A stretch of 64,000 nt of DNA, from NCBI GenBank assembly GCA_051047955.1, contig JBPGPT010000011.1, positions 186,001 through 250,000 on the forward strand, written 5' to 3'. A program made the translations under genes and the position numbers. The stretch is from Cystobasidiomycetes sp. EMM_F5. Taxonomy: Eukaryota. The notes under the pieces were generated by a model. It was not told where the DNA came from. It did not search any database and saw only the letters and a program-made list of their open reading frames with translations. This document shows, in pieces, positions 1 to 64,000 of this stretch; within the stretch, counting starts at the first letter, position 1, and each line of letters begins with the position of its first letter.

Positions 1-1717
1 GCCGAGACTTCGTTTTGAAAGTCGACTTCGGATACAGGCGGGCGTACGTCGTGTGAGTGCAGCTTCTTGGCCGTCAAGGGGTGATGTAGTCGAAGAAACA
101 TCTTGTCCGTCACGTAGGTTACGTCACTCGATATCTGAGGATCAGTGTCTTTGCCAATTTGCTGCGTTTCGTTTAGCACGATCCACTCATTGTTCTCGTC
201 TCTGTGAGGGTACAAGGTAACCTGTTGTTCTGCAGTGCCCGATGCATTGGTTTAGTCGTAAAAGCAAAGCACTATCTCATTGCATTAACTCACGCTTGCT
301 TCCGCCGGGATAGCTGTGAGGGTGTGAATGTAAATATCCACCCTGAGTATGCAGGTGCTTAATCGTAATGCGAGAACCGAGAACAACGTCGGCGTATGTA
401 TCTGGCATGCCATGACCTCGAAGAGTGTGCTGAAACTCGGACGACATGAAGCCATCCCCATCGCCAGACTGGCCAAGTACAGCGAAATGCACAGCAAACC
501 AAAACATGTATACAAAGAGTGGAAGTCCAATGAGGCATACCGCCCTTGCGACAAAATGTCTTCCAAGGGTGCGCATCGAAATTCTAGTGTCTCCCAGCAG
601 AGACCACAACTGTTCCAGCGTCGCCAGTCCGACTGTGGCTATGGTGAAGAGGCCAACCCATTTGCACGACAGGGTTGCACCGAGGCACAGTCCAGTCAAC
701 GCCAGCCATGCCCACCAGGTACGACTGAATGGACCGTACATGGAGGATCCAGCTCGCCGACCGTCTTCGGCTGTAAAGCCCACCCAGAAAAAGGTCGTAA
801 GGCCAGTAAAGAGCAGCAGCGGGGAATCGAGAAGGATGAAGCGAGACTGTGTAATGAGACCATTCTCAAAGGTGAGCAGAAGGGCAGCGAGTAAGGCGGT
901 TGCTGCGCGGCACCCTAGAGCCCTGAGAGATAGGTATGCAACGGGTATCAACGCAATGCCCATACACGCCGGTAGGAGGCGCATGGCAATATAAGGGACA
1001 TGATCTGCGACGTAGTCTTTTCCGATGTCCTTAAAATCGAAATCGCCTCTGTAGCCAGCAAACCAGGCTGTGAAGGTAAGAAGCATTTTGGCCAGCGGGG
1101 GATGCACATCCATGAAGAATTTGCCATTGATGTATTTGGAAGCAAAGCCTGTGTGTACGAGCGCGTAAGGATGAGTCTACTGGCTTGTCTGGCAGCTGGC
1201 ACTGACCTCCGAAATGCACCTCGTCAAACACGACGCTCGAAGGTCTGTCGAGCCGCCATAGACGCACGACACTGGCGAGGAGCGTAACCACGACGAGCAG
1301 CTTGAACTCGCCCTGACCGACCACGCCCAGTCCACCGCCATAATCGCGTAAAGGACCTCCGGCATTTGGCTTGAGCTTGCCTTTCCCTCTATCGCCCTTG
1401 TAGGCGCCAGACGTAACCCAACCACTCGCCAGCCCTTTGCCGTCGCTGCCGTTAATGCTGGCATCGAGCTTTGTCGCTGCCGTTGCTGACCCAAATGGCC
1501 GTGAAGCTGGCGCAGCGTACGGGACTGCCGCTGGGGCTACGGGAAACATATTGTGCTGCCTCTTTTCGTCCTTTGCGTCGTAGTCGTCGTCGTCGTTTGC
1601 ACCATCTCTGGCGTTCCCGTCGCTGCTCGTCCAGTACTCTGATGCCCCGACAGGCTGCGACCCATTGGCAACTCCTCTGTTTCTGGCTCGAGCTCCAGTG
1701 AGCGACGTCGCTGCCAT
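1..1717 (-). CDS. PMT1: Dolichyl-phosphate-mannose protein O-mannosyltransferase, PMT1 subfamily (3' end runs off window start; intron-containing)
   Basis: Spliced ORFs 1031-1717 and 277-1113 give [55 protein letters not shown] and the MIR-domain GGYLHSH motif; [11 protein letters not shown] is typical of the PMT1 subfamily. Confidence 0.9.
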
Positions 1718-2524
1718 ACTGTTTCGAGACGGGGCTCAGTTCAGCTGCCAACAGCCTTCGCCGTCAGAGGTCGGGGCAGGCTCAGTACGCGTCGCTGGCA
1801 GATCAAACGTGCAAACAACTTGAACATGTTTAGGCACAAAGGGCTGAACTCGAAGACCTCGAAAGGCCAAAGTGCTGCGCCAAAGCTGGAGCGAGGTATG
1901 GATTTCGTTACACGGTAATGACGATATCCTGCGCACCCTCTACGATAATCATGCCAATCGTGCTAATCAACAAATCGGAGCTTGGACCGTATTTACTAGA
2001 GATGACGCAGACGCGCAAGACTTGAAACAGCTGCACTACCATTATGGGCTGACGTCGCGTTGTCTAACGTGTCTGCCTACGATTCTAGGATATTGCTCCG
2101 CGTCCGTTGCGGAGTTGACTGACCCGGAATTGGGAACGCCTGTCGAAATGCCACGATCGAGAAAGTTGGATGTGCTGACAGCTGATTTATCTCTCCGACC
2201 TGCAATAAGTCATGGCTGACACTCTGCCGTCCGAGCACTGCTCCAAGCTTCTCCTCGACTCGCCGTGGCGGCAGTGAGCGCGTCCAAGCTTTCGACTTCT
2301 TGAGACCTGCTGGCTCGGGAAGCCTTGTTGTGCACAGCACAGGGAGGAGGAAAGAAACGAAACAGACGGCTAGAGGAAGCAGCCACAGCTTGGCTTCCGC
2401 AGCACTGCAGACCGGACATCAACAGCAAGGGCAAGAACCACGACCGAGAGCGTAAAGCAAAACATTGTCGACTGCCGACGTATGCAACACATCAAAGCAG
2501 ATGCTTGTGCCGTTCGTGACTGGC

Positions 2525-4237
2525 ATGTCAGATGACACAGAGGTGACGCAGGGTCTCATAAGACTTGCGTACGTACTACAACGGCAGTAGCCATGGAGCA
2601 CAATACTGACAGAGTCTTTGTTGTCTTAGAATCGGACCCCTATTTACAGGATGGTGAGTGCTGAAGAGACATTGCACTACGAAAGGCAGGAAGAGCTGAG
2701 AGGTGTGCCCGCAAACCTCTTCCATCTATCTGCCGCCAGGCTTTTGCAGGTGTTCATCACTGGAATGTGTATCCAACCGGCGTTGCGTCATCTATTTCGA
2801 GTGAATCGCACAAAGATCAGCCAGCTCGACAGCAGTCATCAGCGCCATCTCGAGCGAGAGAGTCGACATCCTCCTCATGTCCGTATCATACTCGCTATCG
2901 TTTCCATCCTCAACATTCTCGTTACATGCTGCACTTTCTACCAAGTCACGTGGGTAGCTTCCTGTATACCACTTACAACGCGCTCCATCCTCGGTTTGCT
3001 GACTGCCTTTTGTTTCAGGTGGTGGGGCTCTCTGCAAATCATGACTGCAGATGATCTTTGGGCTTTTACGATCGTAGATGCCTTTTTACCTATTCCTTCT
3101 GCCCTCGTTGGGGCTCTCGTTCAAACATTTTTCGCACTTCGCGCGTGGAAGGTGCGTCTAATCTCCGCCGTACAGACTGAATTCGTGTTTGGTCACTGAC
3201 TCCTTCACTGCGACCCCATCCACAGCTTCTGAAACGCAACTATTTCTTCCTGGTGTTCATCGGCGCCTGTATATTGACAGGCCTATCCGGTGCTTTTGCG
3301 ACAGCAGCTTTCTCGCGTACGTCCGGCGAATCTGAGCCACGTCGATCTCACTGATGTCTACCATCTTGCGTTTCCATCTTTAGTCATGATGCCATCAGAC
3401 CTGTCCGAAAACTATGACAAGATATATGTGGCCGTTGAAGTCTGGCTGGTGGGATCAGCGGGGACGGACGTCATTGTTGCAGGTGTTCTCATCGTGGCTC
3501 TTCTTCTGTTCCGGACCAAGTTCGATAGTCGTACCGACAGCGCTATACTTCGCGTACGTTCGAATCCACTTGCAGCTTTGAGTAATGTTACATTCTCACG
3601 CCTATCATCAGTGTATCAGTCTGGCTTTCGAGACAGCGGCTTTGACTGCAGTCTTTGCCCTCGCCGGTGCCATAATATACCACATAACCAAAGACTACAA
3701 TAGCGCCAATGTCTATTATGCTCTCCAATACCCAATGCCGGCTCTATGTGAGATGAGAAAAGTCTTGCTGGCACTGCATTTCGCTGACTTGGACTTGGAA
3801 ATGCTGTACTCTCAAAAGATACCTTCTCATACATATACTGCCTCGACACCGTCATGGAGTCCAGGAAGCGCCGCGCAGAAGACACTGACCCCAGTGCCAA
3901 TCTCGTTGGTGTATTCTCCGACTCCCGCAGTGGCAAGAAGGCGTGCCAGCCAAATGCCTGCAAGTGCGGCAAGGTGGAATGTCTAGAGAAGGTGGCCGAA
4001 TTCGATAAGCTACCAGACTTTCCGCAATTGCGGGACGGTGGGAATGCAACGAGTTTGTATCATCAGACCATAACTCAGACGAGCGGTGATCATCGGCAGA
4101 GACGGCACATCATCGATACCGTCAAGCTCCCACAGAATACGAATAACGCTGGATTGGATGTAATGCCGACTCTACACACAATCGAAGTCTTACCGACTGC
4201 CGATGAACAAAGCCCGCAGGATTCAACAAAAGACTGA
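2525..4237 (+). CDS. Multi-pass membrane protein, DUF6534-like, multi-exon
   Basis: Hydrophobic exons LVQTFFALRAW, WLVGSAGTDVIVAGVLIVALL, TKFDSRTDSAI, AFETAALTAVFALAG separated by GT-AG introns; this pattern is typical of basidiomycete DUF6534 proteins; hydrophilic C-terminal tail to the stop at 4237. Confidence 0.6.
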
Positions 4238-4428
4238 GAGAAGAATACGGTGTAGCAAATGATAAGTAGAACTCAGTAAGTAGGGTCATTTGCAGTAGCG
4301 ACGTAAAACCCACACAATGCACATATGTACATATTGAACGAACAGCAGTAGATGAAGTAGTGTGACAGCGGACAATCCCTCATGGTATACTAAGCTACAT
4401 TGGTTTGCTACAGCATGACCACGACACA

Positions 4429-5809
4429 TCAAGTGACTTGCTTCTCGGTACTTGTGACAGCCAGATACAAAAAATGCAATAGTGCTTGATTCTGCACGAC
4501 ACCGCCTGGGTAATTGTTAGGATGCACTTTGAACTGTAAGGCTGGAGAAAAGTACATCGAGATGAGCTTGATCCCCTCTAACGAAGAAAAGCTCCAACTG
4601 ACCCTGATAGCCTTCCCAAATTCGCCCGAAATCGAAAAAGTGCAGTTGTTCCTGTCTCGCAACATGCTCTTGCATACTTCGGATCTGTGCAACTCGTACA
4701 TCTGTAAAGAAATTGGCGAATCCTAGCCGCTCTTGTCCGGACGTCCAATCAGTACTCGCGTCGGGAGACGTCGGCCTGTGAAGACCTCGATACACAATAG
4801 GTACGCCTGGCCAGGTCTTTTTGATTTTACGTATAACTGAGACCATCCGGTCGATCCACCAGTGCATTCGCTCGAGTGTAAGTGGTGTCTCGGTGCTCTC
4901 CCCATTCCGCTTGTCCATCCTTCCAAAGTATGCGCAGTCCCATAGTCCCGAGTGGAGCTGTATGAGCGTTGGAGGATGTACGAGCTGGTCCGCCACCGGT
5001 TTGCATAGCTGGTCAATGCGATCTTCTGCCTTGCCCGGTCCATGCCAGTCAATCTGCTGAGAGAAGTCGTCATGATCGTCCTGTTAGACACGCCATGTGT
5101 TAGTCTGTTGATGTATTGCCTTCCGTCACGGCTTCAAGCTCAAAACTCACCAAGCCGTAAAAGAAACAATTCGCAAATGTTGTGTGTAGCGGTGCGGGCA
5201 CTTCGACGACATGTGCCAGACTCCGCTCGTCCCAGCCAGGCGGTCGTGAATCCTTAATGTCCTTGTATGCTCCGATTCTAACAGGCAAGTGAAGATTTTC
5301 GCCCATGAACTGTACGATATTTCTGTCTACGCTGTCTCCAATGAGCAAGACTGTAGCGTTGGCGAAGTAAGCAGCTTGCTGAAGCGTCTTGCGCTGCTGA
5401 AGAAGCAGTCGAGACTCTTCTGGTGCGATTACGTTCCGGATAGCCGACAACCAGTCTGGGGAAGGTTTCTGAGACATGGGAAGCAGGAAGGAGGTTGCAC
5501 TTGGGCTGAATGGGATCCATGACGACTCCAATGGATGGCTGTCATCATAACTTAAGTAGCCGGGTGCACTAAAAGGATCACGACTCCTCCAGTCATGGAC
5601 AGACGATGCCTGCCAGTTACGAAATGATGGAAACTTGCCGATGGGCTCGCTGCAGAGTGGACAGTCAGTATGATGTGCTTATTGAAGATACCGACATACA
5701 AGAGCCAAATGCCAGCCAGAATGAGAAAGCATGCTACAGGTATCAACCTCAGACGGGCAGTCGGTTTAGGAAGGGAGGCGTCCGAACGCAGGGATGCGAT
5801 GGCAGCCAT
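4429..5809 (-). CDS. Type II membrane SGNH/PC-esterase-like protein (CAS3/CAP64-like), multi-exon
   Basis: N-terminal TM helix (LIPVACFLILAGIWLLYV), LLIGDSVDRN block, HSGLWD block and C-terminal D-KVHP motif after splicing. Confidence 0.55.
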
Positions 5810-6392
5810 CCAGAAATGACCGTACTGACATCAAGCATACGAGTGGAGCTGAGCAAGTCTGCGTTCTCAGCGCCAAGTCTCATTCGAGGCTACGGCATTT
5901 CTTCAGGAACCGGATAGTAGGTGATCCTTCCGCATCTGGCGCAGCTTTTGGGTACACAGGCGAGCGCCTGCGCATCTAAAGGCGCACAAATGTACTTTGG
6001 ACTGGGATGGGTTTGCGCACGATGTCCTTGAGACACCGATATAGAATGCTTGTAAATCGCACTGCCAACACCTCAAGGTGTCCGTAACACTGATCATGAC
6101 TTTGGAGCAAACGCAAGGTACAGTGAGCCCACGCTGAGACGAAATGGATGGAGGTGACTGATGCTTATTAGACTGATTGCCTGCCGAAGTCGCCTGCTCG
6201 TCCATTGTTCAATCAGAGCGCAACACAGAGTGGATGCGTAGAATTGATCGTACTGGTACACTGCGAGCGGCAGCTCCCTTGCACTCCTGCGTCAATGACA
6301 ATACCTTCTCTAACAATTTTGTAACGTGTGCACGTAGGTCTGGATTTATATGGCAAGGTATCAAAGAGAAGTAACGCAATTGCAGTCAGTAG

Positions 6393-6476
6393 CAGTTTCA
6401 CGCAATGGCATCGTCGTACATGGTAGTGAAAAATCAGTTTCACGCAATGGCATCGTCGTACATGGTAGCGAAAAAT
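6393..6476. repeat. 42-bp tandem duplication (2 copies, 1 mismatch)
   Basis: cagtttcacgcaatggcatcgtcgtacatggtagYgaaaaat at 6393-6434 and 6435-6476. Confidence 0.95.
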
Positions 6477-6518
6477 CGAGTATCGCGGTCACACCACAAG
6501 ATCACTTTTCATCTGTGT

Positions 6519-9405
6519 TTAAAAGCCCTTCCTAAAGAAGGCCATAGCTTTATACCGATTCGACTGGAGGGCTTTAGCGAAGCCCCCATTCTCTCGCTGT
6601 GTAAAATTGCCGGAAGCATGTCGGTGACCGCCGCTGCCTGCCGTGGGGCCGTTAAGGCAAGTAGACGTGCCCGACACCCCAAGACTCAGTTGATCCCAAG
6701 GGTTCGCAGAAGTGCTGCCACTGCTACCCGACATGCTAGTCCCGCTTCGACTACTGAGGCTCAGGGTGGATCCATTGTTCTCTGTATGCCATGCCAATGT
6801 CCCACGAGGCATGCTCATGTTAGTGTGTCCAGGTGACATCAGTGAATAGGTCAACTCACGCCTGTTCAGAGGTGTCGACACGCTGGCCTTACTGGGGGCA
6901 CCTGGGGTTTGGAAATCGCAGCGTGAGTAGATTCGCACAGTCGAAGGGATCCACACTAACCGCCAGTCATGACTACTTGTTGTTGACCACCTGGCGCGCC
7001 GTGCAATCAATTGGTGTCCGGAATGTGAGAGGAGTGTACTTACCTGTTTGATGTGGCATGCTTGGGGATGGCTGATCAGACGGGACTAAGTCATGAGACG
7101 CGCCTGCAGTATGTATGACACTCGACTCGCCTGAGGGTTGTTGGGTTGCTGGGCAGGATGTGGAGATGTTGCTTTTGGAGATAAGAGAGACAGGTCAGCA
7201 GTAATTGTGGTTTCAAATACGGTGGAAATCATCACCGCCTGGCACTGCAACCGGTTGTGGTGCGCGTACGTGACCTTACTTTTCACTTTCGGCCGTATGC
7301 CGATTGCCACCTTGGGTTCCCATCGCATCAGGTCGAGGTCTCATGATGGCCTAGATAGCAATTTTCAGCTTGAACGCCAGCAGGCCTCTATTTCTGCGAT
7401 AATTAAGAGTAGCCTGAGTAGCGTGCCACTGCTGTAGGTAGTCCGGACCTATCCATCCGCGTATACCGGTTGTGCGGGAGACCAGCCGCTAACAATCAGC
7501 CAAATCTTCGACAATTCCCGTCACAGAGGGAGGTTCACTTGTGTATTATATATCGATGCAATTGCCCATCAGCTTGATTTGGAAAAAGAACGATAATATT
7601 GGCATGCTAGACCATGCGCTTGTAATTCACATCGAACAGAGTATGAGATGATATCACCGAAATGCATTGCAAGACAGATATTGATCAGCAACTACCAACA
7701 CCTAGTAGCGCAGGCCGAGCGAACGGCGCAATCTTCCAGCCCTATATTTGTTTGTCGCAGGTAGCAAGTAAGGGTTCCCGGCGCTGATGTCGACGTAGGC
7801 TTGACAAAGACAAGAGCTTCAGCATGTTGTTGGCTCATCAAGCCACGGAGCAGGCTGACGTACGCATGAAGGTTTCATGTGGAATGCCTTGGGAAGTGCG
7901 GCGGCTTGAACTGCCCGTACTACCGTTGTGAACCGAGTAATTGGACGAAACAGACGCGACTGAGGATCGTCGACGCTGTCCAGACACTGCAGCTGAATGA
8001 CCAGAACACTCAGCTTAGACGCGACCCACATTATCGTGAGATCAGATGACGCATATACTCACCAGAGGACATGATGTTGGCGAGGGCAGTGGAGCTCGAA
8101 AACTGTTCAATTGGTGAGTATCCGCTATGTCTGAGCTGTTGGAGTGTAGCCAGGTAGCCTGCGGGCTCCAAAAGCCATCCCGGAGTGTGCCTCGCCTGCC
8201 TGCCTTTGCGGTGCCCGAGCATTAATATTGAAGGGCGAGGCGAGTCAGTGGCACCAAGACAGCAGTGGACATCGAAAGGATGGGTGGTCGATATCGCTGA
8301 GACGCGCATAACCGTTCGCGGAACTTTATGGTTTCAGCTCGTTTGAACTTCAGCTAGATGACCCTCCGTGTACAAATTACGCCTAGATGAATTTTCAGCT
8401 CGATCAGCTCGGAATTTGATATGCCCTCAGCCTAAAGAACAGCCGCTCCAGCGCGTCTGGTCAGCGGTCATAGTGCGTCTGCCAGTAGTACAAGACGCGA
8501 TTGTCGACCAAGTGACAGTCATGTAAGTGACAATCATCGACAAGGCAGCAGTCAGCGAAAAGGGTTCTTGCTCGCACTACAGTGGTCGATGGATGGTGCA
8601 GTCTAGGCATGTGCACGGAGAGACAAGAGCTATGAAAGCCCCAAGGACTTCTTTAGGCGATCTCGTGCAGCAATTCTCCTTCGCCTATCCGCGTTCACAT
8701 AAGGGTTCGAAGCTAAAATCTGGACCAAAACTAAAGGAGTCCAGGTCAGAGCGCTCAGTAACGTTCATCAAACGATGCAAGATCTGCGAAGTTTCTCACC
8801 ACGATCGTCGGGTCGAATATAGAAAGGACGAGTATTCGTGCGGGACGCACTTGATGATCCGTGCGGGCCACTTGAACTGGTCGAATAGATGGAGCTTAGT
8901 GAGGTAGTCGAAGGAGTCTGCCGCAAGCTGTTCCCCTGCAGTGCAGTTTCTGCGGCAACATCATGAAACGATTACTCGTCAGAATTGCTCGTGCTAGCCA
9001 GTCGACTAGCTCACGATTTCCGGGTGGCAGTCCTGGATTGTGCGCAGTCGTCAGATAGTGCTCGGCAGACTTGGTATGAATATGCTCAGCTTACTGTTTG
9101 ACATGGTCCTTGCAGGATCGAATAATGAACTCCAAGGTGTGGATGCGGAGTTGCATGAGCGCGTAGGGCACACACCCGTCTGTCTCTGCCAGCTCGAGCG
9201 AGTACAATGTTCCATGCGAGGCGAAGACGAGGCAGTCCTGGGAGTCTCGTCAGAGGTCGACGGAACAAAGGGCAGTGCGACGGAAGTGGGACATATCGCA
9301 ACGCGGTCGCAATTAACGCGCATGAACCGCGAAAGTCGGCGGATTACTTGGAAAGATCAAACGCGACTGTCAGAGGGGACGTTTTCAGCGTCTCTCACTG
9401 GACAT
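6519..9405 (-). other. One or two poorly conserved multi-exon hypothetical genes, possibly degenerate
   Basis: Repeated minus-strand donor/branch/acceptor signals bound short coding-like exons (e.g. ALIATALRY|DCLVFASHGTLYSLELAETDGCVPYALMQLR; QLAADSFDYLTKLHLFDQFKWP); Ser-rich terminal ORF ends at 6519. No clean full-length splice was found. Confidence 0.35.
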
Positions 9406-9716
9406 CCAGTCGAGCCCGTGTTGACGTTTCAGCTCGTTTAGTTTGGAATGCTATTACGCGCTTTCGGCGGCATAGGTGAACAGAGCTGCACTTAGCAGAC
9501 GGACGACATATCACCGTCTGCAGCAAGATGAACCATAGTCATCCACATTGTGCAAGTAACAAATCAAGAGCTAACTTAAATCAAATCTTTGCCAACCCAC
9601 TCACTTGTCAGTCGATCGTACTTGAGCCAAACCCACCACCCAGCCTCCTGTCAGCTCTTGACCACACTGCTGACGCTGCACTGCACTGCTGCTGGGACAC
9701 TGGCTACTCGACAGCC

Positions 9717-12021
9717 ATGGGTGCCGCCATTTCGAGCTGCTGCGGCTTGCGTGGGTCGCCGTGGACTTGGTTATTGGCGTCGAGCAAGTTTGGCTGATAT
9801 TTGGATGGTGGATCCCATATCATTATCTGACGTCGACAGGCGGGCCACGGTCGCAGAACTATGAGCCACTCCTACTCGACAGCGAACGGGACGCAGTCGC
9901 AGACTTGCTCCAGTATCTAGAGAGTAGGTCGAGTCCTCGTTCGAATGGCACGCGCAAACCCGACACGAAACGAGCGAGAGATGGGGGATGATAGACTCAG
10001 TCTACTATACACGGTCACGCTTTGAAACAGCAACTGACGCGCGCTCTATGATGTACTCTTGCAGACCGGGCTGAAACAAACTTCTTTGCTGGCGACCCGC
10101 TGCGCTCGTTGTCGACCCTATCGTACTCTGAAAACGTCGATTTACAACGCAGTGCAGCATTGGCATTTGCAGAAATCACGGAAAAGTGCACATCCGTCAA
10201 TTGAGTACAGCAAACAGCGACTGATCCGTTCACTGCAGGGACGTTCGCGAGGTCGGAAGAGATACCCTAGAGCCGGTAATGTTTCTGCTGCAATCGCACG
10301 ACATGGAGGTACAACGAGCCGCAAGTGCTGCACTCGGTAACCTCGCAGTCAACGGTATGCTAAGATACAAGTTGCCCGCCCCACCCATCCTCTGACCGTT
10401 TCATCCTGCTCTGCAGCCGATAACAAGATCAACATTGTCCAGCTAGGCGGACTGGAGCCACTCATACGTCAGATGCTGTCGCAGAATGTTGAAGTACAGT
10501 GTAATGCCGTTGGGTGCATCACAAACCTCGCTACGCACGACATCAACAAGACCATTATCGCAAAGAGTGGAGCATTGGTTCCCCTGACGCGGCTCGCAAA
10601 GAGCAAAGACATGCGGGTACAAAGGAATGCTACGGGTATGCTTCTCCTTTCGCTATGGCTTTGCCGTAATCACATCCGACTGAGCTGTCTTGATCAGGCG
10701 CGCTGCTAAACATGACACACTCCGACGAAAACCGGACCCATCTCGTCAATGCTGGTGCAATTCCTATCCTCGTCCAACTTCTCACCAGCCCAGACACAGA
10801 CGTGGAGTACTACTGTACAACTGCCATCTCCAATATTGCTGTAGACGGTAAGGAAAGCTACATCTAACGTCTCACGTCGACTTTACTGATCCTGCCATCT
10901 GCCATCGTTAGCACAAAGCCGCCGGCGATTAATGCAAGCAGAGCCAAAACTCGTTGCGTACCTTATCGCATTGATGGAATCGGTGTCTGTCAAAGTACAA
11001 TGCCAAGCGGCTCTGGCACTCCGTAATCTTGCATCAGACGAAAAGTACCAAATTGAAATTGTACAGAAGCACGGCTTGGATCCTCTCCTCCGCCTCTTAA
11101 AGTCTCCATACCCTCCACTCATCCTCTCTGCCGCGGCGTGCGTTCGCAACGTATCTATACATCCCCTAAACGAGTCTCCTATCATCGACGTTGGCTTCTT
11201 GGAGCCGCTTATTGCGTTATTGGGACAACAGGACAGCGAGGAGATTCAGTGCCATGCTATCTCGACACTACGTAATCTGGCGGCAAGTAGCGAAAAGAAC
11301 AAGATGGCTATCGTTAATGCCGGAGCAATCGAGAATATCAAGCGCTTGATTTTATCCGTACCTCCAAGCGTACAAAGCGAAATGACTGCATGCATCGCCG
11401 TACTGGGACTCAGTGGTGAGTATCATGCTCCACAAGCGTAATCTAGGGACACCGACTGAGAGTACCCTTTTTTCTGTAGACGACATCAAGAACACCCTAC
11501 TAGATGGCAAGATTTTAGACGTTCTTATCCCATTGACAGCTTCAGATAGCGTCGAGGTACAAGGCAATGCTGCTGCTGCGATTGGCAACCTGTCTGCGAA
11601 AGCGGACGACTACGCGAGGTTCAACGATGCCTGGTCAGAGCCGGACGGTGGTCTTCAGGGCTATTTGACACGCTTCATGGCATCTCCGGATCGTACGTTC
11701 CAGCATATCGCAGTTTGGACGATTGTGCAGTTCCTCGAAGGAAACGACGAGGGATTGAAAGAGTCGGTGCGCAAATCCGAAGGGCTCAAATCGCTCGTCA
11801 ACACTCTTATTGCTGCTGGAGAGGAGGAGTCTGCTGCAAAGGAGGCAAACCCGCCACAAAGACAATCGGGAGAGGTCAAAATTCCCGAAGGAAACGAAGT
11901 GAAACCATCCGACTCGGTCTCACAGAATGGCTCAATTGGCTCGGACGATGACTATGCGGAGAATGGCGAAGCCGAGATTCCCCAGTTGGCAAAACGTATT
12001 GCAGAGTTGCTCGAACCTTGA
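9717..12021 (+). CDS. VAC8: Vacuolar armadillo-repeat protein Vac8
   Basis: [10 protein letters not shown] acylation N-terminus, [99 protein letters not shown]. Confidence 0.96.
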
Positions 12022-12362
12022 GCCTGTCCATGATTTCCTCGCTAGCACACAATCATGATTATTCAGATTGACGCCCCGTTAGCGAAGTTCCGTTCGAGTA
12101 TGACGACACGCATGTTTATCGTTGTTGCCCAAATTTCCGCTGTACGAATACTACCGCCTTCCGTTGTCAATATCTACAAGTGTCCTTTATACAATTACTG
12201 CACCACGTATTCTATATCGTGTATTCGAGCTATCTTTGAGAGCATGTATAATACAGCCAGCGAGTTGCTGGTGTTGACTGCGATGCTGCTTGTACTGATA
12301 GTCGTGTGTGGTCGAATACGTCTCATGAGCTGGGCGACTGCGGTAAAGAAGACGCTGCTTTC

Positions 12363-14227
12363 CTACTTCGTCACCATTCGTATTCTTACGATATCCCCCC
12401 TTTGATTGCGATAAATCATGACCTGATCTTCTAGATCCACCTTGTCGATGTAGTAAGTCGTCTTGTACCGCTCCCCACGCGGCTGTTTACCTTCTAATAT
12501 GGCCGGCCGCGAGTTGTATCGGAGTTCGTGTTCCCAATGCCGGTGCGTTCGCTCGACGAGCTGCATCTCGTAGCGCTTGAGAGGCGATGAGAAGACAGTC
12601 ACGCTGTAACCAAGCGTAAGTAGAGCAGACCCGTCATCAAAGACGTATCGTCTGAAGCTACAGTGATTTTTCCACGCTCGTTCAGTCTAGCATTACTATA
12701 AATTTGCATGTGACGTCTCCTGACTTACAGATTATCTCCGCCGAGCAACGCAGCCGATTGTTGTAAGAGGAGTATTACGGCTTCCCGTCTGTTCCTGATG
12801 AAATTAGGTAGGAGATCCAGCCACCCCAGCCAGTGATGCAGCGTAATGAATGGCAGACCGCTCTGCAGCATGCCCGTACCGTCACCCGGGATGTCGATTT
12901 CTGCGAAAAGTATTTACAGCGTGTTCAGTCAGGCATGCGTAGTGTCATCTTAAAACAAGTCTTACGATGTAGTCCTTCGAGTTGCTCAAAGACCTGGTCT
13001 GGCGGAATGGAGCCGGTTTCATTCGCTGTGGCGGTCGACGCGCAGTGCGTGAGCATTTCATCACCGCCAAAACGCCATGCGTGGTGCCAGAAGCACTCCT
13101 CCATGCGATCTGCCATCCTGTGTGCAAACATGGACGATAACACTATGCCGCCTCCGCCGTAGCAGATTCTCCCATGTCGCCCTATCTGGGATCGCGATTC
13201 CGTCAGAGCACATACTGTAAATTATAATGCAGTCAAAATTCAGCATGCGTGTATACAAGATCTAGCCTAGAGAGCGCGACTTACGCATGTGTCTTTCCGT
13301 ATGTCGCCGTGAGCTGAGCTCCCTCAATAGCAGATCAAAGTCGAGGAATTGCGTGTCGTCGTCGATGACAATGTACCATTTTGGCTTGATCTCCTTGCCA
13401 CTACGGTCGTGATACTGCTCGAGAGTCATTCGTCTCGGAGCATCCAGAACACGATGTTCGTATCTCCCCCTGTTATCACCCAAATTCGGGCTGATGACAT
13501 GACAGTGCTGCAGTCCCTCCTTCTCCAGGTAGTACTGTAGATCCTTGATGAACATGTATTCCTCTCGCGGGAGGACGACTAGGCATTGTGCGCCGGTGCT
13601 AAGGAAATGTTTCCAGTACTTGCACATTTCACGAGCGCGCGAGTATGGCGTCGTAAAGCTCATCACGACTTCCTCAGGTTTGACAAGGTCGATTGCTCCG
13701 TCCATCGAAATCTTAGGTGGATAAATGTCGACAGGAACGACATGTGGCGAAGAAGCACTACCGGCAGAGCTGCGTGTATTCGTAATGAGACCATTGCTAT
13801 ATCGCAGATGCGCATCAGGCTGTGGCAGGAGGTTATCGCTTGACCAGTCAAAGACCCGTTGCGGATCTTCGGGGGCATGGTATGCTTTGACGGTTGCATG
13901 TAGTTCGATGTCGTAAACCTGCGGCTTCTCCCAAGCCTGCTTGACTGCTCTCCTGCTGTACCACAGGAAGGGTGCTAAACAAGCTGCCAGCCCTACGAAG
14001 AGCAGTATTCTCTGTGGGCGAGCATTGGGGAATATGCTGCTTGACGAGGCGCTCTGCTTCTTCCAGCGCGGTATTGAGGAAGCTAGGTTTGCAATTCCAG
14101 ATGCTGCATTTGAACGGGATGTGCTTGAAGACATGTTGAGGCTTCGGCCACTGCTACTTGCTCTATCCATATCTTCGATGATATGTCCATTCTCAGAGCT
14201 TCCTAGCAGACCAACACTCGCAGCCAT
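12363..14227 (-). CDS. GT31/fringe-like glycosyltransferase, type II membrane, multi-exon
   Basis: TM anchor (ILLFVGLAACLAPFLW), PKWYIVIDDDTQF DxD motif, YGGGGIVLS, FGGDEMLTHC, QIDIPGDGTG and SLHHWLGW blocks. Confidence 0.8.
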
Positions 14228-14594
14228 ATCGGGCTGAGTAGGCGAGTTCCTTGAGCACCTATCTTGCGTGCAGTAGGCGTAACTCCATGTTCAGTGTTAA
14301 GTCAAGACTGCAGATTTCAACAGTTTCGCTATCATTGCAAACAAGCCAAATTTGGATGTTGGTCGATCAACTGTGGCCGTATGTGTCACGTCAAAGATGC
14401 GTTCACAACAAGTGCAGGACAGCTTGGATTTATTCACCGAAACTTTACGCAAGGACCAATGCGAGACAGCTAGAAGACGAGCTAGCATACGGTGACATTG
14501 CGATCATCTGGTTCTATGACACATACAGCAGCATGCTGATCAAAAGCCAAGCTGAGTTCCTCATATAACCTGCGCTATGCGGCCCGCAAATGCT

Positions 14595-15464
14595 CTACCA
14601 GTTTCCATCGGCATTGTTGTCGTCGAAATTATTGCTGCTGTCATCGAAATTGCCATTATCATTGTTGCTATCAAAGTTGTCATTGTCGAAGTTTTGCTGA
14701 TCGTTGTATTGGTTGTTGTCAACATAGTCGTTGTTATTGATGTACTGGTTATCTTGATAATTGTTCTCGTATATGACTTCCTCAGCTGTGCCAGACGGAC
14801 TGGAATCAGCCAACAAATACTCACAACACGAAGCGAAACTATCCTCACGTCTGGTAAATTTGTCAATCTCATGCTCGAGCAGCATTCCTCCTAGCAGTCC
14901 TCCGCCGATTCCTAGTGCAGTGTTTCTTCCTGCGTGGCTCTTTTGCGGGGCTTGAACGTATGTCGGACCCTGCGAGGGTGCATACATGGGCTGCTGTTGC
15001 ACGGGAGGTCCCGAGCCAAAGAAACGCTGTTGCTGACCACCAGGAGGTCCGTAGCTTCCTTGAGAGGCATAGTTTGGTCCTCCACCTACTTGACAATCGC
15101 TCAAGGTCCTGCAGAGTAGATAACGAGAAGATCCTACGCACCTTGCGATACGGGACCACCATACGGCGAAGACTGGGAGTAAGGATCACGTCCGCCTGGA
15201 GGTCCACCTTGAGGAGGTGCGCCGGGTGGAGGTCCGGCAGGAGGTGCATGATGCTGCGAGGCGTTGGGATGGATCCAGCTCGATGTGGGAGGGTTAGTAC
15301 GTAAATTGACAAAGTAGTGTTGTTTGTACTGTGCATTCCACTCTGCTTGCCAGCTGCGATGTCATCCGCAATGTCAATATCCAACCAGCCATTTGAGGCG
15401 ACACGGACAAGCTCGCTCACCCGTCTGGCAGAGGTTCGCCGCGATAGGGTGGGTCAGCGCTCAT
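14595..15464 (-). CDS. WW-domain protein with Pro/Gly/Gln-rich middle and Asn/Asp-rich tail (Wwm1-like)
   Basis: Spliced start MSADPPYRGEPLPDG-W...QWNAQYKQHYFVNLRTNPPTSSWIHP (WW consensus), then GIGGGLLGGMLLEHEI and an N/D-rich C-terminus. Confidence 0.75.
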
Positions 15465-15722
15465 TGTTCACTATCACCGGATGCAGCAGATTGAGAATTT
15501 AACAGGAGCAAGGCAGCAGCCAGCGTCCGACGTCGAGTTACTCTATTTATAGCGTGTTGGCAGTCTTGTTGTCGCCGCGCCGTCAATGCTGGTTATTACA
15601 AATCTTTGCTTCTGAGCGACAGCAGTTTCAGGGCTGTTACACCTTTGAGAGTCTCATGGTGGAGAAACCAACAACCCTGCATTTCGAATGGTTTACACGG
15701 TTGATCTGAACGCAGCCACCTT

Positions 15723-16897
15723 ATGCAAAAAGGAAACGATGAAGCCGAGCTCGATGACTGGCCAGAGGAGCCAGACAGAGACATCCTCAAGCACCTCGTC
15801 GACTCGCACGCCCATCCTACAGACTACAAGCGGTTTACTGACGACAAGGCAGAATATCGAGACAAGACGGCCGAGCTGAGCTTGGACAAAGTAGCCGCTT
15901 TCTCATGCTCTTGGATGCTGGTGGGCAAAGTACGCTGCTGATAGCCGTATTGTCTACCTACAGCTATGTGCCATGAGCTCGCATCTCGGGGATCAATACC
16001 CTGTCCAGCAACTAGCCCTCGAGCATCCAACTCACATTATTCCAGCGTTCGGTGGGTCAGAAACGTACAAAGTAGTGCTCGGTCATTCGCTGAAACGGTA
16101 TCCTTCCCTCAGGTCTCCATCCGTGGTGGTCACATCACATCGCATTCGAAACGACGTCACCGGACAAGAATACACACTACACTGCCCTCTTCCCACAGCT
16201 GGCGACAATGAGTGACGCACAAGAGCTAATGTCTAGCTTTCCGGAACCAATGCTCTTCTCTACATTCGCCAAAGACACGCTGCAGCCTTTGTTGACTGCA
16301 TTTCCCCACGCCATGCTAGGCGAAGTAGGCCTCGACAGATCTTTTCGCATCCCGCGTCCTCATATCGATGCAAAAACGAATCGCGAGAGTGAAGGCAGCG
16401 AACGGACGCCAAAGCATTTCACGCAGTTCAAGACTCCGATCGAACATCAACTCCGTTTGCTGACTGAACAACTAGAGATTGCCTTCTCGCTCAATCGCAA
16501 TGTAAGCATGCATTCCGTGCAAGCTCAAGGTCAGACGGTAGAGCTGCTCGTGTCTCTCGAAACGAAAAGCCAGCATTGGCCACACTGCAAAAGCAAAATC
16601 TGTCTACACTCATACGGCGGTTCGGCAGATACCGTCAAGCGGATCTACAAGATGCACAAAACACGAGTCTACTTCTCCTTTTCAACGACGATCAATGCGA
16701 GGCTACAAAGGCTCGAGGAACTCATCCAGGCCGTACCCGATGACCGACTCCTTATTGAAAGCGATTTCAATGATATAAGAAAGTCTGAAATGAGGATGTG
16801 GGAGATATTGCGAGTCGTATGTACCGCGAAACAGTGGACGGCCACGCAGGCCCCTCGCATCCTTCAAGAGAATTGGAAAGGATTTAGCGGTGGTTGA
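15723..16897 (+). CDS. TatD-like metallo-dependent hydrolase (Scn1/YMR262W-like); start uncertain, possibly 15656
   Basis: DSHAHP, IIPAFG-LHPW, GEVGLD, SMHSV, CLHSYGGS, FSFS and LLIESD motifs. Confidence 0.85.
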
Positions 16898-17149
16898 TCC
16901 GATAAAAAGAAGGCTTGACACCTGCAATGGGTGGGTGTCGTATCGTGAAGAGGCGCAACTCGTACTATCACAAGTGCAAGACTCTTGATTGCGAAACACT
17001 GAAGATGAGATTCCGCCATAAGCCTTTTACGAGAGAAGCTGGCCGGCAGATTGTCGAACCCAAAGCCAAACGGGTGGTATGCAATCAATTGCGCTCAGCA
17101 GAGTATCCGTAATCTCTCGTCCATCGATGCGTCAATTTGAAGTCACCGT

Positions 17150-18090
17150 TCATTTTGATGCAAAGTCCTCAATACTCTGGACGACGGTGATACTGCCGTG
17201 ATTTGCAAATTTTTTGAGGGTCTGTTGTGAGTCGTCGTTCTTGACGCCCCTTACAGTATCGCGAATGACGACAACCTCGAACCCTTCATGTACAGCGTCC
17301 AGGACTGTCGCTTTCACGCAGACGTCTGTTGCTATTCCGCAAATGACTAGCGTTGAAATGCCGTTTGAGCAAAGATACTGCGTCAAGGGTGAGGAGGAGG
17401 ATCCGTCTGCCTGTGGTGGCATATTAGATGCCAGTGCCGAGGTGGGAGATGCGAATGCGGAATAGGCGTCCATGTTTGGGTCGGTGCCCTGCGTAGGCGG
17501 GGCATGTCGTCGTCAGTAGATGTACTGCATTCCTACAGTCGTCAAAGTATTTTAAACAACACACCTTTTGCACAAGGTGGAAGCGACCACGCTGCTTCCA
17601 AGTCTGTAGAGCCTCTTGTACGTCTGAATGGATCTCGCAACCTCTCGTACCCTGAATGCAATGATCTGGCCATAGAATCTGGTCAATCTCGGCATTCTGA
17701 CTGTCTGTCACTGTGATGGTGGAGAAGACATCGTCTTCGTGTCCGGGATGAGACGATGCGAAGGATACATGACCTGGGGGATGGTAGTCCTGTTTATAAT
17801 ATATTCAGACTGCGCTACGCTGTGCGATAGCAAACAATGTAAACGCACCATTGACGCTACGACTGTCTTCCAATCCACTCTGCCATCCAGCAGGTGCACG
17901 ATGGGCTGCAGAATGTCGCCTCCCAAATCGACGGCCAGGGTGCCGTCTGGAGGCAGAAAGTCGTACTGGACGTCGCTGGGACGAGCAAGCAGGCATCAGA
18001 AGCAGTCATTGAGGCTTTAAAAAGGCTGCCTGGCTCGACGGACACTATCAACAACGCTGAAGACTCCATCGCTGCCGGTATTTCAGCCAT
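17150..18090 (-). CDS. PNC1: Nicotinamidase/pyrazinamidase (isochorismatase family)
   Basis: ALLIV-DVQYDFLPPDGTLAV, DYHPPGHVSFAS, LWPDHCIQGTRG, QK-G...DAYSAF and GIATDVCV after splicing. Confidence 0.9.
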
Positions 18091-18603
18091 CAGGACCTGT
18101 ATCGCTGCCAGTTCTGTCCAGGCTCACGGGCAAGCCAAGCGGGGCAGAGGACAGCCTTGCGAGCTGTCACAATTGCAAGCTCCGTATGGTCGGGCTATTC
18201 GAGTGACCGCTGCCTTCGAATGCTCCGTCTCTAAACTGGCGCTCTCTCTCGATCGGCCTCGCCTTTCCCGGCCAGCGTCACTCAAAGAGCCCTCCGCAGT
18301 TTTTTGGCCGAATACGTGCGCAGCTTCTTTCGACGGCTGCAGCTTCTGTACTTTGTATTCTGCGCTTCGACAAGCTCTGCACCGTTCGCATCCTCTACGC
18401 ACGCCAGTCTGTACATCAGCCCGAATCCTCCACTTTGTCGCTATCTTCTATCGGTCAGTCGATCCGAAAGCGGCGTAAAGTGGTTTTCGCCAAATCTTTC
18501 AGAACTCATCCGCTAGCCTGGCAAGATTCTCGAATGAAGCGCACACAGTCGCAGTGAACAGCATCGCCGTCCTCAGTCCCAAATTCTCAGCCTCTGTCCT
18601 CTA

Positions 18604-21113
18604 ATGCTATCGTCCGCCAAGCAGACAGTGGCGAGCAGCTTCGCAAAGCTGTCAGTCCTCCTACTTTTCTGCAATATCGTGCACCACGCCCAAGCTCTGT
18701 CATTGTTATCTTCGTATATAGGTGAGCAACCGCTGCATAGTCGAAGTTTTGCGACTTCGAGCTTCCCGCCTGGCGGTGCTGACTGTTGGTAATCTCACGT
18801 GTCTGTTTTCAACGTCAAATCATTCAGCAACCAAGGATGTCAGCTACTGTAGCTCGGGGAGGGCTGTAGATGTGCAGAGATTCAATCTGAAGTACTATAG
18901 GTAAGAGCGAAGAGCTTCGACGCAAGCATAGAGGCTACATCTGAATTACCTGATAACCCCAGAGAAAACGCATCCATTGGCTTTGACATTAATATCCGCT
19001 CAGCTGCTTCAAACCTCGACGCGACCCTTGCTATTGAACTCTATGCATACAACAAAGCTGTACGTGGTCGTAAATGCGGATTGATCAGAAGCAACAAGCT
19101 GAAGTGCAGCGTTTCCCATACCAGTACATCAATACTACTGTAGATCTGTGTACAGTACTTAATGGCGCTCTGTGCCCACTCCCCCAATACAATTTTGACG
19201 GAAATTTCGTCTATGTGCTGCCCAGCAGTTTGTGGGTCGATAGTCTCTATTTTGGGAACGGCCTGTGCTGACCTGTATGCAATGACAGTAACCTCAATCT
19301 ACCTAGTATAGCATACAGCGTGCCGGATCTAGACGCATATGCCCAAATTTCACTCATCAACAAGGCCACCGGGGCTCAAGCTTTATGTTTGGCAGCGACG
19401 TTGACAAATGGCAAGACGGTCTACCTCAATCAAGTCGGATGGGCGCTTGGCGGGCTGGCTCTAGCAGCTTTCCTAGCGGCCCTAGTACACTCGTTCTGGC
19501 CACTATCGCCCTACAAGGCTGGTCCAGAATGGCGGTTCGCGACCATCATGTCGTATTTCCAGCATGTCGCCATGTGTGGCTTCATCTCGCTCAATTACCC
19601 TAGCGTATACAAGAATTTTACTTTAAACTTTGCTTGGGCTCAGGGTCTCATCTACATGCGACCGATTCAGAGCTCAATCAACAGCATGCGAAGCTCCACT
19701 GGAGGATTTGATACTTTCAACAGGACATATGCAGTCACCGCGACTGGTTCAGCAGTCGGCAATAACAGCTTAGACTTGGCTAGATCGTTCCTTGCAAGTG
19801 GTGTGCAGGGCCCACGAGTTCATAACACGTCATCTTACACCCTTACTTCTGGTATCGAGAGTACGACAGCAGATCTCGGCATTCCTTACACCAACGCATT
19901 TATGACTGTCTTCTTTACGTTTCTCTTCTTTGTCTGCCTCATGATAGCGATTTCGCTCTTGGCAACCGCTGGAGTTGCCATTTACGCCCTGGCAAGGAAA
20001 CGCAAGGCTGGATATCAGAATCTCCGCTACTTTGCATGGTCGAATGCCCTACGAACGGCGGCAGTAGTGTACCTCCCGCTTGTCCTCTTCTCCTTTTGGC
20101 AGTTCGCACATCGGTCAGATAGCGGTTGGGGAGCAGTCCTCATCGCTGCCCTGACTTTCGTCGTTCTGCACCTGGTCGCAGTACTCACATACTGGCGTAT
20201 GAGAGCCATAGCAAGACGTGCAGAGACTGAACTTGAGTCCACTCGGAAGAATATTAAAGAAAAAGCAAGCTTACGCTGGACGACCGTTGATGGGCAATTT
20301 AAGCGGCATGGCCAGCGACAAGTTTGGGTCCTGAGCGCAGCAGCGTTGATCAGTGCCGCTTTTGTCGCGTTTGCACAAGGTCATGCCCTCGTACAGATTA
20401 TTCCCCTGATTGCTGTCGAAGTTGCACTGTTTATCACCTTCATCATCTGGAGGCCCTTCACTGCTCGAGGCAGCACAGTTCTCATGTGCTTCCTCTCCCT
20501 TTTCAAATTTGTGGCGTATGGTCTCCTCATCGCTTTCTGGTCGGGCATCACCATCAATGGTATTGTCGCTGCTGTACTAGGCTTCGTCATTCTTGCTATA
20601 CAGAGCATTATGGTTCTCGTCCTAGCCATCGTCACGATCTATAATATCGGCGCAGGTATTGTGTGGGCAAGATCCAACAGACACGCGGCGGAGTACGAGA
20701 CAGGCAATACGTTTACGGGCGAGAATATCAACGAGAAGCATCGCTCGACCGTGCCTCTCATGACCACTAATCCCGAATACATCCATCTGCACTCGCGATC
20801 CAACATGGCATCCCACGACACATTCGGACCAGTAGACTTTGCTGAGCGTCCTGCGTCTTCGCTGTATGCGCCGGGATCTCCTACATCATTCGCTGGATAC
20901 AGAGCGTCGCATGATGCTGAAAATAACGGGCTTCTATCGCCTCGAGACAGTCACGGAAGCTATGCGCCGGTAGGAGCAACGCTTGCCCCGCCTGACGAGG
21001 AGGTTTCGCCAAGCACAAGTGACGTACAGCCGCCTAGATCGAGCGGATTCTGGAAACAGCACTTTGCAAGCAGGCAGAGGGACAGTAGTCACAGTACTGA
21101 AGAGTCTGCTTGA
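18604..21113 (+). CDS. FLC/TRP-like (flavin carrier/PKD2-like) membrane channel
   Basis: Signal peptide, Cys-containing TRP_N region (SYCS, DLCTVLNGALCPLP, PDLDAYAQ, CLAATLTNGKT), YFQHVAMCGFISLNYPSVYKNFTLNFAWAQGLI and multiple TM helices. Confidence 0.85.
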
Positions 21114-21398
21114 CTATTGGGCGGCCATAAAGAAGAGCCGCTGATTGAAACATTGCAAAATCCGGCTTGAATCCAAGTCCACAGCCATCCAACAAATGTA
21201 CAAGAATTTTCAAGAAAAGAATGGACAATGCTCGAGCTCTAGTACAGTACACATGCGCACATGCCAAAACAACATTAACGAATCTAGAGGAGGTTTTATT
21301 GTATGGTAAGCGAAGGAGCAAAGAAGGTTCAGTAGGACCTACATGTACAGCGTCATATGTCAGCATGAATATGTTGTTGAGTCCAACAGTCCGCTCTG

Positions 21399-23050
21399 CT
21401 AATCTACTACAACAGCCCAATCGCTCTCGATGGTGCCCAATTGTCTACCCTGTATCTCGCGCAGCATCGCCTTCGCTACTGCACCCAGTCCATCCTTGCC
21501 AACAGGCACTGGTATCCGTTCGCCATTGTACCCAATCTCCTTGACGGGGCTGACAACGGCTGCCGTCCCGGTTCCAAACATCTCGATAAGCCTGCCTTGT
21601 TTTTGGAGCTGCTGAATCTCAGGCATGGTAATTTTGCGCTCCGTGACCTTCATGTTTTCTGGAATACCTTCGATCTTCAGAGAATGACCAGGGTCCTGGT
21701 GCCATTGCGCCAGCTTCAATACGGAATCGCGAGTCACGCCTGGCAAAATGATGTCCCGCAAAGGCGGGGTGATTAGTTCCCACTGCCCTTGTTCATCAGA
21801 TATCACCATCCATAGATTCATCTGACACCGACATGTTGGCATCAGCGCGGAACCGTGAGCAAGTGAAGAATTTTTAGACGTACCGTTCCGACTTCTGTTA
21901 GTTCATGGTCTTCTCCAAACAACCACAGGATTTGCTGATAGCCTTCAGATGCTGCAGACATTTGGGCTGGAAATGTGAAACAGTCAGTACGGCAGCGAGC
22001 GACACTTTCACATTACAGACGCACGGACGACACCGGCAGCGTAGTTCGAACCGAGCTTGTGGCCACCGGTGCCGCCTGGCCAGGCACGAACATCGCTCGT
22101 TGTTGCAAGAAGGCTGACTGGCTTGTACCCAGTCTTGTAGTATGGGCCTACGGGACTACATATAACGAACAAGAGTACGTCGGTTGATGCGCCAACCCCA
22201 AGAGCGGCTTGGGTGCCAATCATCGTTGGACGGATGCTATACGATATGTTGTTATCAAAGCAGTCGGGATGGGTTTGATCGTACATTCACTCACTAAAGA
22301 GAGTGACCTGGTTGAGAAGGAATCCAGTGCTTGTCCATGGAGACGAGCTTCTTGATGAGTGTTATGACATTCTCGCCATTGAATGTTGGAAATGCCAAAC
22401 GTGCCGCGGATCTATTCATACGTGCCATATTCATGTCCGGGCGGAACAGAGTTACTTTGCCAGAGTCAGCGTCGCGGTAAGCCTTCAGGCCTTCAAAAAG
22501 GGTGCATGCATAATGCAGCACGGTCGACGACGGATCAAGCTGAAGCGGTCCATAGGGTTTAATGACAGGAGTGCCCCACCCAGTCGAACTCTTCCACGGA
22601 ATCATGAGCATATGGTCTGTGAACGTATGTCCGAATATGAGCTGTGAGGAGGGAGGCACATCCTTGGGTTCTGGCGTGTTTTCAATGACGAGCTGCGACG
22701 GCTGTAATTCGCAAAGATTCGCATTTGTCCATAGCAGAATAGTGGATATTTCATTTATTCAGCCGCAGGTTTCTCAGTCAGTAAATCATATTACCCACGT
22801 CTACATCGTCGTTCATCCGTAGTTCGCCCGTCATAAAATCGATAGCGGGCGCAGGCGTCCTTGGTGTCCCAGATGCTGGCGGCTGTGCTGGACTATTTTC
22901 CTTTCCTCTCAGTGCATCTCTGTAGCTTCTCGAGCTTGTTTGTAATTGCCTAGCCGCCAGTAGCGGTAATGTTGCTTTTTGTAGCCTGGTCGGGCGCAAC
23001 TGACCGGCCAGAGACGGCAAGAAGCGCGACGATGGGCGCAGGCCAGCCAT
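21399..23050 (-). CDS. BAT1: Branched-chain amino acid aminotransferase, mitochondrial
   Basis: Arg/Ser-rich presequence; [72 protein letters not shown]. Confidence 0.95.
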
Positions 23051-23481
23051 AATGTAGCTTGGTCAATGGACGAAAGCCAGACTGGACAGCAAATGAATAC
23101 GGTTCGAAATTGAAGGTTGGCGGCGCGAGTCAAGCGACAGGCCGAAAAAGCCGTCGGACCTGAAGGCGGACCAAGGCTAGCCGTGGAGAAAACGTCGTCT
23201 GGCTTGCGACTTCGTCTTCGCTCATTGTACATGTTACGCTACATCGTTCATCGTCATGCTCACTACGTACAGGTGGCTTACTGCTCTTTGATGGGATATA
23301 CTGTAACTTTGCTTCATGATGTCGTAGTTGTGCTTGGACTGAATGGGTTGCGAACCGGGCCAAGCTGTGTGAAAGGCTTGGTCTCCGGATCTGATACACG
23401 TAGTTGTCCGCTCGAACGCTGCAGGTCCGTGTGTGTGCCTTTTGCGCGCCGATGCGAGATTGATAAACCTTGAGAGAAAGA

Positions 23482-26400
23482 TCATGCAGGCTTGCTATCT
23501 TGCAATTGTCGTGGTGTTTCTGTACTCAGATAGTCCATGATGGTCTCTTCCAAGAGCTTGAGGCGAACAGGTTTAGACAAATACCCGTCCATTCCTGCAG
23601 CTATACACCGCTCGCGATCTCCAGTGACGGCCGAGGCGGTCAGAGCAATAATCGTGGTATTGCGGATCCGTGAGTTGGTGGACTTGCGAATTTCTCGTGT
23701 CGCCGTCGCGCCGTCCATGATTGGCATATGCCAATCTAGCAGAAGAAGATCCCAGTCGCGCTCCTCAAGCGCATCTAGGGCTTCTTTACCATTGTTCACA
23801 GCGTGAATATTGAAGCCCATCCGTTTGATGCCTCTGACGAAAATTTCCTGATTCAACAAATTGTCTTCCGCTAAAAGAATCCAGATATCCTTGCGGACAA
23901 TCTCTTTTGGCACCGCCTTGCCAGCGTTTTCCCGTGCATCTTCCTGCACACTGGCTGGTGTGTCGGGAGCAAGATGGGCCTCTGTCATCATCGGACTGAG
24001 AGCAGTGTGCATTTGCGCTTTAGCATCAGGACTGAGACGTGCTCTTTCTGGAGTCGCTGAGCCAGCCGTTACTGTAGAGTCAGAACTACCTTTCGATTTC
24101 AAGGACTCGCGGCGTAGAAGGCCGGCTGGCAAGCGCAGATTTTTCCGGAACGGCACCACCACTGTGATCGATGTGCCTTTGCCCAGCTCCGAATCCATGG
24201 TAACGGTGCCGTCCATCATTTCGACTAGTCGCTTCGAGATTGCGAGACCCAGGCCGGTTCCGCCGTGTTCTCGAGAGGTTGTAGAATCCGCTTGTTGGAA
24301 AGGCTGGAAGAGCATCGGAATAACATTAGAGGCAATGCCGATGCCCGAGTCTTCAACAACAAATCGCGTCTCGACAGAATCTGCAGTTTCATTGTCCTGT
24401 TGGACCCGCAGGCGAATCAAACCTTGTTTTGTGAATTTAACAGAATTGGCCAGGAAGCTGCGAGTCCTCTGCTCAGTATAGTGTTGCGCATCTGACTTAA
24501 AAACACTCACTTCAACAGCACTTGGCGCATTCGAGGCAAGTCGCCCAAAATTTCGCCTTCGTACAAATTTGACCGTTCTTCGATGAACTTGAGACCTTTC
24601 TTTCGTGCGGCCGTTCTGAACATCGTAGTAGCGTCGGACACAAGGTCGGTCAGGACAAACGGTTGAATGTCCAATTCCTATGCAGAGACGAATCTCAGTG
24701 TAGCCCAAGTGCGCCAAGGTCGTACAGCTTACCAATTTACCGGCTTCCACTTTACCGATATCTAACACGTCTCCTACCATCTTGAGTAAGATTTCGCCAG
24801 ACTTCAGAATTTTGCGGACACTATCGTGCTGCGCCGGCGTCATATCTTCCTCTAGCAGTAATTCGGACATGCCAATCATGCCAGTAATCGGTGTGCGGAT
24901 CTCATGTGACAGATTCGCGGTGAATTCGCTCTTGAGTCTGCTCGCTTCTTTAGCTGCTGTTTCTGATGCTAGCAGGCGACTTTGCTCCTGGTACAATTGT
25001 TTGAGTGCTGCTTCCGCGGCTTTCAAATTGGTGATGTCGCGTGTCACAATAACAACGCCTTGTGGCACTTCCTCAGGTGAAGTCCGAAGCGGTGTAAGCT
25101 GTGTCGAGGCTGATTAAGCCTAGTGATAACAAGGCTCGGGAGTAACAAATTGCCTACCTCGCATCCAATCCACGTGCCCGGTGGGGTTTGTACGGACAGG
25201 CGTGCCGAATTGGCACCGTTCAATACTTCCGTGACATGCTGAATAAGTTCGGGACTGTCGATAATTCCTCCGAGATGTACGCCGATGGGCGAGGTTTCCG
25301 GCGAGACTCGCGCGACCCATCCCCCTCCTTCCATTAGTGTAATCTTGATGTCCTTGTCGACACAGATCAATGTGATGTTTGCGAGATCTATCACTCTTCG
25401 GAGGTTCCGGCTCGTATCTGCTAGCTGTTCCCGCAATTTGACGAACTCGTCAACATCTGTACACGTGCCGAACCAAGCCACAATTTTGCCATCTCCGTCC
25501 AGCAGAGACTGCGCACGACCGAGTTGCCAGCGCCATACTCCATCGTGTCGTCTGCACCGGTACTCCACACTATACGGTTCTCCAGTAGCCAACGAACGAC
25601 TCCAAGCTCGTCTGGAGTTGGGCATGTCATCAGGATGGAAAGGGTTCTGCCAATTGACGCCAAGCGACTGTTCTGGTTGCAATCCAGTATATGCATACCA
25701 TTTGTTATTGAAATAAATATGTTGCCCATCAGGCTTTGTGACCCAAACCATCTGAGGCATATTATTTATTATTTGCTGCCAAAAGGGATCGCTGCTAGCG
25801 TTAGTCGGCGACGGAGCAGGATAACCCGGAACAGCTGCCAAGGAACCCAGCATAGGAGAGGCGACAGATGCCTGACCCGGGCCGGCCACAGGTACTGTGG
25901 CAGTGACTAGACTCTCGCCAGTAATGTCTCGTAGCCATACAACACCGCCAATATGCTCGCCAGAGTTGCCTTTTAACGGCGCCGCTCGCACTTGGACCAG
26001 TCGCCTGCGCACCCGAATGGGCGCAATCGGTTTTGCAGAGTCTGTGCTTTCCGTCATGATTGTAAAGCATTCGCTATCGGGAAATCCGGAAACGTCAGGC
26101 GGTCCCACTTCCGTCTCGATACCAACAAGAATGGGAGCATCGGGTGGTTGTTGGCCTTTTCTGACGCACAAATCGAAAAGACGCTCGAAGGGATCTTCCA
26201 CGCGTTGCGAAAAGGACGTATCAAAGACTTTGTAGGGTTTTTGCGCAATCCAAGGTCGTGATGCTGCCCCATCGTCAAGCGGAGCCTTAGGCGCATCAAA
26301 CTTGGCTGATGCACTAGGTGCCGAAGGTGGCATGTTCGGGGTAGTCAGGCCAGAAACTGAGGGCGTTGGTGACTCTCCCGAGCGCGTGGATTGATCATCG

Positions 26401-28511
26401 CGGAACAGTCGAGTTTGCTGTCTGAATCGTCTACGCTTCAGCGACCAGCGTAGGATGTCAGACACGCTAGTAGCAAGATTCTCGCCTCGATCAGGCAAAT
26501 CTATCCGGATTTTATCATTGCCGTAGTAGAAATCGAGCTCGTCCTCCCATCCCGGTGAATCCCCAGGTACATCGTCGTAATCATCGTTTCGCTCGTCCTC
26601 TTCATCGATCTGTTCTTGAATAACGGATGTAGCTGCCAGGCCACTTCGGAAATGACTTGCGTTGCCACCTGCTGCGAGATTGTGCACGCTGGGACGATGC
26701 ATCCGCGTAGCGCTTCGCCTTGGTGCTTGCCAATTATCATCAAATGGATCTGAAATTTCAGTACTAGGTGATTTGATGCCCATCAGCAACTCCCTTGTAC
26801 GCGAATTGATGAACCCGCTAGACAAGTCACGGCGAGATATCAAAACGCCTGTTCGGGGATGTGCAGCCAGAGCAGATTGCGCGAGGCCTGCACTAGCTTC
26901 CATCATATCCAAAGACACGGCGCTGCTTCGCTTGAGATCGCCCGATCCAGCGCTGTGGACTGAAGACGGTCGACCATCCAGAGCAGTCGATATGCCCGTC
27001 TCTGAGGATGACGGAGGAATCGCCATTCGACCGCTGCCTGCGCTTGCGCTGCCGCTGCCACTACCGCTCGCGCTCGCGCTTCCAAAACTGAGACTGTTTG
27101 ATCGCTTAGAGCCGCCAGACATTCCTGATCCAGAGCGCGAACCTGATCCACCACTACTGTTGCGCAGGAACGGCGGAGCGGTAAATACGGCAGGCTCGTC
27201 ATCAATGTCAAAATAAGTCGAGGGAGCGGTAGCCGTTACGGCATGTCTGAATGGCATTGGCGTTTCTCCCCCTGTAGACGCCTTTCGCGGCAACAGGGAT
27301 GGTCTAGCGATAGCGTCTGATTGGACTTCATCGGGGTGGCGCAAGATTCCACCTGGGGAGTCTCGCAAAAACTGAGTCCGATGTGCCGGCGACATCTCTG
27401 GCGTTGGTGATTTGTCCACACCATCTTGAGGTAATATACCCAAACCTGACGGCTCCATACGCTGGGAAGCAATAGTTGCTGCTGTTACCAACTCTTCTGC
27501 TTTGCTCCTCTCCGACATGGCAGACATGGCTGCCGAGAAACCGGGCGGGAAGGTCGAGCTGGCGGTGGAAGAGGTCTGCGAGCCGGTAGAGGATGATAGA
27601 GCTGAAGGTGACGTTGCAGACGAAGGAGATCGAGTCATGCCGGCGGACAGGGGCGGCGGTCCTACGTTGATTGGTGGGGGAACTGCACTCTCCAATGCCG
27701 CTCGTAGCGAGATGCTTCCTGTCGAAGGAGTATGTCGATGCGATTTCGGGACGACGTCTGCGCCGTCCTGACTCTTTGAAGACCGTACGCTTGGGCGAAG
27801 CGGCACATTTGACGGTGCTTGATTCTGCTGTTGCTGCGACAGAGTCGACGCGTGAGAAGCCTTTCTCCTGTCCAACGTTGCTCCAAATATCTTTCGTATA
27901 TCTCCTGAATGACGCTTGATGACTGCCGGAAGGGAGTGCGAGTGCGAGGCTGCATTCGCCGAGGTCGGCGTTGACGGGCTCTGGCCGGTGCTCGAGACTG
28001 TCGGCGAGGCGGTCGTCGTGTCTACAGAGCCGCGCGAGGATGTACGGTCGAGTGCAGTTATGCCAGATATGCTCGGGTCGCCTGCGGTATTGCTGTTGCT
28101 GCTGGCAATGTCCTTGCGAGGCATGCGGGGGCTCGTCTGCAGCGGACCGTGGATTGACGGCCCAGGGTTCTGGATGAGGACTGAAACGTCGACGATGAGC
28201 ATAGACCTGAGCAGCCCGTCGCCGTTTGACGTGTAGACTGCCGCCTTGAGCTTCAAGAACTCTTGCGAACTCTGCACTTTCGCCCGGAGAATCTCCAAGT
28301 GGCCCTCATGCTTGGGTTTGCCGGCGAGCAGCTCTGGCGGGATGGCAGCGTCTGGCGGGAACAGGGCTTCGTACGAGTAGACGTCGAGGTTGCTGTCGAC
28401 GAGCCCCAGGAGGACTCTGGCTCCCGCGTTTGCCGTTCGCAGCTTGTCCCCCGAGAAGAGCAGGAAGGGCAGGCTGATGAGCTCAATGTCGACGGTTGGC
28501 GGTGGGGCCAT
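23482..28511 (-). CDS. Cytoplasmic hybrid sensor histidine kinase (PAS-HisKA-HATPase-REC)
   Basis: PAS (NMPQMVWVTKPDG...WQNPFHPDD...RRHDGVWRW...WFGTCTDV), H-box SHEIRTP, N-box NSVKFT, DSGIGI, GGTGLGL and receiver LLAEDN/LLDWHMPIMDG/SKPV; long Ser-rich N-terminus. Confidence 0.93.
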
Positions 28512-29269
28512 GCTGGGGCTATTGACGCTGTGACTGCGCTATATGCTGTGGTATGCTCGCCGTCCGCTCATTCACTGCCGTCCATGGTGTGTTGTAATGG
28601 CTTTCGAGAGAAAAGTAACTCAGCTCACTGGAGGGTCAGAGTAAACTTCAGATGACTAAGCTGCGCAAATCTGAACCCGTCCTGTCACTTGCGGAGACGA
28701 AAACATGGCAGACACAGGGCAATGTGCATGTATCCACTAGTGTTGATGGTTAATGCCCTCTACGCTTGTATTCCGTCTCATCGCCCGCCGCTAGCTGCGA
28801 CGCGAAGACCCGCAACAGAACAGTCTGTACCCTCCTGTCCTCTTCTCATCCTTGTTCCTCTGCATTCCGTGGCCGTACGCAGACTACTGAGCCTCACTTG
28901 TATCCCCTCACCTCTCTTCAGGAACGCGTCATCTCGCTCGCTTCCTGCTCCGTCCATGCCAATAATGTACTATAGCGACTACAGACCGTGTCCAAGCATC
29001 ATACCGATTAGCCCAATCTACGCTTCAGACCCTTATTGTAGAGGCTCTCTACTCACGGACTCAATATGGCGGCCCAGGATCGGTCTGTTCAGAGGTCCCT
29101 TTCGGCGTGTTTTGACGGCCATCAGTTGTCCGCCCCAGCCAGGCATGCTTGTGTTATATTCGTTGATCCCAGACTGTGCAGACGATCATATTGTGACACA
29201 CTGCTGGGTTTTTGCCAAGCTCCCGGCAACTTGCGACCAGTCTGATTCCTATCTGAAGAGGCATTTGGA

Positions 29270-29671
29270 TTATGCAGAGGCTTTGGGTTGCAGCAGATCC
29301 CAGCGATTCCCGTACAAATCCTCAAATACGGCCACCGTAGCGTAAGTTTCTTCCCGAGGCTCTTCTAGGAAGTGCACACCCCGGGCTTGCAGAGCGCGGT
29401 AGTCGCGCCAAAAGTCATCTGTTGTGAGGAAGAGGAATACCCGGCCGCCAGTCTGGTCGCTCACCCTATCCAACTGCGTCGGGCCATCAGCCTTAGCCAG
29501 TAGTAGAGCAGCGCCAGAGGAGCTACCGGGCGGTACAACCAGCACCCAGCGCTTTCCATCGCCCAGAGCCGTATCAGCGAGAAGCCGGAAGCCCATCTTT
29601 TCGACGTAGAAGGTCAGTGCCTCGTCGTAGTCGCGTACTAGTAGAGCGACGTGAGCTATCTGCTGATTCAT
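29270..29671 (-). CDS. VOC/glyoxalase-bleomycin resistance family protein, intronless, bacterial-type (133 aa)
   Basis: MNQQIAHVALLVRDYDEALTFYVEKMGF...KRWVLVVPPG...LLLAKA...QTGGRVFLFLTTDDFWRDY...GVHFLEEPREETYATVAVFEDLYGNRWDLLQ. Confidence 0.92.
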   Translation of the reverse strand: MNQQIAHVALLVRDYDEALTFYVEKMGFRLLADTALGDGKRWVLVVPPGSSSGAALLLAKADGPTQLDRVSDQTGGRVFLFLTTDDFWRDYRALQARGVHFLEEPREETYATVAVFEDLYGNRWDLLQPKASA

Positions 29672-29823
29672 GATGTTATTGCAGTAGAGGTGGTGCCAAA
29701 TGCAAGCCCTGCCCCGCAAAGGGGTGAGAACGATGACTAATCAACGCGTCCCAAGACAACTGCGGTATAACGTTACGGAATAGATTAAATGTCGGATAAC
29801 AATGTCATGTATTCACTGCTACC

Positions 29824-31390
29824 TTACTGCTCTTCACGGCTACACTTGTATACCCAATAGTCCCACCTCATCCACCGGCACGGAGCAGATCCAAACATGA
29901 CCTGAACTTCAGACTTGAAGCGGGGACGGCTGGCATCACCGGAGGACCGGTACGCTCCTTCATCCCGTGCATCCGCTTCTTCGGCGCTGGCTAAGCCACC
30001 CCTCCCTTGTTCCTCCTCGCGCGCAGCCAACTGCGCCTCCAAGTCCCGCAAAAGCGCAGTTTGTTCCCGTTCATCCTCCTCATCCTCGTCTTCCTCTTCT
30101 TCGTCAGTTGTGGTTGTCGTACACACTAGCCTCTCCCTCTCCCCGCTCTCTTCGGCCATTCTACGCAATCGCTTCCTTCTCCGTCCGTGCCACCCGCATG
30201 TCACAAAGTTCGCCCACCATCGCCTACTCTCCTTTCGTCTTTTCGCTCTCGCTCTAGCTTCCCTCGCTTCAAGCTGTTTTCTGACCAGCTCGCGGTAGGT
30301 CGTCTGACCATCCTTGCTCGCCCCGTACGTCAGATAAAAGGTCCGGGATGGGGAAGGAGCAGTCTTGCTGGGCATCAGTAGTGGAGCATACAGTGAAGCA
30401 GGCGTAGATGCTCTGGAAATGTACATTCCCGCTGTCGAGGCATCATCCATGTCTGATCCGAATATTGAGCCAGAGCGAGAAAGAGGGTTGGAGGAAGGAC
30501 GTCGGCTGCTTGAAGTCGCAGACATGGCCATGAGCGGTTGCTGTTGTTGGCTGCTCTGACCAAAAGATAGGCTGTGCGGACGCCCGATGCCGATACCGTG
30601 AAAGTACGAAGGCACGGGTGAAGTGATGGCAGGGCCGTCGCTCGAGGGAAACGTGTAGCCGGCTGGCGGACCATTCACAGAGGCGACACTGCGCACGCTT
30701 CCACGACGCAATTTCTCGTGCAAGTCTACTCCGCTCCGGATACCTCCACATATTCGAACGGTATCTGCAAATGCAATTCGTCCAAAGTTGCTGCCCAGCG
30801 TATCGCCCCCCTCCCCGTCTGCATGTCCATCCTCGCCGTCACTGGCACTCCTATTGCGAGCGCTCTGTAAGGGCGTTGAGGGCCTTGAACGAGACCGCTG
30901 AATAGAACCGTAAGAAGACCGTCTGTCCGACTTGGGCTTCTCTGTACGGGAGACACGTCTCGAATTGGCTGAGGCCGAGTTGAATCCAGAAGAAGCATGT
31001 CCGCTATCCGCTGAAGCTAGCGTAGTTGCTATTTCTTTTCTTCGAGCCCGCCTACTCTGAGACATGGGCTGCGTCTGCTCGCCGTTTACCGTGTCGAAGG
31101 TCGTCTCCCTGGTCACGTCGTACAGTAAACAAGCCGTGTCGTTATCGTCTGGCGTATCTCGCGCAATGTCATCATGTTGGACGATCCACGTACGTCGTCC
31201 ATCATTGTCATCATCACTTGCACTGTCCTCTGGCGATAGCACTGCGAGAGGTGAGCTCTCCCTTCGTGGCCGGGGCACAGTCAGTCGACCAAGCCCATCG
31301 CGGGATTGGAGCACGCCGCTAGAAGCTGTCCGCGACCGTTGCTGGAGGAGGGCAAGTCGACGTTCTACGTGCCGATAAAGTACCGTTCAT
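29824..31390 (-). CDS. Hypothetical low-complexity protein (Ser/Arg-rich, acidic tract)
   Basis: 496-codon open frame 29824-31314; probable ATG exon at 31390; no recognisable domain. Confidence 0.6.
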
Positions 31391-32144
31391 AATGATGACC
31401 CGTCGTGTCCAAACAAGTCAATATTTAGCCCGTATTCGTTACGATAACCGGCCATCCAATTCTACATACCTAAATGCTCGATATGTCGCTCAGACTCAGT
31501 CTGCACGGTCGTCCACTTCGGCTTGTCCTGCCGGTCAGCTGCACCACTCGTCGGCCAGGAGTGGTCCAGTTCAGCGGACACGATGCTTCCAGACGGCGGT
31601 GTCCTGCTCCGTTGCTGGCTGTTCTCTGAAGCTATCGATACTCTTCGCCCAGTCTGGTTTCTCACAGAAGCGGTGCGCGAGCCGGGTATGCGGTCATTTT
31701 CCGTCATGATTGCCCAAGTTCAGCCCAGCTCAGCCTAATTGGCAGCAATTATACGTTTGATCCTGTAGCAGCAAGTATGCATATTGCAGGTTATGTCGAG
31801 TCGGCGATGGTCGGAAAGCCAACGCGTTCAATCCGGAATTCTGACTTCATTGCGAGATTATATCGCGGCTTGGGCTTTCACTGACTCTGACCGTCATGGA
31901 CATCCTTCCCAGCCCATATTATGAATTCTTCGTCTACCTCGAGCCATTCCTGACCGTGATTGTATGCTTAATATGCAAAGGTCGGCTTGGTGTCGCCCGA
32001 ATTTCTAACGAGCAATCTTTAAATAGGGCATGCTCTGGGGGCTGATCAATCCAGTCACATATCATCACGCTCTCACGGCGTCGTCTAGCCTCGTTCCACC
32101 GAGCTCCGCCGCAATCATGGCAATACGCCAGCTCGCAAACGTAT

Positions 32145-32945
32145 TCAGCATTCTCGCAGCAATGTAAGGCTTTTTAGAAGTAACCCAGCCGCTTGCACAG
32201 TGCGGAGCTGATTTTGTAAATTATGTTCGTGTGTTATAGGTCTTTCTTTGTCCTCCCGCAAATTGCTCAAATTAACACCGTCTCCGCTCTCTACACGATT
32301 CGAGCATTCCTTGGGATTCTTGGACTTGCTGACTTGACACACGTAAGCTTTACTTGCCTTTGTGAACATTCGAACAACCGACGTGACAGATCTACTCCTG
32401 CAGATCGCATGGACACTGTACGATCTCGGATCACTTCGTTATCAACCCTCAAGCTGGAACTCGATGATTCACGGTTAGTAGAACGGGTTGCGTGGTGCCA
32501 ACTCTGCTAACTCGCAGACTTCTCTGCAGGAAATACAACGCTCGTTGTAGTACTCTTCGCCTGGCGCGCGATGTGGATGCGATACTCAGAGCGAGTCTTA
32601 CGAGAAGGACGCCTAAAGAAAGCATAGCTTCTCGCGTCATGTAAGATCGAAGGTTGGTTCGAAAGACTACAATGCGCACACGTCCAGTGGCAGCACAGTC
32701 TGGTGGTACCGCCATGGATACACACCGGATTCTGGTATCGAGGCTAGCTCGACGCAAGCGGGAAATCGGAGCCTCAGTGCTTGAAGGGCATGGCCAACGA
32801 GACATGACGTCGCTGATGCGTCTTGTTTTGCCGCATGCATGACTAGGCCACTGCGTGGCCGCCTGAGCATTCCCCTGGAATCCACTGGCATTGCTTTCAC
32901 TTTCTCAGGGTCGTCATGCTGTACGCAGGAGCACGCACTAAACAA
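32145..32945 (-). CDS. Possible multi-exon hypothetical protein (bounds uncertain)
   Basis: Several overlapping short minus-strand ORFs with splice-like signals, including a helical segment YMTREAMLSLGVLLVRLALSIASTSRARRRV; family not recognised. Confidence 0.3.
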
Positions 32946-32998
32946 GCGACGTTGTCGGGTCCGAGTAGAGAGAAATCGTCCAATTTGTGACGCTTCAC

Positions 32999-35705
32999 CT
33001 ATTTGTACCGCACATGCACGACATCGTCATCGCTATCTGATACCGTATGATATCGACTGATAGGACCCTTTGCACTCCAGTAGTCTGCACGAGACTGAGT
33101 TGACAGTCTTCGAGCTGAAGGCTTGGATGCGCTGTGGGGTATATCACCGTCACTGACTTCCATGTCTGACCCTGCATCACGGATGCTCTTCTTGCTCTTC
33201 GCAATGAGAGAAGGTTCGGCCAGCGCTTTACGGGTTACTGGAATGCGCTTCAGCGAATTCTTTCGATTCCTGTCAACTTGAGAGCGAGCTTTAGCGGGCG
33301 TAGTTGGGCGGGACTTGCTTGACTGATCGCTGGCGCGACGAGCAGGTTGTTTGCGTTTGGTCGGAAGAATCGTGACCTCTCCCTCCTCCAAATCATCTTC
33401 AAAGTCAGAATCCTTGACAGGATTGTCGTTATCTGACTCGTCTGAAACATCGGGAATGACGCGTAGTACCCTCTCGGGCTGGATCGCCTTGGATCTACGT
33501 TTCGTAGCAGTGTACTTAGACTCTTTCTCCTCTTCTTCGCTGCGATGCTCGTTGTCTCTGACTTTAGCGACGGCAGACGTCCCATCCGAGTCGGATCCGA
33601 TATCAATGAGTCGCATAGCCTGCGCTTCATTGGCCTTCTTTACGGCTGGTCTAGCCTGCGGCTCTGGCGATGAAGTGACTAGGTCGATGACTTGGACAGG
33701 TGCTTTCGGAGCTGGATGAAACGGCTCTATCTCGGGTTGCTTGGCTGATTGCTTAGGCTTTGTGTAAGTTGCAGGGGCCTCCGGACAGGAGAGGTCGACC
33801 TTCAACCCAATCTGCTTCGCTTTCGTCTGAATCGGCTTCGGTTCTGTGTCCTCCTTCTTCTGGTCATCACGGCTCTTTCCTGTTTGATGCTCGCGCTTCT
33901 GTCGCTTCCGCGCACCATCTTCAGGTTGACGTCTAGACGGAGAGGGTGGGCGTTTCGGGGGTGGTCCAGCTGGTGGGTCTGGCAACCCAGCCAAAGTGCG
34001 TATTCGACTTCGTGCGGAAATCATCTCTGGCGTCGCACCTAGTATACTGCCCAGCAAACTGCGTTTGCACTCATCCGCCTCATCATCGTCATCTCCGGTC
34101 CCAGGTATAGCTCGCCCAGATAGAGTGGGCAGCTTGATATTTGATTGCGCAGCTGCAATTCTCGCAATAAGGATTGAATGACGATAATATAGTGAGGCTG
34201 TAAGGACTTCGAATGCTCCCGCAAGCGATTGTCGCACAGATATAATATTGTGCGAACCGCCAGAAACATCGTTGGCTGCGGACGAATGTCAGAGGAAAAC
34301 CGGCTCCTCGCAATATACCCTCACTTGGATCCGCAGGGTCTTCGATACTGAGCAGAAAAGGAGCATTGGGTCTTTGCCAACCTCGTCTTGTCTTGGAATA
34401 GTACGATCCTCCGCTCGATAGGCAAATACCGACATCTTCGTAACTGCGTGAATTCGACCCATCAGCAGGAATATCATGAGGTGGAACGAAAGCCATACTT
34501 GAAATGCTTGCCGTATATTTCTAAAAAGTCTAGTAGCAGAACACCGAGGTTGTCCCACGGATTGATCTCCCTCTTCTGTAACTTCGGATGCAGCTATGAC
34601 GAGACATTAGCTAACATGGGTAAAAGTATGTAGTGACGTACCTGCAGGAAAGACGTCACAAGACAGATAATGCTATAGCTGCCCAGTCCCCCTGTATAGA
34701 CTTCATTCATGCTGCGCCCGCTTAGGAATGTCTTGATGATCAGGACCAGAGCTCGCGCAGTATCCTCGCCAACTTCGGCAAATAGCTGATTGACCCGCTG
34801 GCTTACATTGAGGCCATTCATCATGTTGAGGGAAATATCAATCTTGAAGTTTCCGCGGACAGATACAAATTTCACGATGGGTACTTTGGCTTTGGCGATG
34901 ACAACGACGTCTTTACCTATCCCTGACTGCGCCAGCTGACTAGATATTAGATACAGAATCTTGCGTTGTTGACCCTTAATGGATGGTATGGAAGGTGACA
35001 TTACGACCAGGTCGATGTCGCTGAATGGCTGTATGTCAGGGTTCGGCGACGCGAGCGGGAGAGACTGACAGCGCTGACTGACCCTGTAGGTAAATATAAT
35101 TTCGTTTCAAAGCTGCCGAAAGCATAGACTGATGCGTCGCGCCAGCGATTCATGATCATTCGTCGGACGTCGTCGATGACGCTCAGTCGGACATTATGCT
35201 CATGTTCGGCGGGTGCAATGTACTTGACAAAAGACTTGATTTCTGCTGTAAGTCTTGATGAATGCGTATGAGTTCACTTAGCCACGGTGTAACAGCAGCC
35301 CTGTCGTGGGCGACTCACTGGTCGACTGCGCTGGCGTGACGGTCCCAGTCAACATTCGAGGACCACGGGCTATGAATCCAAGTCAGTCTTATGCACTGTA
35401 TATAGCCCAGTAGATACCCACGTTGATGTTTCCACATTTTCTAGTCTTGCTTTGCCTTTGGACTGCAAGACCTGGCCAATGTTCCGCTTCTGCCCACGCT
35501 TTCCGCCAGGTCCACGGCCATTGTATCTATCTCCATTTGCGTTGCCGTCTTCGTCGCCGGAGATGTTGCCGAATGAAATGAAATCGTCATTTTGCAAAAA
35601 GTCGCCTTGTTGATCTTGTTGACCTGGTTTGCTCGGCAGAGGATGAGCTGGACGCAACGAGCTCGTCTTTCGCGCTCCGCGATACGACTGCCCTTGGCTT
35701 CTCAT
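32999..35705 (-). CDS. TRF4: Non-canonical poly(A) polymerase, Trf4/Cid14 family
   Basis: FGSFETKLYLPTG-DIDLVV, IAKAKVPIVKFV, IDISLN, NEVYTGGLGSYSI, NLGVLLLDFLEIYGKHF, LSIEDPADP and SLLGSIL motifs; charged C-terminal tail. Confidence 0.88.
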
Positions 35706-35848
35706 ACTGGTGGCCTCGACCTTGTCGGACGAAGTGTGAAAGCCAAGTGCCACTAAAAACCGAGATTGGTGGTATATTACTGCAACAAGCCATGAAGATC
35801 TACTGCTAAATGCACTGCATAGACACTCTATTGCATAACTGCTAATCT

Positions 35849-36930
35849 CTATACCTTCTTAACAATCTTGCTTGGAACGGTCCAAAAGGAGAAAGCTACG
35901 ACAAGTCGAATGGCAGTACCGATGCCGAGAGACGCCGCTCCGCCGATGTAGTTGATGATTATCCGACTGATCAGAGCTCCTAGAAGCAGCATGAATACTG
36001 CAGCTGCTCGATGATCACGGGATGCGACCAGACGCGGTTTGAGCAAGCCTGGATCTGCCGCCAATTCCGTCCAAATCGTAGTCAGCACGACAGTCGTGCC
36101 ATAGTGAGTGTTGAGACGTTTGGCCGCAATGGCTTGCAAACCCATGGAGCCAGATATGAAAGCTATCGTGACAAACCCAAGCGCATTGTCCCAAGGAATA
36201 TCGCCTCTATCAGGAGCGATTGAAGAAGCGTCCGAAATGATATCAGCGAGGAAACCAATAAACATGGCTCCAGTCTGCGCAAACGTGACGCCAATGAGCC
36301 ACCATCGCTTCTTGGGCCCAAGACGGTCGCCAAGCTGACCACCGAGGAGAGAGCCGAGAACAAACGAGCATAGCGATGTTAGAGCGAGCCGGTCTGCCGG
36401 ATGGAAGTAGGTTGTCCGGTCTGGACCAGAGAATATGCGAGCGATGGCTGCGGCTAGTTGTACTACATTTCCTCTGTATAACAAACGCTTGTCAGAATAG
36501 AATAACTTTCCAGCAGTACCGTAGGTCATAGTCCGCACGTCTGGAAGCCCGAGAAGAGGAAAGCGGCTGCAAATGAGACAGCATCCACCCAGCCAGTAAT
36601 GAAGCAGTATGCCAGCAGCTGGTAAGTGCACTGCAAGCTGTAATTATCAGGTTTTGAACAGCTCGCCGCCACTATCACGCAATGTCCAAATGGCTGCAGC
36701 CATACCTGAGCTGGGTCGACTTCTCCGTCAAGGTGTTTCCATATCCGTCTGAGCAGCGAATCTTGAGGGTGAACTGCTGCCGTACTCTCTGGCTCGGTGT
36801 ACGATAGCTTATTCGACTGCTGTGCGAAGTTGTTGCCGCCCAGCTCTACGTCTTGACCATTCTCGGAGGCTAGCTGGTCGGCCGCAGCTTGATTCGCAGT
36901 ATCCACGCCATACGCCGGCGCAGCACTCAT
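35849..36930 (-). CDS. DUF1275/YoaK-like membrane protein
   Basis: CFITGWVDAVSF...FSGFQT-GNVVQL, SLCSFVLGSLLGG, SMGLQAIAAKRL, TTVVLTTIW and SRDHR. Confidence 0.85.
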
Positions 36931-37077
36931 GAAACCAGATCGTTCAGCCTTGCAAGAGCTCGTCGGATTAGTCGAGTTTCAACATGCAAAAAGACCGAGT
37001 TTGAATAGGGGAAGCTTCGGCCAAGCCATACAAGACACAACAGGCAGAGCAGCGAACCTATCAAGCGCGAGTCTGGC

Positions 37078-38607
37078 TCATATCGCCATGACTGACGATA
37101 GTGACATTTCCTTGAGCAGAGCTGGCCGCTCTTTATCTTCTCCCGGCCGGTTGCTTTGAAAGTACGAACGGATAGAATTGGCACTTTCGTCCTCACACCA
37201 TTTGATACGACATCCTTTCCGGTCATAGAACTGCCGCACAGTGCCCCAGCTTTGTCGCGCTATGCTTGGAAAGCCAAAGACTGAGTTGAAGTTTCGCTCG
37301 AGCCAAGCGACCGTTCTCGGATCTGCCCATAACACTGAGTCAAATACGTATACGCAAAGCATATTGTCAAGACTAACCTGACGGATATCCACTTCCAAAA
37401 TTGTTGTCAAGCGCTGAAGCTCGCGCCTCGTTCGGCCGAAATTGCCATTCTTCCATGAATGTATCCCTCGTCACTTTGGCTACTACACTCGCAGCTGATA
37501 CGACCGGAAACAGGGCGTCCGCTTTCGGGACGACGGTAAACTGAATGCCAGGGAATATTGCTGACAATTTGGCGGCATACAGCTCGTGCGGCCCGACTGG
37601 ATCAACGAAGATCTGCAACGGGAAGTCAGTGTTTGAAAGAGACTAGCCGACATTCATGCTTACATGGGTCAGCGGATACCCTCGCTCAATCACTTCCCTA
37701 ATCAGTCTCACAGTGACATCTTGTGACTGGGCGTTTCTGTACGCTAGCATCAGCTAGAATCTCAGCGGAGCATGAGGGAAGATTGAGGGACACACAGCGA
37801 ATAATTGGTCCGTTGCAGCATGCCAGCGGATATATCTTGTGGGTGCATGACGGTCACTGCGTAGTGCAACGTACTCCCTTCTGGTTCGCCGTCCAGAATT
37901 CTCTGCATCAGTCTTGTCCGTTGCACGTCGGTAAGGGCTTTGGAGTCTGTTGATGGCGTTAGAAGCGCCGTCATATTGCACATAGCTTGAGACGTACCCG
38001 CAAATCCCATCTCCTTGAGCAGTGATGTGCATGAGGCAGGGCAGTATGCAGCACCGTACACCTGCGGGCCTGTATGGGTCAAGTAACGAATAGCCACCGG
38101 CGCGTAATGCGATATCGGTCGCGTAAACAGGCAGCATTTCAGGTATTGTATCGAAACTACCAAAAGCAGCCTACCGAGAACTGGACCACGTCCAGCTTCA
38201 TCTATGCCCAATATCCACTGTTCTTGCGGTTCCGCTTCCTTGAATGCGTCTGCAGTATCGACAAATCCGCCTTCGACAGCTGCGTCTCGCCAACTCGTCT
38301 TGGCCTGACTGCTGCCGTTGCTGCCAGACCCGCTAGCTTCGTACAAGCCTGCAGAGTGCCAGGTGTAGCTCGTAGCGTAGTTGGCGTCACTCATGCACGG
38401 TAGCCCGTGTACGACTGCTTCCGCGCCGCCGTCGTCGTCGTCCAGGTCAGTGGTGTCGTTGCTGCCAGACGCTCGAACAGGCGATGAGGGTAGCCCATTC
38501 CGCTGCGTAAATGAGCCAGCGGCCATGTTGACGGTTCTGATGCGCAGATGTTGGGCGCAGGCCTTTGGTAGAAGCAAACGCAACCGGCTCATCGCGATGC
38601 GTTTCAT
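37078..38607 (-). CDS. RNH201: Ribonuclease H2 catalytic subunit A (start may be the ATG near 38526)
   Basis: LGIDEAGRGPVLG-PQVYG, DSK, IFVDPVG, KADALFPVVSAASVVAKVTRD, FGSGYPS-DP and ARQSWGT. Confidence 0.93.
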
Positions 38608-38671
38608 TCCGACAACAACACGGCAAACACTCCGCTTATGTGATTCAACTTACTATCGCATCCAATACTAT

Positions 38672-40182
38672 TCAATCACCCTTGAACTTGAAGCCCCTGA
38701 CGATATTGGCCTCGGTGTCGCCCTTTGATAGCATCAACTCGACGCCCCACATGGTCAGCGTGATGAAGATATTAAGCCAACTCCAGAAGACATGACCGCC
38801 TTGATTATTGAGGAGCAGGAGATGCGTATACACCAAGACGAGTATGCTGCGCGAGACGTAATCAGCTTGATCTCAGACAGTCTTGTGGCATGTTTTGGGA
38901 AAGCGCACAATCTGCTATAGGAGAGGATCAACGGCAACCATCCTAGCTGACCTCCAGAGTCGTCAGACTCGTAACTGCCATCATAGCCGGTCTGCGCTCT
39001 CTTCAAGGCGAGCACGACGTGTCCTGCTGCGTACAGTATCGCGACTCTGTAAATCAAGCCGACTATGACAGGCAGCGGTAGAGCAGAGTACGCTGCAAGC
39101 AGGAAATCAAGCGAAGCGCCGAAGAGGTGGCTGAAGAAGGAAATGATGGTCGAAAGACTGTGGATCTATGATGAGCGACGATTCAGGATATCAGGGTCTG
39201 CAAACCTACCTTTGAACGAGCTGAGGCGGACCGTTCTGGTGAAGTGATCCCAAGTACGTCCATGGATTAGGCCCATCCGTAAGGTAGTAGATCTGAAAGG
39301 TGAGGTATGCCATCATGAGACTTGTCTCGACGACATTGCCCTTTCGCATTGCAAAGGCGATGCCACTAGGTAAGGGTTGCGAAGGCGTCAGTCAGGCTTC
39401 GCGGCGGCAGGGTGATCATTACATACGTCAGGAATATGACACTTGTCAAAGATACGCCAATGAGAGTTGCGCTCGTCGGGGTAGCAGAGCTAAACTTGTA
39501 GGAATCAAAGAGGAAAAATGCCGACATCACGTAGGTTCTGTTTACAGAAGCCGGGACTTAGCGGGACCACGACATGCAGGAGGGGCAGTCACGTACGCTG
39601 CTGAAGAGATGAGAAACACAAATTGAAAGCTCTCGTTGCGTTCTTCAATATAGAATCTCGATATCTGACCGAGTGCTTGTATGACGAGCAGTGTCGATAT
39701 TCCTTCGGCGAGCACAAAGAGCGGTGTGAGGCCCTTCAGTACTGTTTCCCAGGCGCTGGGGACGTGAGCGAGGAGCTTCCCGAGCTGATTGATTGCTTGC
39801 GGGGAGTGGTACAGGTTCAGGAAGAGCAGAAGGATCGCTGGGACGGCCAAGACTTGCACCGGACTGAAGAGGACTGTCAGGAAGCGTAGCCGCGTATGAC
39901 GGAGAGCAATGTCGACCGATGCTTGAACGAAGAAATAGGCTGCCAGTGCTGCAGATAAAGCCAGGAAGCATGGCTTGCCGGCGACCTGTTTGAGCATGAA
40001 AGGTCAGACACGGTTGATTTCTCGATGTCAATATCCACCTCGAGGGACAGCGGTAGATAGATGAGGACCTATAACGAGCTGCGTTAGTTAATGTTGGCCC
40101 ACTCCATCAGTCTCCAGCTCACCTGAAGCAGACACAAAAACCCAAGGACTGTTCCATACCCGACCAACCATTTTGACGCCAT
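38672..40182 (-). CDS. ICE2: ER membrane protein Ice2
   Basis: LTPLFVLAEGISTLLVIQALGQI, RKGNVVETSLMMAY, YRVAILYAA and C-terminal ILVLVYTHLLL...WSWLNIFITLTMWGVELML. Confidence 0.85.
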
Positions 40183-40812
40183 GGCCGGGAAAAGAAACGC
40201 CGCAACGAGCTACTACCACGACGTTATGCTCGATATCATGGTCTGCGGTCAGGCAGCCGCCGAGTCTGCAGGGTCATATTATTATCGTTAATCAGTCAGG
40301 ACTCAAGCTACGACACAAAGACACAGCTGTGATTCTTTCGACGAAGCTTTCGCATGCGACAGTCTGAATATCAGTATGCGCAGTAGACGAGACGCCTACA
40401 GCACCGCTGCCGTATTCGGACCTTTCGGAATTGGAAACGCCAACATCGAAAGTATGGCAAAGCTTTCGTTTCTGTTGGCGCGACATCCGGTCTGTCCATC
40501 AAACGAACGCGACACACATCTCAAACCTGGCTTGACTCGCTCTACGGCTGCTTCTGAATCGATTCACCACTTGTAGAAAAGGCGGTCAATATTATTACTG
40601 ATTCAAAGCGAAAGACTATCGAGCGGAAAACTTAGTAGCATAAGTGCTGATCTAGTGACCGCTGATAGGGCGACACTGCGAAGTCAGCTGCTGCTTGTAC
40701 TTCGCGTCCGAGCTCGCAGACAACATGCACGTGCATCTCGTTGGCTGCCGTTCGGCTGTGCCTCTGAAGCAACCAATCTTGATTCTGTCCCAATCCTGAC
40801 CTGGCCATCATT

Positions 40813-41696
40813 ATGGTCCAAGTACACATTGACAGCGATCCCGATGATGCAGAGCTGCCGCCAGCCTATACCTTAGAAGGACGGCCTACACCTAACCCAG
40901 CAGGCAGTGCAAACATAGGACTCGGACAAGATGCCAATGTATTCGGGACAGGTGGTCCTCCTTCCCCGTCTCAGCAGAACATTGCCCCTCCCTCTGACGC
41001 ACAGCGTGCACTGGCTCCGCTGTGGGTGAGGAAATACTTCATCGCAAACACAAGCTTACACGTGTCAGCAGGCAGATCACAAGGACCAATGACGCTATCA
41101 AGGGCAAGTACCTCGTCAATATTTCTGAAAATAAATGTGGCCCAGATGTACTCTTGAAGTCTACAAACGGCGCTGTTCGCTCGCATATTTATATTGAAGG
41201 ATCGGTTCCTCGGGTCTGCGAGATCCAGATCGCGACAACGAATGCTGCAATACAAGTCGCGGTGCCAAAGAGACCTGTCGATCAACCAGTTGCAATCAAG
41301 GCCGCATCCACGAACGGTGAGTGCAAATCTACCGTGTCATTGATAGCGAGTTTGAAGGCAATTGCAGGACAAGTATCACTCGCCCTCCCACCGGATTTCG
41401 CCGGGATTGTGAAGGTTGCTTCTACTAATGGCAAGATAACGCTCCATCCAAGCCTTCAAGCTACTTCTGTCATCATCCCGAATCAAGCGGCAGAGTCCAG
41501 CCGTACTACCACTTACCGAGTAGCACGGCAGTCGCACTTCACTGGTACGGTAGAAGACAAGTCCACTGCCAGTGCTGCAACTGGTGACGATACGTGCACT
41601 GTCCAAACGACAAACAGCAAGATCAATGTGTCTTTTTACGATCCGTCTGCAGCTGAATCGCAGTCGCAAAGCGATTCGTCCTGCCTGATGATGTAG
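40813..41696 (+). CDS. Array gene A: PPxY + beta-repeat (DUF7330/adhesin-like) protein ending in CaaX (CLMM)
   Basis: Exons 40813-41021, 41072-41316 and 41368-41696; LPPAY, DAQRALAPL, repeated STNG/TTNA/TTNS turns, LPPDFAG, C-terminal SSCLMM*. Confidence 0.8.
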
Positions 41697-41986
41697 CATG
41701 CCAGTCATAATGACGAGTTGTGTCACGTACCATTGTAGCTTACGTTCCAATACAAACTCGTCTTTCCATCTTTGCTGACTAAATGTTTGTGCGGCATAGC
41801 TTACGCCATCCTGAATGCTTTCATCACTGGCCGCCGAAGGTCCAGCTGACATTGTGGAGTCTGACATGTTCCGAAGTGGCGCAACGTCTCCCAACCTCGG
41901 CAGCCGGCTCAAGCTGCGAGTGCTGGCTCGCCCATTGCTTTTCGTTCTGCCAATATTCCACCACACTGAGGAAGTCACTAGAGACC

Positions 41987-42869
41987 ATGCAAACATTAGC
42001 AGTTCACGGTCAAGTTCTGCAAGATGAAGCTCGTAATGAGCCTGGCGGTAACGAGACTGTCGAACAAGCACCTGCTCCTGCAATCGAAGTATTTAGCGCT
42101 GCAGCACCCGTGTGAGTGATTGGCTTGTGTAAGCAATCTCGATAGCTGAACAGATTTGCAGACGCGTTGCGAGAGATAACGACAGTATCTCTGGAGTCTA
42201 TCTGTGCGACATGTCTGGCCGACGAAAGAAGCCAATTGTCAATATGACCTCAACGAAAGGGGATATCACAGCGGCCATCTGTCTCAACGTCATTTTTCGC
42301 CGATGCTTCGTCAGCGTATCTAGTACGACTGGCCATATCGCAATTGCGCTTCCTCGCGAGCTGCGAAACAACAAGCTCTCCATAGAAATTGCGTCCACGA
42401 ATGGTCAGCGCCCCATCCCGCATAGATGTGCGACTGCATTACAAACCTGACAAAATCCGACAGGGAACGTCTTTCTCGCACTGCCACGGGATTTCTACGG
42501 AACGTTGAACATGAAAACTACGAGCGGTATCGGTAATGGTCGAATCAGATTACTCAAAACCATAATTCAGCTGTAGGTCACCATATGGTACAAGATGCAA
42601 CGAACGGCAGGCAAGAGTATTATGTCATTGAAACCAAGTCAGAGCGACGCATCAATATTGTAGATCGGGACGACTGCACGATTACAGTGTCATCTGGTAC
42701 GATCACAGTAGGCTTTTGCAGCGAATGTGCGCTGGACAAGTACGTTTTAGGACCCGCTAGCGCGACTCCTGCTATTCGCGAGACTGTTTTCCACACCGAG
42801 ATACCGGCCAAGTATGGGATCGTTGGCTCTCGTCCACCAAGCCGATCTCGAGGATGTATTTTGATGTAA
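41987..42869 (+). CDS. Array gene B: beta-repeat paralogue ending in CaaX (CILM); frame break near 42574
   Basis: Introns 42112-42161 and 42404-42463; STKG/STTG/STNG turns, LPRDFYG, DDCTITVSSGTITVG, ends GCILM*. An in-frame TAG at 42574-42576 needs an extra intron or a frameshift. Confidence 0.65.
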
Positions 42870-43128
42870 ACCGTGTTTGGTGCTGCACTGAAATAAAACG
42901 AGTTGAACGTTGAATGTCTTTCCGCCATCGGCCGTTCCGTTTTGTCTGACAAGGATGCGCACTGTTCATAAGCTGATTTCTTCGCGTCTCCCTTTTGAAC
43001 TGAGCATGCGAAGATTGTCTGACAGTACAGAACAGTACAGCATCGTAGCTGCAGACAGCGAAAGCCTTCCATCCTGTGAGTGAGCGTGCTGCACTACAGA
43101 TCATCCTTACAGTCACAATACCTCAAAG

Positions 43129-44091
43129 ATGCCCAAGACAATTTCAGCAAATACTGCTGTGCAGTCGACGGACACTGCTGCCGCTACGTCATCAAACCCA
43201 GTTCGAACGAAGTAGACGAATCAATGCTCATGACACGTCAGACGCCTTCGCTGTAAGACAAGTTAGTGCTTATCAATTTGCGCTTCTACGCATTCCTGTC
43301 TCCTTATTGGGCTTCATTGACTTACCTGCTTGATCAGCTCCTTACCGGATAGTCTTCGTCTGAACACCCAATATATACAATTCTCCGAGTCCGGGAATGC
43401 ATTGCTGGCAACCTGTGAGCTGGCTGAGCTACAAAGTGGGAGCACAATTGTGTCTGGTCTGACAGCTCGACGATCAACAGAAGCACAAGAGGAATGACGT
43501 GCGAGTCTTTGTCAACGAGTCAGAGGTGTTTGTCATGCCAATATGGCTCTCTATGGGAGCCGGATTCGGTAGTGTGCGAAACGGGATCTTCGTACCACAA
43601 GGCCGGTCGTCGAGCGAAAGTCCACCATCTTGGGCCAATCGGTGTGTCTGCGTATCAGTGAGCAAGAAACCTAAGGATGGTCAGGTATCTCTCAAAATTT
43701 TCGCAGACTACGGTATGTCAGTTCTTTTGGGATGTTCGCAACGTTAGCTAAGGACGCTTTAGAACGAATCATGGTGGATCTACCGTCAACTTTTCACGGT
43801 AAAATTCAGATCATAACCACTGGCGGGATTAAAATCGGCCAGTCCGTTTATGACAGATGTAACGTCGACGCGGAGATGGAATTTGGCCGGCATGCCACCT
43901 ACAGGATCGTTCCCCGTGCTTACGAAACGTCCGACTGCGATCTTTCTGCCGGAAACGACCGCTGCAAAATTATAGCCAACACTAGTGCCGTTGCCGTCGA
44001 CATGTCGGCAGGAGAAGGGCATGATCACTGTATCATCACTGAGCCCGAGCCAGATAGTAATTCGCAAGCATGTTGCTGTGTTGTGCAGTAG
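43129..44091 (+). pseudogene. Array gene C: diverged, probably frame-disrupted paralogue ending in CaaX (CCCVVQ)
   Basis: Last intron 43713-43762 lies at the conserved position; LPSTFHG, TYRIV, NDRCKI and ACCCVVQ*. The 5' half could not be spliced into one open frame (stops near 43213 and 43495). Confidence 0.5.
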
Positions 44092-44290
44092 GAGCAGCCT
44101 AGGGATGTAGAACTACAGATGCCTTTGGGAGTGAGGAATCTAAAGGCAATGCATGAACAATAGGATGGAAACTGGGCTTGAAGACGGAATCTCTTTGCCA
44201 CAATCTGCCGAAACATCAATCGGTCATTGCAGACTTTGACTGCTTTCTACTCGAAAGCTATATTACATTTGAACAACGCAAGCCCTCTGA

Positions 44291-45180
44291 ATGCCCTCAC
44301 TTGACGCCCCTCCAGCGTATAGCGCACCATCATCTTCCAGCATCACTGAGTATGACATCCCGACGCCACTGGACGCGCAAAGAGCTTTGGCTCCTCTGTC
44401 AGTTCAAGTGACTAGATTGGGGAGGTTCAAAGCTGATACAGTGTCTCTGATTTCGACTGCAGCTCTCTTATCTCGCCCATGCAGCCGATTCTCGGAACTT
44501 ATGCAGTGCGCGTCACCGGCGATTCCGGTACAGAGAAGGGAAATACACAACAACCTTCACACGACGTGACGCTGGATTCCGAGTTCTCGACAGTCTCATC
44601 GACCCTGTATTTTGAAACGGAGCCTGCCGGACTGTGGGACGAAAAGTCTGCTCCACATCAGACAAGGGCGATATCAATATTTGCTATATCGCACAATGGC
44701 TCCGTTGCACTTTCGATACCCCGTAAACAGGCTGGTCAGCGATTCAACATATCCTGTGTATGCGCGCATGGTCAGTCTATACGATCTGATTGTTGAACGT
44801 TTGGCAGAAACTGATGCTGCTATCCGATAGGTATGATAAAACTATGGCTGCCGCGCAACTTCGATGGTCATATAACTGCGGGTAGTCAGCATGGTAGCGT
44901 GCAGTTGGAGGCTAGCGTGCAGCGCAATTCTTGCATTATTCCGCTCGGCAGAGGTGCAGACCTGTGTGCCCGGAGGTACCGCATCAGACCATCCACCGAC
45001 AGCGTTGCGACAGCCAGTAGTCTATCGCCTCCTGCTGAGAAAGGGCCGCGCAGAGGCACGGAACTGGGAGAGGATGTGGTCCAGCTCACGACAAATTCGG
45101 GCGTCATTAGCATCGGGTACGCCGATCCGCGCATCGAATCTAGCAAGGCGGCATCAACGCCAGGTTGCATACTGTGCTGA
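44291..45180 (+). CDS. Array gene D: PPxY + beta-repeat paralogue ending in CaaX (CILC)
   Basis: Exons 44291-44397, 44463-44770 and 44831-45180; APPAY, DAQRALAPL, SHNG/CAHG/SQHG/TNSG turns, LPRNFDG, ends GCILC*. Confidence 0.8.
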
Positions 45181-45376
45181 ACCATACAGTCTCTCATTAG
45201 TCATCAGATGGCTGATGGCTATTACTTAGTTTCGCTTCGGCTGTCACCACAGCATGTTGAGAAGTTGTATCAGTCAGCCCTCCGCTTGTCGTCAGCGCAT
45301 TCCGCTAAGAGTTCTTAGTAGACCTGAAAAGTGCCATGACGAAGCAGACAGCGAAGTAAAACTACAACATCGCTAT

Positions 45377-46227
45377 CTATTCCTCTTGAACGATGTTCTC
45401 CTTGGACGATACGTAAACACCTGTGATCAGACAGATCAGTCAGAATCTAATAACGGGTGTTGGTGAAGCAGCACGCACCGTCCAAGAATTTCCGGATATC
45501 CTTGTTGCGCACCAAGCACGCGCCGTGAATGGACGCCGCAGATTGGGAGACATTCTCAATGTCGTTGCCTGAGGTGATCGGCGCCGAAGTCAGTATACTG
45601 TGCACTCGATGTCACTACCAATGTCTGCTCACCCTCTACCCAGAACTCATCCTTTTGGTTCTTTGCCTCGGAGATCTCTACACCCTCGAGCATGTCTACG
45701 TGCCTCGCGAGCTTCTCCCCCAAAAAGTTTCTAATCTCGACCTTGTGTCCGTTCTCTTGAATGATGATGTTGATGGGGAAATGCGCATAGACGGAACGGA
45801 GCTTGTATCGGAATCCCTTTGTGACTCCGGTAATCATGTTTTCGATGAGGGATCGTACTGTTCGCAGGCAGGCATTGTGCTTGCGGCCTCCGTGCCACAC
45901 AGCAAGCTTGACCTTGATATCCCTTCCTTCAGCCTTGGGCTTGACTATCCTCAAATCCATATCAATGTGTTTGATGGACTGTCGGGAACGTCGAGGTCGG
46001 TATACGATGTCGTCGCGCAAGTCGTAGCCACACTCTGCCAGCTTACCTTGACCAGCTTTCCTCGTGGCCCTTCTACAGTGATCGTTCTCGCCTTGATCTC
46101 GAGCTTGACGTCGCTCGGGACGGTGATCTCCTCATCCTTGTAGATGTCCTTCCTGCAACATCATTCCGCCGTCGAATCAGAATGGCGGTTCTCTGGCAGT
46201 TCCCTCGTTCACATTCTCAACTCACAT
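45377..46227 (-). CDS. RPL9: 60S ribosomal protein L9 (uL6)
   Basis: [92 protein letters not shown]. Confidence 0.97.
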
Positions 46228-46492
46228 GCTGTAGGATGGAACACTACGAGTCAGTTGCTGAAGTACTTGTATGCTGATGTTGGCCACTCACATTAACCTA
46301 TCGTATCAAGTCGGGAATGAAACGAAATCGAAGCGCCGGTATCAGCCTTGTCGGTATTCGAAACAGCGGGTCGACGACAGCAGCAGTGCTCACGGTGTAC
46401 AGATTTGGGTGCGATAGTGCGATCTCTGCACCTTCGAGGCTTGGGACTCGCCTGGGTCCAGGGAAGATTTGTGATCGCCGAATTTTTCCCTG

Positions 46493-46560
46493 GAGAAGAA
46501 AGAAAGAAAGAAAGAGAGAAAGAAAGAAAGAGAAAGACAAAGACCCAAAAGAAGAGAGGA
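46493..46560. repeat. (AAAG)n-like purine tract (pyrimidine tract on the RPL9 strand)
   Basis: gagaagaaagaaagaaagaaagagagaaagaaagaaagagaaagacaaag..., in the divergent promoter region upstream of RPL9. Confidence 0.85.
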
Positions 46561-46620
46561 ATATCAAACAGTGTTCAGGCTACGGAAGCATCTCACGTGA
46601 AGTACATGTCAACTGAAGAT

Positions 46621-47060
46621 TGCAGCGCTCGCCGACCCACTCCGCTGCCTAATGTCCCACTTTCACTCAGAGTCTACAACACTTCGAACCATTTGAGTAT
46701 CCTTACAATCACTCTGCTGATCCTTCTACTTATCCTCGTGATGAGCTCTATATGCGCTTCCATGCCAATCCCAGCAATACGAGCGGCCTCTGGACTGAAT
46801 TGTTGATTGCGGAGAAGGCAATCATCGGAAGGAAGAGGGGCGCGTCTTCTGCCTTCTTCCCATGCACTACGGTCGGTAAGATACTGAAGCCCGCATATGG
46901 CTGTAGCCCGTTCGTGGACGTTCTCGTAAGCTGTCCATTACCGTCGGATTTCACCCGGCAACGGGGATACGGTGCAATGCAAGTCGCGGAGGCCTTCTGG
47001 CACTTCGAGGGTGCCATAGAGGAAGACAATCACAAGAGGCTTACGCAGTCGTCGCTGCGG
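46621..47060 (+). ncRNA. Candidate RNase MRP RNA
   Basis: P4 pseudoknot pair GGCCTCT (46785-46791) / ACAAGAGGCTTAC (47032-47044); hairpin tgattgc-gGAGAAg-gcaatca with GARAR loop (46804-46824); P2-like ctccgc (46640-45)/gcggag (46986-91); P1-like tgcagcg/cgctgcg; P3-like cagagt...ctacaacac...actctg; P19-like hairpin 46993-47022. Confidence 0.62.
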
Positions 47061-47270
47061 TGACGCCATGAGCGAACATCTCGGATTGCGTTTCCATCAT
47101 GTCCGAGAGCGAGTTGTCAGATACACAATTTCCCTCATGAAAACGCCTCTGTGTATGTCATCACATTACAACAAGTCACCCGTGTGCATTGCCTCTCTCT
47201 TGCGACTGTTTTGCTTAAATGATTGCCTGGAATACTCATGCCCTACGTTGGTTTCTTTGTGCCCGACCAG

Positions 47271-50200
47271 ATGTACGGCGGCAACTACGGCTTGCACGAG
47301 GCGCCGCCGCAGCATGTTCCATTGCAACCAGGGTATGGCAGCAATGGCTACGGTTACCCGCCAGCTCAGCCCCCGCTGCCTCCGCCGGCCCAGCAGATGT
47401 ATCACCAACAGCCGCCAGCGCAACAGCAATACCAGCATCAACCGCCGCCGACGCCATCCTATGGCCAGTATGGCTCGACTGTAGTGCCCAGTGCGAACCA
47501 CTATACCGTTCCTCCGCCAGCTGCGCCGCCATCGTATGCTGCACCACCTCCCCTGCCAGCTCGATATCCTCCAGCTTACCCGCATGTCCAGCAACCGCTG
47601 CAGCAGTCGCAGCCTCAGTATTCGCAGTATCAGCAGCCCGCAAGACCGCCTCAGCCGTCGCCTCAGCCTCCGCAGCCCATTTTGCAGCAGCCCTCGCCCT
47701 GGGTGCTAGCAGATCCCAACGCCTTCAAGACCTACTATGCTAATGAGCTGCAGCAGCTCACATTCAACTCGAAACCGCTCATCAACCATCTCACTATCCT
47801 CGCTGGCGACCATGCGAGCAGAATGGCACACGTCATTGCGCAGTGTCTGGAGGATCACGTAAAGCAGGTAAGGACTCCTTTCCATACATACGTCCATCAC
47901 AAATCTATCTCGCACATCTCGCGTTTGCGAAAGAATGCGCCTCACAGTATAGACTACATAGAGCGCAATGTAAATGCATCGGCGTATTATGGCGGGCATT
48001 GACAAGCTCATCGTCTTGTTACAAGGCTGTCAGTTGCGTTCGGAGGCACTGACAAGGTATAGAGTGCAAAGCGTGTAGAGGTGGCTAATCCAAGGCTGAT
48101 TGCTAATGCGCACAACGAGGAAGGCAGAGATGGTAACAGGCCGGGCGATGTAAGCTAATCTACTGAAATCTCATTGTCCTTGCTGGGCTGATGTGCATCT
48201 TTTTGGAAGCAACAGATCTGCTCTAGAGCCAAAAGCTCGCAAGTCGCACACGCTCTCCTGTTCCCCTAACTCTCACACGATCCCCTGATGCAATGTCCTG
48301 TAATCAAGACAATCTTACTAATTTATCCATTTTACTCCTTCCACCTTCATTTTATGCCCCTTTATTCCTGCTCGTAGTCGCCTCCTTCCACCAAACTCAC
48401 CGCTCTTTACCTTTTGGACTCCGTATGCAAGAATATCGGTCCACCCTACACTTTGCTGTTCGCTCGCACCATTGATCGCATCTTCCTGACTGCTTACCGG
48501 TACGGTGGCATCTGTGTTGTGATACTTACGAGCCTTGTGCTGACGTATCTCGGATCCGTTCATTGACATGACCTTGCTCCCTTACTTTTATACGAATCTA
48601 GCGAGGTCGACCCGCAAACAAAAGTCAAATTCGAAGAATTACTAGGGACATGGCGGAATGGAGCGCAAGACGGCGGTGAGCTGTTCAAGCTAGCGCCTTC
48701 TACTCCACCAGGAGTTCGACCGGCACAAAAGATTATTGAAGAGACGTTGTTTGGTCCGCCACCGACTCCCTCTTACTCACCTGTCCCTCCACATCCATCG
48801 CAGCTGTTACAGCAATCTAGGCCCTCCCCGCCTTCGATGCAGCAGCCTGTTCAAGATCAGCATCGTCCTCCCGTTGCTCCGAGCTACCCGCAACATCAGT
48901 CGAATGGATATGCACACGCTACTTCCCCTCCTCCTCCTCAGCTACCTGCTCTTCCTCCACAGAGCTTGTATAATTCACAGCCATCCACACCTTCTTCCTT
49001 GCCTCCGCCGCCGCCGGGATTGCCAGCTATGCCACCGAAACCCCTCGGTACGGCTCTCGGCGCGAACAACGTTGAGCGTGCTGCTGTCCTATTTGATCTA
49101 CGGAAGCTGCTGGATGCACGGCGAGACCAAGCTGCATACAATCCTGGTGATTTGAATAACAGGGATCAGATACAGACGCTCGTGCAGGTGAGTCTAGACT
49201 TGTAGACGTAGGCAGAGCTCGGTCTTATCTCGATTCGCGCGATAGCTGGAACAACTCGTGCAAAACACACAGCTTCAACCTGCGCAAATATTGCAGATTC
49301 GCGATCAGTTGGCCAGACTTGGGTCGGCTCCAACTTCAAGTATAACCTCACGCCTCGAGACGGCAGCCGAAGACAATGAATTATCGCGCGAGCGGAAACG
49401 TCCTCGTCTGATCAGTCCTCCTCCGCCCAATATGATGTCGCCCCCACTCCCGAGCGTGCTGGATAGCATTATGGGGACTTCTGCGCCGCCAGCGCCGAGA
49501 CAGCAGTTAGCTGTTCCTCAGCCAATGATGCATCTTCCTGCAGGCGATCTAGCTACCCTCAGTCAGTTGCTGAATCCAGACATTCTGCGATCCGCTTCTG
49601 CACAAAGTCATCTACCGCGCAGCAATACAGTCTCCCCGCCGCCTTCCATCCTAAACACGCCACTGCAATCTTATTCGCATACGCAGACGAATCACAACTA
49701 TTCCAATTCGTACGACGCTCCGCCACATATGCGACCTGCTCCGGTCCCAGTAGATCCTCAGATCGCCCTTGACAAAGCCGCAAATGAGGCGGCCGTCGCC
49801 GGCTACGAGGATCATCGCATGCACTTTTACGTTCCATTAGTCAATTCTGACATCGCAAGGTATCGTCCAGGATCGTCAGCTCTGCTCTACGAAGCTTTAC
49901 CACTACGGTGTAAGCAATGCGGGAGCCGGTACCTCGATTGCCCACTCGGAAAGCGGAGATTTGCGCGAGACCTTGACCGGCATTTGCGCATAACAAAGCG
50001 ATATAACGATGGCATACAACGCGGTATTGGTAGAAACTGGTTCGTCGCAGAGGATGTGAGTAGACTAGCAGGAACTGAATATGTGGGGGCTTCGCTAACA
50101 ACCCGAGTTTCAGGAATGGGTACTTCCGCCAGCTGCCATTCAGCCGTCGGAAGCTGTCATTAAGGCTGAGGAAGTGAAGAAGAAAGCTGCCGCAACGGCG

Positions 50201-50398
50201 GAGCTTCTGAGCAAAACGGTACCGGTACCGACCGGTGCAGCAGCCAACGATGAACCCTATCGCTGCCCGATCTGCAAGGAAGAGTTCAAGAACGAATACT
50301 CGGAGGATGATGAGGATTGGATATGGCGTAATGCTGTCGATGTCGACGGGATAGTATACCACGCTAGCTGCAAAGCGGAGCAAATGGCAGCAAAATAG
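47271..50398 (+). CDS. PCF11: mRNA 3'-end processing/termination factor Pcf11
   Basis: CID domain (ELQQLTFNSKPLINHLT...KLTALYLLDSVCKNIGPPY), zinc fingers CKQCG...LDRH and CPICKEEF...EDWIWRNAV...YHASC, and the Clp1-binding region GRNWFV. Confidence 0.92.
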
Positions 50399-50656
50399 CC
50401 TATTTGGCGAGGTACTCCCAATTGTTGTATTCAGCTACTATGAACGCGGCCCACGCATGCAATGATACCCTAATGACAGCTCTCCCTACGTTGTTCGGTC
50501 GCCTTTGTCCTTTCGCGGCTTGTTTCGCTTTCCTAGACTAAAGTCACGCTGCTTCCGTATGTCGGAGTTCGAAGCAGGCACATTTTGGCTCTGCTCAAGT
50601 TTCGACGACATTGCTGAGTTTCGACTTTCTTTCTCTGATTCATCCACGTCAAAGTC

Positions 50657-52000
50657 ATGACAGCCCACAGCTCCAAGTTCCTCAAGAATCGCAGAGTCAC
50701 GGTCGTCGGCTGCCCATTCTCTGGCGGCCAGCCCAAACAAGGTCAGCCTACTCGGTCAATCCCTGTACTTTGAGTCTCAGGAGCTGCCATTAATGCCTGC
50801 TACCTTCTCACAATCGTCTGGCTCGCTCGATAGGTGTCGACGAGGGTCCTTTGCGAATTATCGAAGCTGGGTTACTAGATGACATAAAGGGGTTGGGCTG
50901 GGAAGTCGATTTCGAGGACCACCACCAATTTGAGCCTATCAATGAAGAAGCGGACCCTCCTATTGGGATAATGAAGCGACCTCGCTTAGTGTGGGCTATT
51001 TTGTCTAGGCTGAAAGGTATGGACAGCTAAGTCATACATGTCTCTGAATCATCTGCAGATCAAACACCACCAAGGAAGTTGCAAATGCCGTCGGTGAAGC
51101 TGCAAGCAAAGGAAATCTAGTCCTGACTTTAGGCGGTGATCATTCCCTGGTACGTGATCTCATACGCTGCTAGAATGATCAGTGGACTAACGACACGACA
51201 GGCCATGGGCACCGTATCAGGTACATTCAAGCAATACCCGGAAGCGTGTTTAATTTGGATCGATGCCCACGCCGTACGTACTCAAAGGGCAAAGTCGCGT
51301 CGGTGAGCTGTCACGAATTGAGTCTCTTTCGCAGGACATCAATACACCAGAAACAACAGAGAGCGGAAACCTGCACGGATGTCCGGTGTCGTTTCTGATG
51401 GGTCTACCAGGGACGGACGTGCCAGAGTTCTCATGGATCAAGCCGGTCCTTCGCAGCGATAGGATTGTCTACATCGGTCTCCGCGATGTTGATGCTGGCG
51501 AAAAGAAGATTCTACGCGACAATGGCATTAAAGCCTTCTCGATGTTTCACGTTGACAAGTACGGTATCGGCAAAGTTGTCGAAATGGCTCTGGATACCGT
51601 CAACCCGAATAGAGATAGGCCAATCCACCTCAGTTTCGATGTTGATGCATGCGATCCAACAGTGGCTCCAAGTACCGGTACTCCTGTAGATTACATTCAG
51701 TCATTTCGCTTTACCGGCGATAATCTGACTACTTTTGCGACAGGTACGCGGCGGTCTCAGCTGGAGGGAAGCGCACTACATTATGGAAAGTATCGCGGAG
51801 ACTGATCTTTTAGTGTCGCTTGATATCATGGTGAGTTGCTCGTGAAATTATATAACGTCTTATACAAGAAAGTCTTACATTGTTGACTATCACAGGAGGT
51901 TAACCCCACAATCCATAGTCATGATAGTGCAGCGGTCGCACAGACTGTCAACCTCGGGAGGAGTTTGGTTCGGTCTGCAATCGGAGAGACGCTGTTGTAA
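50657..52000 (+). CDS. CAR1: Arginase
   Basis: [78 protein letters not shown] and SAIGETLL*. Confidence 0.96.
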
Positions 52001-52802
52001 GAGCAGCAGAACGCATTCATCGTACCTTTAGCAGCACACTCGCAGCCAGTAGTTGTCGCGTCGTCGTGGCCCACAGGACCAGACACTGAATCAGTCATGC
52101 AGTCGCAATCGAAGGGAACCACTCTTCACAGATTAGATGCTTCATGTGACTGAGGCGTCATTCCAGCATGTCCTACTGCGTCATAACAGCTGGACATCAA
52201 ATCTGAGTTCACGAGTGATGTTGGATAAGATGGTCGCGTCCATCCAGGAGGTGAATATCACGGCTGACATTCAGACGCATGACGTGGCATTTCCCGTCAT
52301 GTATCCGAAGCTTCTCATAAATCCACAAAAGCGATGCTACGCTATTCGCCGCTGGCGACGTGCCTCCTCAGAGGTACGCAGTCTATCGTTGCAGCTCCGC
52401 GCTGCCCCATTGTATATGGAGCTCACTCTCCAAGAACGGTCAGTACCGCATGCGCTGACGGAAAGGATTACTCCACTTTTGCTGCATCCTCACGCGATTC
52501 AGGCTGAATGAGAGTCAAATAGCTCCAGCATCCTCTAAGACACGTGCAACATGCAATCTAGATTGGTAGGGGGGCGTTGCGGTCAAAAAGGTGTGAGCAG
52601 ATATGTCTGCGACCTGTACTGTGTGAAAGGGGCAGAAATGAATTCGAGCAGTGGTAGTTAACGGTGCTCTCGAAGGTAATTCAACAGGCTGAAAAGGGTA
52701 TAGTATTGCTCCGAGCTACAAGAGAATTTTTTTTCCCGTACGGAAGGCTTCGCGGATATTAACCATCGGAACGGTCACGTCAGCAAATCACAAATTCTGA
52801 TT

Positions 52803-54760
52803 CTACTTCACATTGGGGCCCGAGAAAGCTGAAGCTTGGCTACTGGCCGAAACAGATTGTCGGCTACTGACTGGATTGGAACGAGAACGTGGCATAGATA
52901 GTGGCGAAATGGTACTTTTGGCGGAATCACTTCCCGGAGTGAGGTACGGCTTTCCAGCCGGGGTGTAGAATGATGAAGCTGAAGATGCGCCGGAGCCATT
53001 GGCCAGATTGGCAGTGTTCACACGTAACTTTTGTCTGCCACTTGTACTTCCACTTGCATAGGAAGGCGGGGGAGTAAGTGAGGCTGCGGAGTCTCTACGC
53101 GAAGGCCCGCGGACTCTGATGTCCAATCGCATTGGTGGTGCAGAATGCTGCGTCCCACCGGCACCGGGCGTCCAGCATAAACCCGCTTCGTTGCGCGTCA
53201 GAGGCGAAACAGCACTCGAAGAGGCTGAACTGCCTCGCTGAGATGTAAACGGCGCTCGCTCGCCATATCCAAGATGATCCCACATCATGCCGAAGAAATC
53301 CCTCCTGACTTTTTTCTTTTGAAAGGAAGATGTCTCATGACTTTCACTGTCGGAAAATGTAACACGTCAGTAACAGGCGCTGCAGTCCAGATACTGCTGG
53401 GCTTGCTGTTCGGTGCCTCCCGGAGTCACAGTACGATTCGTCCGAGTCTTGCTGTATCTAATATCCTCATTATATTGCGACATGTGGAATGAAGCCGATG
53501 AGTGCGGAGATGAACCTTAAGCAGATGAATTGAGAAATGATGGTAAGACGGGCGAACATTATTTTGAGCGATTTAACGCAGTTCAGTGTAGCGCCACGCT
53601 GTGTATGTTGTAAACGCACTGTTCAGGCTATACTCTCGGCAGAGCGCCGCACATCCGCTGAGAAACCACAGCCGCTTCTTGGAACGAGCGTGGCGGCTGT
53701 GTGGCTACTATTCTCATCATCAGCACTGCATGCTGTGAAAATTGCATTTCGACGCAGCACGTCTTGCAGGCCGATCAAGTCGTGAGTCCTGTACAGATAC
53801 TTAGCAGATGAAGAGCTAGGAGGCCATACTTTAGCGTCTCGTAATGCGATCTAGCTCTTGGTCAGCCCGCATTATCGTCGGCCGCTCTGGCAGAAGTCAC
53901 TCATGAGATTTTCCGGTTGCTAGTCCACCCACCTAAGATGGCCTCAATTTGCAAAGGCAAGGAAGATAGGAAGAATCTAATGCATGCATTTGTGTAGCAG
54001 AGGGACCCAGCTGTCGGAAACGTTATCGGAGAGCATGACCAGGGTCTGCAGAGCCCCGTCACTGAAAGTATCCTTCATCGGATCTGACGATGTCTGCCCA
54101 TTTCAGGTGTCAGTATTTAGACACCGAGGCTCGTCGCGACGAAAAATTGAAGTCATGGGAGGAGAATATTCGGAATGAGTACAACAAGGTGCGAAGCAGG
54201 CAATATGAGCTTGGTCACTGAATTTGTATCGATGTGTGAGCGATCAGCAGCATCCGATTTAGACATCATAGCTACTGCAGATGCGCGCCAGATACTCGCG
54301 GAAATCAATGAGTGACAAGTACTGCACCGGAAAGCAGTGGTGGCGAAATGAGGAGGCGAAGGAAGGGAATTGATCGCTTTAGGCGGATCTAACGGGGGAG
54401 GCCAAGTCCTCTAGATTGAGGCGGCTTCGAAGCACCATTTCTCGAATTGTAAGTACTGACACGCAGTGTCGGTCCCCGGCTCAATTTAGGTAGCATTGGC
54501 GCAGCAGGTTGACTGTTTATCACAGGAGACCATTGAGATGGGTTTGCATTCATCTGTGAATATGGCGACTGCTGCGCTACTTGCGAACGTTCCCTGCCAG
54601 TTCGTACTTCTGAGATCGCAGTGGACCGCTGGGTTGGAGTAGAGGGTGACGCAGCCGCAATGAATGACCCTGTGATAATTGGATGAGGGGTGTCCACACG
54701 GACACCGTTACGAAATTCAGACGCGTTGTATCGCGCGGTTTTGTAGGGGTGTCGTTCCAT
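52803..54760 (-). CDS. Hypothetical Ser/Pro-rich multi-exon protein (internal structure uncertain)
   Basis: Coding-like ORFs 54389-54760 and 52803-53288 with splice-like signals in between; no domain recognised. Confidence 0.4.
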
Positions 54761-55250
54761 CCAGTGATATTGAATGTAAAGTTGGCGGCACGCGAGACTA
54801 AGGAATTGGTATGAGAAGAAGAGTGACAACTGCACCTCGGTGTGGTAATTGGTATCACCTAAGTGCTCCAACAGCGCCAGGCTATGGGTTTTGTCAATGC
54901 GATGAGGTGGCGCTGGTTCGAATGAACAGCATCTACCCGCTGCACAGCCGCTACAGCCTTTCACTTGCGACAGAGTAGACTGTACGAGCTGCTTTCAGCG
55001 TCGAAAATTCTCTGTGCTGAACGAGATGTATTCCGATGCAGCACGTCTTGCAATTCAACTGTGTCCGGTATGCACGGGTGTATACCATCAATACGAAAAT
55101 GGAGGAGTGAAACGTCATACGTAAGCATCTCATGGTATGTTTCCGATCAGGCTAGCCCGTGTTTCTTAGCCGATCCGACAGAAGTCACCCAGACGTCTGA
55201 ATCGCATCTCCAGTGTCTTGCTGAACTTGTTGCAGACGCAGTCCGATCTA

Positions 55251-57090
55251 TCAAGCGGCATCGGGTATACGACCTTCGTATATAAGATGTTTCATGACAT
55301 GAAGCGTAGTCTCCGCGTAATTCACGTTATCGTGACCTCCATATTGCGTTTCGAGGTGAACGACCTGGCTTGACCGCGGACTACCAGGAGTCAAATCTCC
55401 TTCATAGATTCGCTCAAACGAGCGAAGAGTACCAAAGGATGCAATGTTTTGCGTCCGTATATGGCTTGATGGGATCTGGTCTTTGACGTCGCTGTAGTCA
55501 TACAGGCGTCGAAATAACCGGTCCGAGTGCGTATGAAGTATGGTGCCATCGTTACGAGAGTGAATCAGCAAAACATGGCATTTGATATTCTATCGCAAAC
55601 AGCTTCAGTGCCGCAGCGGTCTCGAGTGATGCTGTCGGGCAATGTACCTGAATGATGTGCAGAGTGTTGAAGTGCGTTTCAAGCGTTGCGAACAAAGCCT
55701 CTGTCATGCATGTCACTATGAGCTCAAGTATGCCGAGACCACGCTCGACTTACTACGAATGAAGGGAAAGTACTTTAGCGGCTGTAAGAGGGGAATGACC
55801 TCGGCAGCCTTGTAAGTCAGCAAAAGCTCGTCTATGGATGTGAACGGAGCCGATAGAAAGAGGGCGCGTGGATGGAGACCTAGATGTTCCCGAGTGAGTG
55901 CGATGCAGCACGCAGCTGAGCTACGAACAATCACCTTCATTTGCCAGTTGATTAGCTAGAGCACTAGCCACGCCTGTGCCGAGACTCTGGCCAGCAATTA
56001 CAATATTTTCGGGAGGAACCCGCTTCGCTGATAGCACAAGTCAGGTCATACGCCGTGAATATTCTGTATATCGGACTTTAGCTGACTGAGGGTAAGCCAG
56101 TCCCACGCTGCTCTTGCATCTGTCAAAAGTCCTGCTTCCGATGGCGGTACTTTCGATGAGTCCGCAAATCCTCTGAGAGGAAAAATTTCAGCGAATCCGA
56201 CAATGTGAAACCAGAGTCTGAGCGAAACATACCGATAATCTATTGCTACGAAGTTCATGTTGGTAAATAGGCTGGTAGTATGCCTCGCAAGGTAGGTTCG
56301 ATGGGGTACCAAGCGCGTTCCAGCATTTCCGTGAAAGTATAGCATGACGGGATGTTTGTCATCGCTAAGTATGATAGTCCTATTAGAAACGAAAGTCCCT
56401 CACAAACGTTTTGTACCGTCAGCTTACCGCAACCCGTTATCAAAGGCTTGCTCGGGTATCTCCGCAGTAAGGTGGTATGAGCTACCGACAGCTTGAGGCA
56501 ACACATGCCAAGCACCTAGTCTAATCTTGTCGGGCGTTGTAATGTAGAAATTTCGGACCCGATTGGCTACACCGATGAGCAAGCAGTGAGAGGATGACAG
56601 GCATGACCAAGATAGTGTTACCTACGCGAGAAGCCTGTGAGGTGAGCGGGGAGTACGGGTATTGCCGAACTATCAGATTTATAATGAAAGTTGATTGAAT
56701 CAATCATGTAGTCCCCGCACCGTATGCTTCAGGAGTGTCGTATCTCGGCTGCACAACATCCATCAGCATAATACTCTACGTTGCTGCGTCACCTGCATCA
56801 TCTCCTCACAAACAAAGGTATCTTTACCCAATGCAAGTACACCATGCTGTCACGAAATCGCATAGGGGAAAGACTCAGCGCCAACAACATCGGTACTGCA
56901 AGGTGATAGCGTACCCTCGCTGAATAGGACGGAAAGTAAGTGCTAGTAGGAAAGTGGAGTAGAGCAGGATTGGGGCGGAAAGTGCCAGGGTGGTCCCTCT
57001 TGCAGCGGGGCTCACATCCATGATGCTGGAGAATACCTCACGCGGGTGGTGTAGCAGAGAAGTTATTGCATCTCCGAGCACGGCCATCAT
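55251..57090 (-). CDS. Alpha/beta hydrolase, ABHD12/Bem46-like
   Basis: N-terminal TM, LYFHGNAGTR, IDYR-GFADSS..PSEAGLLTDARAAWDW, IAGQSLGTGV nucleophile, LSAPFTSI, IHSRND and YGGHDN. Confidence 0.88.
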
Positions 57091-57450
57091 TCGCGATATG
57101 AGTATTGACGAGTCGGCAGCGTCGGCAGCGTCACAAGTATATCCGTCATGGATGCAAGTTCGTCTGGGACCAGCATGATTCTCCACAGCCAACGGAAAAG
57201 AACAGCAATGCATTCACTCATGGAGCACTAAAGTGATTTGACGAATCCTAGCTAGAATTACACAAGCAGGGCGACAAAACATATTGCGAACTGGCAGAAG
57301 GGACAGAATGACAACGATCACGACCAAGAATTGATCATGCCTTTGTCGCGTCGCCTTGCATCGCTATACCAGCACCCCAGTCAAGCAACGTGTCGAACTC
57401 CGTCTACTGTTGCAATCCGCTCCTCCACTACCTGGTTTTGCAGCAACACC

Positions 57451-59387
57451 TCACCGCTGCTGATCTTGCTGTGCCTGCAATCGCTGCTCCATCACTGTTA
57501 AACGACAAGTTGATTATCAGCAACGTCTATGGATGTATACTGTCCACAAATGCTCGACGCACCCTTCAAGCTCTCCTCACGGGCAAGCAGTTCCTGACGC
57601 TTTTCCGAAATCTCGCGTTGCACCTTGAGTTCAATCTCCCGCAGCTTTTCCTCTTCCTTTCGGAGCTGCTCCTCCTTGAGCCGGACAGACTGCGTTGCCA
57701 TCTCTTCTGGGTTGATGGATGTGTTGGACATGTCATTGTTGCTGTGCGCGCCTGGGCTTAGAGCGCCTCCATCTGCTCCTGCACCGTTTGATCCGTTTGC
57801 CGAACTGATATTAAGACCATTGACGGTACGAGACAGCTTCTCGGTACGGTAATTTTCGTACAAAAAGTCATGCGTGATTTCCTTGAGATCAGTCAGATGC
57901 GTATTGAGCAGTGCCGATCGGAGACGTGCAAAGTCGCTATGCTGAGGGTTATCGACTTCCACGATACCCCACGGGTAGCGACGTGCTCGAATGACTTCTC
58001 CACCACCAATATCAATCTCCTCTTCGCTTCCAACAATTGCAAAAGGTAGCAAAGCCCGCAACTCGCTATTGTCGGTAATGGTGTCTTCGTCGTCTTCCTC
58101 CACGTCATAGGGAAAGTTGTAGATGGGAATGCCATAGTGCTCAATGTCTTCCATGATCTTAAATTCAAGTTATGAGACCTTCTGATGTTGCAGACTGGAC
58201 TAGACGCACTCTTTGCTTGAACCCAGCTAGCTCTTGAGGTGTCAAGCTATCTGCCTTGCCAATCACTGGAATGACATTGACGCGAGGTGATAGCCGGCGC
58301 ATCAATTCAATATCCATCTCTCGGAGACTGCCATACAAAATTACGTCAGACTGGGCATGTTTCTAGCATAGCATCTGCTCGTACTGATGGCCAGACGGAG
58401 GGATAAAGTAGAGAAGTGCATGTATACGATTGTCGCGGAACCGAGGATTACGTTTGATTCTGCTCTCCTCTGCCAGGATGTCATCGTATTGACGTTCCAG
58501 GTAGCCGACAATGTCTTGGAAGCTGTGAAAATATATCGATAAGCCAAGTAGTCCTTTCCTGTGCTGTAGCCTGAGAGCTGATTTACGAGTCGCTGCTGTC
58601 TATCGCATTGCCAAAGCCCGGTGTGCTTTGTGAATGTTAGCCGAACAGGCTAGTCTGCAGCAGAGCATGCGAGCTCACTCGACTACGGTCAGAGATATTC
58701 TGACACCCTCTTCCTCCAATTCTGAGCGGGATATGCGAGTAGTGTGAGCGGAGTGTAGTGATAGCCCATCAGACATGAGACATACCGACAGTATGAGGCT
58801 GTAACGCAAAGTTTGCCTTCAGTGCGGGCGAGAGGTCTTGCAGACTGATGCTCACCTTGATCTTTAGATCAGGAGAGTGGTCTCCGACATTGTGGTTCAG
58901 GACTGGCGTCTCGCACAGCGTGTTGACAAAGGTTGTTCTGCCAGTTCCCGATGCGCCTGTCGACCAAGCGCTCTAGACATCAGCATTCAACACCGATACA
59001 GTCTGTAGACGGGTGCGCTCACCGACTGAGCAAGTGCAGCGTCCAATGCAGCCAACGGAGATTCCCGGTGGCACAGGTCGCGTGTCAGATTAAATTGCCC
59101 TTTCGCAACAACACGGGCACTCACCGACTGAGCACCAACGCAGTAGCCGTACAGACGGAGCATCAGCACATCATCAGCGCAGTCGCAGCTCAATCAGCCC
59201 ACCCATCAGCGTAAACTGGAGGCCTGTTCGCCGTTTGAAATCGTCAGTGACCACCGCGACCACGGCCAAACGAAGGCCCACCCTTCTTTACATTCTTCCT
59301 GCGACTGGGTATGGACGTCAGCGAGTTGTTGGCAGCGTACGGCGAGGCTGAGCGGGGCGAAACGGGCGACGCAGCGTGGGCAAACAT
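57451..59387 (-). CDS. CDC11: Septin, Cdc11-like
   Basis: KKGLQFTLMVVGASGTGRTTFVNTL (after microexon splicing), DTPGFG, RDNRIHALLYFIPPSGH, VNVIPVIGKADSLT, RRYPWG, HDFLYENYRTEKLS and a C-terminal coiled coil. Confidence 0.9.
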
Positions 59388-59698
59388 GGTCGACGTTGTC
59401 CGGGAGAGAGGGTGAAGGGGCAGCGGGCAGGATGATGGATAAATGCAACTCACCTCGGAGCTGGAGCCATACTGTCACTACCGCAGTCTGATGGAAATAT
59501 ATTCGCGGTGTCCGCCAAACATGCGCCAGTCCTGCTCAGGCTCGCGGCTCGCCCAGCTCCTGAGCAACCGTCCAAGGGGTCCAAACGCGGCAGGCACAGC
59601 AAACACTTGTACACTTGCAAGAAAGACTAGGCTGCATTGCAAAGACCAACACATACAACAACCATGTACTGCTGATTACCCCACGCCAGACCCTTTGC

Positions 59699-62354
59699 TC
59701 ATCCCTGCCGACTCTGCTGCGCAATGAGATTCAATGCAGACCCGCTCTTGAACCAGCGCAACTGATCCTGGCTCATCGTATGTGCGACCGGAATCTCTAT
59801 CACGTCATTAGGATTGTCCCGCTTCTGAACGCGAAGCTTGAGCTGCACAGACTCGTCGCCCCGCAGCAACTGCGTCAAGCCAACAGTCTCGATAATGTCA
59901 CCAGATCCAATCTTGCTGTAGTCGCCCTCTGGATCAACAAACGTGAGAGGAAGCATACCCTGCTTCTTCAAGTTGACTTCGTGAATCCGCGCATATGCCT
60001 TTGCAACAATCATTTTTGCACCAAGGAAGCGTGGTTGTAGGGCAGCGTCTGAAGAGCAGGCCAAACTTAGCACTCTCCTCTGCTTGTGAACGAGTCATCG
60101 ACTTACGTTCTCTCGCACTGCCCTCACCGTAGTTCCAGTCAGTAACGACGAGCCAGGGTTGCCCGCGAGCCTTCCAGCGTTTTGCCATCTCGGGAACTGT
60201 AGCAACTTGACCGACTGAATCGCCATAGTCCAGAGCCTGGTTGATTTCGCCAGTCTCGTCATTGGTCGATCCAATGAGCGTATTTTCGGCAATATTAGAC
60301 AAGTGGCCTGCAAAAATGACGTGTATGCGTCAGCCCTCTTCATGACGACTCCGTCAGAGACGACCTCACACACCCTTGTACTTCAACCACGGTCCAGCCG
60401 CAGATATCTCGTCTGTCGTACACTTGCCTCTCACTCTCAGTAGACACCTTACATTCGTAAATTCCGTCTTGCCGTTAGGATCATCGAGCTGCTCTTGCGT
60501 AAAGTGAGGTTCGAAAGCTTGCAACAATTCCAACCGCGAGCTTGACGGATCGACCACAATTTCGGCACTCGCATCCGGCTCCGGGTTTGGTCTAGGTATA
60601 AAGCTCGTTTCCCCTTGAGCAAACCCTTGCTCGGGCAATTCAATACCGGACGGTGGATCAAACATGAATGGCTTTCCGTCCTTGTCTAGTAGTGAGTCGG
60701 TCATGGGATTGAACGACAATCGGCCAGAAAAGGCCATGGCGGTCACAATATCGGGAGAGGCCAAGAAATTCATCGTCTTCTTGTTGGCGTCGTTTCGGCC
60801 TCGGAAATTTCGGTTGAAGGATGTAAGGATCGCATTCTCTTCGCCTTTGCAGTCGCTGCGGTCCCATTGTCCGATGCATGGACCACACGCGTTCGTGAGA
60901 ACAGTCGCACCTACGTTCTCCAAAGTGGCCTTCAGCCCATCACGCTCGATAGTCGCATTGATCAGTTCAGATCCAGGTGTGCACATGAATGGAGTTGCGG
61001 CTTTAAGGCCTTTGGCTTCTGCTTGTCGCGCGATTGAAGCTACGCGTGTCAAGTCTTCGTATGATGAATTTGTGCATGAACCGATGAGTGAAGCAGAAAT
61101 GGTATCTTTCCACCCCTTTTCGCTAACGAGCGATGCAAACTTGCTGAGTGGTGTCGCGAGATCTGGTGTGTGCGGCCCATTCCTGTGGCAGAAGTGATAC
61201 AATCAGTCGATATTCCGAAAAGTCCTGGCTAGCCTGCCTACAAGTATGGCTCCAGCTCTGACAGGTTGACGCTTATATGTTGATCGTATTCTGCACCGTC
61301 ATCCTTCTGCAAGAAACCTTGTGCTGCAGCTTCATCCGCCTTGTTGGCTACCGGCCCTCGGCCAGTAGCGTGCAAGTAGGAGCGCATGCTGTCATTATAT
61401 GGGAAGCAAGACGTAGTCGCGCCAACTTCTGCTCCCATGTTGGCAATCGTAGCCAAGCCGGTACAAGACTGGTTGGCTAGCCCCGGGCCGTAATATTCGA
61501 GAATGTGGCCAGTACCGCCTTTGACTGTCAATTGGCCTGCAATATGTAGAATAAGGTCCTTTGGCGTCGTCCAGCCCGACATCTTGCCAGTTAATTCGAT
61601 ACCAATCATTTTTGGTGCTTTCAGTTCCCAAGGCGTGTTTGTCATTGCATCGCTGGTCCAAAAAACAGTGTGTGTCAGCATAATGCATGCGTATACGAGG
61701 ATGCAGTATTTACACAGCATCAGCTCCTCCGACACCGATAGCAATAGCACCCAATCCGCCGGCGTTAGGAGTATGACTGTCACACCCAAGCATGAGCAGC
61801 CCTGGTGCGGAGTAATTCTCCAGAACGATAGAGTGAATGATACCAGATCCCGGTCCCCAGAATTCTATCCCAAACTTGCGAGCTGCAGATTCCAAGAACT
61901 GGAAAACCTCCTTCTCTGATGCTTCTGCCCGCTTCAAGTCTGCTTCTGCACCAGCATATGCGGAAATGAGATGGTCGCAGTGAATACTCGTTGGCACCGC
62001 AGTCCGTTTTGCGCCAGCGCTATTGAATTGCAGCAATGCCATCTGAGCAGACGCATCTTGCAGCGCGACACGGTCGGGGTGTAATTTTAGATATGCCTGT
62101 CCACGGAGCTTTCCAGCTTCGATGCGAGTCAAGTCGTCTACATTGCACAAATGGGAGTACAGAATCTTCTCTGCCAGCGTAAGTGGACGCTTGAGGATTG
62201 CTTTGACTTGCTCGAGTTGTTTCAAAAGATGCGTGTATGGAGGAATCAGGGTCGAGCAGTCTTTGTTGGGCAGCACAGAAGTCGTGGCATAGGCGCGCCG
62301 GCTGGCTGCACAGGCCAGCGACCTGCGCAGCACACCTCGGGAGATCATCGACAT
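59699..62354 (-). CDS. ACO2: Mitochondrial aconitase-family protein, Aco2/homocitrate dehydratase type
   Basis: [88 protein letters not shown] and [14 protein letters not shown] suggests the ACO2 rather than the ACO1 clade. Confidence 0.85.
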
Positions 62355-62939
62355 GCTTGTCAGATGGGAATACAACGCGTAACAGCAAAACGGGCCATTG
62401 GCCGGAGCAATAATTTTGGCAAAAACTTGGTGGCGTTGCTTTCGGCAATCAAAGACTCCGCGACTGGGAGTGAGAAAGTAAAGAGGTTTAGAGAAGCTGC
62501 TACAATTTACAGTACACTGGCGGAGAGCACGAATCTTGCGTGCTTGCGCTCGGTCGAAGGGACTTCAGTGTACAAACGTTTCAATAAATCGCCCTTTTGC
62601 GGAGACGGCAACACCTATCTCCTTCGCTTGCTATTGTTGATCCCCATTAGCGACGAGCACTGCCTTTCGTATCAAGGCAGGTGATACGAAAGGCAGAGAC
62701 TTGCTAAAAGCCTAGCAATACAAGACTGTCAGTACTGATATGCGGCTTCGCCGCCTTAGCTAAAGTACAAAATTCATTCGAAAGATGCAGCAACTCACTG
62801 CCTGCCGGCTCGTGCCTGTGCAGCGACAACGCGCGTATTCCCGGCATATGGCGCACAAAAAGTTGCCTTAGAGGCCGGGAAAGCACAGTAACGATCAGAC
62901 TGACTACCAGGAGGCGAGCTTTTTCCTGTGCGAATCGCA

Positions 62940-63480
62940 TCAGATCACTTCATGCACACACTTGAGCAAACATGCTTGGCCCACTCTTTGCGATGTGTTC
63001 AGCTGGAACACTGGCTCGCCTGAAGGCTCCACGGCCGTCCCGTTGGTAAAGATTGCCAGGCGTAAACGATCAATGACTGAAGAGATCGTCACACGATCCT
63101 GCTCTCGTGCAGCTTCGACTTCATCTCCTATATCCAGCTCGTGCCGAAGCTCCTCAAGTCGGCCGGCGCGTAGCTGTGCAGCTACCAATGCCGCGTGTTC
63201 ACGGCACACGGCGCCCAACGTGTGGCCTTGGACGCCGTGGACGTGGACCGCATTTGCGTCCCCGCCATGTCCTGGTCGCAAAACCAGGGATACGACGTCG
63301 CCCGCCGCCCACGGCTGGCGGTATACATAGCATCCGCGGATTTTGGAATCGATGACTGCTGTTTCGTCAGCAAACGTTGCGCGCGGCGCACCCGCACGCA
63401 CGCATACGCATTTGGTCCTGACAAACGTCGTCAGCGATTAGCCCGACTATAGGACGAGTAGCAGCTGGTGCACTCACCAT
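62940..63480 (-). CDS. Small stand-alone HIRAN-domain protein
   Basis: Spliced M|DQM|PVIDSKIRGCYVYRQPWAAGDVVSLVLRPGHGGDANAVHVHGVQGHTLGAVCREHAALVAAQLRAG fits the HIRAN pattern (G..Y...G..L.L...P....D.NA+.V.....+G.+....A..+A..L). Confidence 0.65.
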
Positions 63481-64000
63481 TTTGTTTGCTTTCGGATGGG
63501 TTGTTTTGAATTGGCACGAGGGAAAGAGAGGCGTAGCAGTCCCGAATTTGGGAGTCGATAGCTGGCATTGAAGGCGTACCACGCCTGCCACTCTTCAACG
63601 GCCTAATGTCGGCACGCTTCAGTCAGCCAGACCCCAGACGCCGCTCAGACGATCACGCTCACAATGCCACTTAGAGCGTCCGCCTGGATTTGCTCGGCTT
63701 GTCCGGGCGGCTGTCACACCGCCATGCCATGCCCTCGCTTCCCGTTTCTGAGAGGGCATGACATGGCGGTGTCAAGGGAAGAGAGGTAACCCGCGTCAGA
63801 GCGCCAAATTAGTTGGCTCGGCAACCAAGCAAGCGATTGTCGGACAGATTCCTCGCTAGTCCACGCGTTTCTGATAACGCCGTTCCGAAAGTTGTCAGAC
63901 ATGTTAGTAAATGCGTGGAGGTCAGAAGCCCAGGCAGGATGTGACCATCGCAGAAGGTGCAGGTTAGCGGCAGCACCGCTTGCAATGAGCGAAATCGCGT

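Follow-up and report, generated by a model that had tools for sequence, protein, structure and literature searches.

The window, a 64,000-nucleotide stretch of genomic DNA from the yeast Cystobasidiomycetes sp. EMM_F5, carries a compact gene with a VOC/glyoxalase fold, set between two fungal genes that are read from the same strand (Table 1). Its reading frame runs without interruption from an ATG at 29669-29671 to a TAA at 29270-29272, which bears out the description of this locus in the first-pass annotation as a compact, intron-free ORF of 133 amino acids, and places it on the minus strand. All four motif strings that were quoted as characteristic of the protein are present in the translation. 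The product (hereafter the VOC protein) matches the Pfam family PF00903 (Glyoxalase/Bleomycin resistance/Dioxygenase) at 73.2 bits (E 3.1e-20; cut-off 20.6); the match spans residues 4-125 of the protein and positions 1-120 of the 121 in the profile. Alignments to bacterial proteins of 129-151 amino acids extend over 96-100% of the length, with E values of 1e-54 to 1e-66, well outside what chance would give. In these alignments the ATG at 29671 coincides with residue 1 of the bacterial proteins, so that a longer reading from a TTG at 29719 is superfluous. The exact sequence of this 149-amino acid alternative is absent from the protein collection that we searched. The exact 133-amino acid protein is recorded in both NCBI and Logan. 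The ORF is a real gene.

Table 1. Positions of the VOC gene, its two neighbors, and the spacers between them, in coordinates of the window
Feature	Position	Strand	Description
Hybrid histidine kinase	23485..28511	minus	PAS, HisKA, HATPase_c, and Response_reg domains (Pfam); introns
758-nt spacer, VOC stop to kinase ATG	28512..29269	minus	would include the promoter of the kinase as well as the 3' end of the VOC gene
VOC/glyoxalase-fold gene	29270..29671	minus	133 codons plus stop; intronless; ORF and PF00903 match
152-nt spacer, upstream ORF stop to VOC ATG	29672..29823	minus	presumed promoter/5' leader (inferred)
496-aa ORF	29824..31314	minus	of low complexity and matching no Pfam family; its stop codon lies 152 nt before the VOC ATG

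The flanking genes belong to the host. The gene that adjoins on the downstream side is a hybrid histidine kinase, to which a named NCBI kinase protein of EMM_F5 maps (28511-23485) at ∼100% identity, with gaps that resemble introns. For the PAS region of the kinase, the closest named proteins come from Cystobasidium minutum (63%), followed by Sporobolomyces, Rhodotorula, Mixia, and Microbotryum, all of them Pucciniomycotina. The ORF on the other side has a GC3 of 0.553, similar to that of other host ORFs. The VOC gene had been placed between a histidine kinase and a hypothetical gene, and this is indeed the arrangement, with the hybrid kinase on one side and an ORF that matches no Pfam family on the other. 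Farther out, the window contains a fungal-type TRP channel (PF06011), a protein O-mannosyltransferase (PMT), and an Arm repeat on one side, and a septin, an aconitase in two ORF pieces, part of an arginase, and DUF7330 on the other. The accompanying statement that essentially every other gene here has introns was spot-checked; it holds for the kinase, with its intron-like gaps, and agrees with the aconitase, arginase, and septin, which lie in ORF pieces that each encode part of a domain. Both flanks are eukaryotic, the genes checked there are split by introns, and the VOC gene is linked in the assembled sequence to native host genes on either side.

The host itself is an unclassified member of the basidiomycete class Cystobasidiomycetes, isolated as a yeast from leaves of Magnolia grandiflora (PMC12697161). 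It is without a sister taxon among 27 genomes of its class and may be the first of its family to have been sequenced (PMC12697161). Lichen-related names among the nearest bacteria raised the idea of a lichen yeast as host, which was dropped because EMM_F5 is a leaf isolate.

The nearest relatives of the VOC protein are bacterial. A search of a 5.8-billion-protein collection returned at least 8000 candidates at E ≤ 0.001, and the best 119 of these (query excluded) are 69-80% identical to the VOC protein and cover 96-100% of it. Thirteen of the best 119 carry an organism name: nine are Hymenobacter, three are metagenome-assembled genomes (MAGs) labeled Janthinobacterium lividum, and one is a Cytophagaceae MAG; no eukaryote is found among these 13. 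Identity is 75-80% to proteins of Hymenobacter (Bacteroidota) and does not exceed 71% with named bacteria of other genera. In a set with one genome per prokaryote species, H. ginsengisoli (77%), Hymenobacter sp. UV11 (75%), a MAG labeled J. lividum (74%), and H. ginkgonis (71%) come ahead of matches from mixed phyla, Pseudomonadota included, at 57-71%. In prokaryote genomes, 569 of the 592 pattern matches encode relatives. The best loci in the JGI metagenomes are 75-78% identical to the VOC protein, and the nearest ESM Atlas clusters are 93-100% Bacteria.

The best matches in the protein collection without an organism name (P0002-P0009) were considered as possible fungal orthologs and rejected. 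They are 79-91% identical to the proteins encoded in Hymenobacter histidine (his) operons (see below), in comparison with 78-80% to the window protein, and have short branches; the six best of them, being nearer to the his-operon proteins than to the window protein, are taken to be bacterial too. The first-pass annotation had called the gene bacterial in type and had suggested a closeness to Bacteroidota or Proteobacteria. The first point is supported. As to the second, Hymenobacter of the Bacteroidota is nearest, and the Pseudomonadota appear in the mixed set that comes next.

Phylogenies place the window protein with these Hymenobacter sequences. In a FastTree phylogeny of 278 rows it falls inside a 122-row clade with a local support of 95, which holds four of the five named Hymenobacter locus rows, H. 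nivis (L054_x) lying outside. The same clade has a support of 88 in a quick tree of 147 rows, where the place of the window protein within the clade is not settled. A further tree was computed with IQ-TREE (LG+C20+F+G4, 135 columns) from 60 rows picked after the earlier trees, comprising 50 of the 122 clade rows (window included) and 10 of the 156 outside rows. Here, the window protein and the Hymenobacter clade are split from nine outgroup rows with a support of 98/93; within the clade, the window protein joins P0002/4/5/6/7/9 weakly (84/56), on an end branch that is long (0.44 versus a median of 0.14). The Phenylobacterium outgroup row L046, whose end branch measures 1.32, lies inside the clade in the IQ-TREE phylogeny and with the outgroups in the quick tree.

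A similarity search and maximum-likelihood phylogeny had been proposed as a check, with the expectation of a gene nested in a bacterial clade at high identity. The grouping with a bacterial clade is found, at 98/93 and 75-80% identity. As for the nesting, an approximately unbiased (AU) test of a group formed by the 49 other clade rows without the window protein, named after the tree had been seen, does not reject the sister arrangement (delta lnL 3.49, p-AU 0.41). By these phylogenies, the VOC gene belongs with the Hymenobacter clade, and either a nested or a sister position fits. Since the AU test does not separate the two positions, the donor may be an unsampled sister lineage.

In Hymenobacter-type loci, this gene occupies a fixed position. 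At 12 of them, drawn from three named Hymenobacter genomes, the MAG labeled J. lividum, and eight metagenome contigs, it lies directly after hisF (261 amino acids, 92-98% identical among loci), and at 11 of these 12 it is followed directly by hisIE (224 amino acids, 80-86% identical); the remaining locus, L081, stops with the VOC gene itself. The neighbors were named from Pfam matches, which also place a HAD hydrolase and hisA farther upstream. This histidine-operon context is not a toxin gene cluster and offers no obvious clue to function. In the Hymenobacter histidine operon, then, the VOC gene is a stable component that is inherited vertically. Its fixed slot between hisF and hisIE in the Hymenobacter-type loci argues that the gene is native there and that the direction of transfer was from bacterium to fungus. 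The his-operon genes of H. ginsengisoli (L001) and Hymenobacter sp. UV11 (L002) encode proteins of the same length as the yeast protein, 75-77% identical to it and in the same clade. In contrast to them, the yeast gene stands alone between the kinase and the 496-amino acid ORF, with no his genes nearby. Transfer from a bacterium to a fungus, as first proposed, is the best explanation for a bacterial-type gene set between eukaryotic genes.

The same proposal held the transfer to be recent, and in this respect the DNA does not support it. The best nucleotide identity of the VOC gene to any sampled bacterium is 77.7%, and pairwise dS against 13 orthologs is 0.96-2.7 (a fourteenth was not computable); among the nearest Hymenobacter sequences, dS is 0.4-0.7. 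GC3 and codon usage also lie between donor and host. The GC3 of the VOC gene is 0.604, with a median of 0.77 for the 12 closest orthologs (range 0.66-0.86) and 0.49-0.55 for six long host ORFs; compared directly with the two his-operon genes above, the yeast value of 0.60 stands against 0.74-0.80, and codon usage is shifted toward the host. When codons are scored by log-likelihood per codon under host versus Hymenobacter tables, the VOC gene scores +0.09. On the same scale, 28 host chunks have a mean of +0.35 (SD 0.11, minimum 0.017), 60 Hymenobacter chunks have a mean of -0.29, and the 14 orthologs range from -0.39 to -0.06. Intermediate GC3 and codon use are as expected from long residence in a fungal genome. 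Some members of the VOC family have a low GC3, of 0.55-0.66, and an unsampled donor of this kind could mimic such amelioration.

The protein has nevertheless changed little where the family is conserved. It keeps all 30 columns that are invariant in the family and 60 of the 62 that are at least 90% conserved, the two changes being L26M and G71S; by number of departures it ranks 21 (zero-based, most departures first) among 45 family rows, which is unremarkable. Values of dN/dS against 13 orthologs are 0.09-0.16, with a bacterial range of 0.05-0.20, and when three orthologs are substituted at random to the observed divergence, 2000 times each, only 5-9% of the runs retain an open frame, and protein identity is at most 0.64, never reaching the observed 0.76-0.77. 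Both measures cover the whole path between the sequences, its bacterial part included; they favor a maintained function in the yeast but by themselves are no proof of selection there. With the low dN/dS and only 2 of 62 conserved columns changed, the gene looks maintained. The window protein also has an excess of unique changes, with 11-16 in comparison with 2-9 for bacterial comparators, and 8 of 18 relative-rate tests exceed 3.84, under the assumption of outgroups that lack firm resolution in the tree. This excess fits some acceleration after transfer and could reflect a partial relaxation of constraint. The retention of frame, length, and conserved residues suggests that the VOC gene is probably expressed and under selection in the yeast.

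Taken as a whole, the evidence makes it likely, in our judgment, that a yeast lineage of the phyllosphere acquired a single VOC gene from a Hymenobacter-like bacterium long ago and has kept it since. According to this model, the gene would have passed from a member of the Hymenobacteraceae (Bacteroidota) resembling Hymenobacter into the lineage of this yeast, where only the VOC coding sequence would have been retained, having landed between two fungal genes of the same strand, in what is now a gap of 1.3 kb. The event would not be recent, as synonymous sites are near saturation in comparison with every sampled bacterium. Base composition and codon usage would since have drifted about two-thirds of the way to those of the host, and the gene would meanwhile have kept its reading frame, its length, and almost every family-conserved residue.

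A different history would accept the transfer as real and make the gene a silent or decaying passenger, which looks intact only because most of its divergence from sampled bacteria had already accumulated in an unsampled bacterial donor lineage when it was transferred, fairly recently. The long end branch and the surplus of unique residue changes could be read in this way, but the frame is open, the length is exactly that of the family, and the changes at highly conserved columns number just two. Similarly, a divergent unsampled donor is possible while the nested and sister positions are not separated, and family members with a suitably low GC3 exist; against this, the codon score is more host-like than those of all 14 bacterial orthologs, and GC3 lies below that of the 12 closest. 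The gene begins only 152 nt past the stop of the upstream gene, which would suit a silent insert, yet there is an A at -3 of its ATG. On balance, we regard a silent or decaying passenger as improbable.

That the locus is an assembly chimera or contamination, with Hymenobacter reads mis-joined into a fungal contig, is very improbable given how sharply the bacterial similarity is bounded. A blastn comparison of positions 28000-31000 of the window with 160 loci gave 144 matches, and all 40 among the matches listed fall within 29275-29673. By tblastx, positions 27000-32000 gave 116 matches to the 14 nearest loci, all of them in 29270-29680 except for one 23-amino acid match of low complexity. Neither spacer has similarity to the bacterial loci, hisIE included, and in these blastn and tblastx comparisons hisF and hisIE are absent beside the yeast gene, whereas in bacterial loci they lie within ∼60 bp of it. 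The bacterial-like stretch is therefore exactly one ORF, and a chimera would need two precise breakpoints within a 547-kb contig. A search around the insert gave neither repeats nor target-site duplications, only pairs of 12-24 nt at chance level. Two sequencing runs with a small share (0.05) yielded six small pieces, of which two contigs of 251 and 258 bases match the flanking genes exactly and the others are short matches of low complexity; none of the six falls on 28170-29777. The assembly, of 18.6 Mb, was made with SPAdes from short reads only (Illumina 2x151; PMC12697161), and Hymenobacter is described as living in the same leaf habitat (PMC9674006), both of which would make a mis-join easier; however, the DNA came from a single colony on medium with rifampicin and chloramphenicol, was sequenced to 142x, and passed through an FCS-GX screen (PMC12697161). 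Moreover, the DNA of the gene is no more than 77.7% identical to that of sampled bacteria, and its codon usage departs from that of the orthologs, whereas a chimera would also show the codon usage of bacteria.

We give scarcely any weight to vertical inheritance of an old fungal gene lost in most fungi, or to a transfer from a fungus to Hymenobacter: one Atlas cluster is 93% bacterial, so that 7% of its recorded members are non-bacterial, but the protein is 75-80% identical to those of one bacterial genus and groups with them at 98/93, no eukaryote is named in the best 119 matches (69-80% identity), 13 of which carry an organism name, the gene is intronless beside split neighbors, and its fixity in the his operon of 12 Hymenobacter-type loci, together with the spread of the family across many bacterial phyla, is poorly explained by either course.

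There is ample documentation of single bacterial genes in the genomes of fungi. Transfer of VOC genes from bacteria to fungi is already in print for Kluyveromyces lactis and Valsa mali, and the event itself is unsurprising. The K. lactis gene KLLA0C09218g is described as a gene of bacterial origin, of the glyoxalase/bleomycin-resistance family, within a conserved synteny block (PMC2715888). By that published description, it resembles the gene reported here in being one small intronless VOC-family gene of bacterial descent between native yeast genes. In contrast, its host is an ascomycete, and its nearest bacteria are given as Xanthomonas and Sphingomonas, at 39-44% identity (PMC2715888). In V. 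mali, HGT14 and HGT32 are presented as horizontally acquired bleomycin-resistance proteins, for which deletion shows a role in tolerance of a bacterial toxin (PMC5025739). These are likewise VOC-superfamily genes gained by a fungus, and tolerance is the sort of role that we infer below; they are reported to match PF12681 (Glyoxalase_2; PMC5025739), whereas the window protein matches PF00903. We found no report of the present transfer in the literature on horizontal gene transfer in Cystobasidiomycetes or Pucciniomycotina or on strain EMM_F5, and the genome announcement for EMM_F5 does not mention gene transfer (PMC12697161). Hymenobacter is described as a core phyllosphere genus that co-occurs with leaf yeasts (PMC9674006), and with a host isolated from Magnolia leaves it is plausible that donor and recipient met there.

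An AlphaFold model computed on a 45-row alignment is confident (pLDDT 93.1, pTM 0.85), and its strands (E) and helices (H) follow one another as E H E E E / H E H E E, forming the paired β-α-β-β-β modules of the VOC fold. There are 391 matches in the PDB at E ≤ 0.001, and all of those listed are VOC-fold proteins. The best folds are TnmS2, UcmS2, TnmS1, and TnmS3, at 28-34% identity and with TM scores of 0.75-0.84 (0.79-0.84 for TnmS1, TnmS2, and UcmS2; 0.75 for TnmS3), followed in the fold search by the Ni/Zn glyoxalase GloA2 (TM 0.74). TnmS1/2/3 and UcmS2 are also the best sequence matches in the PDB (E 2e-13 to 1e-10).

VOC metalloenzymes, glyoxalase I included, use His and Glu as metal ligands. 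Among the 45 aligned family members, no His column is at least 90% conserved, although 30 columns are invariant; the His at position 7 is confined to the Hymenobacter group, and this position varies elsewhere. With no conserved His in the subfamily, a classical Ni/Zn glyoxalase I or an Fe (extradiol) dioxygenase is an unlikely assignment for the protein. None of the six NCBIfam models touched by the VOC protein reaches its curated cut-off, glyoxalase I (TIGR00068) scoring 24 bits against a cut-off of 120, and Ble-like_N (PF22677) scores 16.1 bits against 24.5.

The nearest proteins of solved structure act against toxic natural products by sequestering them. TnmS1/2/3 and UcmS2 of Streptomyces are described as resistance proteins that sequester anthraquinone-fused enediynes (PMC9854587). 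Like them (PDB 5umq, 5umw, 5w27, and 6cky), the yeast protein is a single-domain VOC protein of ∼130 amino acids. The genomic settings differ, in that the TnmS and UcmS genes lie in enediyne biosynthetic clusters and the bacterial relatives considered here between hisF and hisIE; the yeast gene is neither in nor next to an enediyne cluster, having the kinase gene and the 496-amino acid ORF as its neighbors. Small VOC proteins are usually homodimers. We tentatively predict that the product may act in the cytosol as a dimer, binding or modifying a small organic toxin or metabolite, a reading that comes from fold likeness at about 30% identity and to which we give appreciably less than an even chance of being right in kind. 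By analogy, detoxification or tolerance on the leaf surface would be its most likely use, which we put forward with low confidence.

To our knowledge, the highly conserved and widespread bacterial VOC subfamily to which the gene belongs, with members 57-80% identical across many phyla, is uncharacterized. A stronger form of the model would be an adaptive cross-kingdom capture, in which a VOC gene of the Hymenobacter his operon has long been under selection in a Microsporomycetaceae-like yeast and shields it from a leaf-bacterial or plant toxin by binding or inactivating it. We consider this possible though rather unlikely; if it is true, it would offer a first lead to the function of a bacterial subfamily that is very widespread. 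The donor genus and the recipient have a habitat in common, the leaf surface. With a host that is possibly the first of its family to be sequenced, the VOC gene may serve as a lineage marker able to date the transfer when genomes of related yeasts become available, and a yeast that carries the gene alone, outside its operon, would be a simple genetic system in which to find the role of the subfamily.

In the Hymenobacter-type loci the VOC gene lies within the histidine operon itself, in which the order is hisA, an unknown gene, a HAD hydrolase gene, hisF, the VOC gene and hisIE. The VOC gene diverges faster than hisF in these loci, with 92–98% identity among the hisF products and 73–95% among the VOC proteins (nine pairs compared). 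One of the loci (L003) comes from a metagenome-assembled genome (MAG) labeled Janthinobacterium lividum (Pseudomonadota). Its his operon has the gene order of Hymenobacter, and its hisF shares 95% identity with the H. ginsengisoli gene. Either this contig or the whole bin seems to be Hymenobacter, mislabeled or mis-binned.

The Phenylobacterium sp. LjRoot97 sequence (L046) is unstable in placement, joining the outgroup in the quick tree and the Hymenobacter clade in the careful tree, and its end branch is very long (1.32). This shift is probably a long-branch effect that says nothing firm about the origin of L046.

Features discussed in the text, with their coordinates
Feature	Location	Remark
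his operon stretch with VOC gene	L001:941-5139	Hymenobacter-type locus
Same his operon stretch	L002, L003, L007, L081-L084, L086, L088, L089, L131
L003, whole locus	JBPBQJ010000122.1	MAG labeled Janthinobacterium lividum
Proteins P0029, P0054, P0116		Same label question as L003
VOC relative, Phenylobacterium sp. LjRoot97	L046:4001-4384
Spacer upstream of VOC gene	window 29672-29823	152 nt
260-aa ORF	window 35849-36631 (-)	DUF1275 (PF06912), E 1.5e-21

Five unnamed metagenome proteins (P0127-P0131) match the PAS region of the kinase in the window at 70–76% identity, whereas the best named fungus reaches 63%; public metagenomes therefore contain unsequenced relatives of Cystobasidiomycetes sp. 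EMM_F5.

Elsewhere in the window, an ORF matches DUF1275, a family that is bacterial for the most part, with scattered fungal members; this ORF is a possible second candidate for transfer.

The spacer upstream of the window's VOC gene extends from the stop codon of a 496-aa ORF on the same strand to the VOC start codon. It is only 152 nt long, and the VOC gene possibly relies on read-through or a very short promoter.

Follow-up and report, generated by a model that had tools for sequence, protein, structure and literature searches.

The window analysed here is a stretch of 64,000 nucleotides from Cystobasidiomycetes sp. EMM_F5 (contig JBPGPT010000011.1, positions 186,001 to 250,000 of the forward strand), and all positions given below are counted from its first letter. 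A gene for a Cdc11-type septin occupies 57451-59470 on the minus strand and consists of 13 exons. All 12 of its introns have GT-AG borders and are 52-149 nt long, and the joined frame comprises 385 codons with no internal stop and no frameshift. Exon 1 (59470-59454, 17 nt) carries the ATG at 59470-59468 and ends at a gtgagt donor, and exon 2 (59304-59282, 23 nt) ends at a G/gtgggc donor, the slash here and below marking an exon boundary. They are followed by exon 3 (59223-59203, 21 nt), by two exons of 3 nt each and by the P-loop exon, exon 6 (58956-58856, 101 nt). Exon 7 (58798-58786, 13 nt), which encodes PHTV and the first base of a Glu codon, had already been noticed in the first-pass annotation, an earlier reading of the same DNA. 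The remainder of the coding sequence lies in exon 8 (58721-58679, 43 nt), exon 9 (58625-58587, 39 nt), exon 10 (58522-58385, 138 nt), exon 11 (58327-58210, 118 nt), exon 12 (58157-57563, 595 nt) and exon 13 (57494-57451, 44 nt, stop codon included). Introns and small exons are strongly biased towards the 5′ end of the gene: the first 181 coding bases (58786-59470, minus strand) are spread over seven exons of 17, 23, 21, 3, 3, 101 and 13 nt, and the last exon but one alone holds 198 codons. Intron 6 (58799-58855, minus strand) is 57 nt long, a multiple of three, and is free of stops in frame, so that its retention would add 19 residues right after the P-loop exon and leave the frame intact. Another open reading frame is present on the minus strand at 59690-59900; it ends in a TGA at about position 59700, some 230 nt ahead of the ATG of the septin gene.

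The assignment of the gene to the Cdc11/Spn3/AspA group of septins is supported by its closest relatives and by solved structures. When the predicted protein is aligned with the septin annotated in Cystobasidium minutum MCA 4210 (P0001), 328 of 386 columns are identical (85%). The two sequences differ only in two variable stretches and at the C-terminal end, with no difference at an exon junction, and the N-terminal 39 residues of the model are identical to those of the orthologue, including a pair of valines (V-V) that will be considered below. Compared with named proteins, the large exon finds its best match in C. minutum (84% identity), which points to a Cystobasidium-like yeast of the Pucciniomycotina as the most likely source of the DNA. 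The same exon is recognised by the Pfam Septin profile (PF00735) with an E value of 3.2e-38 and a score of 132 bits (cut-off 26.2); taken by itself, the P-loop exon matches this profile weakly (E = 0.0011) and lies under the cut-off. The best matches of the septin are named 'septin', 'Cell division control protein 11', 'spn3' or 'AspA'. The CDC11 label proposed from the sequence at first reading is likewise backed by the best solved-structure match of the C. minutum orthologue, which is yeast Cdc11 (5AR1; E = 1.8e-90). A protein search with a longer contiguous stretch around the P-loop exon found nothing closer than C. minutum and no protein of the same species.

The region between exon 3 and the P-loop exon is the subject of this report. 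Exon 3, with its flanks cag/GCCTCCAGTTTACGCTGATGG/gtgggc, encodes LQFTLM and the first base (G) of Val-21 and ends in CTGATGG/gtgggc. Intron 3 (59202-59128, 75 nt) is followed by exon 4, a TCG triplet at 59127-59125 (microexon 1) that supplies bases 2 and 3 of Val-21 and base 1 of Val-22 and is flanked as gctcag/TCG/gtgagt. Intron 4 (59124-59026, 99 nt, donor gtgagt) separates it from exon 5, a second TCG triplet at 59025-59023 (microexon 2) that supplies bases 2 and 3 of Val-22 and base 1 of Gly-23 and is flanked as gctcag/TCG/gtgagc. Intron 5 (59022-58957, 66 nt, donor gtgagc) then leads to the P-loop exon, whose first bases from 58956 are GCGCATCGGGAACTGGCAGA and whose first codons, completed by the preceding G, read (G)ASGTGRTTFVNTLC. 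The predicted joined mRNA therefore reads CTGATGG-TCG-TCG-GCGCATCG across the microexons, and the three phase-1 introns of 75, 99 and 66 nt split three consecutive codons, those of Val-21, Val-22 and Gly-23. The first-pass annotation had placed exon 3 and both triplets on the minus strand exactly where we find them and had stated that joining the pieces gives LM-V-V-GASG in frame, which is so; its coordinates and sequences needed correction at a single base, since position 58957, taken there as the edge of the P-loop exon, is the last base of the intron and the exon begins at 58956.

A canonical acceptor and a canonical donor directly flank both triplets (cag/TCG/gtgag[t/c]), and CTGAT or CTGAC branch-like sites lie upstream. 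In intron 3 such CTGAT sites are found 35, 46 and 66 nt from the acceptor, and in intron 5 one CTGAT is found 23 nt from the acceptor. The sole canonical branch site of intron 4 is a CTGAC located 59 nt from the acceptor, compared with 11-47 nt in the other introns of the gene that have a canonical branch site. Both microexon acceptors are the first AG to be met, with 59 AG-free bases before the acceptor AG of microexon 1 and 72 before that of microexon 2, while gaps of at least 55 nt make up only about 2% of the inter-AG gaps on the minus strand. A functional acceptor whose branch point is distant would need AG-free zones of this kind. At both sites three coding bases lie between AG and GT, and neither is thus a zero-length recursive splice site. 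An arrangement as a stwintron, in which one intron lies within a splice signal of another, was considered and rejected, as each of the six splice sites is found undivided in the genome. The predicted RNA fold of 58940-59225 is marginally more stable than that of shuffled sequences (z = −2.09; 4 of 200 shuffles fold equally well), a difference to which we attach no significance. The donors of introns 2 and 3 (59276-59286 and 59197-59207, minus strand) share an 11-nt repeat with one mismatch (GAAGG/gtgggc and GATGG/gtgggc), and both are of the weaker gtgggc type.

Intron positions were compared with those of relatives, a check that the first-pass annotation had proposed for orthologous CDC11 genes, by scanning metagenome contigs with the large exon, which yielded 80 loci. 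The closest sequence found, L001, is 87% identical on the large exon. It matches the septin model in one uninterrupted alignment over residues 22-383, without any of the seven downstream introns, and therefore looks like a transcript. Its bases 1-76, by contrast, are closed in the septin frame, containing stops, and end in accaacag/TCGGCGCC (accaacag/TCGGCGCCTCTGGA). The acceptor of this unspliced intron lies exactly at that of intron 4, between G and TC of the second Val codon, and the second TCG runs on into the P-loop exon, intron 5 being absent. The presence of a retained intron in an otherwise spliced contig may point to an intron that is slowly removed at this spot. L007 is a genomic contig with 69% identity. 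It reads ATGGTGGTTG/gtgagt, followed after 306 nt by ttgcag/GCTCGTCC, and thus has an intron that agrees with intron 5 in position and phase; introns 9 and 11 likewise have counterparts at the same positions in L007. The two relatives therefore carry different introns of the cluster, L001 that of intron 4 without intron 5 (the contig starts within the intron) and L007 only that of intron 5. Of the three intron positions the comparison thus recovered two, through the acceptor of intron 4 and the position of intron 5; the position of intron 3, and a gene with both microexons, were not seen among the relatives compared. Among the 80 loci, 24 fit a strict P-loop pattern, and in 22 of these VV or VC directly adjoins the P-loop, such loci being transcripts or genes without introns at this spot; transcript-like contigs of relatives, for example L004, L005 and L006, have two Val codons at the microexon positions. 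Most of the other 56 loci are uninformative here, since their P-loop is itself interrupted by an intron (GxSGxG / RTTF) or lies outside the sequence covered. Comparison of intron sequences added little. The L001 intron bears no convincing similarity to the introns of the window (the best is intron 3, with a score reached by 28 of 500 shuffles), and the top score of the L007 intron, also with intron 3 (reached by 5 of 200 shuffles), was disregarded, since by position the L007 intron corresponds to intron 5.

The first-pass annotation had remarked that the two microexons sit in the same context, and this proved to extend over 15 identical nucleotides, tgctcag/TCG/gtgag, at each. These belong to an 18-nt direct repeat on the minus strand whose two copies, 59117-59134 around microexon 1 and 59015-59032 around microexon 2, are 94% identical, with one mismatch, and are spaced 102 nt apart. 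Two copies of the 11-nt core CAGTCGGTGAG are present in the 64-kb window, each of them at a microexon, against an expectation of 0.06, and none of 100 shuffled sequences had two or more. The shared context of the microexons is more than chance. The sequence YAGNNNGTRAGY is also in excess, with eight occurrences against 3.8 expected (one of 100 shuffles had eight or more). One of the six sites away from the microexons is an ordinary exon end in a gene for ribosomal protein uL6/L9, and another may give the AT of the start codon of the same gene; at the remaining four sites in the window, the search for further 3-nt exons met no coding context. The uL6 gene lies at approximately 45630-46230 on the minus strand (Pfam Ribosomal_L6, E = 3.5e-13), and its start codon is split. 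The site concerned (46220-46231, minus strand) reads cag/CAT/gtgagt and supplies AT, the next exon beginning G AAG GAC; this CAT is either another 3-nt exon, following an intron in the 5′ UTR, or the plain end of the first exon.

One explanation of the common context is that the pair arose by local duplication, in tandem or by gene conversion, of a unit made up of an intron end, TCG and an intron start, so that the repeat would be the trace of that event and not a functional signal common to both sites. The 18-nt repeat with its single mismatch and 102-nt spacing fits such an origin, as does the finding that relatives carry subsets of the three introns, and with the 11-nt core held fixed the similarity of the flanks reaches a score of 32, which is modest, 25 of 2000 shuffles attaining it. 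The bases shared are, however, mostly splice consensus (cag, gtgag) and fixed codon bases. Away from the junctions introns 3, 4 and 5 score 17, the highest score, 20, being that of introns 6 and 11, and are thus no more alike than other pairs of introns in the gene. The position of intron 5 is moreover old, being common to this gene and to its 69%-identical relative L007, and if a unit holding a single TCG had simply been duplicated in tandem, the number of valines would have changed, so that the ancestor would have had a non-canonical strand. We consider a duplication origin rather doubtful.

Whether both triplets are used as exons was addressed by enumerating all chains of GT-AG introns of at least 40 nt, with up to four introns, that lead from exon 3 to the P-loop exon. 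Among the 757 paths, 40 are in frame and free of stops. Only one of the 757 inserts two residues and then Gly-Ala between LM and SGTG, namely the path through both TCG triplets, and the residues that it gives are V-V, as in the annotated septin model of C. minutum; the only other path with two residues turns a P-loop glycine into cysteine. Dropping one microexon keeps the frame, as the first-pass annotation had foreseen, and so does dropping both. Since skipping in frame is possible, the frame alone does not decide the matter, and conservation does. Of the best 120 homologues, 112 fit the P-loop pattern, and the two positions are occupied by VV in 78, VC in 30, AV in one and VT in one, the remaining two having plainly mis-modelled N-termini; of the eight that depart from the pattern, two read MVCG and six are without the region. 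No shorter spacer before the P-loop was found among these 120. Solved septins aligned at the same place read M-IV-G (Cdc11) and M-VV-G (SEPT7). An intact strand and P-loop, that is a hydrophobic strand, two residues and GxxGxG[KR][ST], requires the inclusion of both microexons. In Pseudohyphozyma bogoriensis the annotated orthologue (P0010) has an unrelated 12-residue N-terminus joined straight to GQSGTGRTTF. This looks like a gene model from which small exons further upstream were lost, at an intron directly preceding the P-loop.

The unique splice path, the match to the C. minutum orthologue, the conservation among homologues and the introns of relatives together uphold the central proposal of the first-pass annotation, that both TCG triplets are exons and give two Val codons. 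We consider it very likely that both are genuine 3-nt exons that are normally included and that belong to a functional gene for a Cdc11-type septin, and with much the same confidence we infer the inclusion of both in the mRNA; the two microexons are probably constitutive. The main mRNA could instead skip one or both of them, to give LM-V-GASG or LM-GASG with a shortened strand before the P-loop, or the three forms could be regulated alternatives. All three are in frame and free of stops, exons of 3 nt are at the limit of what the spliceosome can handle, according to work on plants (PMC4674806), and the retained intron of L001 suggests that splicing is inefficient here. Against this, 110 of the 112 homologues that fit the pattern keep two hydrophobic residues at this place and none is shorter, V-V is part of the 39-residue N-terminus that is identical in the closest orthologue, and strong signals with long AG-free zones at both triplets would not be kept without use. 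Skipping in the main mRNA is thus improbable, while skipped forms are plausible as a minor isoform. That the motifs are chance matches within a single long intron, in a gene that is decaying or has been misassembled, is barely credible, given a complete 385-residue frame over 13 exons that is 85% identical to an orthologue and has neither stops nor frameshifts, and a core motif that is expected 0.06 times in the window yet is present in two copies within 102 nt, at the very place that requires it.

In fungi, short introns are recognised as a unit across the intron (intron definition). The introns of the septin gene, with lengths of 52-149 nt, are probably each recognised in this way, and under intron definition the length of an exon matters less than the strength of its signals. 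Each microexon would be served by a cag acceptor, the first AG to follow a CTRAY branch site, and by a strong gtgag donor, the G at position −1 of the donor being the last base of the microexon itself. The U1 snRNP on a donor located 3 nt past the previous acceptor should clash with the factors bound to that acceptor. From the crowding expected at this spacing we infer that the three introns would leave one at a time. The simplest order would run from 5′ to 3′, each step adding a TCG to the growing upstream exon and presenting the next G/gtgag donor, and stepwise removal of this kind would resemble recursive splicing with a footprint of 3 nt. The retained intron of L001 and the detained introns found at plant microexons fit a slow, ordered removal without demonstrating it. 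It is possible, as a tentative extension of these considerations, that the order of removal is obligatory, each step adding a TCG and rebuilding the next donor, and that what makes this possible is the common 15-nt context, as a dedicated signal or as the trace of intron copying.

The inclusion of both exons, if confirmed by cDNA, would make this locus an extreme natural case, in which two 3-nt exons follow each other directly, 246 nt hold six splice sites, and each of three adjacent codons of an essential cytoskeletal GTPase is split by an intron. The locus would then also offer a compact substrate for studying splice order and steric limits in a fungus that uses intron definition. For annotation the consequence is practical, as a gene finder that drops the microexons produces an in-frame septin that is two residues short before the P-loop, with no stop to flag the error. 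The first-pass annotation had expected annotation to miss exons of this kind, an expectation to which the C. minutum model, which does contain V-V, lends no support. The differing intron positions of the relatives bear on intron evolution. Comparison of L001 and L007 alone would suggest that an intron had slid by 3 nt, and the present arrangement indicates that neighbouring introns, with no sliding one, can underlie 3-nt offsets between species. Should the cluster indeed be spliced in an obligatory order, differential loss from it would mimic 3-nt 'intron sliding' between species, which would provide a concrete and testable source of apparent sliding and a test of how close to one another two spliceosomes can work. 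The gain lies in an instructive example and comprises no new principle.

Classical recursive splice sites leave nothing in the mRNA, whereas each step at the septin microexons would leave three coding bases, and the resemblance between them is therefore one of mechanism only and not of membership. The likeness is that in recursive sites and RS-exons, too, an acceptor adjoins a donor and splicing regenerates a 5′ splice site for the next step (PMC6224609). Our searches of the literature on tandem, consecutive or adjacent microexons, on 3-nt exons and on septin microexons returned no tandem (identical) pair of 3-nt exons and no septin microexon, and a search on Cystobasidium gene structure returned nothing relevant.

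Very small exons are documented in animals and plants. Animal microexons of 3 nt include those of RPS24, where consecutive microexons of 3, 18 and 22 bp are found, of Drosophila hth and of human MAP4K5 (PMC12207440, PMC7392893, PMC8632122). As in the septin gene, a 3-nt exon in these genes adds or removes a single codon, and RPS24 has several microexons in a row; the animal exons, however, are mostly alternative and belong to genomes with long introns and exon definition, whereas those of the septin gene are probably constitutive and lie between introns of 66-99 nt (PMC12207440, PMC7392893, PMC8632122). Plant APC11 and VPS55 contain constitutive exons of 1 nt, and rice has adjacent microexons of 5 and 12 nt (PMC4674806, PMC8831610). 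The septin microexons resemble those of plants in being coding, probably constitutive and far below the size suited to exon definition, and in both systems relatives differ by fusion of a microexon to a neighbouring exon (PMC4674806, PMC8831610). Plant microexons are also missed or misannotated in genome annotations (PMC4674806, PMC8831610), and the introns that flank them are more often detained (PMC8831610). In contrast to the septin pair, the plant microexons have been validated by RT-PCR and are not identical tandem copies, and none of the plant cases described in the sections available has three introns in three consecutive codons (PMC4674806, PMC8831610).

A close parallel is found in another basidiomycete, Coprinopsis cinerea, in which long reads revealed 13 exons of 1 nt, 57 of 2 nt and 27 of 3 nt, the latter in 26 genes (PMC12230235). 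As in the septin gene, these are internal exons of at most 3 nt in a basidiomycete with short introns (PMC12230235). The presence of 27 exons of 3 nt in 26 genes implies that one gene has two of them; a word search of the supplementary text did not identify that gene or show its two exons to be adjacent, and a precedent for the septin pair may be present there, while the passages available to us describe no two adjacent identical 3-nt exons (PMC12230235). Leaving out a microexon can break the gene model in C. cinerea, unlike omission of the septin microexons, which introduces no stop and leaves a shortened conserved strand (PMC12230235). The C. cinerea exons rest on long-read RNA, whereas the septin microexons are predicted from genomic sequence and comparison with relatives (PMC12230235). 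Exons of at most 3 nt are thus already established in fungi, plants and animals, and the septin pair is an unusually tight instance of them.
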